This document shows, piece by piece, positions 1-41,360 of a stretch of 41,360 bases of DNA (the stretch's first letter is position 1; each line of letters starts with the position of its first letter). The stretch comes from a phage. Where the stretch lies: assembly GCA_027217645.1 (NCBI GenBank), contig GCA_027217645.1_4344.1; one strand, written 5' to 3'. Below the pieces are notes generated by a model that worked only from the letters and a program-made list of their open reading frames with translations, had not been told where the DNA came from and made no database searches. The translations under genes were made by a program, and so were the position numbers.

Positions 1-30
1 AAAAAAAATCCCGGCTGGGTCAGGGCCGGG
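1..30 (-). terminator. Rho-independent terminator closing the minus-strand lysis operon
   Basis: Seen in sequence: CCCGGC/GCCGGG stem (10-15, 25-30) followed on the minus strand by a run of 8 U (plus 1-8), just downstream of the endolysin stop at 97. Confidence 0.55.
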
Positions 31-96
31 ATAAAACTGGAGAGCAGAGGGATGGAACAGGAGGTGATTTAAGTATCGTCGGATTAGTCTCAGGTG

Positions 97-585
97 TCAA
101 CCTTTCACCGCACGCCCGATTGCCTCAGCCTCCTGCCACGGTTTACCGTCGAACAATGCCAGACGTCCTGCGGTACGGCGACGCAGGCCAAGTAACGGTT
201 TGCCGTTCTGGTTGATGAACAGCGCCAGCTTAGCCCGCAGCGTCGTAATATCACCCGAACGCAGCGCCTTACCGGTTCCGGTAGTAGCTGCTATCACACC
301 AGCACCTGCGTTATAGACCAGGTCGCACACAGCGTCGAACTGTGCCTGTGTCAGCGAATGGTGTGCTGCTGCGTCAACAGCAGCTACAGCCTTAGCCATA
401 TCGCGATTCAGTAACAGCAAGCCCTGTCCTGGTGTGATGGTCTTACCTGGTGTTACGTCTGGCCCGTAGTGACCATAACCAATAGTCAGGTACTTCTCGT
501 TCGGCGTAGCGCTATACGCAGTTCCGCGGAATCCCTCGAACGCGGCACAGAAATGCAATCCATTATCTGAAATATTTCGAGACAC
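97..585 (-). CDS. Endolysin, T4-lysozyme-like (glycoside hydrolase family 24) fold
   Basis: ORF track 162 aa; N-terminal FCAAFEGFRGTAY...YLTIGYGHYG pattern typical of phage lysozymes; GTG start with GGAGGA RBS; sits after two small membrane-protein genes. Confidence 0.85.
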   Translation of the reverse strand: MSRNISDNGLHFCAAFEGFRGTAYSATPNEKYLTIGYGHYGPDVTPGKTITPGQGLLLLNRDMAKAVAAVDAAAHHSLTQAQFDAVCDLVYNAGAGVIAATTGTGKALRSGDITTLRAKLALFINQNGKPLLGLRRRTAGRLALFDGKPWQEAEAIGRAVKG

Positions 586-835
586 GCTTATGTCCTCCGT
601 ATGCCAGCCACGCCTGGCGAATCTGGCGCAGCGCGACTAATGTGATTAATGTCTCAGGCAGCGTAGGCGACATGCTGCCCTGTAACAGGTGAATACATCC
701 GGCGGCACAGACGATAGCAGTCAGGATATAGAGAACACGCCCGAACAGCCCGTCGTCCACGCGTTCATTATACACGTTGAACAGGGACGAAGCGCCCATT
801 GCCAGCATTACGACAAACCAGAATAGCTCAGTCAT
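563..835 (-). CDS. Small membrane protein, holin or antiholin candidate
   Basis: Track ORF 563..916 trimmed to the internal ATG at 835 (MTELFWFVVMLAMG...), which has an AGGAGG RBS and overlaps the stop of the upstream gene; two hydrophobic helices; position between holin and endolysin. Confidence 0.45.
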   Translation of the reverse strand: MTELFWFVVMLAMGASSLFNVYNERVDDGLFGRVLYILTAIVCAAGCIHLLQGSMSPTLPETLITLVALRQIRQAWLAYGGHKRVSKYFR

Positions 836-1136
836 GTGGTCCTCCTGGGCGGGCAATATCGCCGCCCGATACGATGCCAGAAAGGCGGGAATAGATAGGC
901 ATCCAGAGAATGGCAATGATGAATCCGAGGCCAGCTATCTCACGCTCACCGGTAATACCGAACCATTGAGCGGCAAGAGGTGCACCGAAAATAGCACACG
1001 CGAAGCCGGTGAGAAGAAATACCAGTCCGTCAATCGGCCCGGATATAGACTTTTTATGTTGCCTTAGTCCGATTACCCCACCAGCTAGTGCGGCGGCGAG
1101 AAGCCACCCCGTCACTGTTTCAGTAAATTTATCCAA
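828..1136 (-). CDS. Holin candidate with three predicted transmembrane helices
   Basis: Track ORF 102 aa; three hydrophobic stretches (WLLAAALAGGVIGL, LVFLLTGFACAIFGAPLAAQWF, IAGLGFIIAILWMPI); TTG start 6 nt after GGAGGA; first gene of the lysis cassette. Confidence 0.5.
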   Translation of the reverse strand: MDKFTETVTGWLLAAALAGGVIGLRQHKKSISGPIDGLVFLLTGFACAIFGAPLAAQWFGITGEREIAGLGFIIAILWMPIYSRLSGIVSGGDIARPGGPHD

Positions 1137-1142
1137 GATGAA

Positions 1143-1180
1143 TCCTCCAGGTGCGTATTAAGTATGCAGTAACTGGAGGA
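1143..1180 (-). promoter_or_regulatory. RNA hairpin that sequesters the holin Shine-Dalgarno sequence
   Basis: Seen in sequence: plus 1143-1150 TCCTCCAG and 1173-1180 CTGGAGGA are perfect inverted repeats; on the minus-strand mRNA the SD (CUGGAGGA, 6 nt before the TTG start at 1136) pairs with an upstream anti-SD across a 22 nt loop. Confidence 0.5.
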
Positions 1181-1211
1181 TACCACGGGTAGGAATTATC
1201 CTAATAGTTGT

Positions 1212-1505
1212 TTATTTATGTCTCCAGATGTATTGGCGTCTCTGCGGTTTCGTCGGAATATCATCGTATCCCAACGATTTCCAGTAATTAAATAGCCGAT
1301 TAGCGATTGCTGCGCGTTCCTGTGTTTTAAACTCACCGAGATTCACAGCCTTCCCGTTATGGAATCCACAGGCGCGGACCGCTTTGCGTCTGGCCTGAAT
1401 CTCGGGGTACAGTGCATTACGGCGGCGCTTGTGTATACGCGTATTCGCTCTCGGCGACAGCGGCGCAAGGCCGCTTCGTTTCAGGATGTCAGTTGCTAAC
1501 GACAT
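1212..1505 (-). CDS. Hypothetical basic protein (weak AP2-like DNA-binding resemblance)
   Basis: Track ORF 97 aa; start overlaps upstream stop (TAATG); segment GFHNGKAVNLGEFKTQERAAIA loosely resembles AP2-type domains; not confirmed. Confidence 0.45.
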   Translation of the reverse strand: MSLATDILKRSGLAPLSPRANTRIHKRRRNALYPEIQARRKAVRACGFHNGKAVNLGEFKTQERAAIANRLFNYWKSLGYDDIPTKPQRRQYIWRHK

Positions 1506-1708
1506 TATTTCTCCTGTTTACCAAGTCGCTTAGGTGAGCAGATAGCGCGTACCTCCGAATCGTTGGGCTTGTCACCCTGAAACAGAAAGTGCGCGTTCTC
1601 TGCGGCGCGTGCCGCTGACTGGCACGCCTCCATCGAATAAAACGTTTCTGATGCCGCTAGTTGCATCTGGCCAGCAGTTAGCACCCAGATAAATAAGATG
1701 CTGGTCAT
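1505..1708 (-). CDS. Small secreted/periplasmic protein with N-terminal signal peptide
   Basis: Track ORF 1505..1732 trimmed to the ATG at 1708, which overlaps the upstream stop as ATGA; N-terminus MTSILFIWVLTAGQMQLAAS looks like a signal peptide. Confidence 0.45.
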   Translation of the reverse strand: MTSILFIWVLTAGQMQLAASETFYSMEACQSAARAAENAHFLFQGDKPNDSEVRAICSPKRLGKQEK

Positions 1709-2253
1709 GTCGTCTCTCCACATCTGCGGCACACAAAATAATCCTCGTCGGCATCAAGAACCCAATCATGATCACATTCCTGAGTATCGTTTTTCGGTTT
1801 ATATTCCTTGTCGTCCCACTCACGTTTACCACATTTAGAGCAAAGCTCGCTACCAGGAACGTTGTTCGGATTGCCTTCGCTGAGAAACAACCCAGGCATA
1901 ATAATCCAAGAGTGCTCGCATTCCTGGGTATCTTCTTTACGGCAACCAGATTGCTCCGGCGGTACAGGCGTCTGGGTGCACCGACAATTTACCGTTGGCC
2001 CGGGCGCATGTTCGCCAACCACGTAGCTCTGGCCCCTAGAAATGTACCCACCCTTACGCACAAGTTTGTAAGCCTCTACATCCCCGGTGGCGGTAGCCAG
2101 CGCCATATGTAACTCCTTAATCTGCACCGAAGCATCACGTAACTGATTCTTAAGTGACTGCACCTCATGAGCCAGGTCTTCGCTCCGGCTGTTATTTACC
2201 TGCTGCCGTAGCTGGTCGATCAGGTACTCGAATATTTCGTTTTTGTTACTCAT
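1705..2253 (-). CDS. Hypothetical protein: N-terminal coiled coil plus two C-terminal Cys/His motifs
   Basis: Track ORF 1705..2274, start placed at the ATG at 2253 (AAAGGGG RBS); C-terminal half contains repeated QECEHSW...CSKCG and QECDHDW...CRRCG motifs suggestive of two zinc-binding knuckles. Confidence 0.55.
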   Translation of the reverse strand: MSNKNEIFEYLIDQLRQQVNNSRSEDLAHEVQSLKNQLRDASVQIKELHMALATATGDVEAYKLVRKGGYISRGQSYVVGEHAPGPTVNCRCTQTPVPPEQSGCRKEDTQECEHSWIIMPGLFLSEGNPNNVPGSELCSKCGKREWDDKEYKPKNDTQECDHDWVLDADEDYFVCRRCGETT

Positions 2254-2383
2254 CAGCTTCACCCCTTTTCTCATCCACCCCGACTAGCAGCGATTTAGTG
2301 TCGCCGTCACACACCGAAGTGCTACTAATTATTTCGTAAGCGTCTACCAGTTCGCCTAAAGTCCAGCTACCGTACCAGCCCAT
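2246..2383 (-). CDS. Small hypothetical protein (45 aa), not in the ORF track
   Basis: Hand translation MGWYGSWTLGELVDAYEII...; ATG preceded by GAGAGGAGA; first ORF downstream of the promoter at 2414-2442; stop overlaps the next start. Confidence 0.3.
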   Translation of the reverse strand: MGWYGSWTLGELVDAYEIISSTSVCDGDTKSLLVGVDEKRGEADE

Positions 2384-2413
2384 CTCTGTCTCTCCTCTCG
2401 TTTGTGTAAATGA

Positions 2414-2442
2414 ATAGTAGCCTATTCTATCTTAGTGTGCAA
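2414..2442 (-). promoter_or_regulatory. Sigma70-like promoter, TTGCAC-N17-TACTAT class
   Basis: Seen in sequence: minus-strand -35 TTGCAC (2437-2442), 17 nt spacer, -10 TACTAT (2414-2419); spacer/-10 contains the palindromic box AATAGTAGCCTATT (2413-2426). Confidence 0.5.
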
Positions 2443-2449
2443 GTAAATT

Positions 2450-2623
2450 TTATTGGTGTGTTATAGAGTCGATGAACGCCAGTAACTCCCTTTCCGCTTC
2501 TGCCTCTCTTTCTTCAAGCGACCAGGTAGCGGATTCCTCTGTCGCCGTTGCTAAATCGGTTTTCGCATCAACCATCGTGTCGATTAACGTGATTAGTCGT
2601 TCAGCCTGTTCTTTAGTAATCAT
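2450..2623 (-). CDS. Small hypothetical acidic protein (57 aa), not in the ORF track
   Basis: Hand translation MITKEQAERLITLIDTMVDAKTDL...; AGGAG RBS 9 nt upstream; same strand as all neighbouring genes, unlike the overlapping plus-strand track ORF 2472..2684. Confidence 0.3.
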   Translation of the reverse strand: MITKEQAERLITLIDTMVDAKTDLATATEESATWSLEEREAEAERELLAFIDSITHQ

Positions 2624-2757
2624 TGTTGCATCTCCTGCAATAGTCGCTTCGATTGTTGCGTTTGATGAAAGTGTCGCCTTTTGACGACACTAAGTTAAAG
2701 TTGTACGCTGCTGTGTAGCAGCGTAAGTCACTCAGTAAAATCCCAAACTATTGAACA

Positions 2758-2958
2758 TCACACTTCTGGCGGCTCGGGTAACGGCATCCAGTGCGTCACG
2801 TACTTATCGTAGTGATTCCAGAAAGGCTTTCTCCCGTCATCAGGAACTATGTAATAATCGTGCTGAACTGCGTTATTTAACGTTTCATACACCAGGAACT
2901 CTTTATCCGTATACCCATTACCCGGCAGCATCTCACTACACTTAATCCACTCACCCAT
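2758..2958 (-). CDS. DUF551-like phage protein
   Basis: Track ORF 66 aa; W...LP...WMPLPEPP pattern recalled as characteristic of the DUF551 family; translationally coupled to the upstream small ORF. Confidence 0.55.
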   Translation of the reverse strand: MGEWIKCSEMLPGNGYTDKEFLVYETLNNAVQHDYYIVPDDGRKPFWNHYDKYVTHWMPLPEPPEV

Positions 2959-3106
2959 ACCTCACACCTCTTTCAATCAAGGATTGCACACCAGCTTTCC
3001 ACGCCCGCCACGCGAGACGCGTCTTAACGTTCAGGTACTCTTTCTTTGAACCCTTGTTAACCGGCAGACCCTCGACCACAGCCCACCGTTCAAATGCTTC
3101 TCTCAT
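2951..3106 (-). CDS. Small hypothetical protein (51 aa), not in the ORF track
   Basis: Hand translation MREAFERWAVVEGLPVNKG...; ATGA overlap with the upstream gene stop (3103-3106) and stop overlapping the DUF551 gene start. Confidence 0.3.
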   Translation of the reverse strand: MREAFERWAVVEGLPVNKGSKKEYLNVKTRLAWRAWKAGVQSLIERGVRYG

Positions 3107-3282
3107 ACCAGAACCTCACATTCATCCCGATACACGAACAATAACGACCCTTTGTACTCAATCATAAAACCATAATGGTTGATGCTGAACGCCGGAAAAA
3201 CATCACCTACCGAGATACCGAAATCTATAAGCCTGCGGTCAGTTATACGGATAAGCCTGCGGTCAGTTATACGGATTCGCAT
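3103..3282 (-). CDS. Hypothetical protein containing an exact 8-residue tandem duplication
   Basis: Track ORF 3103..3291 trimmed to the ATG at 3282 (TAATG overlap with upstream stop); protein repeats IRITDRRL twice, encoded by the 24 bp tandem repeat. Confidence 0.4.
   Translation of the reverse strand: MRIRITDRRLIRITDRRLIDFGISVGDVFPAFSINHYGFMIEYKGSLLFVYRDECEVLV
3227..3274. repeat. Perfect 24 bp tandem duplication (2 copies)
   Basis: Seen in sequence: ATAAGCCTGCGGTCAGTTATACGG at 3227-3250 and again at 3251-3274. Confidence 0.9.
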
Positions 3283-3485
3283 TAACGGCAACCTCCCTCA
3301 GCGTCGTCGGCACAAGCATCATGATTCGATGCCGTTCGTATTGCTCGTAAGCTATTTAACATTCGCTCGCTGGTAGATGTAATAACCGTTATACCGTCCG
3401 CCAGATGCACCTCGTAGCGTTCAGCTACGAAATATATTTCCTCGAAATCATGATGTTTCAGTTCTTCAAATAATTCTTCCATCAC
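3282..3485 (-). CDS. Hypothetical acidic protein
   Basis: Track ORF 67 aa; overlaps neighbours at both ends in a chain of coupled small early genes. Confidence 0.45.
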   Translation of the reverse strand: MMEELFEELKHHDFEEIYFVAERYEVHLADGITVITSTSERMLNSLRAIRTASNHDACADDAEGGCR

Positions 3486-3679
3486 TTCACCCTCCCCCCT
3501 TTAAATTTAAAATTGTTGCCGATGAGTTTTAAGTTCTCCTCCGCTACGTATATTTGTGAATTTACTCCTCTCACATTTTGCACGGTAACTACGTACTTTC
3601 CTGGAAATAAAGCAGATTTTAATTCAATTATGCCGTGTTTATCGTCGGAGTATTTAACCAACTGACCACGTTTAAACAT
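3482..3679 (-). CDS. Hypothetical protein, first gene of the leftward early operon
   Basis: Track ORF 3482..3688 with start moved to the ATG at 3679 (GAGTGAGGG RBS); about 35 nt downstream of the promoter at 3714-3742. Confidence 0.5.
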   Translation of the reverse strand: MFKRGQLVKYSDDKHGIIELKSALFPGKYVVTVQNVRGVNSQIYVAEENLKLIGNNFKFKGGRVK

Positions 3680-3713
3680 AACCCTCACTCCTCTGTCTCG
3701 TTTCGATAAGTGA

Positions 3714-3742
3714 ATAGTACCCTATTATGTTGGGGTGTGCAA
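3714..3742 (-). promoter_or_regulatory. Sigma70-like promoter, TTGCAC-N17-TACTAT class, for the leftward early operon
   Basis: Seen in sequence: minus-strand -35 TTGCAC (3737-3742), 17 nt spacer, -10 TACTAT (3714-3719); contains box AATAGTACCCTATT (3713-3726); near-identical to the promoter at 25940-25968. Confidence 0.55.
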
Positions 3743-3961
3743 GAGATTAGTTACGTTGCCGTTGTGATTCTTTAGTTTAATGGGATAGCGAGCGAAACGA
3801 AACGAACGTGGTGCCGAAGGCACCAAGAGTGAGTGAGTGAGCTTGCGGATATAACCTACGGCAAATCAGTAACTTAGATATTTAGGCTGGAATTACAATA
3901 GACTTTGGGCCTCCCAAACGCGCTAGCGAGCCTCACTCCACACGCTACACGTGCTCGTTTC

Positions 3962-4042
3962 GCCTGCCGCGCGCCGCGGTCGCTTGTTCATACTTCACAA
4001 GCTCAGGCTGAGCTTACCATATTTCTTAGTAAAAGTCAATAC
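3962..4042 (+). repeat. Copy A of an ~80 bp dispersed non-coding element (copy B at 34562-34643)
   Basis: Seen in sequence: 38 bp identical core CGCGCCGCGGTCGCTTGTTCATACTTCACAAGCTCAGG (3970-4007 and 34569-34606) with diverged flanks; contains hairpin GCTTGT-N9-ACAAGC. Confidence 0.8.
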
Positions 4043-4086
4043 CAGTAGCATCTTTTGCATCTTAGTAACTTTGTGTGGTGTTTTGG

Positions 4087-4115
4087 TTGCTTTTACATTC
4101 CCGCTATCCTATACT
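4087..4115 (+). promoter_or_regulatory. Candidate sigma70-like promoter for the rightward operon
   Basis: Seen in sequence: TTGCTT (4087-4092), 17 nt spacer, TATACT (4110-4115), about 30 nt upstream of the ATG at 4147. Confidence 0.4.
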
Positions 4116-4146
4116 TGGCTTCACCAAACAAACAGGAGATTTAAAA

Positions 4147-4329
4147 ATGCAACATTACATGACCCAGAATGAAGTAGCCGAGCGTATCGGGGTGACACGT
4201 CAGACAATTAATAACTGGTTGCGCAGTGGTAAATTCCCGGATTGTTGTATTAAGGTTATGGGCCGCCGTTTGCCTGGAACATTTGACCGTAATAAAGTTG
4301 AAGAGTGGATTAAGGAGAACGTGAAATGA
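4147..4329 (+). CDS. AlpA/excisionase-like helix-turn-helix DNA-binding protein
   Basis: Track ORF 4075..4329 with start at the ATG at 4147 (AGGAG RBS); MTQNEVAERIGVTRQTINNWLRSGKFP matches the AlpA-family HTH pattern. Confidence 0.6.
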   Translation: MQHYMTQNEVAERIGVTRQTINNWLRSGKFPDCCIKVMGRRLPGTFDRNKVEEWIKENVK

Positions 4330-4559
4330 TTGGGCGTATGGGTTGTTACTTCCGTGAAGACGGCAGCATTAAATATTATTTCAAGATTGCGTCAAATATA
4401 ACCGACGATGGGTGTTATGTAGAACTTTTCCCTTATAACTTTTGTGGACCCACTAAAATAGTTAAATTCTCTATAGAGGATATTCTTGATTGCAGTTTCT
4501 ACCAGAGCGAAGGAGAGTGGATTAATGCAGCACGTAGGCAAAAGAAACCCCAACGTTAG
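4326..4559 (+). CDS. Hypothetical protein, visibly AT-richer than neighbours
   Basis: Track ORF 77 aa; ATGA overlap with the upstream gene; no recognisable motif. Confidence 0.4.
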   Translation: MIGRMGCYFREDGSIKYYFKIASNITDDGCYVELFPYNFCGPTKIVKFSIEDILDCSFYQSEGEWINAARRQKKPQR

Positions 4560-4609
4560 GACGTCGGGGCTAAAGTACAAATCATCAAAGTAAGCACAAG
4601 GATTATACA

Positions 4610-4738
4610 ATGACGAAGTTAATAGTTCCACAGCTACGCCGCCAGAAACACGGCGCTGATTTCTTCGCACCGGTAAAGATGAACCGCGCAATGCGCCGTA
4701 TGCAGGAAGCCTTAGAACGTGCGGAGAAAAAGAAATGA
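4610..4738 (+). CDS. Small basic hypothetical protein (42 aa), not in the ORF track
   Basis: Hand translation MTKLIVPQLRRQKHGADFFAPVK...; AAGGA RBS; stop overlaps the primase/helicase ATG at 4735 as ATGA. Confidence 0.35.
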   Translation: MTKLIVPQLRRQKHGADFFAPVKMNRAMRRMQEALERAEKKK

Positions 4739-6996
4739 ATATTGTTTTTGCAACGCTGCGTAACACATTCGATAAAAACCCGGTAGCCCGTGAAATGCCA
4801 CTGGAGCAGTTTGTAGAGTATGTCTGCGATACATCGAAGCGTCTGTCCGTAGACCCGTCATGGACTAAGGAAGAGTACGACGCCGCCAAGATTAAGCAGA
4901 AGGCTATCGCACCGGTTGGCGGTCGCCGTAAAAACGCGATTCTGGAAGACAGTGTGGTTAAGTTCGACTTTGACCATCTCAACCGCACTCAGTACCGCGA
5001 CCTGACGCGCAAATTCAAGAACGCGCCGTTCTTCAACATTCTGCACACAACGGCGTCGCACCAGCACGCGTGTAAAAACGGGGATTACGCATTCCGCGTT
5101 CTGGTTCCGGCTCGCACGCCGTTTAACTCTAACGATGCGTGGATGGTGCAACGTGCTATTTGTGCAGAGTTAGAAATAGACGAAGCATTGCGCGACCACT
5201 GCACAGAAGACGGCAACCGCCTTATCTACCTGCCGCATAAAGAGTCGAAGATAACGGTTACAGAAGGGCGTGTTATCCGTGCCGAGCGGTACATCAAGAA
5301 AGCCGAAGAGATGGGGTTGCGTAAACGTGAAGCTAAGACGCTTGCTGCCGATGAGCACGGGCTTAACGCAGATATAGCGCATTTCTGCGAAGCGGAGCTT
5401 GGCCTTGACGCGTTATCTTCCGGGCGTGGGTATGAAGTGCCATGCCCCAACGAGCATCTGCACACGGGCAAAGGCTCCACCAGCATCATGCTTGATGGTA
5501 AAGAAGTGCGCTTCGTGTGCCAGCATACGAACAACGGCGCTTGTACGGAGCTTAACCGCCGGCAACATTTGGCCCTGCGTATGTGCGGCCTTCCGGACGA
5601 GCTTAATGTAGACAAGCAACCTATCAGTATTAACAGCATTCGCGCGGCTCTTCCTGATTTACCGGACGAAGAGATTGAGGAATTGCACCGCACAGAGAAC
5701 GAGGAGTCTGTAACTTGCACGCTGGAAGACCTTGAAGACGAGCCGGAATTTGAAAAAGAACCTGCTTACTCCGTCGTAGACGGCCTTATGCAGACTAACG
5801 AATCATTCTACATTTGCGCAAAATCGCATACCGGTAAGTCAACATTTAGTATGGCGATTGACGCCGCTATAGCCGCTGAAAAAAGATATGCGTTCGGCGG
5901 GGCAGAGGTCGCAGAAGGGCATGCATTTATTTTCGCGGGTGAAGGTGCGCAGTCATTCGAGCGGCATAAAAAGTCTTTGCAAATCGCCCTCGGTGACAGC
6001 CTTGACCGCTTGCACATTATCGATTGTGTTGCGGATGGGTGTAACTTACTCGATGAGGCGTGGCGTCGCCAGGCGGTGAGAATGATGCGCCGTGTTGCCG
6101 GTGAAGAGAAAATTGTAAAGGTTACGTTTGATACCCTGCAAACTTGCATACCAGGCTTCGACGAGAACGACAACAGATCGATGAAAGAAGCGACGCAGGC
6201 GCTTAACGAAATAGCTTTGACGCTTAACGCCGCGGTAGGCGCTATGGTGCACCCTACGAAAAACATCGACGAAACCGTACCGTCTGAGAACGGTATGATG
6301 CCGAAGGGTGGGAGCGACTTTCACAACTCCATCGATAACGGGATGTTCCTGCATAAACCAGACAACGACAATAACTTAGAGATAAACCTGTATCACATAA
6401 AGAACCGAAACGGAGAACGGCAGAAAGCCAGAGGATTCGTAATACAGAAGATTCAGATAGCGGAGCCACCGGAAAAGAAAGAACCAACCCACAACTTCAT
6501 GGGGCTTCCAGAAGGGTATAGTAGTGATGATGTCCGCGATTTTGATGCAGGAAATCCGCACATCGATGTCTTTGTTAACTTTAACGCCTTCTCTGTCTTC
6601 GTGAAGAAAGTAGAAGGTATGACCGACGAACAGAAGGAAGCCGTTAAAGAAAAGGTAGGCCAGTTCGAGAAACTGGACACCAAAGAGGCTACGGTTATTT
6701 ACGCATTAGGTAAATTGCAGGAGCAGGGCGACGACAAGCGAGGGTTTTCTATGTCAGCTATCGTCAAAGCAGCGAAAGAAGATAGTTACGGTGTACCGAT
6801 TAACGCTAATAATGACCTTCGAAAAAAACTGGAAGAGATGCACGAGGCGGGGGTTATCGTCTCTGGGCTGGATAACAACAACAGGCCTATCCCTAAGCAA
6901 TACCGGTTGCCGTGGGGCATAAACGATAACAAGATTCCGAAGACGATATACGAACCGAATGAACTGTTAACAGTGGCAGAGGAGGATTTAGAATAG
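4735..6996 (+). CDS. DNA primase/helicase-like replication protein (zinc-binding motif plus P-loop ATPase domain)
   Basis: Track ORF 753 aa; Cys/His cluster CPNEHLHTGKG...RFVCQHTNNGAC; Walker A-like AKSHTGKST; domain family not resolved. Confidence 0.65.
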   Translation: MNIVFATLRNTFDKNPVAREMPLEQFVEYVCDTSKRLSVDPSWTKEEYDAAKIKQKAIAPVGGRRKNAILEDSVVKFDFDHLNRTQYRDLTRKFKNAPFFNILHTTASHQHACKNGDYAFRVLVPARTPFNSNDAWMVQRAICAELEIDEALRDHCTEDGNRLIYLPHKESKITVTEGRVIRAERYIKKAEEMGLRKREAKTLAADEHGLNADIAHFCEAELGLDALSSGRGYEVPCPNEHLHTGKGSTSIMLDGKEVRFVCQHTNNGACTELNRRQHLALRMCGLPDELNVDKQPISINSIRAALPDLPDEEIEELHRTENEESVTCTLEDLEDEPEFEKEPAYSVVDGLMQTNESFYICAKSHTGKSTFSMAIDAAIAAEKRYAFGGAEVAEGHAFIFAGEGAQSFERHKKSLQIALGDSLDRLHIIDCVADGCNLLDEAWRRQAVRMMRRVAGEEKIVKVTFDTLQTCIPGFDENDNRSMKEATQALNEIALTLNAAVGAMVHPTKNIDETVPSENGMMPKGGSDFHNSIDNGMFLHKPDNDNNLEINLYHIKNRNGERQKARGFVIQKIQIAEPPEKKEPTHNFMGLPEGYSSDDVRDFDAGNPHIDVFVNFNAFSVFVKKVEGMTDEQKEAVKEKVGQFEKLDTKEATVIYALGKLQEQGDDKRGFSMSAIVKAAKEDSYGVPINANNDLRKKLEEMHEAGVIVSGLDNNNRPIPKQYRLPWGINDNKIPKTIYEPNELLTVAEEDLE

Positions 6997-7024
6997 GCAA
7001 AAAGAAAGGGGCGTTAAGCCCCTT
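6996..7024 (-). terminator. Rho-independent terminator for the XRE regulator gene
   Basis: Seen in sequence: AAGGGGC/GCCCCTT stem (7006-7012, 7018-7024) followed on the minus strand by UCUUUUUG; the hairpin overlaps the regulator stop codon. Confidence 0.55.
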
Positions 7025-7229
7025 CACCGAACACCAGCCACTTGGCGTCTACCTCTAGCACTTCCGCCAGTTTAAACAGCGTTGCTGGGCGGACGTACCG
7101 CGTTACCCCGAGTGCAAGCTGGTTAATCGCGCCCTGGGAAACACCGGACAGGACAGCCAGACGGCGTTGGGAAATGCCGAGTTCTTTACGGCGCTGTTCT
7201 ACACGGATGCCTAGTTCAGATGGTTGCAT
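7014..7229 (-). CDS. XRE-family (Cro/CI-type) helix-turn-helix transcriptional regulator
   Basis: Track ORF 71 aa; LGISQRRLAVLSGVSQGAINQL is a textbook XRE HTH; AAGGAG RBS; transcribed divergently from the promoter region carrying two palindromic boxes. Confidence 0.75.
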   Translation of the reverse strand: MQPSELGIRVEQRRKELGISQRRLAVLSGVSQGAINQLALGVTRYVRPATLFKLAEVLEVDAKWLVFGEGA

Positions 7230-7293
7230 GTCAATTACTCCTTAGCCAGTTGATATGTGAATAGTACCATATTAATTATTTTAGAAAAGCCCC

Positions 7294-7322
7294 TTGACAA
7301 GTGAATAGTTCGCTATTATAGT
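7294..7322 (+). promoter_or_regulatory. Strong sigma70-like promoter, TTGACA-N17-TATAGT class, with embedded palindromic box
   Basis: Seen in sequence: TTGACA (7294-7299), 17 nt spacer, TATAGT (7317-7322); box AATAGTTCGCTATT (7304-7317); second imperfect box AATAGTACCATATT at 7260-7273; drives the gene at 7354. Confidence 0.6.
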
Positions 7323-7353
7323 TAGCCCATACCAAACGAGAGGAGAGAAACAA

Positions 7354-7875
7354 ATGTTAGAGAAATTCTTGGTATTACTGGAACGTTTCGTAGTCGCCCA
7401 CGAACTGATTGCTGCAAACAGTGTGAAACAACCGACTAGCAAATCTGTAGGTGAATTGACTGTTGACGTCGCGGTAACTGGGGTAGAGACAGTTAAAAAG
7501 GAACTGGCTAAAGCACTTGAAGAAGTCGAGAAGGCGAAAGAAATCCCGGTTGAAGGTGAAGACATCGTCGACACTAAACCAGCAGAAGAAGAGAAGCCGA
7601 AGCGCAAGCCGCGTAAGGACAAAGTAGAGGAACCAACGCCAGAGCCGGAAGAAGAGAAAGAAGAAGTCGATTACCAGTCTCTGCGCGACCAGATTCAGGC
7701 TATCGACGATGCGATTAACGAAGGCCCAAGCGATGCCGCGTGCGACGATTCTGACGAACTGCTGGAAGAGTTTACCGGTAAGAAGATGAAGATTGCAGCG
7801 ATTAAAGACGAAGACCTGGCTGAGTATCTGGAGCGCCTGACAGCAATCAAGAACAAGTATTTCGAAGAAGAATAA
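7354..7875 (+). CDS. Highly acidic early protein of unknown function
   Basis: Track ORF 173 aa; strong RBS GAGGAGAG; long Glu/Asp-rich stretches with one basic patch (KPKRKPRKDK); first gene after a consensus-like promoter. Confidence 0.6.
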   Translation: MLEKFLVLLERFVVAHELIAANSVKQPTSKSVGELTVDVAVTGVETVKKELAKALEEVEKAKEIPVEGEDIVDTKPAEEEKPKRKPRKDKVEEPTPEPEEEKEEVDYQSLRDQIQAIDDAINEGPSDAACDDSDELLEEFTGKKMKIAAIKDEDLAEYLERLTAIKNKYFEEE

Positions 7876-7880
7876 CTATC

Positions 7881-7903
7881 CCGCGGCCTTCGGGCCGCTT
7901 TAA
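7881..7903 (+). terminator. Candidate weak terminator/attenuator hairpin
   Basis: Seen in sequence: GCGGCC-TTCG-GGCCGC stem-loop followed by only a short T run. Confidence 0.35.
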
Positions 7904-7918
7904 CTGAGGGTCGGAATT

Positions 7919-8191
7919 ATGATTTACCAACTCTACCGCGCCGTAGACAGGAGGGATAGCACAGAGGCGCTATGGCTGTTACGTGCGCCGTCTGGCTCGC
8001 ACCAGATGGAAGATATGGCGTACTTAGGCAAAGTGCCACGGCCTAAAGACATAGGCCGCCACGTGTCACATATTAAGCGCACGACTTTCGCCAAACCGGA
8101 CTTTTACGTCTTCGAGTCGATGTACGGGTGGGCCATGCATTGCGACCACAAGACACGGCATTTAATCGACCAGTGGGAGAGCAGGGTATGA
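7919..8191 (+). CDS. Hypothetical protein
   Basis: Track ORF 90 aa; stop overlaps the next gene start as ATGA. Confidence 0.45.
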   Translation: MIYQLYRAVDRRDSTEALWLLRAPSGSHQMEDMAYLGKVPRPKDIGRHVSHIKRTTFAKPDFYVFESMYGWAMHCDHKTRHLIDQWESRV

Positions 8192-8535
8192 CTTATAAAT
8201 GGTGGCTTAATCTGCGTAGCGGCGACAACGTTTACACGGTCGGCGACCGCAGAAAGAACAGCGGTGTAGCTGTTGTACTACAAAACGGCAAAAAGTACAT
8301 CCACATTGCACATGAAGCCCGGGCGCTCAGAGTGAATAAATCGTCTGGCAGGCTTGATGATTACCCGAAAACATTAATATACAAAAGTGAAAAGCATCAC
8401 ATGGAAGCTGTTGATGCAAGACGCCAGTTCGCAGTAATGCTGCGACAGTTAAGTGACTTACATCGCGATGATTCTTTCATCCCCACAGAAGAACAGCTAC
8501 AGGCATTAAACTTGTATTTGGAGAGTTTACGATGA
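8188..8535 (+). CDS. Hypothetical protein
   Basis: Track ORF 8128..8535 with start moved to the ATG at 8188, which is coupled to the upstream stop; stop overlaps the nuclease start. Confidence 0.45.
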   Translation: MTYKWWLNLRSGDNVYTVGDRRKNSGVAVVLQNGKKYIHIAHEARALRVNKSSGRLDDYPKTLIYKSEKHHMEAVDARRQFAVMLRQLSDLHRDDSFIPTEEQLQALNLYLESLR

Positions 8536-9782
8536 TTCTTAAAGAACGCGGCGGCAATAATGATGTGCACGCCTTACTGTCGCCGTCAGGGGCTAAAAAG
8601 TGGCTAAGCTGCGCCGCATCGCTGGCCTGTGAAAAAGATATTCCTAACACATCTGGTAAAGCCGCCGTTACAGGGACCGCGTGTCACACCATAGCCGAGG
8701 TCCATTTAAATCAGTACATCAAAGGCACTGCGTTGCCGTTAGAGCGTGAAGTCGGTGCTTACGTGCTGGATGAAGGTAAAGGCCAGATTAAGGCGCTAAT
8801 CAGCCCGATGAAAGGCGCGGTACTGATTACGGCTGACATGATTGAGCAGGTGCGCAAGTACACCGACTACTGCAAAGCGATTATAGATGTAGCGACTTAC
8901 GCTAAGCTGGAAATGCGCGTCAATCTTACTGAGGTGTTGCACCCAGGCTACGAAGGCGTTGAAACGTTCGGAACTGCTGACCTTGTTGCTGTACAGGAAC
9001 TGGCAAACACCGACGAGCACATGCTCATTATTGGTGACCTGAAAACAGGACGGCATCGCGTCGAAGCGAAAGAAAACAAGCAGCTTATGCTTTACGCTCT
9101 CGGTGTTTATCGCCGACTCAAGAGACGTTATAACATCACAGTAGTGCGCCTGGTCATCTTCCAGCCGTACGCGGGGGGTGCGTCGGAGTGGGATATCTCG
9201 GTCGAAGGTCTGGAACTGTTCGCTAAGTTCGCACAGAAACGGGCACTGTTAGCGCTTGATGCTTATTTCCGTGGAAAGAAGAACCTGAAAGCGTCGGACT
9301 TTAAACCGTCGGTCGATGGTTGCCAGTGGTGCCGGTTCTCTGAACAGTGTGCCGCGCGTACAAAGACGGTTAATTCTGTACTGGCGGAAGAACTTGAAGA
9401 CGACTTTGTGCTGGAACTGACGACGGAGCAACTCGTAGTTGAGTATGAGAAGTTGCCGCTGTTGCGCCAGCACATCGACAAGGTTGAGAAAGCGATGACC
9501 GCCGCATTGCATTCCGGTAAGAAAGTGCCAGGGTACAAACTGGTAGAAGGCCGCCAGGGTAATCGTGCGTGGAAAGATGCCGATGCGATTGAAGTGTCAC
9601 ACGGCGACATTCTCAAAAAAGAGGTATTGATGACACCTACGGAGGCAGCAAAAGTTCTTTCGGCGGATGAGATGGCAGCGCTTGAGCCGTTTATTACCCG
9701 TAAGCCAGGCGCACCATGTGTCGCAACGGCAGACGACAAACGTCCTGAGTGGAATCAGGTTAGTGAAGAAGATTCGGAATAA
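8532..9782 (+). CDS. PD-(D/E)XK nuclease, Cas4/RecB-like (DUF2800-type), with C-terminal Cys cluster
   Basis: Track ORF 416 aa; GTADLVAV...IGDLKTGRH...KQLMLYALG resembles the PD-(D/E)XK core; CQWCRFSEQC suggests an Fe-S or zinc site; precedes the SSB-like and polymerase genes as in the known DUF2800-DUF2815-PolA module. Confidence 0.7.
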   Translation: MILKERGGNNDVHALLSPSGAKKWLSCAASLACEKDIPNTSGKAAVTGTACHTIAEVHLNQYIKGTALPLEREVGAYVLDEGKGQIKALISPMKGAVLITADMIEQVRKYTDYCKAIIDVATYAKLEMRVNLTEVLHPGYEGVETFGTADLVAVQELANTDEHMLIIGDLKTGRHRVEAKENKQLMLYALGVYRRLKRRYNITVVRLVIFQPYAGGASEWDISVEGLELFAKFAQKRALLALDAYFRGKKNLKASDFKPSVDGCQWCRFSEQCAARTKTVNSVLAEELEDDFVLELTTEQLVVEYEKLPLLRQHIDKVEKAMTAALHSGKKVPGYKLVEGRQGNRAWKDADAIEVSHGDILKKEVLMTPTEAAKVLSADEMAALEPFITRKPGAPCVATADDKRPEWNQVSEEDSE

Positions 9783-9786
9783 AGTG

Positions 9787-9815
9787 TTGACACCTGAATA
9801 GTTAGCTATTATAGT
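9787..9815 (+). promoter_or_regulatory. Sigma70-like promoter, TTGACA-N17-TATAGT class, with palindromic box
   Basis: Seen in sequence: TTGACA (9787-9792), 17 nt spacer, TATAGT (9810-9815); box AATAGTTAGCTATT (9797-9810); upstream of the SSB-like gene. Confidence 0.55.
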
Positions 9816-9868
9816 TCTAATCACTGGCCGGGCAGTTCCCGGAGTAAACTGAAAAGCGAGAAATCACG

Positions 9869-10495
9869 ATGGGTATTAAACTGAATCTGCGTAAAGTAAA
9901 CACTGCATGGGTTAACGTATTCGAACGCGAAAAAGACCGTGAAAACGATGATGGCTCAATCACTAAAGGCCAGTACAGCGCGACTATCATCCTGCCGTCT
10001 GACCACGCACAAATCGACGCGCTCTACGACACCGTTTACGCTGTGGTTGAAGAAGCGTTGGGCGCAGCTGCCGCTGAGAAGTGGATGAAGTCCAACTACG
10101 GCGAAGGTAAGCACATGGATAAATGTGCGATTAAAGACATTGCCGAGCGCGACAATCCGTTTGAAGACTTCCCGGAAGGCTTCTACTTCAAGGCGAAGGC
10201 ACAGAAACAGCCACTGATTGTAACCTCTAAAAAAGGCGAGACTCAGGTAGAACAGGACTTCAATGTAGACGGCGAACAGATTGAAGGTGAACAGGTTTAC
10301 AGCGGCTGCGTCGCTAACGTAAGCGTTGAAATCTGGTTCAGTCAGAAATATAAAGTCCTCGGCGTTAACCTGCTGGCGATTAAATACATTGGCGAAGGCA
10401 AAGCGTTTGGCGGTTCTAAAGTCGCTGCCAGCGTAAATGACCTGGAAGACGACGAAGAAGATGAAGCACCGCGCCGCGAGCGTCGTCGTCGCTAA
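9869..10495 (+). CDS. Phage single-strand DNA-binding-like protein (DUF2815-type)
   Basis: Track ORF 208 aa; position between the DUF2800-type nuclease and the polymerase; acidic C-terminal tail; assignment from gene order and general pattern. Confidence 0.55.
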   Translation: MGIKLNLRKVNTAWVNVFEREKDRENDDGSITKGQYSATIILPSDHAQIDALYDTVYAVVEEALGAAAAEKWMKSNYGEGKHMDKCAIKDIAERDNPFEDFPEGFYFKAKAQKQPLIVTSKKGETQVEQDFNVDGEQIEGEQVYSGCVANVSVEIWFSQKYKVLGVNLLAIKYIGEGKAFGGSKVAASVNDLEDDEEDEAPRRERRRR

Positions 10496-10514
10496 TATCT
10501 GAATCAATTTAACT

Positions 10515-10540
10515 AAGGCCCTTCATTGGGCCTTTTTACT
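10515..10540 (+). terminator. Rho-independent terminator/attenuator between the SSB-like and polymerase genes
   Basis: Seen in sequence: AGGCCC-TTCATT-GGGCCT hairpin followed by TTTTT. Confidence 0.55.
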
Positions 10541-10554
10541 AAGGGTCAAAAATA

Positions 10555-12735
10555 ATGAGTTACCTGTTCTTAGACTTTGAAACATTCTCCGAAGCCGATT
10601 TGAAGAAAGTCGGCTCCTACGCTTACGCCGAACATCCAACCACCGAAGTTCTAATCTGCACATATGCTTTTGACGACGAGCCTGTGCAGGTATGGGATTG
10701 CACCAACGGCAGCGACATGCCGGGGGATTTGCACCGCGCGTTACGCCGTCTGGTGAAACCAAATAGTCGCATTAAGATGGTATGGCACAACGGCTCAATG
10801 TTCGACAGGCTCATCATGAAACACTGCTGGGGCTTTGATATTCCCGTAAGCAACACCATTGATACGATGATTTGGGCGTTTCGTCACGCGCTGCCGGGTT
10901 CACTTGATGCGCTGTGTGAAGTGCTTGGCGTGTCTGCTGACAATGCAAAAGATAAACGCGGCAAGGCGCTGATTCAGCGTTTCTCTAAACCGACACCGAA
11001 GAATTACAAAATCCGCCGCTACACCGCAGAAACACACCCGGACGAGTGGGCGCTGTTCATCAAGTACGCCGTGAGCGACATCACTGCGATGCGTGAAGTC
11101 TTCCATAAGCTGCCGCGTTGGGGTAACTCTGAGTTCGAAGACCGTGTACTGGAACTGGACCAGTTAATCAACGACCGCGGGTTTAAGGTTGACGTTGCAC
11201 TGGCGGAAGCCGCTATTGAAGCCGTGGAGAAACACAAAGCGCAGTTACAGGAGGAAGCCCAACGCAAATACGGCGGCTCGCTTACTGGTAAGGACTTTCT
11301 GCCGATTCTTCGTGAACTCGCCCCTGCACACCGCATACACAACGCACAGAAGTCGACGCTTAACGACCTGCTGGCGGACGATGATTTACCGGACGACGCA
11401 CGCACAATTATCGAAATGCGCCTCGGGGCCGCGTCCACCGCGTCAACGAAATATAACCCGCTGCTGTTGGGCCGCTCGTCTGACGACCGACGCCGTGGTT
11501 GCATACAATATGGTGGAGCTAAGCGTACGTTACGGTTTGCAGGTAAAGGCTTCCAGCCGCAGAACCTCGCGCGCGGGTACTATCACGATGATGAACTGGA
11601 TAAAGGAATTTCTGCGTTACTTAAGGGCCGCGCTCATCGTCGATTTGACGTAGCCAAGCTAACGGCATCTACCGTTCGTAGCTGCATCATACCGGAAACT
11701 GGACATAAGTTTGTCGTTGCCGATTACTCTAACGTCGAAGGCCGCGGGCTTGCGTGGCTGGCGGGGGAAGAAACCGCGCTAGATACGTTCCGTGCCGGAC
11801 TGGATATTTACTGCGTAACCGCGGGTAAGATGTTCGGTATGGAGCCGGATTACATTAAGAAAGAACGTAAAGATTTGCGCCAGATTGGTAAGGCCTGCGA
11901 ACTTGGGCTTGGCTATGCGGGCGGTGTCGGCGCATTCGTACAGTTCGCCAAGAACCTTGGCCTTGACCTGGTTGATATGGCAAAAACAATGGATGGGACT
12001 TTCCCCGACCACATCTGGGCCGCTACCGCACGTGGATATGAGTGGGCGCGTATTCAGGAAACCAAGCGACCACCACGTCCAGGTGAAAAGGATGACCGAC
12101 CATCATATATTCTTGATAAGAAAGTGTGGCGTACCTGTGACGCTATCAAGCGCATGTGGCGCGAGTCTCACCCGGAAACAGTAGCTTTCTGGCGGGATAT
12201 TGAAGACGCAGCTATGGCAGCTATCCGCAATCCGGGCAAAGAGTTCACCGCAGGGCCGCGGGGAGTTAAGTTTTCGCGCAACGTAGAAACGGACAACAAC
12301 GGCAACAAAGTCGCCGGTTGGTGGCTGCGGATGACGTTGCCGTCGGGCCGCGTTATGTCTTATCCGGGTGTTGGGCTAAGCGTGTCGAAAGAGACAGACG
12401 AAGACGGGAAGGTGTCTACCAACGTGCGCATCAAGTACCAGGGCGAAAACCAGTTAACACGGCAGTGGGGCTTCCAGTACACATATTCCGGTAAACTCGT
12501 GGAAAACTGCACTCAGGCGCTGTGCCGTGATTTGTTGGCTAATGCACTGCTGAACGTCGAAGCAAACGGCTACCCGATTGTGCTTCATGTTCACGATGAG
12601 ATTATCTGCGAGACACCAGATTTACCAGAATACAATGTCGCAGAACTGGAACGATTGATGTGCGAATTACCAGAGTGGGCCGAGGGGTTCCCTCTTGTAG
12701 CAGAAGGCGCGGAGATGAAGCGTTATGCCAAGTAA
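10555..12735 (+). CDS. Family A DNA polymerase with 3'-5' exonuclease domain
   Basis: Track ORF 726 aa; N-terminal exonuclease motif LFLDFETFS; polymerase motif A-like VVADYSNVEGR and motif C-like HVHDEIICE. Confidence 0.9.
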   Translation: MSYLFLDFETFSEADLKKVGSYAYAEHPTTEVLICTYAFDDEPVQVWDCTNGSDMPGDLHRALRRLVKPNSRIKMVWHNGSMFDRLIMKHCWGFDIPVSNTIDTMIWAFRHALPGSLDALCEVLGVSADNAKDKRGKALIQRFSKPTPKNYKIRRYTAETHPDEWALFIKYAVSDITAMREVFHKLPRWGNSEFEDRVLELDQLINDRGFKVDVALAEAAIEAVEKHKAQLQEEAQRKYGGSLTGKDFLPILRELAPAHRIHNAQKSTLNDLLADDDLPDDARTIIEMRLGAASTASTKYNPLLLGRSSDDRRRGCIQYGGAKRTLRFAGKGFQPQNLARGYYHDDELDKGISALLKGRAHRRFDVAKLTASTVRSCIIPETGHKFVVADYSNVEGRGLAWLAGEETALDTFRAGLDIYCVTAGKMFGMEPDYIKKERKDLRQIGKACELGLGYAGGVGAFVQFAKNLGLDLVDMAKTMDGTFPDHIWAATARGYEWARIQETKRPPRPGEKDDRPSYILDKKVWRTCDAIKRMWRESHPETVAFWRDIEDAAMAAIRNPGKEFTAGPRGVKFSRNVETDNNGNKVAGWWLRMTLPSGRVMSYPGVGLSVSKETDEDGKVSTNVRIKYQGENQLTRQWGFQYTYSGKLVENCTQALCRDLLANALLNVEANGYPIVLHVHDEIICETPDLPEYNVAELERLMCELPEWAEGFPLVAEGAEMKRYAK

Positions 12736-12856
12736 ACTGATTATCGCGGTACTGGCGGGATTTGCTGCCGGTGTCTACTGTCACGAGGGTCAATACGGCA
12801 TGATGGTTGCCATATTGGGCATGTTCATCGCAATTTATCTGTGGGTGCTGGAATGA
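12725..12856 (+). CDS. Micro-protein (43 aa), hydrophobic, probable single-pass membrane peptide
   Basis: Hand translation MPSKLIIAVLAGFAAGVYCHEGQYGMMVAILGMFIAIYLWVLE; ATG lies just upstream of the polymerase stop; stop overlaps the next ATG as ATGA. Confidence 0.35.
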   Translation: MPSKLIIAVLAGFAAGVYCHEGQYGMMVAILGMFIAIYLWVLE

Positions 12857-12942
12857 AAATTTACTGGTTTTATGAAGAAGACTGTCGAATCTGCCCGCGC
12901 TGTGGTATTGAACATACGAAACGTGAGGGGTGCGTATTATGA
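12853..12942 (+). CDS. Micro-protein (29 aa) with CxxC...CxxC zinc-ribbon-like spacing
   Basis: Hand translation MKIYWFYEEDCRICPRCGIEHTKREGCVL; ATGA overlaps at both ends. Confidence 0.3.
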   Translation: MKIYWFYEEDCRICPRCGIEHTKREGCVL

Positions 12943-13091
12943 CAATGTTTGTATTTTGGACGATAGTAACCATGCTCGCGCTGTTACTCGGTGCGGGAAT
13001 AGCCGCGATGTTCTGTTACGGCCTGTTCTTTAAGTTTGTCGGTGTCGCCGTTCTAGGAGGGGCTTTCCTTACTTGGGATCTACGCTCATGA
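12939..13091 (+). CDS. Micro-protein (50 aa), hydrophobic membrane peptide
   Basis: Hand translation MTMFVFWTIVTMLALLLGAGIAAMFCYGLFFKFVGVAVLGGAFLTWDLRS; stop TGA overlaps the VRR-NUC ATG at 13088. Confidence 0.35.
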   Translation: MTMFVFWTIVTMLALLLGAGIAAMFCYGLFFKFVGVAVLGGAFLTWDLRS

Positions 13092-13372
13092 CTAAAGAGG
13101 GCCGCGTACAGAAATACGCAAAAGACCGATTCGAGGCCCTTGGCGGCCTCGTTCGCAAACTCTCCTACGAGGGGCGTTCCGGCGCCCCAGACCTGCTGGT
13201 AATTCTCCCCGGCGGCATAGTCTGGTTCGTCGAGGTTAAGAAAGACGAGAACACGAAGCCAGACCCGCACCAGCTACGGGAACATGAGCGGATGCGTAAA
13301 CGTGGTGCGAATGTTTTTGTCGTTGGTTCGTTTAAACAGGTTGACGACCTAATAGCTAGCTATTATAGTTAG
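13088..13372 (+). CDS. VRR-NUC domain nuclease (PD-(D/E)XK superfamily)
   Basis: Track ORF 13073..13372, start placed at the ATG at 13088 coupled to the upstream micro-ORF; GAPDLLVILPGGIVWFVEVKK fits the VRR-NUC catalytic core. Confidence 0.7.
   Translation: MTKEGRVQKYAKDRFEALGGLVRKLSYEGRSGAPDLLVILPGGIVWFVEVKKDENTKPDPHQLREHERMRKRGANVFVVGSFKQVDDLIASYYS
13341..13369 (+). promoter_or_regulatory. Sigma70-like promoter, TTGACG-N17-TATAGT, embedded in the 3' end of the VRR-NUC gene
   Basis: Seen in sequence: TTGACG (13341-13346), 17 nt spacer, TATAGT (13364-13369); contains the perfect palindrome AATAGCTAGCTATT (13351-13364), which also encodes the last residues of VRR-NUC. Confidence 0.5.
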
Positions 13373-13402
13373 TCCTACACCAACAATATAAGGAATTGAG
13401 AA

Positions 13403-13594
13403 ATGAAACACGAATATGACCGCAAACCAGCACGTGACATCGTACCGGGTGACATGATTTTCAACGTTAAGACACGTCAACCTGTTGCCGTTGATACGGT
13501 GTTCGTCGAGTCGAACGGTAAACTGGTTATCGAAGATGTAACGGGTAACGTTACGGCGTTCGGGCGTAAAGAGCTGGTGCTGGTGGCGAAATGA
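13403..13594 (+). CDS. Hypothetical protein
   Basis: Track ORF 63 aa; AAGGA RBS; stop overlaps the methyltransferase ATG as ATGA. Confidence 0.45.
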   Translation: MKHEYDRKPARDIVPGDMIFNVKTRQPVAVDTVFVESNGKLVIEDVTGNVTAFGRKELVLVAK

Positions 13595-14415
13595 ACTATT
13601 ACAATGAATGGGATAAAGGCGCAGCCGCGTGGCTGCGTGAGTTGATAAAACAGGGTCACATACCTTTTGGAGTTGTAGATGAAAGAAGCATTACCGAAGT
13701 TAAGCCAGAAGACCTTGACGGGTTCACCCAGTGTCATTTTTTCGCGGGTATCGGCGGCTGGCCTCTCGCGCTCAGACTTGCGGGAGTTTCGGAGGATACG
13801 CCTCTCTGGACGGGAAGCCCGCCTTGCCAACCGTTTAGCACGGCAGGAAAACAACTCGGACAGTTCGACCCGAGACACCTCGCGCCGGTCTTCCTCGACC
13901 TCATCAGCGAGTGCCGCCCTCCAGTCATCTTTGGGGAGCAGGTTGCGGCAGCAATTGCAAAATCGTGGATGTGCGATTTACAAGCTCACCTGGAAGGAGA
14001 AGACTACGCCGTCGGGTTTGCTGTACTCCCAGCTTGTAGCGTCGGCGCACCGCACAAAAGAGAACGACTCTTCTTTGGCGCGCACGAACTGGCCTACACC
14101 GACAGCGAACGACTTCAGAGGGAGCGGAGAGACAGTGATTCGCACGGACGGGAGGGACAGAACATTCGACAGGCTGGACTACTCAACAGAGCAGGGATTG
14201 AAAGCGAGTCAACCAACCCGCACCACGGCTTCTGGTCAGATGCTGACTGGCTCGGATGCCGTGATGGAAAGTTCCGGCCGGTTGAACCCGGCGCATTCCC
14301 GCTGGCTAATGGGATACCCGCAAGAGTGGGACGATTGCGCGGTTACGGCAATGCCATCGTCCCGCAAGTAGCCGCCGAATTTATAAAGGCGTTTATGGGG
14401 GCCGTAAATGAGTAA
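13591..14415 (+). CDS. DNA (cytosine-5)-methyltransferase
   Basis: Track ORF 274 aa; motif I FAGIGG, motif IV PCQPFS, degenerate motif VI GEQV, motif VIII-like HKRERLFF, C-terminal motif [14 protein letters not shown]; stop overlaps the helicase start. The +1 frame of the same DNA also carries methyltransferase-like motifs (see findings). Confidence 0.7.
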
Positions 14416-15832
14416 GTTTCAAAGGCGCGAATACCAGAAGCTCATGACCTCGTTCATGTTGCAGCACCATCGCTGTAATATTTGGGCGAGCATGGGCGCC
14501 GGGAAGACTGGCAGCGTCCTGTGGGCTTTAAACCGCCTGTTCCGCAACGGGCAACTTACGGACGACGACCGCGTGTTAATTCTCGCCCCGTTGCGCGTTG
14601 CGTCCGGTACGTGGCCCGCAGAACAAGAGAAATGGCAATTCCCTTGTCTGCGTGTCATCGATGCAACCGGTTCTGAGAAGCGCCGCATCGCGGCACTGGA
14701 GTCTGATGCTAACGTGGTGTGCACTAACTACGAAGTTATTGAGTGGCTGATTGACTACTACGGCAAAGACGACTGGCCTTTTACGGTTATCGTTGCTGAT
14801 GAGAGCACGAAGCTGAAATCATTCCGCAGCCGTTCAGGTGGGAGCAAGCGGGCTAAGGCGCTAAGCAAAGTGGCGTTCGGTAAGGTTAAGCGCTTCATTA
14901 ACCTTACAGGCACACCATCGCCTAACGGCCTCAAGGACCTGTGGGGTCAGAACTGGTTTATCGACGCCGGCGAGCGCCTCGGTTCATCGTACACAGCATT
15001 CACCGACCGCTGGTTTAACTCGGTACAGAAAGGTAAGTCAGCGATGGCGCGTGAGTATCATGCGCGCCCGGGTGCGGATAATGAGATTCATCAGAAGATG
15101 AAAGACATCAGTCTCACGATTGACGCCGCCGAGTGGTTCGGATGTGAAGCGCCGATTATTGTACCGGTTGAAATCGACCTGCCGAAGAAGGCGCGCCAGG
15201 CGTACATTGATATGGAGGAGAAGCTATTCGCGGAACTGGAGAGCGGAGAAGTTGAAGCGGCTAATGCGGCAGCGAAGACGTCGAAGTGCCTACAGATTGC
15301 ATCCGGTGCCGTGTATGTGTCAGGGCCAGACGGTGAAGCAACGAAAGACTGGGAGAAAGTGCACGACACGAAACTGGATGCGCTCGAGTCCATTGTTGAG
15401 GAGTTACAGGGGGCGCCGTTACTGGTCGCCTATCAGTTCAAGCACGAACTGGAGCGCATCCTCAAGCGCTTCCCGCAGGCGCAGGCTTTTGCAAAAGGCG
15501 CGAAGGGCAATAAGCAGATGGAAGCGTGGAACCGTGGCGAAATCGAAATCCTATGCGTGCACCCCGCGTCAGCCGGCCATGGTTTGAATTTACAGGACGG
15601 CGGACATCATCTGGCGTTTATTTCGCAAGGCTGGAACCTTGAGCACTATTTGCAGGTTGTCGAGCGTATAGGCCCGGTGCGCCAGAAGCAGGCGGGCCAC
15701 GAGCGACCAGTGTTCCTCTATCACATCGTTGCTAAAGACACGCTGGACGAGGTTGTTGCCTCGCGTACTGACGAGAAGAAATCGGTCCAGGAAGAGTTGC
15801 TTAATTACATGAAGAGACGAGGTAAGAAATGA
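14408..15832 (+). CDS. SNF2-family (DEAD/DEAH-like) helicase
   Basis: Track ORF 474 aa; Walker A MGAGKTG, DEAH-like VIVADESTKL, helicase C-terminal region HPASAGHGLNLQ. Confidence 0.8.
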   Translation: MSKFQRREYQKLMTSFMLQHHRCNIWASMGAGKTGSVLWALNRLFRNGQLTDDDRVLILAPLRVASGTWPAEQEKWQFPCLRVIDATGSEKRRIAALESDANVVCTNYEVIEWLIDYYGKDDWPFTVIVADESTKLKSFRSRSGGSKRAKALSKVAFGKVKRFINLTGTPSPNGLKDLWGQNWFIDAGERLGSSYTAFTDRWFNSVQKGKSAMAREYHARPGADNEIHQKMKDISLTIDAAEWFGCEAPIIVPVEIDLPKKARQAYIDMEEKLFAELESGEVEAANAAAKTSKCLQIASGAVYVSGPDGEATKDWEKVHDTKLDALESIVEELQGAPLLVAYQFKHELERILKRFPQAQAFAKGAKGNKQMEAWNRGEIEILCVHPASAGHGLNLQDGGHHLAFISQGWNLEHYLQVVERIGPVRQKQAGHERPVFLYHIVAKDTLDEVVASRTDEKKSVQEELLNYMKRRGKK

Positions 15833-15966
15833 ACATCATAGCCCCGATTCCGGCATTGCAAAAACGTATCAAGGAACTTGAGGAGGAGGTTCTACGACTA
15901 CGGCAGCAAAGAGACGCCGCTAATGCGCAACTGGCGTTTGTACTGGAGAAGTTATCAGAAGAGTAG
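15829..15966 (+). CDS. Small coiled-coil protein (45 aa), not in the ORF track
   Basis: Hand translation MNIIAPIPALQKRIKELEEEVLRLRQQRDAANAQLAF...; ATG overlaps the helicase stop; ends just before the terminator. Confidence 0.3.
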   Translation: MNIIAPIPALQKRIKELEEEVLRLRQQRDAANAQLAFVLEKLSEE

Positions 15967-15968
15967 AG

Positions 15969-15999
15969 AAAAGGCCCCGTTTGGGGCCTTAGTTTTATG
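15969..15999. terminator. Bidirectional rho-independent terminator between convergent operons
   Basis: Seen in sequence: GGCCCC-GTTT-GGGGCC hairpin flanked by A run on one side and T run on the other; the 31 bp AAAAGGCCCCGTTTGGGGCCTTAGTTTTATG is identical to 28397-28427; tail-fibre stop codon lies in the T tract. Confidence 0.7.
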
Positions 16000-17944
16000 G
16001 CCTAAGATATCTTATTGCGATCTGGCCTGTGAGGGTGACAGGGGAGGTGTTGTTGTTCCTGATATAAACATTAACACTCCCAGATGCGCCTGAGGGACGC
16101 ACAACATCTATAGTGCAACCATTCACCCCTGTTGACGAGTCAGCCATCAGGAAATCCTGATATTGCACGCCAGGCAGGGTTACAGTGCCAATCAATGCAA
16201 CCGCACCAGCGGCAATCGTAACAGAATTGTAATCCACATACACAGGCGAGGACACGCCGTTATGGAACACCGCACCCGCGGTCAAGCCACCAATTACCGC
16301 ACTTGGCGTTCTGTCGATTCTGCTGGTACTGTCTGTCGACATGCTGTAATTGAAAGATGACCCAGCCACAGCCGGTAGCCCGCTGGCCGAAACATTGACG
16401 ATACTTCCGCTCTTGGCGTTAAATAAATACGTATTCGCGCCCGAGCTTTTCACATTGGCGGCATCCGCAGAGAGGGCTACTCCCTTTATGTCTGCCGTGG
16501 AGTTTATAATCTCAAATAGATATGCTTCTCCGGTAGTTAACGTATTAAGCCAGGACGGAATTGACATGCCGTTAAGCACAAACCCAACGCAGTTTTCAAT
16601 AACAAAATCCCCACGTCCTGAAACGTCAATTTTACTGGCTTCATGCTGCATCCCATTAATTGTGACGCCTGGGCATCCTTTGAAGTAAATAGGTTTAATG
16701 TTGCCGATGATGCTTGTGCCGTCGTAGGCGCAGTTCTCAAAGGTGGCGCATTGACTATCTTGCATATCCCACGAGCCGTAGCAGTCCAGTGCGTAACAAG
16801 AACTGTATTTTACGGTAGTTCCGTACTGCTTTTTAAACCCAACATAGCAGTCCCATGCCCAGCAGTTCCTGTACTCCATTAAATATGTAGACGTTACATC
16901 ATAGAAGCCCCAATAAGCACCACGGACAATGACGTTTTCTACTATAAATTTGGTCGCGCCATTAGCAAGCGGATCAATAGACGTGTCGGACGTACCGAAG
17001 TTAACCCCTTTTGCATTTCCAGTGGTTATAGTTGGTTTCCCTGCTTGATAATTAATCCAAAAGTTACGGATAATACCTCCTGGCTGATACCCAGTAGGAG
17101 CATGCTCAAATGCTGCATGGTCGCCTGTACACTGGATGATAGTACCGTAGGAGCCATTTGGATAAGTTCCGGCGCCTTCGATGGTCTGAGTACCAAAGAT
17201 AAGAGGTGCATTGATTATTATTGTGCCTACCGGGAAGACTACATGTTGTAGTGTTGCCAGCGCTTTGTTAGCGGCATCGGTGTCATCCGTGCTCCCGTTT
17301 GCCGTAACTCCGAACCAGCGGGCGTCGACAGGCCCTGTATAACTGCGCTTCCAGCGACGGCCGGACGCATCGACCAGCACAGTTCCGTCATTGTCTGGGG
17401 TTGTCGTATCGGATGAATCTGCGAAGAAATACCCAGAAGCATTATCAAAAATAGAGCTTCTACCGTAGCAGTTAATGCGGTCCGCCGGGCCTGTATATGC
17501 GCGGATATCGGCGTAGTTTGCTGCGCCGATATTATATATACCATCCAATCCAGACAAATCGTCCCTCAAATATGGGTCAGTCCGTGGTTTCCAGTTAGCG
17601 TTTCCTACTGGGTTAAACGATGCGGGGGCAACAACCGGCAACGTACCCGCATACGAGTACCACGTCTTGCTTACAGGGTCATACACTACTTTGTCGCGGT
17701 CATTAACTGTTAATGTACCACCGGTGGAAAAGTCCCACGATACGGGAGAAAAACCAGCATCACGCAACACGGCAGGTAACGTCTTCTGGGTCTGTCCAGT
17801 AACCTGATTTGTCGCGTAATCGATATCAGAGCCACCAGCAACGCCGCCGGATTTACCAGTGATAACCTCGGCTTCAAAAATTTGGTGTTTCTTGGCGGTC
17901 TGTAAATCCGCCAGGCTTAAAACGTCACCGCATCCGCTTGACAT
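15995..17944 (-). CDS. Tail fibre or tailspike (receptor-binding protein)
   Basis: Track ORF 649 aa; last gene of the tail module after the J-like protein; Gly/Asn/Ser/Thr-rich as in beta-helical fibres; AAGAGGA RBS. Fold and any enzymatic activity not established. Confidence 0.6.
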   Translation of the reverse strand: MSSGCGDVLSLADLQTAKKHQIFEAEVITGKSGGVAGGSDIDYATNQVTGQTQKTLPAVLRDAGFSPVSWDFSTGGTLTVNDRDKVVYDPVSKTWYSYAGTLPVVAPASFNPVGNANWKPRTDPYLRDDLSGLDGIYNIGAANYADIRAYTGPADRINCYGRSSIFDNASGYFFADSSDTTTPDNDGTVLVDASGRRWKRSYTGPVDARWFGVTANGSTDDTDAANKALATLQHVVFPVGTIIINAPLIFGTQTIEGAGTYPNGSYGTIIQCTGDHAAFEHAPTGYQPGGIIRNFWINYQAGKPTITTGNAKGVNFGTSDTSIDPLANGATKFIVENVIVRGAYWGFYDVTSTYLMEYRNCWAWDCYVGFKKQYGTTVKYSSCYALDCYGSWDMQDSQCATFENCAYDGTSIIGNIKPIYFKGCPGVTINGMQHEASKIDVSGRGDFVIENCVGFVLNGMSIPSWLNTLTTGEAYLFEIINSTADIKGVALSADAANVKSSGANTYLFNAKSGSIVNVSASGLPAVAGSSFNYSMSTDSTSRIDRTPSAVIGGLTAGAVFHNGVSSPVYVDYNSVTIAAGAVALIGTVTLPGVQYQDFLMADSSTGVNGCTIDVVRPSGASGSVNVYIRNNNTSPVTLTGQIAIRYLRP

Positions 17945-17956
17945 ATAGAGTCCTCT

Positions 17957-20512
17957 TTAATTAAAACCATTGCTGAATCCGTCGGAGAAACCGCTGCCGT
18001 ATGGCGCGACGCCGTCGTATTTATAGAATCCGTCGTCATAGTTGTAGCCAGTAATCTTGACCGTGCGGTCGTCGCCAGGGTCGATTGAAGAAACAACTAT
18101 CTTCTGGGCATTATGCCTTGCTTCGTTGCCGAATGAAAACTCAGTTTTTAGTGCGCTATTCCCCGTGTAGATTGCCTCCTCCGGCGCGGAGAGCATAATC
18201 ACTTCGCGGTCGTGTCTTCCTTTGATGACAGAGATACTCTGCACTGAGCCATCGCGCTTCTTAAGAATGATGGAGTGGTCGTCGCCAGGAGTAAACGTAA
18301 CAGGCTGGGATAGCGTAAGTGTAAGCCCGTTAACGGCAACAACATAGCCGTCCTGTGGCGCGATACGTGAACCTTTAACTACGCTGATTACCCCACCGGG
18401 CGTAGCGAGCGCACCTTCTTCCGTAGCTTCGAACTCTACAACAACTTTACTTAACGCATTGCGCTGATAGCGACGCCACGCCAGCCAATATGCCTGTTGG
18501 TAGTTACGCACGCCCTTTGATTCGTATTCCTCCGTATTTGCACCCAGTTCTTCCGGGATGTAAATCGTTTCCTGTACGTTAGTATCCGGGTCGATGTATG
18601 AGAACGACAGGCTATCGTAGGTTGTCGAATCGTTGAACGTGCGGGTCCATTTCTCGGTACCGGTAGTTTTGCTGCGGTGGGTGAACACCATTTCAGGCCC
18701 CGCGACAGGACGGTCGAATCGCAGCATAATATCCGCACCTTTACGGTACGCAGTACAGAACACGGCTTCAGCTATGGCCTGAACAATGTCCTGCATCGTC
18801 GTGTCGTAGTCGTCGAACGTGTAGCAGAATTGCCCGGCTAATTCGCTGCCAAAATAAGATTCAATCTCTTCCTGCACAGCAAGTAACTTGTCCATGTTTG
18901 CCGTTGTCAGCTCCAGATTACCAACCGCCGGGTCACGCGCCAGTCTGATTAGCGACTGCACCGCCTGTGTATTAGGCGTCATTACTGTATCGAATACCCC
19001 ATTGCCGAGGTATTTGTAACACATCTCGGTCGCAATCATGCGCAGTTCTGGGTTGTCGATACTGGCGGCACGCGGCGTCTGTTTACGTGCGCAATGCACG
19101 GTAGTTCGGTTGCCGTAGTGTGGGGTTGTGTCCAGCGACTGCCCGTACAGGTTGATGAAGGTTATCTCGTCGCTTACTGTACCGTTGTAGTCCTTATCAA
19201 AATTCGTTATACGGCGCATACGGGCGCGGAAACGCGATGCAGTAGGCAATTGCCCGTAGATAGACGTACCGACGTAACCCGTGCTATTACCGGTAATTGT
19301 AGCCTGTACTGTGTAAATATCGCTCAATGGGTTGCGCCGAGAGTCAATCATCTGGTACTGGAGTTCTACCGTTACGCTGGTGCGATTATAGCCACCGTCG
19401 TATTTGTAGAGGCCGTTCTGCCCGGCAACGTTAGCAAGTACTCGGTCAACTTCTCCGCGCACCATGTAATACCAGTCGGTAAGGGATACGTCATAGGTGT
19501 TGCTCGGGCCCATAAACGTATCTGAACGCTCTGTTAACGTGTACGTCTGCCCGCTGGTCAACGCCGCCCAGTTAGACGCACCGTTTACCGCTAATCTTAC
19601 TTCGAAGTCGTCAACGTATAAAACCGCAAACGAGCCGTTCAGGTTAGTGACATCAGCAACGTCAAAGTTGCTCAGCACCGCGACATCACCAACACTAAGA
19701 AACTCAGAAAAAGCAGAGACGCCTGACGGATCATAGATGTAGCCAGTGTTTGAAATACGTTTAGCTGTGCCGTCGGCGCTTGGGTTAGCTCCGATGTCGT
19801 TTGGCGCTTTCAGCACAATACCGTCAACGTCGTCGTTGGAGTATGTCACATAGAGTTTCTGGTCAATGACGTCGCCGATTTGTAGTTGCGGAGATGCGGT
19901 GTTGTTCGGTGACGTATACGGCGCATATACGGCAACAGATGAACCTGTGATGTCGCTTATCAGGGTGTCGCCTTCCGTTACGCCATCAGCCTCAATATGC
20001 AGATGCCCACGCCCCGCGTCATAATACGAATACTCCAGCAAAGCACCCGTGGAGTTGAACGCTTTATACGTCTGCATCAGGTCATTAGGGATTGTCTGCA
20101 CAGTCCCGCAGATGTCATAGGAGCGCTCGTAAGGGCGTGGTTTGTTTGAGCGGTCTGCGAGGCTGTTATTTGGTGATGTTGTCTGGTTGTTAGTCGCCGT
20201 GTAGTTGGCGTTGGCGGCCGTGTTCAGGCCAAACAACTTGGCGATTGGCTTAAGGATAAAACCAAACACCTTACTAACCGCACCGAGCGCCCCGCTACCC
20301 GCACCCTCAATAATGTGGTACACAGCGTCTTCATCTTTAAGCGCGTCGAAGTCGTCCGTTACGTCTGTATCATCGCCAATCTCACCGAGGTAGACGCGCA
20401 CCGGCACGCCGTCAGGGATACGACTAACGACAAACTCCATCGGCATCCCGACGTGTTTTGTACGGCCGAAAGCGCCATCAGCGTTTCGCGTGTAGTGCAG
20501 AATTATCGCCAA
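17957..20512 (-). CDS. Tail tip / host specificity protein (lambda J-like)
   Basis: Track ORF 851 aa; size and position after the NlpC/P60-like K-like gene and before the fibre; TTG start per track. Confidence 0.5.
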   Translation of the reverse strand: MAIILHYTRNADGAFGRTKHVGMPMEFVVSRIPDGVPVRVYLGEIGDDTDVTDDFDALKDEDAVYHIIEGAGSGALGAVSKVFGFILKPIAKLFGLNTAANANYTATNNQTTSPNNSLADRSNKPRPYERSYDICGTVQTIPNDLMQTYKAFNSTGALLEYSYYDAGRGHLHIEADGVTEGDTLISDITGSSVAVYAPYTSPNNTASPQLQIGDVIDQKLYVTYSNDDVDGIVLKAPNDIGANPSADGTAKRISNTGYIYDPSGVSAFSEFLSVGDVAVLSNFDVADVTNLNGSFAVLYVDDFEVRLAVNGASNWAALTSGQTYTLTERSDTFMGPSNTYDVSLTDWYYMVRGEVDRVLANVAGQNGLYKYDGGYNRTSVTVELQYQMIDSRRNPLSDIYTVQATITGNSTGYVGTSIYGQLPTASRFRARMRRITNFDKDYNGTVSDEITFINLYGQSLDTTPHYGNRTTVHCARKQTPRAASIDNPELRMIATEMCYKYLGNGVFDTVMTPNTQAVQSLIRLARDPAVGNLELTTANMDKLLAVQEEIESYFGSELAGQFCYTFDDYDTTMQDIVQAIAEAVFCTAYRKGADIMLRFDRPVAGPEMVFTHRSKTTGTEKWTRTFNDSTTYDSLSFSYIDPDTNVQETIYIPEELGANTEEYESKGVRNYQQAYWLAWRRYQRNALSKVVVEFEATEEGALATPGGVISVVKGSRIAPQDGYVVAVNGLTLTLSQPVTFTPGDDHSIILKKRDGSVQSISVIKGRHDREVIMLSAPEEAIYTGNSALKTEFSFGNEARHNAQKIVVSSIDPGDDRTVKITGYNYDDGFYKYDGVAPYGSGFSDGFSNGFN

Positions 20513-20868
20513 AATTCAATCTCCGTGTACGTGTCTCTGAGGTCCGCCAGCCTGTCCAGCCGTACCTGACGTGAAGCAAGTTCGCAATGGCTAACCATCC
20601 CGTCGAAGTAAACTCCCGCGTGCCACACAATACGACCGCCACGGCGATACCCCATAAGCACCGCACAGAAGTTTTCAGGCTTATCAATTTTCGTAAGCCC
20701 CTTCGTGTTGCGGTGGCCTTCGTCAAACGCGTCGTTAATTGCCGTTGGGCTTGTAACGTCGAACGCCGGGGTTTCTAACCCGGCATCCGCGCGGACAATG
20801 CGCACATGGTGCCAGCAATTACGTTTGCGAAAGTCGTAAGGTATTCCCGTGTAGTCGTTAATATTCAT
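20503..20868 (-). CDS. Tail assembly protein with NlpC/P60-like fold (lambda K-like)
   Basis: Track ORF 121 aa; conserved Cys and His (NCWHHV...HAGVYF...SHCE); ATGA overlap with upstream gene. Confidence 0.55.
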   Translation of the reverse strand: MNINDYTGIPYDFRKRNCWHHVRIVRADAGLETPAFDVTSPTAINDAFDEGHRNTKGLTKIDKPENFCAVLMGYRRGGRIVWHAGVYFDGMVSHCELASRQVRLDRLADLRDTYTEIEFWR

Positions 20869-21380
20869 GTGGTCAACAGGCCGCGCAATAACGGTATCTC
20901 TTTAGGTGTCATCAGTATACCAGTGCTCCGTTGGTTCAGCATAGGTGTACCGACATCTGCGGAGAACTCGCCTTTCTCCTGGTTGATAGCCTGTAACTCG
21001 TACACGACCGGGCCGTCCGCCGGATAAGACAGGTCGGTACTGACATAACGGCGGAAGACGAATTTCGGCAACTCGGTGTTACTCATCGGGATTTTATCCA
21101 TCTCATCATCCAGTTGATTGAGAATATCCGGTAGAGTAAACGTGGTAGTCTGGTCCATATCACTGTTGTTAGCAGCCCCCGACGCTTCCATCGGGGTGGG
21201 TTCGAATGTGATAGTTTCGCCGGTTTCCAGTGTCGCCGTAAGTTCCTGCAGCCCGCGCACAAGATAGTACGTCTTCGACAGCAACGGGTGGCTGATTTGC
21301 AACGTTACGTAGTCCATCTCGCCGTCTGGATTTGATGCCAACTTACGGCGATAGGCAGCTTCTACTGATTCCTGACTCAT
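20865..21380 (-). CDS. Minor tail protein (lambda L-like position)
   Basis: Track ORF 171 aa; assigned by gene order between the distal tail protein and the K-like gene. Confidence 0.45.
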   Translation of the reverse strand: MSQESVEAAYRRKLASNPDGEMDYVTLQISHPLLSKTYYLVRGLQELTATLETGETITFEPTPMEASGAANNSDMDQTTTFTLPDILNQLDDEMDKIPMSNTELPKFVFRRYVSTDLSYPADGPVVYELQAINQEKGEFSADVGTPMLNQRSTGILMTPKEIPLLRGLLTT

Positions 21381-21383
21381 AAA

Positions 21384-22784
21384 TTAACCGTCCACATTAA
21401 AATCAATACGGGTGATGTATTTACTACCCCACGCAGAATCCGCCTGTGGGATGGTGGCGTAACCGTCAACAGCCTGAACGTCTACCACAGAGCCGTCGGA
21501 GTAGGTAATGCCGATGCTTGTTGCGCCGTTCATTACTACTTTTGCCGATGCCGCGGGGCGTGTTACAGGAGACGCCGCCGTAATTATTGGTGATGTTGTA
21601 TTTTGGTTTACCTCTACAGTAGCCGCGGATAATTTAATCCCTGAAACGCCATCCCCCGTAAATGACCCGGTAACTCCGTCTGAATATATCCATGCGTCCA
21701 TCCGTATGCTCATTGTTTTATCTTCTGTCGCGTTGACCGTCTCCGATATTCGGAACCACCCTCCGCCTACGTCGGTTACATCTGTACCGCCTGGGCCGGA
21801 ATAAATGCTACCATCCCGCAAATCTACAACTGCTGAGCCTAATACTGTAGGAAGTTCTCGCACGTGCATCCGTATGAAATTGTATCCGTTTGCTTTTGCG
21901 AAGAAACTAAAAGTCACCTTGTCGCCAACACCGACGCTAACATCTACAGTCTGGTTTATTAGGTGGTTACCGCTTGTGGCGGTAGCAGTTACGTCGTACG
22001 TGCCCGCGGCTGTTAAAACACCTGTTTCAGATACTGATACCCTAACCAAACCTTTGTTCCAGTTTGACGAAGAGAAATTGCTTGAATATAGGAATCTGTT
22101 AGTTACTGATACCTCTGGCGGCACACGCCCGACAGCAACCCCGTCAATAAACGTAAGAGGCCATTCATTGACGACGGACTGCACAAGATTACCGTTGTGG
22201 TTGATGTAATAAACCTGCGGCCCCTCATAAACAATGCGGCTATCAAGCGTAGATGCCAGCATGTTAATCGGCGGATATCCGGCAGGACCTTCATCGCTCC
22301 AGATGCGAGGGAACGTCGTCTCATAGTTCGCGTATATTTTCAGGAAACTACCCAGACAATCCCCGTAACAGCCGTACAAATCTGGCAGATTGTTAATCAG
22401 GCACTGGTTCTCAAGGTCCTGGAACGGCGATTTCTCGGCGGTTGCCGTGAAGGTGATTGTCCAGTTAATCCCGTCTTCGGTGGACTCGGCGATAGTGGAC
22501 GTAATGGTTACCTGATAATCTTCGATGCCCATGCCGAAGTCGTGCGCCATCCAGAAACTTGACGCACCGCCGTCTACTTTTTCGAGGAACGACAGAAACG
22601 CCTGTCGCCCCATTGCGGATGTAATCAGGGTTACGCTAACAGGGAACACGTCGTAATACGTGTCACGGCCCTGACGCACCCCGCCACCGGCTAAATCTAC
22701 ACTCCAGACGTTGTTACGTCTGGTCATTGAGTAGCCTTTCGATACAATTGGCTTAAGGCTACGTGGGAAATATAAGTCGCTCAT
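21384..22784 (-). CDS. Minor/distal tail protein
   Basis: Track ORF 466 aa; immediately downstream of the tape measure gene with TAATG overlap. Confidence 0.5.
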   Translation of the reverse strand: MSDLYFPRSLKPIVSKGYSMTRRNNVWSVDLAGGGVRQGRDTYYDVFPVSVTLITSAMGRQAFLSFLEKVDGGASSFWMAHDFGMGIEDYQVTITSTIAESTEDGINWTITFTATAEKSPFQDLENQCLINNLPDLYGCYGDCLGSFLKIYANYETTFPRIWSDEGPAGYPPINMLASTLDSRIVYEGPQVYYINHNGNLVQSVVNEWPLTFIDGVAVGRVPPEVSVTNRFLYSSNFSSSNWNKGLVRVSVSETGVLTAAGTYDVTATATSGNHLINQTVDVSVGVGDKVTFSFFAKANGYNFIRMHVRELPTVLGSAVVDLRDGSIYSGPGGTDVTDVGGGWFRISETVNATEDKTMSIRMDAWIYSDGVTGSFTGDGVSGIKLSAATVEVNQNTTSPIITAASPVTRPAASAKVVMNGATSIGITYSDGSVVDVQAVDGYATIPQADSAWGSKYITRIDFNVDG

Positions 22785-25057
22785 TATTTAAACCCCGGCG
22801 CATTTCTTGTGGCTTTGCGGGCCTTGCTAATCTTGCTGTTGCTATTCTGCAAAGAGGCAGCCACCTGCTCCTCGATGATGATTCGCAAACGGCCTTCGTC
22901 ATCTTGCTCAGTGGATACGTTGCCGATTTGAGAACTCGTGTTGTTTACGATAGTAACATTAGACGGGCCGGAAGAAGACCCGTTTTGCCCCATAATTTCT
23001 TTCATCTGCTGTGCTGTGCGAACACGAGATGCGCCAGCCGGCATAATAACTTCTGGTTTACCGCGTTCAGCGATAGTAGAAGCCTGCCCGGCGGATAACT
23101 GCCCACCCTGTTCACGTGCGGACCGGATAGCGGAAATCTGCGCCATACCTGCACCAACGGCAGCGGCAGCGGCTACAGGGGCTAGGAAGGGGCCAACAAC
23201 GGGGATAGCAGCCGTTGACTTGTACGCTTCAATGGCTGCGGTGTATGTGGCGATAGTGGCCTGCACAATAGCGAATGCCTTGTACGCGCCAGAAGCCTCA
23301 CCCAACGCAGACCCGATGTTTGAGGCCATGTTACCAAAGGCCGTTGCCGTTGCATCGGCACGTTTGGTTGCGTATTGCTCGTTGATGGCGTTAAGAGCGG
23401 CCTGATACTGCTTCTCGCTAATCAGCCCCTGTTCACGGTATTTATCAGCTACCGCCAGTTTCTGCTGTTCCTGGATGTCGAGAAGCTCAAGCTCAGTAGC
23501 GTTCTGACCCATAATCTGAGCCATGAAGTCGTCACCTTTCTGCTGCTTTTCCTGGGCTTCTTTCTGGCGTTTATCCAGTTCATCTTGCCGTTTTTGCCCG
23601 GCTTCGAGGACGATAGCTGTTTTAGCCTGTTCGTATTCTTTCAGCGACAGCGCGCCCTGGCTGTAGAACTCTTTTGCCTTAGCCAGTTTCTGCTGTTCCT
23701 GCGCGTCGATAGCCTTTAACTCATCGTTGTTCTGGCGAGCCAAAGTGTCGAGGTAATCCTGCGCCTGATTCCGCAATTGTTCTGCTTTCTTGGCGGCGGC
23801 TTTTGCCGCTTTATCGTCGGTGTTTCCTGCCCCGCCAGTTCCGCCCTTTTTATTAACAAGACTGGCTAAGTCAATTTCTTGCTTCTTGCGCTCGTCGTAC
23901 TGCTTGCGCTGTTCCTCAATTTCTTTCTTACGCTGCTTAGACCTGTTGGTAATGGCCTGTGATTCTGCCTCTGCGCGTTTTATGCTAGCGGCGTACGCGG
24001 CGTCGGCCTCTGCGGTCAGGTTTTTAAATGTTAGCGCCGCCGTTTTGCTCGGGTCAAACACGTCGGCAAGGGTCTGCCCTAACGCTACAGCGTAATCGTC
24101 GATGCGCTGGAACCACGCAATAACCTCGTGAAATGTCTGCTGGATGTCCGGCAACCACTCACGGATGGCATCCGGTATAGTCCCCAGCGAGTCAGACATA
24201 TCAACGGATTTGTCCTCGGTATCGAATGCCAGGTCATTCAAGGCGTCGGAAATAAACTTGAATGACTCATTGAACAGCGCCACCCAATCCTGGAGCGTGG
24301 CGGCTATCTCATTAGACGCGATGGCGTCGGTAAGCGCCGTGATAGCGTCTTCCGCTGTGGCCGCTTGCTCACCTACGGCGTCGCCAAAACCAGACTGCGC
24401 CACCGCAAGAACAAGACCGTCGAAGGAGTCCGCCAGGCTAGATAACTGACCATCTAAGGTCTTCGAGCGCGTCTCCATCGCTCCGGCGAAATCAGTGTTA
24501 CCGATATTTAGCAGGTATTTCTGAATCTCTTCGGAGTTCTTTTTAACCGTGGTCGTTACGCCACGGAACGTAAACGAAACTGTATCCGCCTGTTGGGAAG
24601 ACTTGATACCGAACTCTTTTAAGCGCTCAAATTCAAATGTACTGGCGTCGGCAACTGCCTCAATCATTTGGTTAAGGTCTTTGCCCATAGCTGCGGCGGT
24701 GTTGCCGTAGGATATTAACGCCTCTTTGCTGGGGTTAAGACCTAGCGCCACGAGCTTGGTAAACCCCTCTACCGCCTGATTGAGGCCATACGGAGTTTCT
24801 TTTGCGAACTGTTGCAGGACGCTGAATGCCTTAGCAGCGTTCTCGGCGCTCCCGGTCATTGTGATGAGGCCGGAGTTCAGCTTATCGAAGTTGCGCTGGG
24901 AGTCCACCAGCGCACTGAACACCTGTTTGGCAGTTTCCAGACTGACAACGGCAGCGGCGGCGGCCCCCGCGGCTTTGGTAAGCCCGTTCAGTTGTGATGT
25001 GGTTTTATCGACGCCGGTCGATGATACTCGTACGATCAAGCTAGCGGTATCAGCCAT
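22784..25057 (-). CDS. Tail tape measure protein
   Basis: Track ORF 22784..25072 with start at the ATG at 25057; long Ala/Gln/Glu/Lys-rich coiled-coil protein downstream of the G/T chaperone pair. Confidence 0.85.
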   Translation of the reverse strand: MADTASLIVRVSSTGVDKTTSQLNGLTKAAGAAAAAVVSLETAKQVFSALVDSQRNFDKLNSGLITMTGSAENAAKAFSVLQQFAKETPYGLNQAVEGFTKLVALGLNPSKEALISYGNTAAAMGKDLNQMIEAVADASTFEFERLKEFGIKSSQQADTVSFTFRGVTTTVKKNSEEIQKYLLNIGNTDFAGAMETRSKTLDGQLSSLADSFDGLVLAVAQSGFGDAVGEQAATAEDAITALTDAIASNEIAATLQDWVALFNESFKFISDALNDLAFDTEDKSVDMSDSLGTIPDAIREWLPDIQQTFHEVIAWFQRIDDYAVALGQTLADVFDPSKTAALTFKNLTAEADAAYAASIKRAEAESQAITNRSKQRKKEIEEQRKQYDERKKQEIDLASLVNKKGGTGGAGNTDDKAAKAAAKKAEQLRNQAQDYLDTLARQNNDELKAIDAQEQQKLAKAKEFYSQGALSLKEYEQAKTAIVLEAGQKRQDELDKRQKEAQEKQQKGDDFMAQIMGQNATELELLDIQEQQKLAVADKYREQGLISEKQYQAALNAINEQYATKRADATATAFGNMASNIGSALGEASGAYKAFAIVQATIATYTAAIEAYKSTAAIPVVGPFLAPVAAAAAVGAGMAQISAIRSAREQGGQLSAGQASTIAERGKPEVIMPAGASRVRTAQQMKEIMGQNGSSSGPSNVTIVNNTSSQIGNVSTEQDDEGRLRIIIEEQVAASLQNSNSKISKARKATRNAPGFK

Positions 25058-25382
25058 GATTTCTACCTTCAAAGATTGCTTCTAAGCCCATGATAATGTC
25101 TATCTCGAACAGGCTAAGCTGTTTTTGCGTAACATCGAGATAGGCTTTCAGGTCTTGCCACGTAACGGATTCTCTTGCGAACAATACTACAGCGTCCTCG
25201 CGCACGTGTCGCGTAAACTTAATGTCGCAGTACGTCTCGAAGGTGGATATAAAAAGGGGCGGGCATTCTGGCCCACCCCGTCGCGCTGCACGTTTTTTCT
25301 TATCGATTACACCCATCGCGATAAGCGCCTGTTCGTGTCCGTCGGCTATAGAATCAAACTCTCTGATTTTATGCTTATCCAC
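25050..25382 (-). CDS. Tail assembly chaperone T-like extension, probably made as a G-T fusion by -1 frameshift
   Basis: Track ORF 110 aa in the -1 frame relative to the G-like ORF; this frame is open from the TGA at about 25437 through the end of G; stop overlaps the tape measure start. Confidence 0.4.
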   Translation of the reverse strand: MDKHKIREFDSIADGHEQALIAMGVIDKKKRAARRGGPECPPLFISTFETYCDIKFTRHVREDAVVLFARESVTWQDLKAYLDVTQKQLSLFEIDIIMGLEAIFEGRNHG

Positions 25383-25414
25383 AAACTCATAGGTGGCGAA
25401 CCTGTACAGCGCGT

Positions 25415-25831
25415 CTACTTTTCCTGTAATGCTTTGCGCTCAGCGTTATGGAACGCTGCTACCTGTGTGCCTAATGCCTTGAACTGGTCCAGCAATTTGT
25501 TAAATGCTTCTTTAGAGAAAGGCTCATCAAAGCTCCAGCCGTTTACGACTTCTGCCGCGAGTTGCCGGTTGAGGCCTTCCGCCAGTTCGTTAATAGCCAG
25601 GTTATATTCAGTATAGTCGCCGGATTCTTTGGCGGCTTTTTCCAGTTCTTCGAAACGCGCCAACCCGCGACGGTACGCAATAATGAAAGCACGCCCCGCT
25701 TTAACGGCGACATCCGCATCGGGACTTACAACGTTAAGCCATTCACCGGAGTCTTCGCCGTTTGGCAGCAGAATGGGCATCTTCTTGCCTACCAGTGCTT
25801 TCTCTTCGAAATAAAAATCAGAAAGTTTCAT
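25415..25831 (-). CDS. Tail assembly chaperone (lambda G-like)
   Basis: Track ORF 138 aa; AAGGA RBS; position between the major tail region and tape measure; followed by a -1 frame ORF. Confidence 0.55.
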   Translation of the reverse strand: MKLSDFYFEEKALVGKKMPILLPNGEDSGEWLNVVSPDADVAVKAGRAFIIAYRRGLARFEELEKAAKESGDYTEYNLAINELAEGLNRQLAAEVVNGWSFDEPFSKEAFNKLLDQFKALGTQVAAFHNAERKALQEK

Positions 25832-25939
25832 TCTTTAATCCTTTGGTTAAGAGGTTACAGGTTAACGATAAATGCGCCAGACGGGAACCACCCGCTTTTC
25901 GTGTGCGACACTAGGCGCAAACTTATTCTATCACATTAC

Positions 25940-25968
25940 TTGCACACCCCAATATAATAGGGTACTAT
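25940..25968 (+). promoter_or_regulatory. Sigma70-like promoter, TTGCAC-N17-TACTAT class, driving the plus-strand cassette
   Basis: Seen in sequence: TTGCAC (25940-25945), 17 nt spacer, TACTAT (25963-25968); box AATAGGGTACTATT (25956-25969); near-identical to the minus-strand promoter at 3714-3742. Confidence 0.55.
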
Positions 25969-25998
25969 TCACTTACACCAACAATGAAGGGGTTTAAA

Positions 25999-26190
25999 AT
26001 GTCCAGTTTACCAGTTTCCTTAATTCTGTTTGCACTGCTCGCTTATTTCGCGCCTTTCCTGGTTGCGTACTTCCGTAACCATAAAGCGAAGTTAGCGATA
26101 TTCATGGCTAATCTGTTTCTTGGTTGGGTTCTGCTGCCGTGGGTATTTATCTTAATCTGGGCGTGCAACTCGAATGTCAAAGAGAAGTGA
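25999..26190 (+). CDS. Small two-helix membrane protein (superinfection-immunity-like or holin-like)
   Basis: Track ORF 25984..26190 with start at the ATG at 25999 (GAAGGGG RBS); two hydrophobic helices around a basic loop (YFRNHKAK). Confidence 0.5.
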   Translation: MSSLPVSLILFALLAYFAPFLVAYFRNHKAKLAIFMANLFLGWVLLPWVFILIWACNSNVKEK

Positions 26191-26227
26191 GCTAGTATAG
26201 GACAAATCCTAAACACGAGGAATAAGC

Positions 26228-27358
26228 ATGGCCAGGAAGAAAATAACCGACGAACAGTTACAGGAAGAATTGAACGCCGGTATGAAGAATATCGACATCG
26301 CCCGTAAATACGGCATCTCCGACCGCGTTATTCGTATCCGTAAAGCGAAGCTGGCTAAGAAAGGTGTAGGCCACGGGCGTGACGTTAGTTACCTTGTACC
26401 GGACGGCTACAAGATTAAAGGAACGTCATCACTGGTGGATGAGTTTGGCAACACCAAGTTGCAATGGGTTAAGACCGACACCGATGCCGAACGTCAGGTT
26501 GAATTGATGAAAGCCGTAATCGAAGGCATGAAGTCGGAGATTACACCAGTTGCACCTGTTAAAGCCGTTCGCGCCAAACGAGACGACAAGCTACTCAACC
26601 TTTACACTGTGTCTGATTTCCATCTCGGTATGCTGGCCTGGGCTGACGAGAGCGGCGACGACTGGGACATGAAGATTGCGGAAGACCTGTTCTCCCGCTG
26701 GTTCGACGCAGCGTTCCAGAAAGCACCGGATGCCGGAACAGGAGTTATTAATCTGCTGGGCGACCTTGCGCATTTCGATAGTCTGGACGCCGTTACACCT
26801 GCCAGTGGTCATGTTCTTGACGCTGACACCCGCTATCAGAAACTTGTACGCTACATGATTCGTATGGTCCGCCGTGTCATTGATATGGCTCTCGTTAAAC
26901 ATAAAAATGTTCGCTTGCTTATCGTGCAAGGTAACCACGACGAAAGCGGAATGATTTGGTTAGCTGAGATGTTTAGTACGCTGTACGACAATGAGCCGCG
27001 TGTGTTCGTCGATACGTCGCCGGATGTTTACAAGATGGTGCAACACGGCAAAACGACGCTGTTCTTCCATCATGGGCATAAAGCACGATTCGACGCTATC
27101 GAACCGGTTATGATCGCCAAGTTCCGCAAAGCGTTCGGCGAGAGTGTTTACAGCTACGCCCACGTGGGTCACCTGCACCACCAAAAGATTGTAGAAAGCC
27201 GTAACATGATTGTTGAGCAACACCGCACTCTCGCGGCTAAAGATGCATATGCCTCCCGCGGTGGGTGGATGTCGGGCCGCAGTGCAAACGTAATTACTTA
27301 TAGCGCCGAATATGGCGAGGTCGCACGTTTAACTATTTCACCGGAGATGCTTGGATGA
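26228..27358 (+). CDS. Calcineurin-like metallophosphoesterase with N-terminal HTH domain
   Basis: Track ORF 376 aa; N-terminal HTH-like DIARKYGISDRVIRIRKAKL; phosphoesterase motifs SDFHLG, GDLAHFD, GNHDE, GHLHH. Confidence 0.65.
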   Translation: MARKKITDEQLQEELNAGMKNIDIARKYGISDRVIRIRKAKLAKKGVGHGRDVSYLVPDGYKIKGTSSLVDEFGNTKLQWVKTDTDAERQVELMKAVIEGMKSEITPVAPVKAVRAKRDDKLLNLYTVSDFHLGMLAWADESGDDWDMKIAEDLFSRWFDAAFQKAPDAGTGVINLLGDLAHFDSLDAVTPASGHVLDADTRYQKLVRYMIRMVRRVIDMALVKHKNVRLLIVQGNHDESGMIWLAEMFSTLYDNEPRVFVDTSPDVYKMVQHGKTTLFFHHGHKARFDAIEPVMIAKFRKAFGESVYSYAHVGHLHHQKIVESRNMIVEQHRTLAAKDAYASRGGWMSGRSANVITYSAEYGEVARLTISPEMLG

Positions 27359-27840
27359 AAGATATTGTGATTTTCGATTTAGACGGGACATTGGCAGATG
27401 GTACTCATCGTTTACACCTGCTGCCGAAAGATAACTACGGCGAAACCTGGGCGTGGAAACCATTTAACATGGCGTGCAAAGACGATGCACCCATTAAAGA
27501 TAACATCGAACTGTGTAACGCCCTTAATCGTCGCTATGCCGTTATTATCTTAACAGGCCGTAGTGATGACGCGGAAAAAGAAACCAGAATGTGGTTGCAG
27601 CGCCACCGCGTCGAATTTTATCAGTTAATCATGCGCAGCAAACACGACAACAGAAAAGACATCGTAATTAAAGAAGAGGTGTTGCGTGCTATTGGGCCGG
27701 AGAGAATCTTGTGTGCATTCGACGACTCTCCAGCGGTAATAAAGCATTTCCGCGAACTCGGCATAACCACTCACGCAGTTACTGAATACGACTGTAACGG
27801 GAACTCTACACACTTAAAACCACATGGGAGTGATAAATAA
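27355..27840 (+). CDS. HAD-superfamily phosphatase (nucleotidase or polynucleotide-phosphatase-like)
   Basis: Track ORF 161 aa; N-terminal FDLDGTL catalytic motif; ATGA overlap with upstream gene. Confidence 0.6.
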   Translation: MKDIVIFDLDGTLADGTHRLHLLPKDNYGETWAWKPFNMACKDDAPIKDNIELCNALNRRYAVIILTGRSDDAEKETRMWLQRHRVEFYQLIMRSKHDNRKDIVIKEEVLRAIGPERILCAFDDSPAVIKHFRELGITTHAVTEYDCNGNSTHLKPHGSDK

Positions 27841-28394
27841 TGGCTAAGGTAATTATTCTTAATGGTCCTGCGGGCTGCGGGAAAGACACACTTGCTAGGG
27901 TGCTGGTAGAAATGGGCTTTGCGAAGGGTGTCGCCAGTTTCAAGAATCCGATGTTCAATATTGCTATGGCTGCGTTAGGCCAGGATGCTTACCGCGAGTT
28001 TCTCGACGGCTACGACGACCGGGCGCGGAAAGAAAAGCCAGAGGGTTTCCTTAACGGGTTGTCTCGGCGTCAGTTCATGATTGCCATTTCCGAGCAATTC
28101 ATTAAACCGGTATTCGGTGATGATTATTTCGGTAAGTATCTTGCCGGAAACTTGCCCGACGGCGACGAAGTTTTTGTGGTGTCTGATGGCGGGTTCGCCA
28201 GCGAAGTAGCCCCTATCGTTGCCGCGGGGCATGATGTGAGAATCGTCCGCTTGCACAGAGACGGCCATACGTTTGAAGGGGACAGCCGCGGTTACCTGTA
28301 CGATATTAATGGTGTAAAAGATTATGACACCTACATCATACCGGGTTACGTTAAATCGAACGCTATAGGCATTGCTTTAAGATTAGGTTTGTAA
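27840..28394 (+). CDS. Deoxynucleoside monophosphate kinase-like P-loop kinase
   Basis: Track ORF 184 aa; Walker A GPAGCGKDT with the GKDT signature seen in T4/T5-type dNMP kinases. Confidence 0.6.
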   Translation: MAKVIILNGPAGCGKDTLARVLVEMGFAKGVASFKNPMFNIAMAALGQDAYREFLDGYDDRARKEKPEGFLNGLSRRQFMIAISEQFIKPVFGDDYFGKYLAGNLPDGDEVFVVSDGGFASEVAPIVAAGHDVRIVRLHRDGHTFEGDSRGYLYDINGVKDYDTYIIPGYVKSNAIGIALRLGL

Positions 28395-28396
28395 GA

Positions 28397-28427
28397 AAAA
28401 GGCCCCGTTTGGGGCCTTAGTTTTATG
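28397..28427. terminator. Bidirectional rho-independent terminator (identical to 15969-15999)
   Basis: Seen in sequence: same 31 bp hairpin plus flanking A/T runs; the major tail gene stop codon lies in the T tract. Confidence 0.7.
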
Positions 28428-29595
28428 CGTATGTGATACGCTGAATAACAATAGACGACTGGTACTGGTTGCCAGTAGCCTGACCTTCAATAGACTGAGT
28501 GATTGACTCAGGTCCTCCAATCTCAGGTGTAACCGCCGTAAGTTCTGCACGTTTCAAACTGAAAGACATAGCCCCGTTTACCCCAGCCAGAATAGAGTTA
28601 ATCTCCACCTGCTGCTCGTTGATAAACTTCTGAATCATCGCCATGTCGTACAGCTTACCGGAGATGGAGAAGGTGTTAGCTGCTCGGCTACGCTCCACAA
28701 ACGCTACGTTAGTGTTGCCGAGTTCGAACTGTGCGGACGCGCTGTTGTCGTTGGTGATGGTCAGGCTGTCGCAACGCAACGGCGTAGAACCGTCGAACAC
28801 AGAAACATCTACCGAGGAGAATGGCTCGTCACCAAACGTAACAGAGGAGAAATCAGAACCATACGGCTGCGTGGTGAGAATCTCCTGACTGCGACCGATG
28901 AACGGGAAGCTGCCAGTTACCATAGCGTTAACAGCCTGTTCGATGGTAAAACCAGAAACTTCCACGCCTTTGGTTAGTGTGTACGCGTCAGTCCCGCCGC
29001 ACTGGCCTTTGTACCAGGTAAGGATAGAGAACGTCTTACACGTGTTACCGGTTTCCAGCGTGTCGCCGGTTTTAGCCTTACTAGTTTTTGTCTCGGTGGT
29101 CAGGGTGTGTTGGATGCCCGCACCGGTAACAACCGTAGCCGTTACTGCAGTAACAATAAATGGTTTTGCGTTATCGCCTGTTAAATCGGTAAATGCAATC
29201 AGGTCGCCTACCTCAACTCCGTCAGTGATAAAACTGCCGGTAGCGCGTGTGAACGTCTTGCCCGCGGGTGCGACGGTAATCGACAGACTGGACAGGGAAA
29301 CACCGGATTGCCACGTAGAGCCTAAAGCACCAGCCAGCCAGTCATCCTGGCTTTTCGAGCTAAGCTCGATCGCGTATTCACCGCTAACCTGTTTGTTACC
29401 GGTGCGGATGGATGTAGTTTCACGGCTGCCGTCCAGTTCGTTGGAGGTCAGCGTGTCGCGGGTGATAGCAGGAACACCGCCAGTGTTACGCAATGGCGAC
29501 CAGACCGGGTTAGTCGGTGTTACGCCAGGGGTAGTTTCTGCCACATAGAATTGCGCAGTATTCGCGCCCTTAAAAGGAGTTGTAGCCATATTCAC
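28423..29595 (-). CDS. Major tail (tube) protein candidate
   Basis: Track ORF 390 aa; last and largest gene of the tail-shaft block, ending at a terminator. Confidence 0.5.
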   Translation of the reverse strand: MNMATTPFKGANTAQFYVAETTPGVTPTNPVWSPLRNTGGVPAITRDTLTSNELDGSRETTSIRTGNKQVSGEYAIELSSKSQDDWLAGALGSTWQSGVSLSSLSITVAPAGKTFTRATGSFITDGVEVGDLIAFTDLTGDNAKPFIVTAVTATVVTGAGIQHTLTTETKTSKAKTGDTLETGNTCKTFSILTWYKGQCGGTDAYTLTKGVEVSGFTIEQAVNAMVTGSFPFIGRSQEILTTQPYGSDFSSVTFGDEPFSSVDVSVFDGSTPLRCDSLTITNDNSASAQFELGNTNVAFVERSRAANTFSISGKLYDMAMIQKFINEQQVEINSILAGVNGAMSFSLKRAELTAVTPEIGGPESITQSIEGQATGNQYQSSIVIQRITYA

Positions 29596-30008
29596 AGCCT
29601 CTTGGTGAATGCAATAAAGTTAATTGACAATGGTCGTTTGGCCCATCCGTTTTCTACAATCAGCGGCCCCAGGCTAACCGATTGAACCTCGGCGCAGATG
29701 TCGTTACGAGAAAATGACTTACCTGCTTTGAATGCCGTGTTAAGTAAGTCTGCCATTTTATTGATTGGCGCGCTACCTTTCACCGATGCGTAGTTAATGT
29801 CGACCTGATAAACACCCGCGCGTTGTTCCGTGAAGAACAAATCTGCTTGCTCGGTATCCGCCAGTAACATGTAACTTGCCAGATATGGCGTATCGGTTGA
29901 CGTCGGCGCGTCGATGTTTTCAAGCGCGACCTTGATGCCGTTGGCGGTTCCGAAGGCTACCAGCGGAACATCGAACGCTTTTGTTAAGTCCTCAAAGTAG
30001 CCCATCAT
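29592..30008 (-). CDS. Tail completion / tail terminator-like protein
   Basis: Track ORF 138 aa; ATGA coupling on both sides; assigned by position. Confidence 0.4.
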   Translation of the reverse strand: MMGYFEDLTKAFDVPLVAFGTANGIKVALENIDAPTSTDTPYLASYMLLADTEQADLFFTEQRAGVYQVDINYASVKGSAPINKMADLLNTAFKAGKSFSRNDICAEVQSVSLGPLIVENGWAKRPLSINFIAFTKRL

Positions 30009-30400
30009 TTCACCTTGTTGGCTTCTTCGTTAATGAGTTGCTGGAAGCGAGACACATTAGTCCTGACAACCCCGGCTGGCGCCTGTTGCGACCAACCATA
30101 CTCCAGCCGTTGCGCATACGGCAGATTATTTGTCAGCGTGAACTCATGCCAGTCAGCGGCTTTCAGCACGAAACTCGTAGCGTTTCCGGTTGCTGTGTTT
30201 CCTGATTTATCCGTAGCGTCCGTAATCCCGGAAGCAGGGGTACCGCCAGATGCCATCCAGTTCATACGAAAGCGGCCCGTGTCTACCGGACTCGCCTTTA
30301 TAATAGCGGAAAACAGCTTGATAGACACCTGACGCATCACCTTCTCAGGGTTCTTCTTCGCCTTTTCCACGAACTTAGAGACATCGAGCGCGAAACTCAT
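30005..30400 (-). CDS. HK97 gp10-like head-tail joining protein
   Basis: Track ORF 131 aa; FTLTNNLPYAQRLEYGWSQQAPAG resembles the conserved core of the HK97 gp10 family. Confidence 0.55.
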   Translation of the reverse strand: MSFALDVSKFVEKAKKNPEKVMRQVSIKLFSAIIKASPVDTGRFRMNWMASGGTPASGITDATDKSGNTATGNATSFVLKAADWHEFTLTNNLPYAQRLEYGWSQQAPAGVVRTNVSRFQQLINEEANKVK

Positions 30401-30756
30401 TTTCTCACCTGAATAAAGTACGCCACGACGTCATCGTTAACCATCTTCTTCTCAATAGCTACGATGGACCATTGCTCGCCGCCGAATTGCACCTTGTCTT
30501 CCATCTTCGGAACGACGCTGTAATCGGCTTTAACAATCATGTCGCCAGCCTGAATCGTCGTACCGTTTACCAGTCCCGCGTTTACCGGAACCGGAACGGC
30601 CTTCAACGGCAACACTTCATCCGCAGACCAGACGTACTCACCGAGAACTTCATCCCATACTTTTGAACCAGCGCGAATCAGAGATACCGTGCTACCGAAT
30701 TTGGTTAGCAGGCGCGTACCCACGCCTTGCATACGTTTACTGAAAGCGGTGCTCAT
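30397..30756 (-). CDS. Head-tail joining protein candidate
   Basis: Track ORF 30397..30837 trimmed to the ATG at 30756 with AGAGGTG RBS. Confidence 0.4.
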   Translation of the reverse strand: MSTAFSKRMQGVGTRLLTKFGSTVSLIRAGSKVWDEVLGEYVWSADEVLPLKAVPVPVNAGLVNGTTIQAGDMIVKADYSVVPKMEDKVQFGGEQWSIVAIEKKMVNDDVVAYFIQVRK

Positions 30757-30850
30757 TTTAGCACCTCTTGCAGCGTCAAAAGAACACCGTAACTGTGCAA
30801 GACTACCGCGGTAAGAAAACCAAAAACTACACCACATGTGAACTTATTCA

Positions 30851-31465
30851 TCAAGCGGCCTCCAGTCTCGAAATAACCAGTAGCGCGGACGGTGCTGTGC
30901 CCCATGCTGTTACGGTAGCGGCTTGTGGGTACACGCCGCCGAAGTTGCTTCCGGCACCATCCCGCATAATCTGAACGGCAAACGTCTGGCCTGCTGCGGG
31001 GTTAATAACGACGCGGGATTCAATCGGGATGGTCACGTCCGCGCTTACCAGCTTAGTTGCTGCGGGAGAGCCGTACTGAGCACCGTTTACTAAAATACGT
31101 GATAGCAGGATTGATGTCCCACTAGCGCCAGTACGCCCCGCCTGTAACTTGATGCGAACGGCGTAGTTACCCGCGGTGTTGAATGTAACAAGCCCTGCGG
31201 CATTAATCATTACCGGGTTAGACGCGCCTCCCTGGGCAGCACCGAAAGTTATTTGCAATGCTATGTCCACTGCGGATGGTGCTTGTATTACAGTGGACGC
31301 GGCACGGAGAACTTCAACCTCTTTCACCCCGGGAGTGGCATAGATAGGCGAATCTGCCATCTGCGTCATTACTTCGTGTAACTTCTCGGGTGTGATAAGC
31401 CCGGTGGTGTTATCGGGAAGGTTAGCGCCGATAAGGGCAAACATCTCTGTTTTGGTCTTTGCCAT
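30851..31465 (-). CDS. Hypothetical virion protein
   Basis: Track ORF 204 aa; Ala/Gly/Thr-rich, beta-rich appearance; between connector and joining genes. Confidence 0.4.
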   Translation of the reverse strand: MAKTKTEMFALIGANLPDNTTGLITPEKLHEVMTQMADSPIYATPGVKEVEVLRAASTVIQAPSAVDIALQITFGAAQGGASNPVMINAAGLVTFNTAGNYAVRIKLQAGRTGASGTSILLSRILVNGAQYGSPAATKLVSADVTIPIESRVVINPAAGQTFAVQIMRDGAGSNFGGVYPQAATVTAWGTAPSALLVISRLEAA

Positions 31466-31467
31466 TT

Positions 31468-31980
31468 TTAACCCCGGTACACGTTAAACGAGAAGCCATT
31501 GTTAAGACCACCACACAGTAACGGGCGTAATGCGTCGTCCGCAGCGGTAATAGCGGTTGTGGCGCCACTGTTGCCGTTGTTGAAGTATGTCACTGTCACA
31601 GCACCCTCAACACGCTCAGTCTGCACGGAACGCCCATCTGAGTTAGCCCGAACATCAGTACCCGCACCATACGTAACCGCAGCGATTACTTGTGCCCGGA
31701 TTAACTGCGACGGGATAACATTATCCGCTACGGTGAAGCCGTTTAGTGTTGTTCCTGTACGTGGGTACGCCAGAGACTGTTCAGCGGATACGCGACGCCC
31801 GCACATCTGAGGTTCTGCAAGCCCAACATAAGTAGCACCGTTGCGCAGGGCCACCTCTGCGGCAGTATCGTCTGCCGGCAACACAAGACCGTAATTAGCC
31901 GCTAACGCGCGGGCGTCGGCCAGACTAACGTAACTGTCGGCATCAGGTACTATCGACCCATCTTCCACGATTAGCGGCAT
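31468..31980 (-). CDS. Head-tail connector/adaptor protein (DnaT-like ssDNA-binding-domain family)
   Basis: Track ORF 170 aa; N-terminus MPLIVEDGSIVPDADSYVSLADA resembles the phage adaptor family annotated as DnaT-like; position after the capsid gene. Confidence 0.45.
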   Translation of the reverse strand: MPLIVEDGSIVPDADSYVSLADARALAANYGLVLPADDTAAEVALRNGATYVGLAEPQMCGRRVSAEQSLAYPRTGTTLNGFTVADNVIPSQLIRAQVIAAVTYGAGTDVRANSDGRSVQTERVEGAVTVTYFNNGNSGATTAITAADDALRPLLCGGLNNGFSFNVYRG

Positions 31981-31983
31981 AAA

Positions 31984-32151
31984 TTATTCCTCTGATTTCG
32001 CCCGGCGCTGGCGGCGTGGTGTCTCTTCTTTAGCCGATTCTACCACGGTGCCTTCTGGTGCGAAACGAGCATCTACCACACGGAACCCCTGACGGTTATA
32101 CTCGCGCTTCTGCTCGATGGTAATTGGCATTGGTACGTATTTAATTTCCAC
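31984..32151 (-). CDS. Small hypothetical protein (55 aa), not in the ORF track
   Basis: Hand translation from GTG at 32151 (AGGAG RBS): MEIKYVPMPITIEQKREYNRQGF...; between the post-capsid terminator and the connector gene. Confidence 0.3.
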   Translation of the reverse strand: MEIKYVPMPITIEQKREYNRQGFRVVDARFAPEGTVVESAKEETPRRQRRAKSEE

Positions 32152-32167
32152 TTTAATTTCTCCTAGT

Positions 32168-32196
32168 AAAAAGGGGCCGAAGCCCCTTTGTTTTTA
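32168..32196 (-). terminator. Rho-independent terminator downstream of the major capsid gene
   Basis: Seen in sequence: GGGGC-CGAA-GCCCC hairpin with T runs on both sides. Confidence 0.6.
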
Positions 32197-32208
32197 CTAC
32201 TAACCGTG

Positions 32209-33177
32209 TTACAGGTCTGCGTCGGCGATTGCCAGAGTACCGAGGGTGTGCTTGTTCTCGGCAACAGCTTTGTCCCAGTTAGTCGCGGTGAACAGTTCTG
32301 CGTCCAGCGGAGATTTACCGCCGTTGGTAACGTCCCAGCTGTAGCCTTTCAGTTTCAGGCCGAAGCTGTAGTCCGCCTGCCAGGTGGTCTGGATGCGGGT
32401 GTTACCGTTGCTGGTGTCAATGTTGCTGATAATGTCAGAAGCATTATCAACGATGATGCCGTTCGCAACTACGGACAGGACCTTAGTCTTGTTCGGAGTA
32501 CCGGCCTCGTACAGCGCAGGAATGTCAGAGATTACGTAACGCTTGCCGAGAACATCGACAACCATAACGTTACCGGCAACGAACAGCTGGTTTGCGTTAG
32601 TCAGCGCTTTATCTACCAGCGTGTGATAAGCAGCACCAGTCATGATGTCGGTAATCAGCAGCTGAGACTGGTCGCCGAATTTAGCGTGGCTGTTGTTCAG
32701 CACGTTCAGGGACAGACCTACGGTTGCAGATACGTCGTTAACCAGTGCGACCTGACCAGATACCGCAGCAACAGCTGCGCCAACAGCGGTGTTGAGCTGG
32801 TCCGCTAACAGTGCGTCAGAGAAGCCTTCGGAAATAGCACGAATCGCGCTTGCCGGGTCTTCGTTAAGCCAAGTCATTTGCGCAGGCTCGAACAGTACCG
32901 GTCCGAAGCCGCCAGCGACTTTAACGCCTACATGCTCGCCCTGAGTCAGCGCGGTAGCTGCCTGAGACGCGATAGCGGCGTAACGGTCAACGCGGCGTTT
33001 AGCGGAGGCAATCTGGTTAAAGAAAGACTCACGGGAGAAATCACCGCGCCATGAGGCAGTAGACAGTACAATTGCGCCACCGGAGGCCGCGTTAAACTGG
33101 TCAGTTTTCTGACCAAGCAGTTCGATAGTGGTACCGACGATATCGTCGTTATAAACCTTCATATCTGACAGAGCCAT
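32209..33177 (-). CDS. Major capsid protein
   Basis: Track ORF 322 aa; follows the scaffold gene and precedes a strong terminator, the canonical scaffold-capsid arrangement. Confidence 0.75.
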   Translation of the reverse strand: MALSDMKVYNDDIVGTTIELLGQKTDQFNAASGGAIVLSTASWRGDFSRESFFNQIASAKRRVDRYAAIASQAATALTQGEHVGVKVAGGFGPVLFEPAQMTWLNEDPASAIRAISEGFSDALLADQLNTAVGAAVAAVSGQVALVNDVSATVGLSLNVLNNSHAKFGDQSQLLITDIMTGAAYHTLVDKALTNANQLFVAGNVMVVDVLGKRYVISDIPALYEAGTPNKTKVLSVVANGIIVDNASDIISNIDTSNGNTRIQTTWQADYSFGLKLKGYSWDVTNGGKSPLDAELFTATNWDKAVAENKHTLGTLAIADADL

Positions 33178-33183
33178 AATCTC

Positions 33184-33810
33184 TTATCCTCGTTTGCCGT
33201 ATTTGGCGTTAAGTTTTTGTTGAATTACGTCCGTACCACCGGCCCCGCCAGTAGAATTTTTGTTACCGGAAGCCCCGCCGCCGGTCGCTGCATCTGCTTT
33301 AATCAGATGTGAGAATGCTTTGTGCTCACGCAGATACTTTTTAAATTGCTCTGCGTCGGTGGTGATGACATTACCGTCCGCACCTGTGAACTTGGTCACA
33401 ACGTCATCGCCGTCGAATTCGGTCTTGACCATCATAGCGATGATATCCGCTGCGCTCTCATCAATCAACATTCCAGACAACTGGCTGATAACTGATTTAC
33501 GTTCTGCGCCGAGGATACGCTCAGCCATTTTGCTAATCTTACCGTCCTTCTCGGCGAGAACTGGCTCATACTGACTGCGTAACGTTTTCTCGAATGCCTC
33601 AAGTTCGCCGTTCTGTTTTGCGCGTTCCTGTTCGGCTTTCAGCTTCGCATCTGCGGCTTCTTTCGCAGCAGCGGCAGCAGCTTTCTTTTCAGACAAGAGC
33701 TTCTCGTTGTTAGCTTTAAGACCGGATACCAGCGCGTCAACTTCTTCTTTGGTAAACGTGGTCTTAGTCTCTTGTTGTTCGATAGTTTCGTCTTTCACTT
33801 CTTCGCTCAT
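33184..33810 (-). CDS. Scaffolding protein
   Basis: Track ORF 33184..33861 trimmed to the ATG at 33810 (AGGGGA RBS); acidic N-terminus, Ala/Lys/Glu-rich coiled coil. Confidence 0.6.
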   Translation of the reverse strand: MSEEVKDETIEQQETKTTFTKEEVDALVSGLKANNEKLLSEKKAAAAAAKEAADAKLKAEQERAKQNGELEAFEKTLRSQYEPVLAEKDGKISKMAERILGAERKSVISQLSGMLIDESAADIIAMMVKTEFDGDDVVTKFTGADGNVITTDAEQFKKYLREHKAFSHLIKADAATGGGASGNKNSTGGAGGTDVIQQKLNAKYGKRG

Positions 33811-33889
33811 CAGTATGTCCCCTGGACGTTGGAATCCGGGCCACCCGGATTTACATGTCAAGAATAAATTATTCCAACATACAAGGCAA

Positions 33890-34153
33890 CTATTCCAGAA
33901 TATTCCTCACGTAATCCTGCAACATGAACACTTTAAGTCTCAGTTGCCGTACACATTCTGCGTTCTGGACGTCAATAGCTAAATCCTCGTCCGCGTCGTT
34001 ACTTGGCAGTGCCAGTTTGCACGGCGGCTGCATCATCGTCGTATCCGGGGATGGAATTGGCGTTTGCGACGGCGCGGGACTTGAGCTGCACGCGCTCAGG
34101 GTCAAAAGTGCACACGCTGCGGCCAGGCGTTTTAATGTACTTAACGACTTCAC
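33890..34153 (-). CDS. Outer-membrane lipoprotein spanin (Rz1-like o-spanin)
   Basis: Track ORF 87 aa; lipobox LLTLSAC after a signal peptide; Pro-rich mature part; starts inside the Rz-like gene in another frame. Confidence 0.6.
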   Translation of the reverse strand: MKSLSTLKRLAAACALLTLSACSSSPAPSQTPIPSPDTTMMQPPCKLALPSNDADEDLAIDVQNAECVRQLRLKVFMLQDYVRNILE

Positions 34154-34385
34154 GGGTGATTACCTCTGATTTCGTCTTGCCTTCGTTATCAGCGGCGGCG
34201 GCCTTCGATTCATCCTGCTGCTGCCGTTGTGTTTTCTTAGCTAACTCAGCCTGTGCTTTCTGCTGTTGCTGCGAAACGAGATTCGCCCGGCCTCCGTTCC
34301 AGCCGCTGCGATACTGGTAGATGCCGTGTGCGTAAGCCAGGATGATGAAACATGCCCCCGCTACGACAGTTGCTTTAAGATTCAT
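33999..34385 (-). CDS. Inner-membrane spanin (Rz-like i-spanin)
   Basis: Track ORF 128 aa; N-terminal transmembrane anchor then Gln/Ala/Lys-rich coiled coil; AAGGGG RBS; overlaps the o-spanin gene. Confidence 0.6.
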   Translation of the reverse strand: MNLKATVVAGACFIILAYAHGIYQYRSGWNGGRANLVSQQQQKAQAELAKKTQRQQQDESKAAAADNEGKTKSEVITREVVKYIKTPGRSVCTFDPERVQLKSRAVANANSIPGYDDDAAAVQTGTAK

Positions 34386-34561
34386 GTTTCCCCTTTCTCG
34401 ATAAGTAAAGCCCCGCCTTAAAGCGGGGCGCTAGACCTTATCATTTAAACATAGAAACGGCGTAATCTCAGTAAACCAGTTACTTTTTACACAAGCAATA
34501 GAGTATGGCCCTTCCGAACGCGTCAGCGTAACTACACTCAGGACTTACGTCCCGCTCCGTT

Positions 34562-34643
34562 ACCTGCCCGCGCCGCGGTCGCTTGTTCATACTTCACAAG
34601 CTCAGGTGGAGCTTAGCACATTTTTGGTGAAAAGTCAACTATT
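34562..34643 (+). repeat. Copy B of the ~80 bp dispersed non-coding element (copy A at 3962-4042)
   Basis: Seen in sequence: identical 38 bp core at 34569-34606; the second hairpin differs from copy A by apparently compensatory substitutions. Confidence 0.8.
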
Positions 34644-34704
34644 CGAATAGTTTATTCCAACATTTACAATTGAGTGGAATAACTGGAATAATCACAGGCA
34701 CTAA

Positions 34705-34724
34705 AAAGCCCCTTTCGGGGCTTC
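34705..34724 (-). terminator. Rho-independent terminator
   Basis: Seen in sequence: AGCCCC-TTTC-GGGGCT hairpin followed on the minus strand by UUUUU; the same hairpin recurs at 36276-36291. Confidence 0.55.
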
Positions 34725-34727
34725 AGT

Positions 34728-35189
34728 TTATTCTGGCTTAGTAACCTTCGCTGCTTTACTTACGGCCTCTATACCATCGGCATCAGTGACTTTAACGAAG
34801 TATTCACCAACTGCGTTAACCGTCAGAGACAGAGCCTCTTCCGGGGCGTTTACCACTTCCTTCCCGTCTTTGTACCAGGTCAGCGCATATGGTGCTTTGC
34901 CCGCCTTAACTTCGACAGCGATATTTGCGCTGCCGTCTGCCAGTTCAGCGTCCTGCGGTTGTACGGAGAAATACACATCACCGGCATCCGCCAGGTACTG
35001 AATCTCATAAAGCATACCTGCCGCTGGCAGCGCAATACCGGTCTTGTCCGCAAACGGCATATCGTCCACTGGTGTTCCGAGTACACTTTCGTCTTCAATA
35101 AACACCACGTTCTCGCCAGAGCCAGACACGCGGGCGTACTGGACTACGCGGCGTGACGGTACGTCAGTTACTTTGAAAAAGCCCATCAT
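34728..35189 (-). CDS. Hypothetical virion-associated protein
   Basis: Track ORF 153 aa; strong AAGGGG RBS; start overlaps the head-morphogenesis stop; C-terminal half looks like a small beta domain. Confidence 0.4.
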   Translation of the reverse strand: MMGFFKVTDVPSRRVVQYARVSGSGENVVFIEDESVLGTPVDDMPFADKTGIALPAAGMLYEIQYLADAGDVYFSVQPQDAELADGSANIAVEVKAGKAPYALTWYKDGKEVVNAPEEALSLTVNAVGEYFVKVTDADGIEAVSKAAKVTKPE

Positions 35190-36265
35190 TATTCCCCTTT
35201 CAGATAATCAGCAACACGTTTATCGAGTTCCGCCATCTGCTTAAGCGTGAGCGGATTCCCGAAACCATCTACAGATATTACGCGAAACTCTTCCGGCGAT
35301 ATACCGCTGTTACGGAAAATCTTACCTCGCACCGGGCCGAGCGCCTGGTCCTGAAACCACGCCGGTTGTTGTTTAAGGAACTCGTAGTAAGTGGTGTCTA
35401 CGCTTACCTGAGTGCCACCTTCCGCGCCTTTAGCCGCGCGTTTTGCGCCTTTATCGAGGAAGTCGAACTCGGAACTGATTACCGGAGCCGTGCACGACCG
35501 GCAGTTCGGATGGGCAGGGGGCATCGGCCCCTTACCAATTTCCCACGTCATCCCGTCTCTGACCCTGCAAATCGTACTGGTGCGGCTGTCAAGCGTTGAC
35601 ACCCACTCGTACTTCTCTATGATGTCGTCGTTCTGGCGGTACGTCTCGTTACGGGCTTCGTTGGACACGTGAGACAGCGCGGTGCGGATGACGGTAGCGG
35701 CGTTACGCTCAGAGATGTCAGCCAGCCCACCGGCGCCTACTACATTCTTAACAATCTGCCGTGTTGTTTGACCTTGTACAAAGCCCATCTTAACGCCGGT
35801 TACAAGACGTGCTACTTCCGTTTCACCCCAACCTGACATCAGTTTAGTGAAATCAACTGGCTTGCCACTCAATGATAATGGCTGAAACTCAGCAGCGGCC
35901 CACACCTGTTCGGCGGTTGGCGTAACAAATTCCGCATCTACGTTGGCGGTCAGGGTCTTTACGTTCCACTCAGCTTCATACACCGCCAGTTCCTTGAGGT
36001 CTTCTGCCAGCTTTGTTTGCCAGTCACCAGTAAGTCCTGTCAGTACTTCTTCAAGGTCACGTAACAGTTTATTCAGTCGCGCAGTGCTGCGACCGTCGTC
36101 GCCGAATAGCAGCACCTGCCGTTTGATTTCGTCCCGCATCCCCTTAACGAACGGCGCGAGGTCTTTCACCTCACCGGATGCGGTGCGTTGCAGCCATATT
36201 TGGTGGCTGATTAGTGATGTAAGTAAGCTCATAGATAAACCCTGTGGCGCTAAAGTTAATAGCAT
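35189..36265 (-). CDS. Head morphogenesis / minor capsid protein (SPP1 gp7-like, Mu F-like)
   Basis: Track ORF 358 aa; directly downstream of portal; true start could be the internal ATG at 36232. Confidence 0.65.
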   Translation of the reverse strand: MLLTLAPQGLSMSLLTSLISHQIWLQRTASGEVKDLAPFVKGMRDEIKRQVLLFGDDGRSTARLNKLLRDLEEVLTGLTGDWQTKLAEDLKELAVYEAEWNVKTLTANVDAEFVTPTAEQVWAAAEFQPLSLSGKPVDFTKLMSGWGETEVARLVTGVKMGFVQGQTTRQIVKNVVGAGGLADISERNAATVIRTALSHVSNEARNETYRQNDDIIEKYEWVSTLDSRTSTICRVRDGMTWEIGKGPMPPAHPNCRSCTAPVISSEFDFLDKGAKRAAKGAEGGTQVSVDTTYYEFLKQQPAWFQDQALGPVRGKIFRNSGISPEEFRVISVDGFGNPLTLKQMAELDKRVADYLKGE

Positions 36266-36301
36266 ACTATAAGAAAGCCCCTTTCGGGGCTATATGTGAA
36301 C

Positions 36302-37795
36302 TTACTGCTGGGTGGGGTCTTTTTGCTGCGCCGACTGCGGAATCTCCCCAGCCACCTGAGCAACAGCACCTAATGGCAGAGGCGCATCCTCGATAGCGTT
36401 CTGAATGTCCTCGTCTGTCCAGTCAGTTACCCCCGCCTTACGCAACGCAGCATAGTAAGCGGTAGCCGGTAACAGGCCCGCGTTAATATCCGCCATCCAC
36501 TGAGCGCGGTCCTGGGCGGTCATTGGTTGCAGGAAGAACTCCATGTTCAGTTTGAACTCAATTTCAGTGCCGTCGCTAAGCCCAAGCATACCAGCAACCC
36601 ACTTCAGCGCATCGGTATACGCCATGCTTACGTTACGTGCGATTGTTGCCATGACGGACGTATCAGCGCCGCGTTGCAGGCGTGCCGATTCCGCGGTGAT
36701 TTGCTGCGTCGGGGTAATAAGCTGTGCACCAATCTGGATTGCCTGGTTCTCTTTATCCAACATGTTCTGCTTGGCTAGGTTGTTCTCACCGGCCTGGACC
36801 AGAAACGCATTGCCGCCGTAACCGATGTTATGGCCGGAACGTGACCCCATACGCACTCCGTGAGGGTTGGCTTCTTTCCATTGTCCCATGCTCATGTTCT
36901 CACCGGGGGCGATGAACAGAGTAGGCTGGCCTACGACGAAGCTGGACTCCTCATTGTCCGCGCTGTTGCGGAAGTGCCCGATATTAAGTTCAGCCAACGG
37001 CAGCAAAGGTGCATCGTCAGGGGTTGAGTCGTTATTCCCTGCACCAATGAATGTGAACGGAATCACCCCGACCGGAATATTACCGAGTTTCGGGAATATT
37101 TCGATATAGCCACCTTCCATCAGTGCACCTTTCTGGTTAAAGCGGTACAGACGCTGGCGATACTGGCCTTCGAAAATATCAAGGACGCGGTATTGCTCGC
37201 CGTAGTTGGGGCTGAACTCATCCGCGCCATCGGTGTACTCGTATTCCTCACGCAATACAACCATAACCACACGATTAACAGACCCGACGCGCTGGAGACG
37301 CCAGTTGATGATATTCTCTGCGGTGTAGAAAGCGATTGTTGGGTTTAGTAAACCCTCGTTTTGCTCTGCCATGGTAGCTACTTCTACCGCGGGGGCGTCA
37401 ACCAGCAAACCACCGCGACCAACAGCATCAATCTCATACAGAGTATCCTGTGCGTGCTGCCACAGGCCAACGCCCGACCCGTCACAGTTAGTGGTCAGGT
37501 ATTCCATCTGAGACGGAATAATCATCTCGGGGTCTTTGCGCATTACGCTGCCGACCATGCCTGAAAGCGTTCGCTTGGTGAAGTTGTAGCAAATTGCCCC
37601 CGCTTCGTATTCAGCCTGACGCTGGCGACCGTAAACCGGGTCCGGCTCGTTCTTACTGACGTCACGTAGATACGATGTCAGGTCGCCAGAAAGCGCATGT
37701 CGCACCTTCTGCCACTTAGGGAAATACTCTTCGTACTGGCGGTGGCGGGTTTTAACGTTCTGCCCTTGCCCTGCGTTAATGTTTGCGGAAACCAT
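36302..37795 (-). CDS. Portal protein
   Basis: Track ORF 497 aa; size and position immediately downstream of TerL. Confidence 0.75.
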   Translation of the reverse strand: MVSANINAGQGQNVKTRHRQYEEYFPKWQKVRHALSGDLTSYLRDVSKNEPDPVYGRQRQAEYEAGAICYNFTKRTLSGMVGSVMRKDPEMIIPSQMEYLTTNCDGSGVGLWQHAQDTLYEIDAVGRGGLLVDAPAVEVATMAEQNEGLLNPTIAFYTAENIINWRLQRVGSVNRVVMVVLREEYEYTDGADEFSPNYGEQYRVLDIFEGQYRQRLYRFNQKGALMEGGYIEIFPKLGNIPVGVIPFTFIGAGNNDSTPDDAPLLPLAELNIGHFRNSADNEESSFVVGQPTLFIAPGENMSMGQWKEANPHGVRMGSRSGHNIGYGGNAFLVQAGENNLAKQNMLDKENQAIQIGAQLITPTQQITAESARLQRGADTSVMATIARNVSMAYTDALKWVAGMLGLSDGTEIEFKLNMEFFLQPMTAQDRAQWMADINAGLLPATAYYAALRKAGVTDWTDEDIQNAIEDAPLPLGAVAQVAGEIPQSAQQKDPTQQ

Positions 37796-37806
37796 TTGTT
37801 GTCCTC

Positions 37807-39057
37807 TTAAAGTGCGAAAGTCACCGGGATGTTGATTACTGGTTTAACCACCGGCATCTCGTAAACTACAGGATAGCCGAGAGCATCCGCCATATGGTCA
37901 ATGATGCCGTCTTTAGCTGGCTCTCCGTTATCATCGTATGCCTGCTGCTCCAGCGTCTTCGCTATCTCGGGGCATAAGTGGTCATTAACCCACAGCTTAC
38001 CTTTTTCCAGTGCGGTATTCACGGCTAAAACACGGTCTTTAACCGGAGGGTTGGCGGATTTAGCGCGAACATCGAAACCGGCCTGCTGGAGTAACGCAAT
38101 ATCTGAGATTGACGCCGAGTTGGTCTTGCGGTTCTTGCCGCTGGCGTCCGGGTAAACGACTATGCGGTGGCCCTGCGACTTCCACTTCTCAGTAATTACA
38201 CGCACGGTGTCCGGCGTATCAAACAGACCTTTCAGTTCTGCCACCGCGTGCCAGCCGTCTTTACGTTGCACATACACGGCGCTGGCGTTCTTCGTAACGT
38301 TGAAGTCCTGCCCGATGTACAGTGTATCGCCCGGTTGAATTGTCTCTTTGCTGCGGTGCTTGCGACGGTCATACGCATAATACACGCTGCCGGATGTCAG
38401 GTTAACGAACTCACCGTTCAGGTACGCGTTAATCAGTTGCGCGGGGTAAGTCTCGGTCAGTGAGCTAATGTAGTCAGGCGGCAGGAATCGCGCGTTCTCG
38501 TGTGTAGAAGCCTGCACCATCGAGTAACTCGGCGTCGGGTTCTCTTTGAACTTGGCGTAGACGAACTTGAACCCTTCCGGTGTCGTGGTGACAGAGATGT
38601 GGTTAGTTACGCCGGGGATAACCAGACGCATACGGGCGACTATTTTGTTCCACGCCAGCTCAGCTTTCTCACGGCTCAATACATCAAGCTCATCCACGAC
38701 CGCAGCAGCGATTTTGAAGCCGACTATCGAGCCTGGGTTATCCATAGAACGGCAGATAACTGTACCGAGCACCGTCTTACCGCGAGTAACCACGACTTCT
38801 TTGTCGCCAGATTTAACCAGCACATCGAGGCCGAGCAGGTTAGCGGCTTCCTCAAATGTCGGGTAGAAGATGTCACGGATAGCCGGGTATGTCGGGCCGA
38901 AGTAACCCAGGCGCGTACCTGGATGCTTGAGCATAAACGTAAGCAGGTCAAGGCAGCCAACAAATGTCTTTCCGCTGCCGAAGCCGCCGACATAGGCTTT
39001 GTATTTGTTATCGCAATTCAGGAACAGTGCCTGCGGTGCGGATAGCTGAATACTCAT
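37807..39057 (-). CDS. Terminase large subunit
   Basis: Track ORF 416 aa; Walker A GGFGSGKT near N-terminus; start overlaps TerS stop. Confidence 0.85.
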   Translation of the reverse strand: MSIQLSAPQALFLNCDNKYKAYVGGFGSGKTFVGCLDLLTFMLKHPGTRLGYFGPTYPAIRDIFYPTFEEAANLLGLDVLVKSGDKEVVVTRGKTVLGTVICRSMDNPGSIVGFKIAAAVVDELDVLSREKAELAWNKIVARMRLVIPGVTNHISVTTTPEGFKFVYAKFKENPTPSYSMVQASTHENARFLPPDYISSLTETYPAQLINAYLNGEFVNLTSGSVYYAYDRRKHRSKETIQPGDTLYIGQDFNVTKNASAVYVQRKDGWHAVAELKGLFDTPDTVRVITEKWKSQGHRIVVYPDASGKNRKTNSASISDIALLQQAGFDVRAKSANPPVKDRVLAVNTALEKGKLWVNDHLCPEIAKTLEQQAYDDNGEPAKDGIIDHMADALGYPVVYEMPVVKPVINIPVTFAL

Positions 39058-39599
39058 TCCTCTACCTCACCCATATTCGTTGTTACAATTTTACCTACAG
39101 GCTCTGCAACACTAAAAATAATCTCAGTCGGTGCCGTTTCTTCGGTGGATTCGACTGGTTTCTCTTTACCGAGGCCCAGTTTAGCTGCGGCGAACGTAGC
39201 AGAGATGCCCGCGGCCCCTGTCTCAGTGAAATATGCCTCTTCCAGCGCCTGTGCTGTTTCATAGGCTTCTGCAAATGCGGGAATCTCACGCAGCCACAGC
39301 TTAATAATCGGGATAGTTACGCCGATGTGTGAGGCGAAGCGGGCCAGTGACGGCGGTTTATCCTGAATCAGCGGACGTTCGTCACCCTTGGACGTAGGCA
39401 CAAGTTCCCACGACGTACGGTCGAAGAACTCGATTAACGCGTCGCAATAGTCCGGGTCCCACAACGCGGCGGAATTACGGGACGATTGATAAAGGCTCTG
39501 TTTCCCACGCGGTCGTTTACGGCGACGGTTTGCGCTAACAGCTTCTTCATGTGCAGCTTGCACCACCTCTGGCGATGGCTGCTTAAGTTTCAGCTTCAT
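39054..39599 (-). CDS. Terminase small subunit candidate
   Basis: Track ORF 39054..39638 trimmed to the ATG at 39599 (AAGGGGA RBS); basic N-terminal region; immediately upstream of TerL. Confidence 0.5.
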   Translation of the reverse strand: MKLKLKQPSPEVVQAAHEEAVSANRRRKRPRGKQSLYQSSRNSAALWDPDYCDALIEFFDRTSWELVPTSKGDERPLIQDKPPSLARFASHIGVTIPIIKLWLREIPAFAEAYETAQALEEAYFTETGAAGISATFAAAKLGLGKEKPVESTEETAPTEIIFSVAEPVGKIVTTNMGEVEE

Positions 39600-39690
39600 A
39601 TAATCCCCTTGCATATGCGTCTGACCATCAGAGCGCACCAGACGCGCCCTACGCGTCTAAAGGGATTATATAGGGTGATTGGGCAGGATG

Positions 39691-39717
39691 TACAGAAAAG
39701 CCCTCGGTAGAGGGCTT
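39691..39717 (-). terminator. Candidate terminator between the small-gene cluster and the packaging genes
   Basis: Seen in sequence: AAGCCCTC-GGTA-GAGGGCTT hairpin (39698-39717) followed on the minus strand by UUUUCUGU. Confidence 0.45.
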
Positions 39718-39818
39718 GTATCAGTTGTATAGGCCGTGGCGTGGTGCTCTTTTACCGTCGCCGCCGTAATGGTCGTTAGCTACTGGAATGGCCCAGGTGT
39801 TAGGGATGATTAGTAGTC

Positions 39819-39977
39819 TCATTTGAAGAAACCATCCTTGACAAGCTGACGGTATAGTTTAGCTGCGTAACGCTCTGCCTGGCCTTTGCGCCGAAATATT
39901 TTCCCATTAACTGAATACTTATTTAACTCTGGCTCGTACCAAACTTGGTTGTCGATGAACTCCAGAATACTAATCAT
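39819..39977 (-). CDS. Small hypothetical protein (52 aa), not in the ORF track
   Basis: Hand translation MISILEFIDNQVWYEPELNKYS...; GAGGGGAG RBS; ATGA overlap with the upstream gene stop. Confidence 0.3.
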   Translation of the reverse strand: MISILEFIDNQVWYEPELNKYSVNGKIFRRKGQAERYAAKLYRQLVKDGFFK

Positions 39978-40210
39978 TCCCCACTCCCCTCTTTAGCAAT
40001 ACGTTGCTCTGTTTTAGTAATACCCCGGCGCGTGAATAACACCGGGCTTGTCTTAACGTGCGTCATCAGACGATTGTTATAAATTACGTGGCGCTCGCAA
40101 TCGACGTCTTTGCTGTACTTCGCAATCGTCATTTCGTTGATGCCGGTTTGTCGGCATGTCTCGGCCATCGTGCCAAATTCTTTAATCAGGTTCGGAATGC
40201 TGGTAATCAT
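39974..40210 (-). CDS. Small HTH-containing protein
   Basis: Track ORF 39974..40234 with start at the ATG at 40210, which overlaps the upstream stop; ETCRQTGINEMTIAKY looks like an HTH. Confidence 0.45.
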   Translation of the reverse strand: MITSIPNLIKEFGTMAETCRQTGINEMTIAKYSKDVDCERHVIYNNRLMTHVKTSPVLFTRRGITKTEQRIAKEGSGE

Positions 40211-40377
40211 CCTAAAAAATTCCTCGTTGTCCACATCGCATTCGGATATTTATTATCACGGTCCTGTACCACAGCAATCATGTTTCCGCGTTGCACCAGG
40301 CAGAAGTGCCGTTGTTGTTCACCGTTGTAGCGACGCCAGATTGCTTCTTCGATTGCCGTGTTAATGTCACTGAACAT
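40207..40377 (-). CDS. Small hypothetical protein (56 aa), not in the ORF track
   Basis: Hand translation MFSDINTAIEEAIWRRYNGEQQRHF...; starts 2 nt after the upstream stop; its stop overlaps the next ATG. Confidence 0.3.
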   Translation of the reverse strand: MFSDINTAIEEAIWRRYNGEQQRHFCLVQRGNMIAVVQDRDNKYPNAMWTTRNFLG

Positions 40378-40379
40378 AC

Positions 40380-40562
40380 TTACCCCACTATCTCATCGCC
40401 AAGCCACGCCGTTTCTCGTATATCGTCGACCACACAGGCGGCGTGCTCACGGCTAATTGCAAAAATGTAGAAGCTGAACTTCTTCCCGTCGGCGTCGATG
40501 TGGTTAACCGAGTATGGTTTCCACAGGACGCCATCGATAACTACGGGTTCAGGCGCTTTCAT
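40380..40562 (-). CDS. Hypothetical protein
   Basis: Track ORF 60 aa within the coupled small-gene chain. Confidence 0.4.
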   Translation of the reverse strand: MKAPEPVVIDGVLWKPYSVNHIDADGKKFSFYIFAISREHAACVVDDIRETAWLGDEIVG

Positions 40563-40797
40563 ACGCTTTACCGCATTTTAAGCATGTGACTCGATGCTCC
40601 CCATCAACTAAATGCAGGCGGTAATCATGCTCGCAGGCGTTCATCTTTTCCTCTTCTCCTCTCAACAACATGAGAAGAACCTTAAATGCGGCTAACTGGT
40701 ACTCACCGTTAATCGACAGTTGCCCGCCTAACGTCTGTTTCTCTGACTCGAGCACCATAATACGGCGTTCGAGTGATGCGATTGTGATTTTAGGCAT
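40549..40797 (-). CDS. Small protein with C-terminal zinc-ribbon-like motif
   Basis: Track ORF 40549..40806 with start at the ATG at 40797 (AAGGGTG RBS); C-terminal CEHDY...CLKCG. Confidence 0.4.
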   Translation of the reverse strand: MPKITIASLERRIMVLESEKQTLGGQLSINGEYQLAAFKVLLMLLRGEEEKMNACEHDYRLHLVDGEHRVTCLKCGKAYESA

Positions 40798-40975
40798 TGG
40801 TATCACCCTTGTTCAGGTTGAAGCGGTTAATCAGTTCACGGCGTGTCTCGTAAAGCGACTCAACCATCTGCTCAGCTACTGCGATTTTAGTATTCAGGAC
40901 GTGCATCACGTGACCGATGTCTACGCCGCCGTTAACAGCCTCTACCATCATCTTTTCGTATTCACGGTCAGTCAT
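40790..40975 (-). CDS. Hypothetical protein
   Basis: Track ORF 61 aa; start overlaps upstream stop. Confidence 0.4.
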   Translation of the reverse strand: MTDREYEKMMVEAVNGGVDIGHVMHVLNTKIAVAEQMVESLYETRRELINRFNLNKGDTNA

Positions 40976-41130
40976 TCTTTACGCTCTCCCCACATGCGAT
41001 TGAGATACTTGTTCTTGTCCGGCCCCGGGAAACTGTTGCGTTTCATCAGTTCCTCGCGTGTCGGGAACGGGGTGTGACTGACTTTACGGCCTACTCGTAA
41101 CGGCTGGCTTACTGGGCCTTGTTCGCTCAT
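40972..41130 (-). CDS. Small hypothetical protein (52 aa), not in the ORF track
   Basis: Hand translation MSEQGPVSQPLRVGRKVSHTPFPTREEL...; AGGAGAGAAG RBS; ATGA overlaps at both ends. Confidence 0.35.
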   Translation of the reverse strand: MSEQGPVSQPLRVGRKVSHTPFPTREELMKRNSFPGPDKNKYLNRMWGERKE

Positions 41131-41276
41131 TTCTTCTCTCCTGCATAAGCTGCTTTAAGTGTCTGCATCGCAGCGAACCAGAACGCGTCCGCTGGAATGC
41201 TGTTGCTCAGGTTACTAACGGCGATGCGTGCCATCAGTTGCGCGTCTTTGAATGCTTCGATATCTGTGATTTTCAT
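41127..41276 (-). CDS. Small hypothetical protein (49 aa), not in the ORF track
   Basis: Hand translation MKITDIEAFKDAQLMARIAVSNL...; GGAG RBS; first ORF after the promoter at 41310-41338. Confidence 0.35.
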   Translation of the reverse strand: MKITDIEAFKDAQLMARIAVSNLSNSIPADAFWFAAMQTLKAAYAGEKK

Positions 41277-41309
41277 CTTCTCCACTCCGTTCTCGTTGTC
41301 GATGGAGTA

Positions 41310-41338
41310 AATATAATAGGGTCTAAGGTAATAGTCAA
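41310..41338 (-). promoter_or_regulatory. Sigma70-like promoter, TTGACT-N17-TATATT, for the right-end minus-strand gene chain
   Basis: Seen in sequence: minus-strand -35 TTGACT (41333-41338), 17 nt spacer ending CCCTAT, -10 TATATT (41310-41315); related to the other promoters of the family. Confidence 0.5.
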
Positions 41339-41360
41339 CTAGTCATTACAGAAAACAGAT

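Follow-up and report, generated by a model that had tools for sequence, protein, structure and literature searches.

The closest described systems to the phage protein analysed here are enzymes of the calcineurin-like metallophosphoesterase (MPE) superfamily. In the Mre11/SbcD proteins of T. maritima, P. furiosus, E. coli and S. aureus motif II carries a histidine (GDLFH type), and T4 gp47 is the phage version of these nuclease subunits. DP1, the small subunit of PolD, is an archaeal 3'-5' proofreading exonuclease, and the MPE nuclease of the Pseudomonas putida Lhr-MPE operon (PDB 6nvo) is a stand-alone DNA endonuclease that has no Rad50 partner. Class III cyclic-nucleotide phosphodiesterases (Rv0805/CpdA) and small phosphodiesterases (MJ0936, YfcE, LpxH) also belong to the closest known systems. 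In phage T5, A1 is a predicted metallophosphatase, described as similar to proofreading exonucleases and to nucleases of double-strand-break repair. Host DNA degradation requires A1, which also suffices for it; A1 is toxic to E. coli, has the DNA-binding protein A2 as its partner, and an interaction with RNA polymerase has been reported. The host genome is also degraded by T1 and TLS, and according to a re-annotation from 2024 the genes behind this degradation are still to be found (PMC11447400).

The window, i.e. the whole stretch of 41,360 nucleotides of phage DNA that we analysed (GCA_027217645.1_4344.1), represents a Kagunavirus and is ~99.5% identical to E. coli phage K1H. It encodes a 376-aa protein in which an N-terminal helix-turn-helix (HTH) domain precedes an MPE core. 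Orthologues of this protein include Bas1 (AugustePiccard) bas01_0050, with 46% identity over the full length of the protein (E 1e-116), and TLS gene 66, with 45% identity; both, as well as the T1 'putative phosphoesterase', belong to the same family, phrog_704, with 45-46% identity, equal length and the same HTH+MPE layout. In Drexlerviridae the gene lies upstream of the holin-endolysin-spanin genes, beside a homing endonuclease gene and without HAD phosphatase or kinase genes, whereas in the window it is part of a (+) cassette inside the tail genes. The sole family member with any experimental data is bas01_0050. Expressed alone it is toxic in E. coli, and it has been described as nucleic-acid-targeting; Bas1 carrying frameshifts in the gene is viable and forms plaques, so that the gene is dispensable, and bas01_0050 is the locus of escape from DRT7 defence, in parallel to lambda gam (preprint, bioRxiv 10.64898/2026.02.16.706125).

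The phage protein shares the motif II histidine with Mre11/SbcD, but sequence identity is only 12-17%, and the C-terminal capping domain is missing, since in the model nothing follows the MPE core, whose last residue is 376; the protein has the N-terminal HTH and a β-hairpin/helix subdomain instead. A gene for an ABC ATPase partner of the Rad50/SbcC type was not found in the K1H annotation, among the large ORFs of the window or in Pfam scans. Identity to DP1 is 12%, and the phage protein lacks both the OB domain and a DP2 partner. T4 gp46/47 may be likened to it in mode of action, but the HTH-MPE protein is not a sequence-level member of that group. T5 A1 and A2 provide as two separate proteins the functions that are fused here, and the agreement with A1 in motif III extends beyond the core motif (ESNHDLALSRWL vs EGNHDxxxSxWLR). 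A1, however, has 556 aa and is essential and pre-early, whereas the Bas1 orthologue is dispensable. Direct homology to A1 was rejected because hhalign with the family profile aligned 20 columns around motif III with a probability of 18%; A1 matches phrog_1745 only, and a similarity search for A2 as homologue of the HTH found nothing. T5 A1/A2 is thus best taken as an analogy, membership in the family being unsupported. One metagenomic relative is labelled as an MPE nuclease of the P. putida Lhr-MPE operon type.

A four-gene cassette within the tail module

The HTH-MPE ORF (26228..27358, +) starts with ATG and was judged genuine; lengthening it upstream in frame is impossible, and direct reading of the sequence revealed a ribosome-binding site, GAGGA (26217..26221, +), with the ATG 6 nt downstream. 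A consensus scan yielded a sigma-70-like promoter candidate (ATCACA-17-TATAAT, 25930..25958, +), a pattern match with 10/12 matches, which precedes four (+) genes embedded among (-) tail genes. The first of them codes for an Imm_superinfect-type membrane protein of 68 aa (25984..26190, +; PF14373, E 9.3e-13; phrog_1039, E 4.7e-23), and in close relatives its slot is occupied by an unrelated 108-aa ORF. The HTH-MPE gene follows, and its stop codon overlaps the start (ATGA) of a gene for a Pnkp-type HAD phosphatase of 161 aa (27355..27840, +; Pfam HAD_PNKP, E 6.7e-20). The last gene encodes a P-loop kinase-like protein of 184 aa (27840..28394, +; phrog_139, E 6.6e-46). A hairpin resembling a bidirectional intrinsic terminator (28399..28418; 8-bp stem, 6 of its pairs G-C; scored on both strands) marks the end of the cassette, towards which the major tail gene converges. 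We searched the region upstream of the cassette for operator-like repeats or palindromes and found none. The DNA polymerase of the phage is of the PolA type and is encoded elsewhere in the genome.

The HAD protein matches Pnkp1 (4xrp, 1.7e-6) and T4 Pnk (1ltq, 1.8e-4) in the PDB. The PHROG label of the kinase-like protein is dNMP kinase, and in Pfam and the PDB it gave P-loop matches only. The two genes co-occur, being either both present or both absent. The order MPE, HAD_PNKP, P-loop kinase is found in at least four to five separate lineages (Kagunavirus, Yersinia phage 646, Erwinia S2 together with L048/L050, and L045). This recurrence argues for a role in nucleic-acid end healing, where the MPE would be a 2',3'-cyclic phosphodiesterase or 3'-phosphomonoesterase acting on broken RNA or DNA ends, like the phosphoesterase module of bacterial Pnkp, and would repair damage by host anticodon nucleases or DNA nickases together with the HAD phosphatase, the kinase and, in other phages, a ligase. 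A DNA ligase gene follows in three lineages and precedes the MPE gene in a Campylobacter phage, the HAD protein is homologous to the phosphatase domains of Pnkp1 and T4 Pnk, and RNA-end clean-up has been proposed in the literature for phage calcineurin-like enzymes. Nevertheless, we regard end healing as unlikely. The HAD/kinase pair is dispensable to the MPE: the HAD gene is missing in about half of the relatives with a ≥93% identical MPE, and the pair is missing from most of 31 lineages, including T1, TLS, Bas1, Dhillonvirus and Jersey-like phages. As the pair is present in some and absent from other relatives with a >93% identical MPE, about half of the near-identical Kagunavirus relatives lacking it, and is missing from most lineages, the MPE is independent of it, and we rejected an obligatory repair trio of MPE, Pnkp-type phosphatase and kinase for the same reason. 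Moreover, 3'-end healing would already be supplied by the HAD enzyme, a tRNA repair enzyme would not be expected to carry an HTH that fits duplex DNA, toxicity as found for the Bas1 orthologue would be unexpected for a repair enzyme, and no ligase is evident in the K1H annotation or among the large ORFs of the window.

Domain structure and catalytic motifs of the HTH-MPE protein

The AlphaFold2 model has a mean pLDDT of 93.5 and shows three helices in the HTH (residues 8-16, 21-28 and 32-44; domain 8-44, 26249..26359, +), a low-confidence linker (residues 45-60, 26360..26407, +) in which pLDDT drops to 60-69, and to <50 at residues 49-53, and a family-specific subdomain N-terminal to the core, consisting of a β-hairpin (61-85) and a helix (87-103; 26408..26536, +). 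The binuclear MPE core with motifs I-V follows (residues 119-376, 26582..27355, +), the β-sandwich being modelled at ~119-376. In the preliminary description, residues 1-60 had been read as an HTH, the remainder had been assigned to the calcineurin-like superfamily from its motif series, structure prediction and fold comparison had been suggested as a check, and it had been cautioned that metal ligands might be lost on alignment or that the N-terminal segment might be a non-DNA-binding helical linker. All quoted strings were located: SDFHLG (129-134), GDLAHFD (178-184), GNHDE (235-239), HHGH (281-284) and GHLHH (314-318). They correspond to motif I, D130-x-H132; motif II, G178-D179-x-x-H182; motif III, G235-N236-H237-D238; motif IV, H282; and motif V, G314-H315-x-H317. 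In an alignment of 95 relatives with 32-50% identity D130, H132, G178, D179, N236, H237, H282, G314 and H317 are invariant, and conservation reaches at least 90% for H315, H284 and H182 (H182 in 92/95), so that no metal ligand is lost. Both the five metal-ligand motifs and the β-sandwich fold of the superfamily are present. G74 and W80 of the hairpin/helix subdomain also reach at least 90% conservation in the 95 relatives and are invariant in a 12-sequence alignment; the loop T190-P...L197-D198-x-D-x-R202 in the MPE core is family-specific.

The nearest folds of the model are MPE DNA nucleases, namely DP1 of PolD, Mre11 and SbcD, and motif II has the GDxxH form known from Mre11. When the family profile was compared with PDB sequences the sole MPE matches were to T. 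maritima Mre11/SbcD, with marginal E values of 0.15-0.37 and an alignment that runs from motif I as far as motif II (GDLLH). Pfam matches of the 376-aa protein all stayed below the gathering score (Metallophos_2, 21.6 vs 27 bits; Metallophos, 18.9 vs 21.5), and only 22 and 15 of the 95 relatives match PF00149 and PF12850, respectively, at E≤0.01; the family is a divergent MPE branch missed by Pfam. An NCBIfam search returned nothing useful, and the sole match in a single-sequence phmmer search against the PDB, to an ATPase, was dismissed as spurious.

The signatures of PPP-type protein phosphatases such as lambda PP (GDxHG, GDxVDRG, GNHE) were not found in the 376-aa protein. That it is a DNA-tethered, lambda-PP-like protein phosphatase with DNA-bound targets in the host, such as RNA polymerase or nucleoid proteins, is highly improbable, although it shares its superfamily with the lambda Ser/Thr phosphatase and T5 A1 is reported to interact with RNA polymerase. 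Rv0805 is also among the Foldseek matches of the model. An anti-defence phosphodiesterase directed against second messengers (cCMP/cUMP, cAMP, or the cyclic oligonucleotides made by CBASS or type III CRISPR) or cleaving another small phosphodiester is nevertheless very unlikely: nothing speaks specifically for such a role, and a cyclic-nucleotide scavenger would not be predicted to have an HTH tether, to be toxic to the host or to occur in a DNA-metabolism context. Searches of the PADLOC defence and anti-defence families gave no matches.

The N-terminus is an HTH and no mere helical linker, as judged by the model, by family-wide matches and by charge. Family members match Sigma70_r4_2 (1.5e-9), GerE (2.4e-8) and also HTH_8, HTH_1 and HTH_50 in Pfam; for the 376-aa protein alone the GerE match is below threshold (E 0.012), and the family profile matched the GerE structure 1fse with an E of 0.061. 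The segment, which includes DIARKYGISDRVIRIRKAKL at residues 23-42, is basic (13 K+R vs 6 D+E, net +7 over 45 residues). The domain thus appears to be LuxR/GerE- and sigma-70 region 4-like and is predicted to bind DNA. Across the family the DNA-binding module varies around a constant core: the type of HTH is swapped, P0134 has it in duplicate, and homologues from Campylobacter phages lack it.

Distribution of the family and its genomic neighbourhoods

The protein matches phrog_704 ('DNA repair exonuclease') with an E of 3.7e-167, residues 4-375 aligning with profile positions 2-389 of 390. tblastn identified 2051 phage records, 1961 of which have at least 80% query coverage, and among 50%-identity cluster representatives 4630 matched at E≤1e-3 and 1148 at E≤1e-30, which is well outside what chance would give. 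A first homologue search had given ≥97% identical sequences only, the diversity being accessible through the representative and profile searches. The fusion of HTH and MPE, which had been called unusual, is the rule in a very large family, which with 2051 phage records and ~4600 clusters ranks among the commoner ones of phages. The family is phage-restricted, its hosts are Proteobacteria, Campylobacter and Flavobacteria, and both virulent and temperate phages carry it. Carriers include Kagunavirus and K1-specific phages, Webervirus and Jersey-like phages, and in near-identical genomes the gene is labelled metallophosphoesterase, DNA repair exonuclease or wHTH protein.

In some lineages the gene lies among genes of DNA metabolism. 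In Erwinia phage S2 it is placed between a 5'-3' exonuclease/endonuclease pair and genes for a Pnkp-type phosphatase, a kinase-like protein and DNA ligase, in the Campylobacter phage it adjoins DNA ligase, and in L013 it comes after a DUF2800 exonuclease, SSB and PolA. Over 31 lineages the commonest neighbours are endolysin ~380 bp downstream (8), portal (5) and large terminase (4+4). Dhillonvirus has a 76%-identical copy in the order holin, lysozyme, MPE, TerS, TerL, and in temperate lambdoid prophages the gene follows the nin region just before the lysis and terminase genes.

Such a position at module boundaries would be accounted for if the protein were primarily a regulator bound to DNA, or an accessory factor in maturation or packaging, with the HTH at phage late promoters, pac/cos or replication-intermediate sites and the MPE processing DNA or bound protein there. 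The lambdoid contigs, which place the gene in the lambda Q slot, and the gene order in Dhillonvirus are in line with this role, as are the resemblance of the HTH to sigma-70 region 4 and LuxR and a weak N-terminal match to a late-activator PHROG. Still, we consider it quite unlikely. Bas1 frameshift mutants form plaques, so that the protein cannot be essential for late activation or for packaging. In the window the gene is surrounded by tail genes and has a promoter-like site of its own; it is not adjacent to lysis or terminase genes, and no repeats or palindromes were found upstream. The strictly conserved catalytic residues point to an enzyme rather than a repressor, and accessory genes also typically occupy module boundaries. 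A late activator of the lambda Q slot as the main role was rejected on the viability of the Bas1 mutants and the conservation of all catalytic residues.

A putative HTH-tethered DNA nuclease

The reading that we favour, and to which we give an even chance, is that the gene product is an HTH-tethered, Rad50-independent DNA nuclease of the Mre11/DP1-like type that acts on host or replicating DNA. The enzyme is most likely a host-toxic DNA nuclease and is a candidate for the host-DNA destruction by T1-like phages. The preliminary description had envisaged either targeting to DNA ends or degradation of nucleotide second messengers used by host immunity. DNA targeting is favoured because of the nuclease folds, the GDxxH motif II, the variable, swappable DNA-binding module and the toxic, nucleic-acid-targeting Bas1 orthologue; the second-messenger idea found nothing specific in its favour.

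In the proposed mechanism a disordered tether of ~15 residues would join the basic HTH to a catalytically complete MPE, the HTH would anchor the enzyme to duplex DNA, and DNA phosphodiester bonds would be cut with Mn2+ or Mg2+ by the MPE core on its own, without a Rad50-type ATPase. During lytic growth the enzyme may attack host DNA or free or replicating DNA ends, and attack on host DNA would supply nucleotides and remove a competitor for expression and packaging. The same nuclease activity could give rise to the toxicity as well as to DNA ends or breakdown products that are detected by DRT7, and in this phage the products could be tidied up or re-phosphorylated by two adjacent but optional enzymes, the Pnkp-type 3'-phosphatase and the P-loop kinase.

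We counted the DNA-metabolism context in Erwinia S2, the Campylobacter phage and L013 in favour of a nuclease, along with the invariant motifs I-V, the confident model, the marginal Mre11/SbcD matches, the precedent of T5 A1 and the host-genome degradation by T1 and by TLS, whose gene 66 is an orthologue. Against it we counted the absence of the Mre11 capping domain and of a Rad50/SbcC partner, the confinement of the similarity to T5 A1 to 20 columns, and the position of the gene beside lysis and terminase genes, not among early genes, in many lineages. Its presence in temperate lambdoid prophages also argues against a nuclease, since wholesale destruction of host DNA is less expected there. 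In addition, Dhillonvirus is reported to be resistant to ApeA, a sensor of DNA breakdown, despite its 76%-identical MPE, and the phage's own DNA would have to be spared. The DRT7 data, moreover, stem from a preprint and place escape at the level of the gene rather than of single residues.

A wider proposal, which we advance only tentatively and hold to be possible yet doubtful, is that the HTH-tethered phosphoesterase is the host-chromosome-degrading nuclease of T1-like (Drexlerviridae), Dhillonvirus and Guernseyvirinae siphophages, that its DNA ends or products are the signal read by DRT7 and possibly by other DNA-degradation sensors, and that the swappable HTH sets which DNA is attacked or spared. 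If this were true, it would explain why a Drexlerviridae phage needs the gene to be caught by the DRT7 reverse-transcriptase defence, and it would tie a phage nuclease to immune sensing as is the case for T4 denA with Metis and PUA-Cal-HAD. phrog_704 is among the more widespread phage proteins without assigned biochemistry, and the family is a concrete candidate for host-genome degradation by T1 and TLS, which matters for phage therapy as destruction of host DNA affects the risk of transduction. Should the protein act in end healing or regulation instead, this would still be the first function for a large family.

The literature on Metis, PUA-Cal-HAD, ApeA and daunorubicin offers circumstantial links only. 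Among these, Guernseyvirinae are sensitive to Ec2ApeA, a sensor of 5'-phosphorylated deoxydinucleotides, and PUA-Cal-HAD, which senses m6dAMP, blocks a phage of the Tunavirinae.

Domain architecture and active site

By megablast the window belongs to Kagunavirus (Guernseyvirinae), its identity to E. coli K1 phages, K1H among them, being 99.5-99.9%, and it represents an essentially complete siphovirus genome of ~41 kb. The metallophosphoesterase (MPE) ORF (26228..27358, + strand; 376 amino acids) starts at the earliest position possible after the preceding stop codon, with a GAGGA ribosome-binding site 6 nt 5' of the start. The K1H record annotates the gene with similarity 'to SETP3, Era103 and T1', and phrog_704 matches the protein end to end (E 3.7e-167). 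The gene is already known as such, an ordinary annotated member of a catalogued family whose database labels are 'metallophosphoesterase', 'DNA repair exonuclease' and 'winged HTH protein'; what sets it apart is the enzyme type, a putative Mre11/DP1-like phosphoesterase that works solo and whose HTH head can be swapped.

All motif strings quoted in the preliminary description are present where it had placed them. In an alignment with 94 relatives (32-50% identity) D130, H132, G178, D179, N236, H237, H282, G314 and H317 are invariant and H182, H284 and H315 are at least 90% conserved, none of the metal ligands being lost, so that the active site is intact. The AlphaFold2 model calculated from this alignment (mean pLDDT 93.5, pTM 0.80) comprises three N-terminal helices (residues 8-16, 21-28 and 32-44), a low-confidence linker, a β-hairpin (61-85) with a helix (87-103), and the MPE core from ~residue 119 to the C-terminus. 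The HTH, which carries 13 K+R versus 6 D+E within 45 residues, is matched weakly by Pfam in the window's protein alone (GerE, E 0.012), but clearly across the family (Sigma70_r4_2, 1.5e-9; GerE, 2.4e-8; also HTH_8, HTH_1 and HTH_50). Together with the modelled helices and the conserved metal ligands, these family matches confirm the anatomy originally proposed, an HTH joined to a calcineurin-like phosphoesterase. The head is modular: its mean pairwise identity is 26% versus 40% for the core, HTH types differ among members, one of which (P0134) has two in tandem, and the homologue of Campylobacter phage NCTC12673 has none. The variable part of the family is thus its predicted DNA-binding module.

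The closest fold neighbours of the core are the DNA nucleases DP1 (PolD), Mre11 and SbcD. The catalytic domain is a divergent MPE scoring under both Pfam gathering cut-offs, and the sole MPE match of the family profile in the PDB was T. maritima Mre11/SbcD, a marginal one (E 0.15-0.37) spanning motif I to the GDLLH of motif II. Overall, the fold evidence favours the nuclease clade, though not decisively. Unlike Mre11, the modelled phage protein is missing the capping domain, and no gene for a Rad50/SbcC partner was found in the K1H annotation, among the window's large ORFs or in Pfam scans.

The HTH-MPE fusion had been regarded as unusual. However, tblastn detected the gene in 2051 phage records, nearly full length in 1961, and an HMMER scan across all 1.84 billion cluster representatives gave 4630 matches at E<=1e-3, mostly of 370-400 amino acids, so that the fusion is not unusual and, judged from these matches, is canonical for a large family restricted to phages. 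Carriers include Guernseyvirinae, Drexlerviridae (T1, TLS, Bas1), Webervirus, Dhillonvirus, Era103-like Autographiviridae and phages of Vibrio, Rhodobacter, Rhizobium and Ruegeria; Campylobacter and Flavobacterium phages have shorter forms without the HTH. A chromosomal member in Burkholderia pseudomallei lies inside a lambdoid prophage.

Studied orthologues and the proposed action on DNA

The orthologue bas01_0050 of phage Bas1 (MZ501051; 376 amino acids) is 46% identical to the window's protein over its whole length (E 1e-116). The mutations that let Bas1 escape the DRT7/UG10 reverse-transcriptase defence are missense or frameshift changes in this gene, in parallel to lambda escapers, which lose gam, and co-expression of bas01_0050, whose product the authors named a putative nucleic-acid-targeting phosphoesterase, was impossible due to toxicity in E. 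coli (2026 preprint, bioRxiv 10.64898/2026.02.16.706125). The escape mutations and the toxicity imply that Bas1 can do without bas01_0050 in the laboratory, that the gene alone harms the host and that DRT7 requires it to fire. The abundant family, known until now by its annotation labels, thus has a link with both toxicity and the sensing of infection by host immunity.

According to the 2024 TLS re-annotation (PMC11447400), T1 and TLS break down the host genome and recycle its nucleotides through gene products that have not been identified, and TLS gp66 is listed as 'proof-reading exonuclease'. TLS gene 66 is an orthologue of the window's protein with 45% identity. A precedent is T5 A1, a predicted metallophosphatase that has been likened to break-repair nucleases and proofreading exonucleases, which are also the neighbours of the present core. 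A1 is both necessary and sufficient for degradation of host DNA, and it acts alongside the DNA-binding protein A2. T5 A1 itself is not a family member, matching over just 20 columns around motif III with 18% probability, and no similarity was found between T5 A2 and the HTH.

We give about an even chance to the protein being an HTH-tethered, Rad50-independent MPE nuclease on DNA, its likeliest role being host-chromosome breakdown or DNA-end processing in lytic growth. DNA would be its substrate and host DNA its target. Of the two functions suggested in the preliminary description the evidence leans towards DNA targeting. The other, degradation of second messengers by a phosphodiesterase, is very improbable: it has no specific support, PADLOC returned no match, and a phage facing DRT7 profits, instead of suffering, when the gene is lost. 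Circumstantially, sensitivity to Ec2ApeA, which senses 5'-phosphorylated deoxydinucleotides, has been reported for Guernseyvirinae, and blocking by the m6dAMP sensor PUA-Cal-HAD for a Tunavirinae phage. Against the nuclease reading count the presence of the family in temperate phages, the frequent position near late genes and the reported resistance to Ec2ApeA of Dhillonvirus, whose copy of the protein is 76% identical; nor does this reading account for sparing of the phage's own DNA.

The cassette in the window

Four plus-strand genes, with MPE as the second, lie within the minus-strand tail module. Behind a candidate sigma-70-like promoter (25930-25958, +), the first of them encodes a 68-amino-acid Imm_superinfect-type membrane protein (25984..26190, +; Pfam E 9e-13) directly 5' of MPE, a slot filled by an unrelated 108-aa ORF in close relatives. 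A Pnkp-type HAD phosphatase (27355..27840, +), whose start overlaps the MPE stop codon, and a P-loop kinase-like protein (27840..28394, +) follow. A G+C-rich hairpin (28399-28418), scoring as an intrinsic terminator on both strands, lies exactly between the cassette and the converging major tail gene. On the other side, the minus-strand ORFs 25415..25831 and 25050..25382 form the tail assembly chaperone pair, a joined (programmed frameshift) CDS in K1H.

The stand-alone HAD 3'-phosphatase and kinase (27355..28394, +) resemble a split polynucleotide kinase-phosphatase in reversed order, candidate kinase substrates being dNMPs or polynucleotide 5' ends. With such neighbours the MPE might be an end-healing enzyme, which we consider unlikely, as the Pnkp-like genes are facultative, bas01_0050 is toxic and the tether is of a duplex-DNA type. 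If the MPE is a nuclease, the two neighbours may process its products.

Elsewhere in the window, ORFs of 274 and 230 amino acids (13591..14415 and 13679..14371, both +) overlap nearly completely in different frames, both annotated as DNA methyltransferase in K1H. The longer matches Pfam C-5 DNA_methylase (E 4e-17) and phrog_363; the shorter, without a Pfam match, hits phrog_1008 and phrog_31772, likewise labelled DNA methyltransferase, and is a shadow ORF whose annotation was propagated or else a truly overprinted gene.

Gene neighbourhoods in other phages

We surveyed 93 loci, representing 31 lineages after clustering of MPE at 70% identity, with our own crude ORF calls. In Guernseyvirinae MPE is the constant occupant between tail assembly chaperone and major tail protein while flanking genes are swapped, the HAD/kinase pair being missing in about half of the Kagunavirus relatives with MPE >93% identical and in Jersey-like phages. 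The order MPE-HAD-kinase is found again, independently, in Yersinia phage 646 and Erwinia phage S2, in the latter preceded by a 5'-3' exonuclease and an endonuclease and followed by a DNA ligase. The most frequent neighbours across lineages are an endolysin ~380 bp downstream (8 lineages), a directly adjoining HNH homing endonuclease (7), HAD phosphatase (5), portal (5), kinase (4), large terminase (4+4) and DNA ligase (3). MPE lies upstream of the holin-endolysin-spanin genes in T1, TLS and Bas1, between lysozyme and TerS in Dhillonvirus B2, and after the nin region in lambdoid contigs. As neighbours differ across lineages, the gene travels on its own; it tends toward the boundary of DNA-metabolism and late modules, sometimes accompanied by end-processing or nucleotide enzymes. 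This position agrees with a regulator or DNA-maturation accessory, which is nevertheless quite improbable, since viable frameshift mutants contradict an essential function of this kind and a search for operator-like repeats upstream of the cassette found none.

HNH or GIY-YIG homing-endonuclease genes abut MPE in T1, TLS, Bas1, a Vibrio phage and the B. pseudomallei prophage (comparison loci L002, 5207-5689; L096, 9966-10637; L014, 39208-39693; L004, 5241-5750; L009, 7284-7772 and 9277-9984); their occurrence in 7 of the 31 lineages suggests that mobile endonucleases favour this gene as a landing site. The copy of Escherichia phage B2 (Dhillonvirus; locus L095, 3492-4634) is 76% identical to the Kagunavirus protein, versus 45-55% for other families, and sits at a different genome position, between the lysis and terminase genes, which points to fairly recent horizontal exchange between coliphage genera. 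One lambdoid metagenomic contig (L011) carries an Acb2/Tad1-hairpin-family gene of the anti-CBASS/anti-Thoeris sponge type (8565-8927) ~1.4 kb downstream of MPE, past the lysozyme gene.
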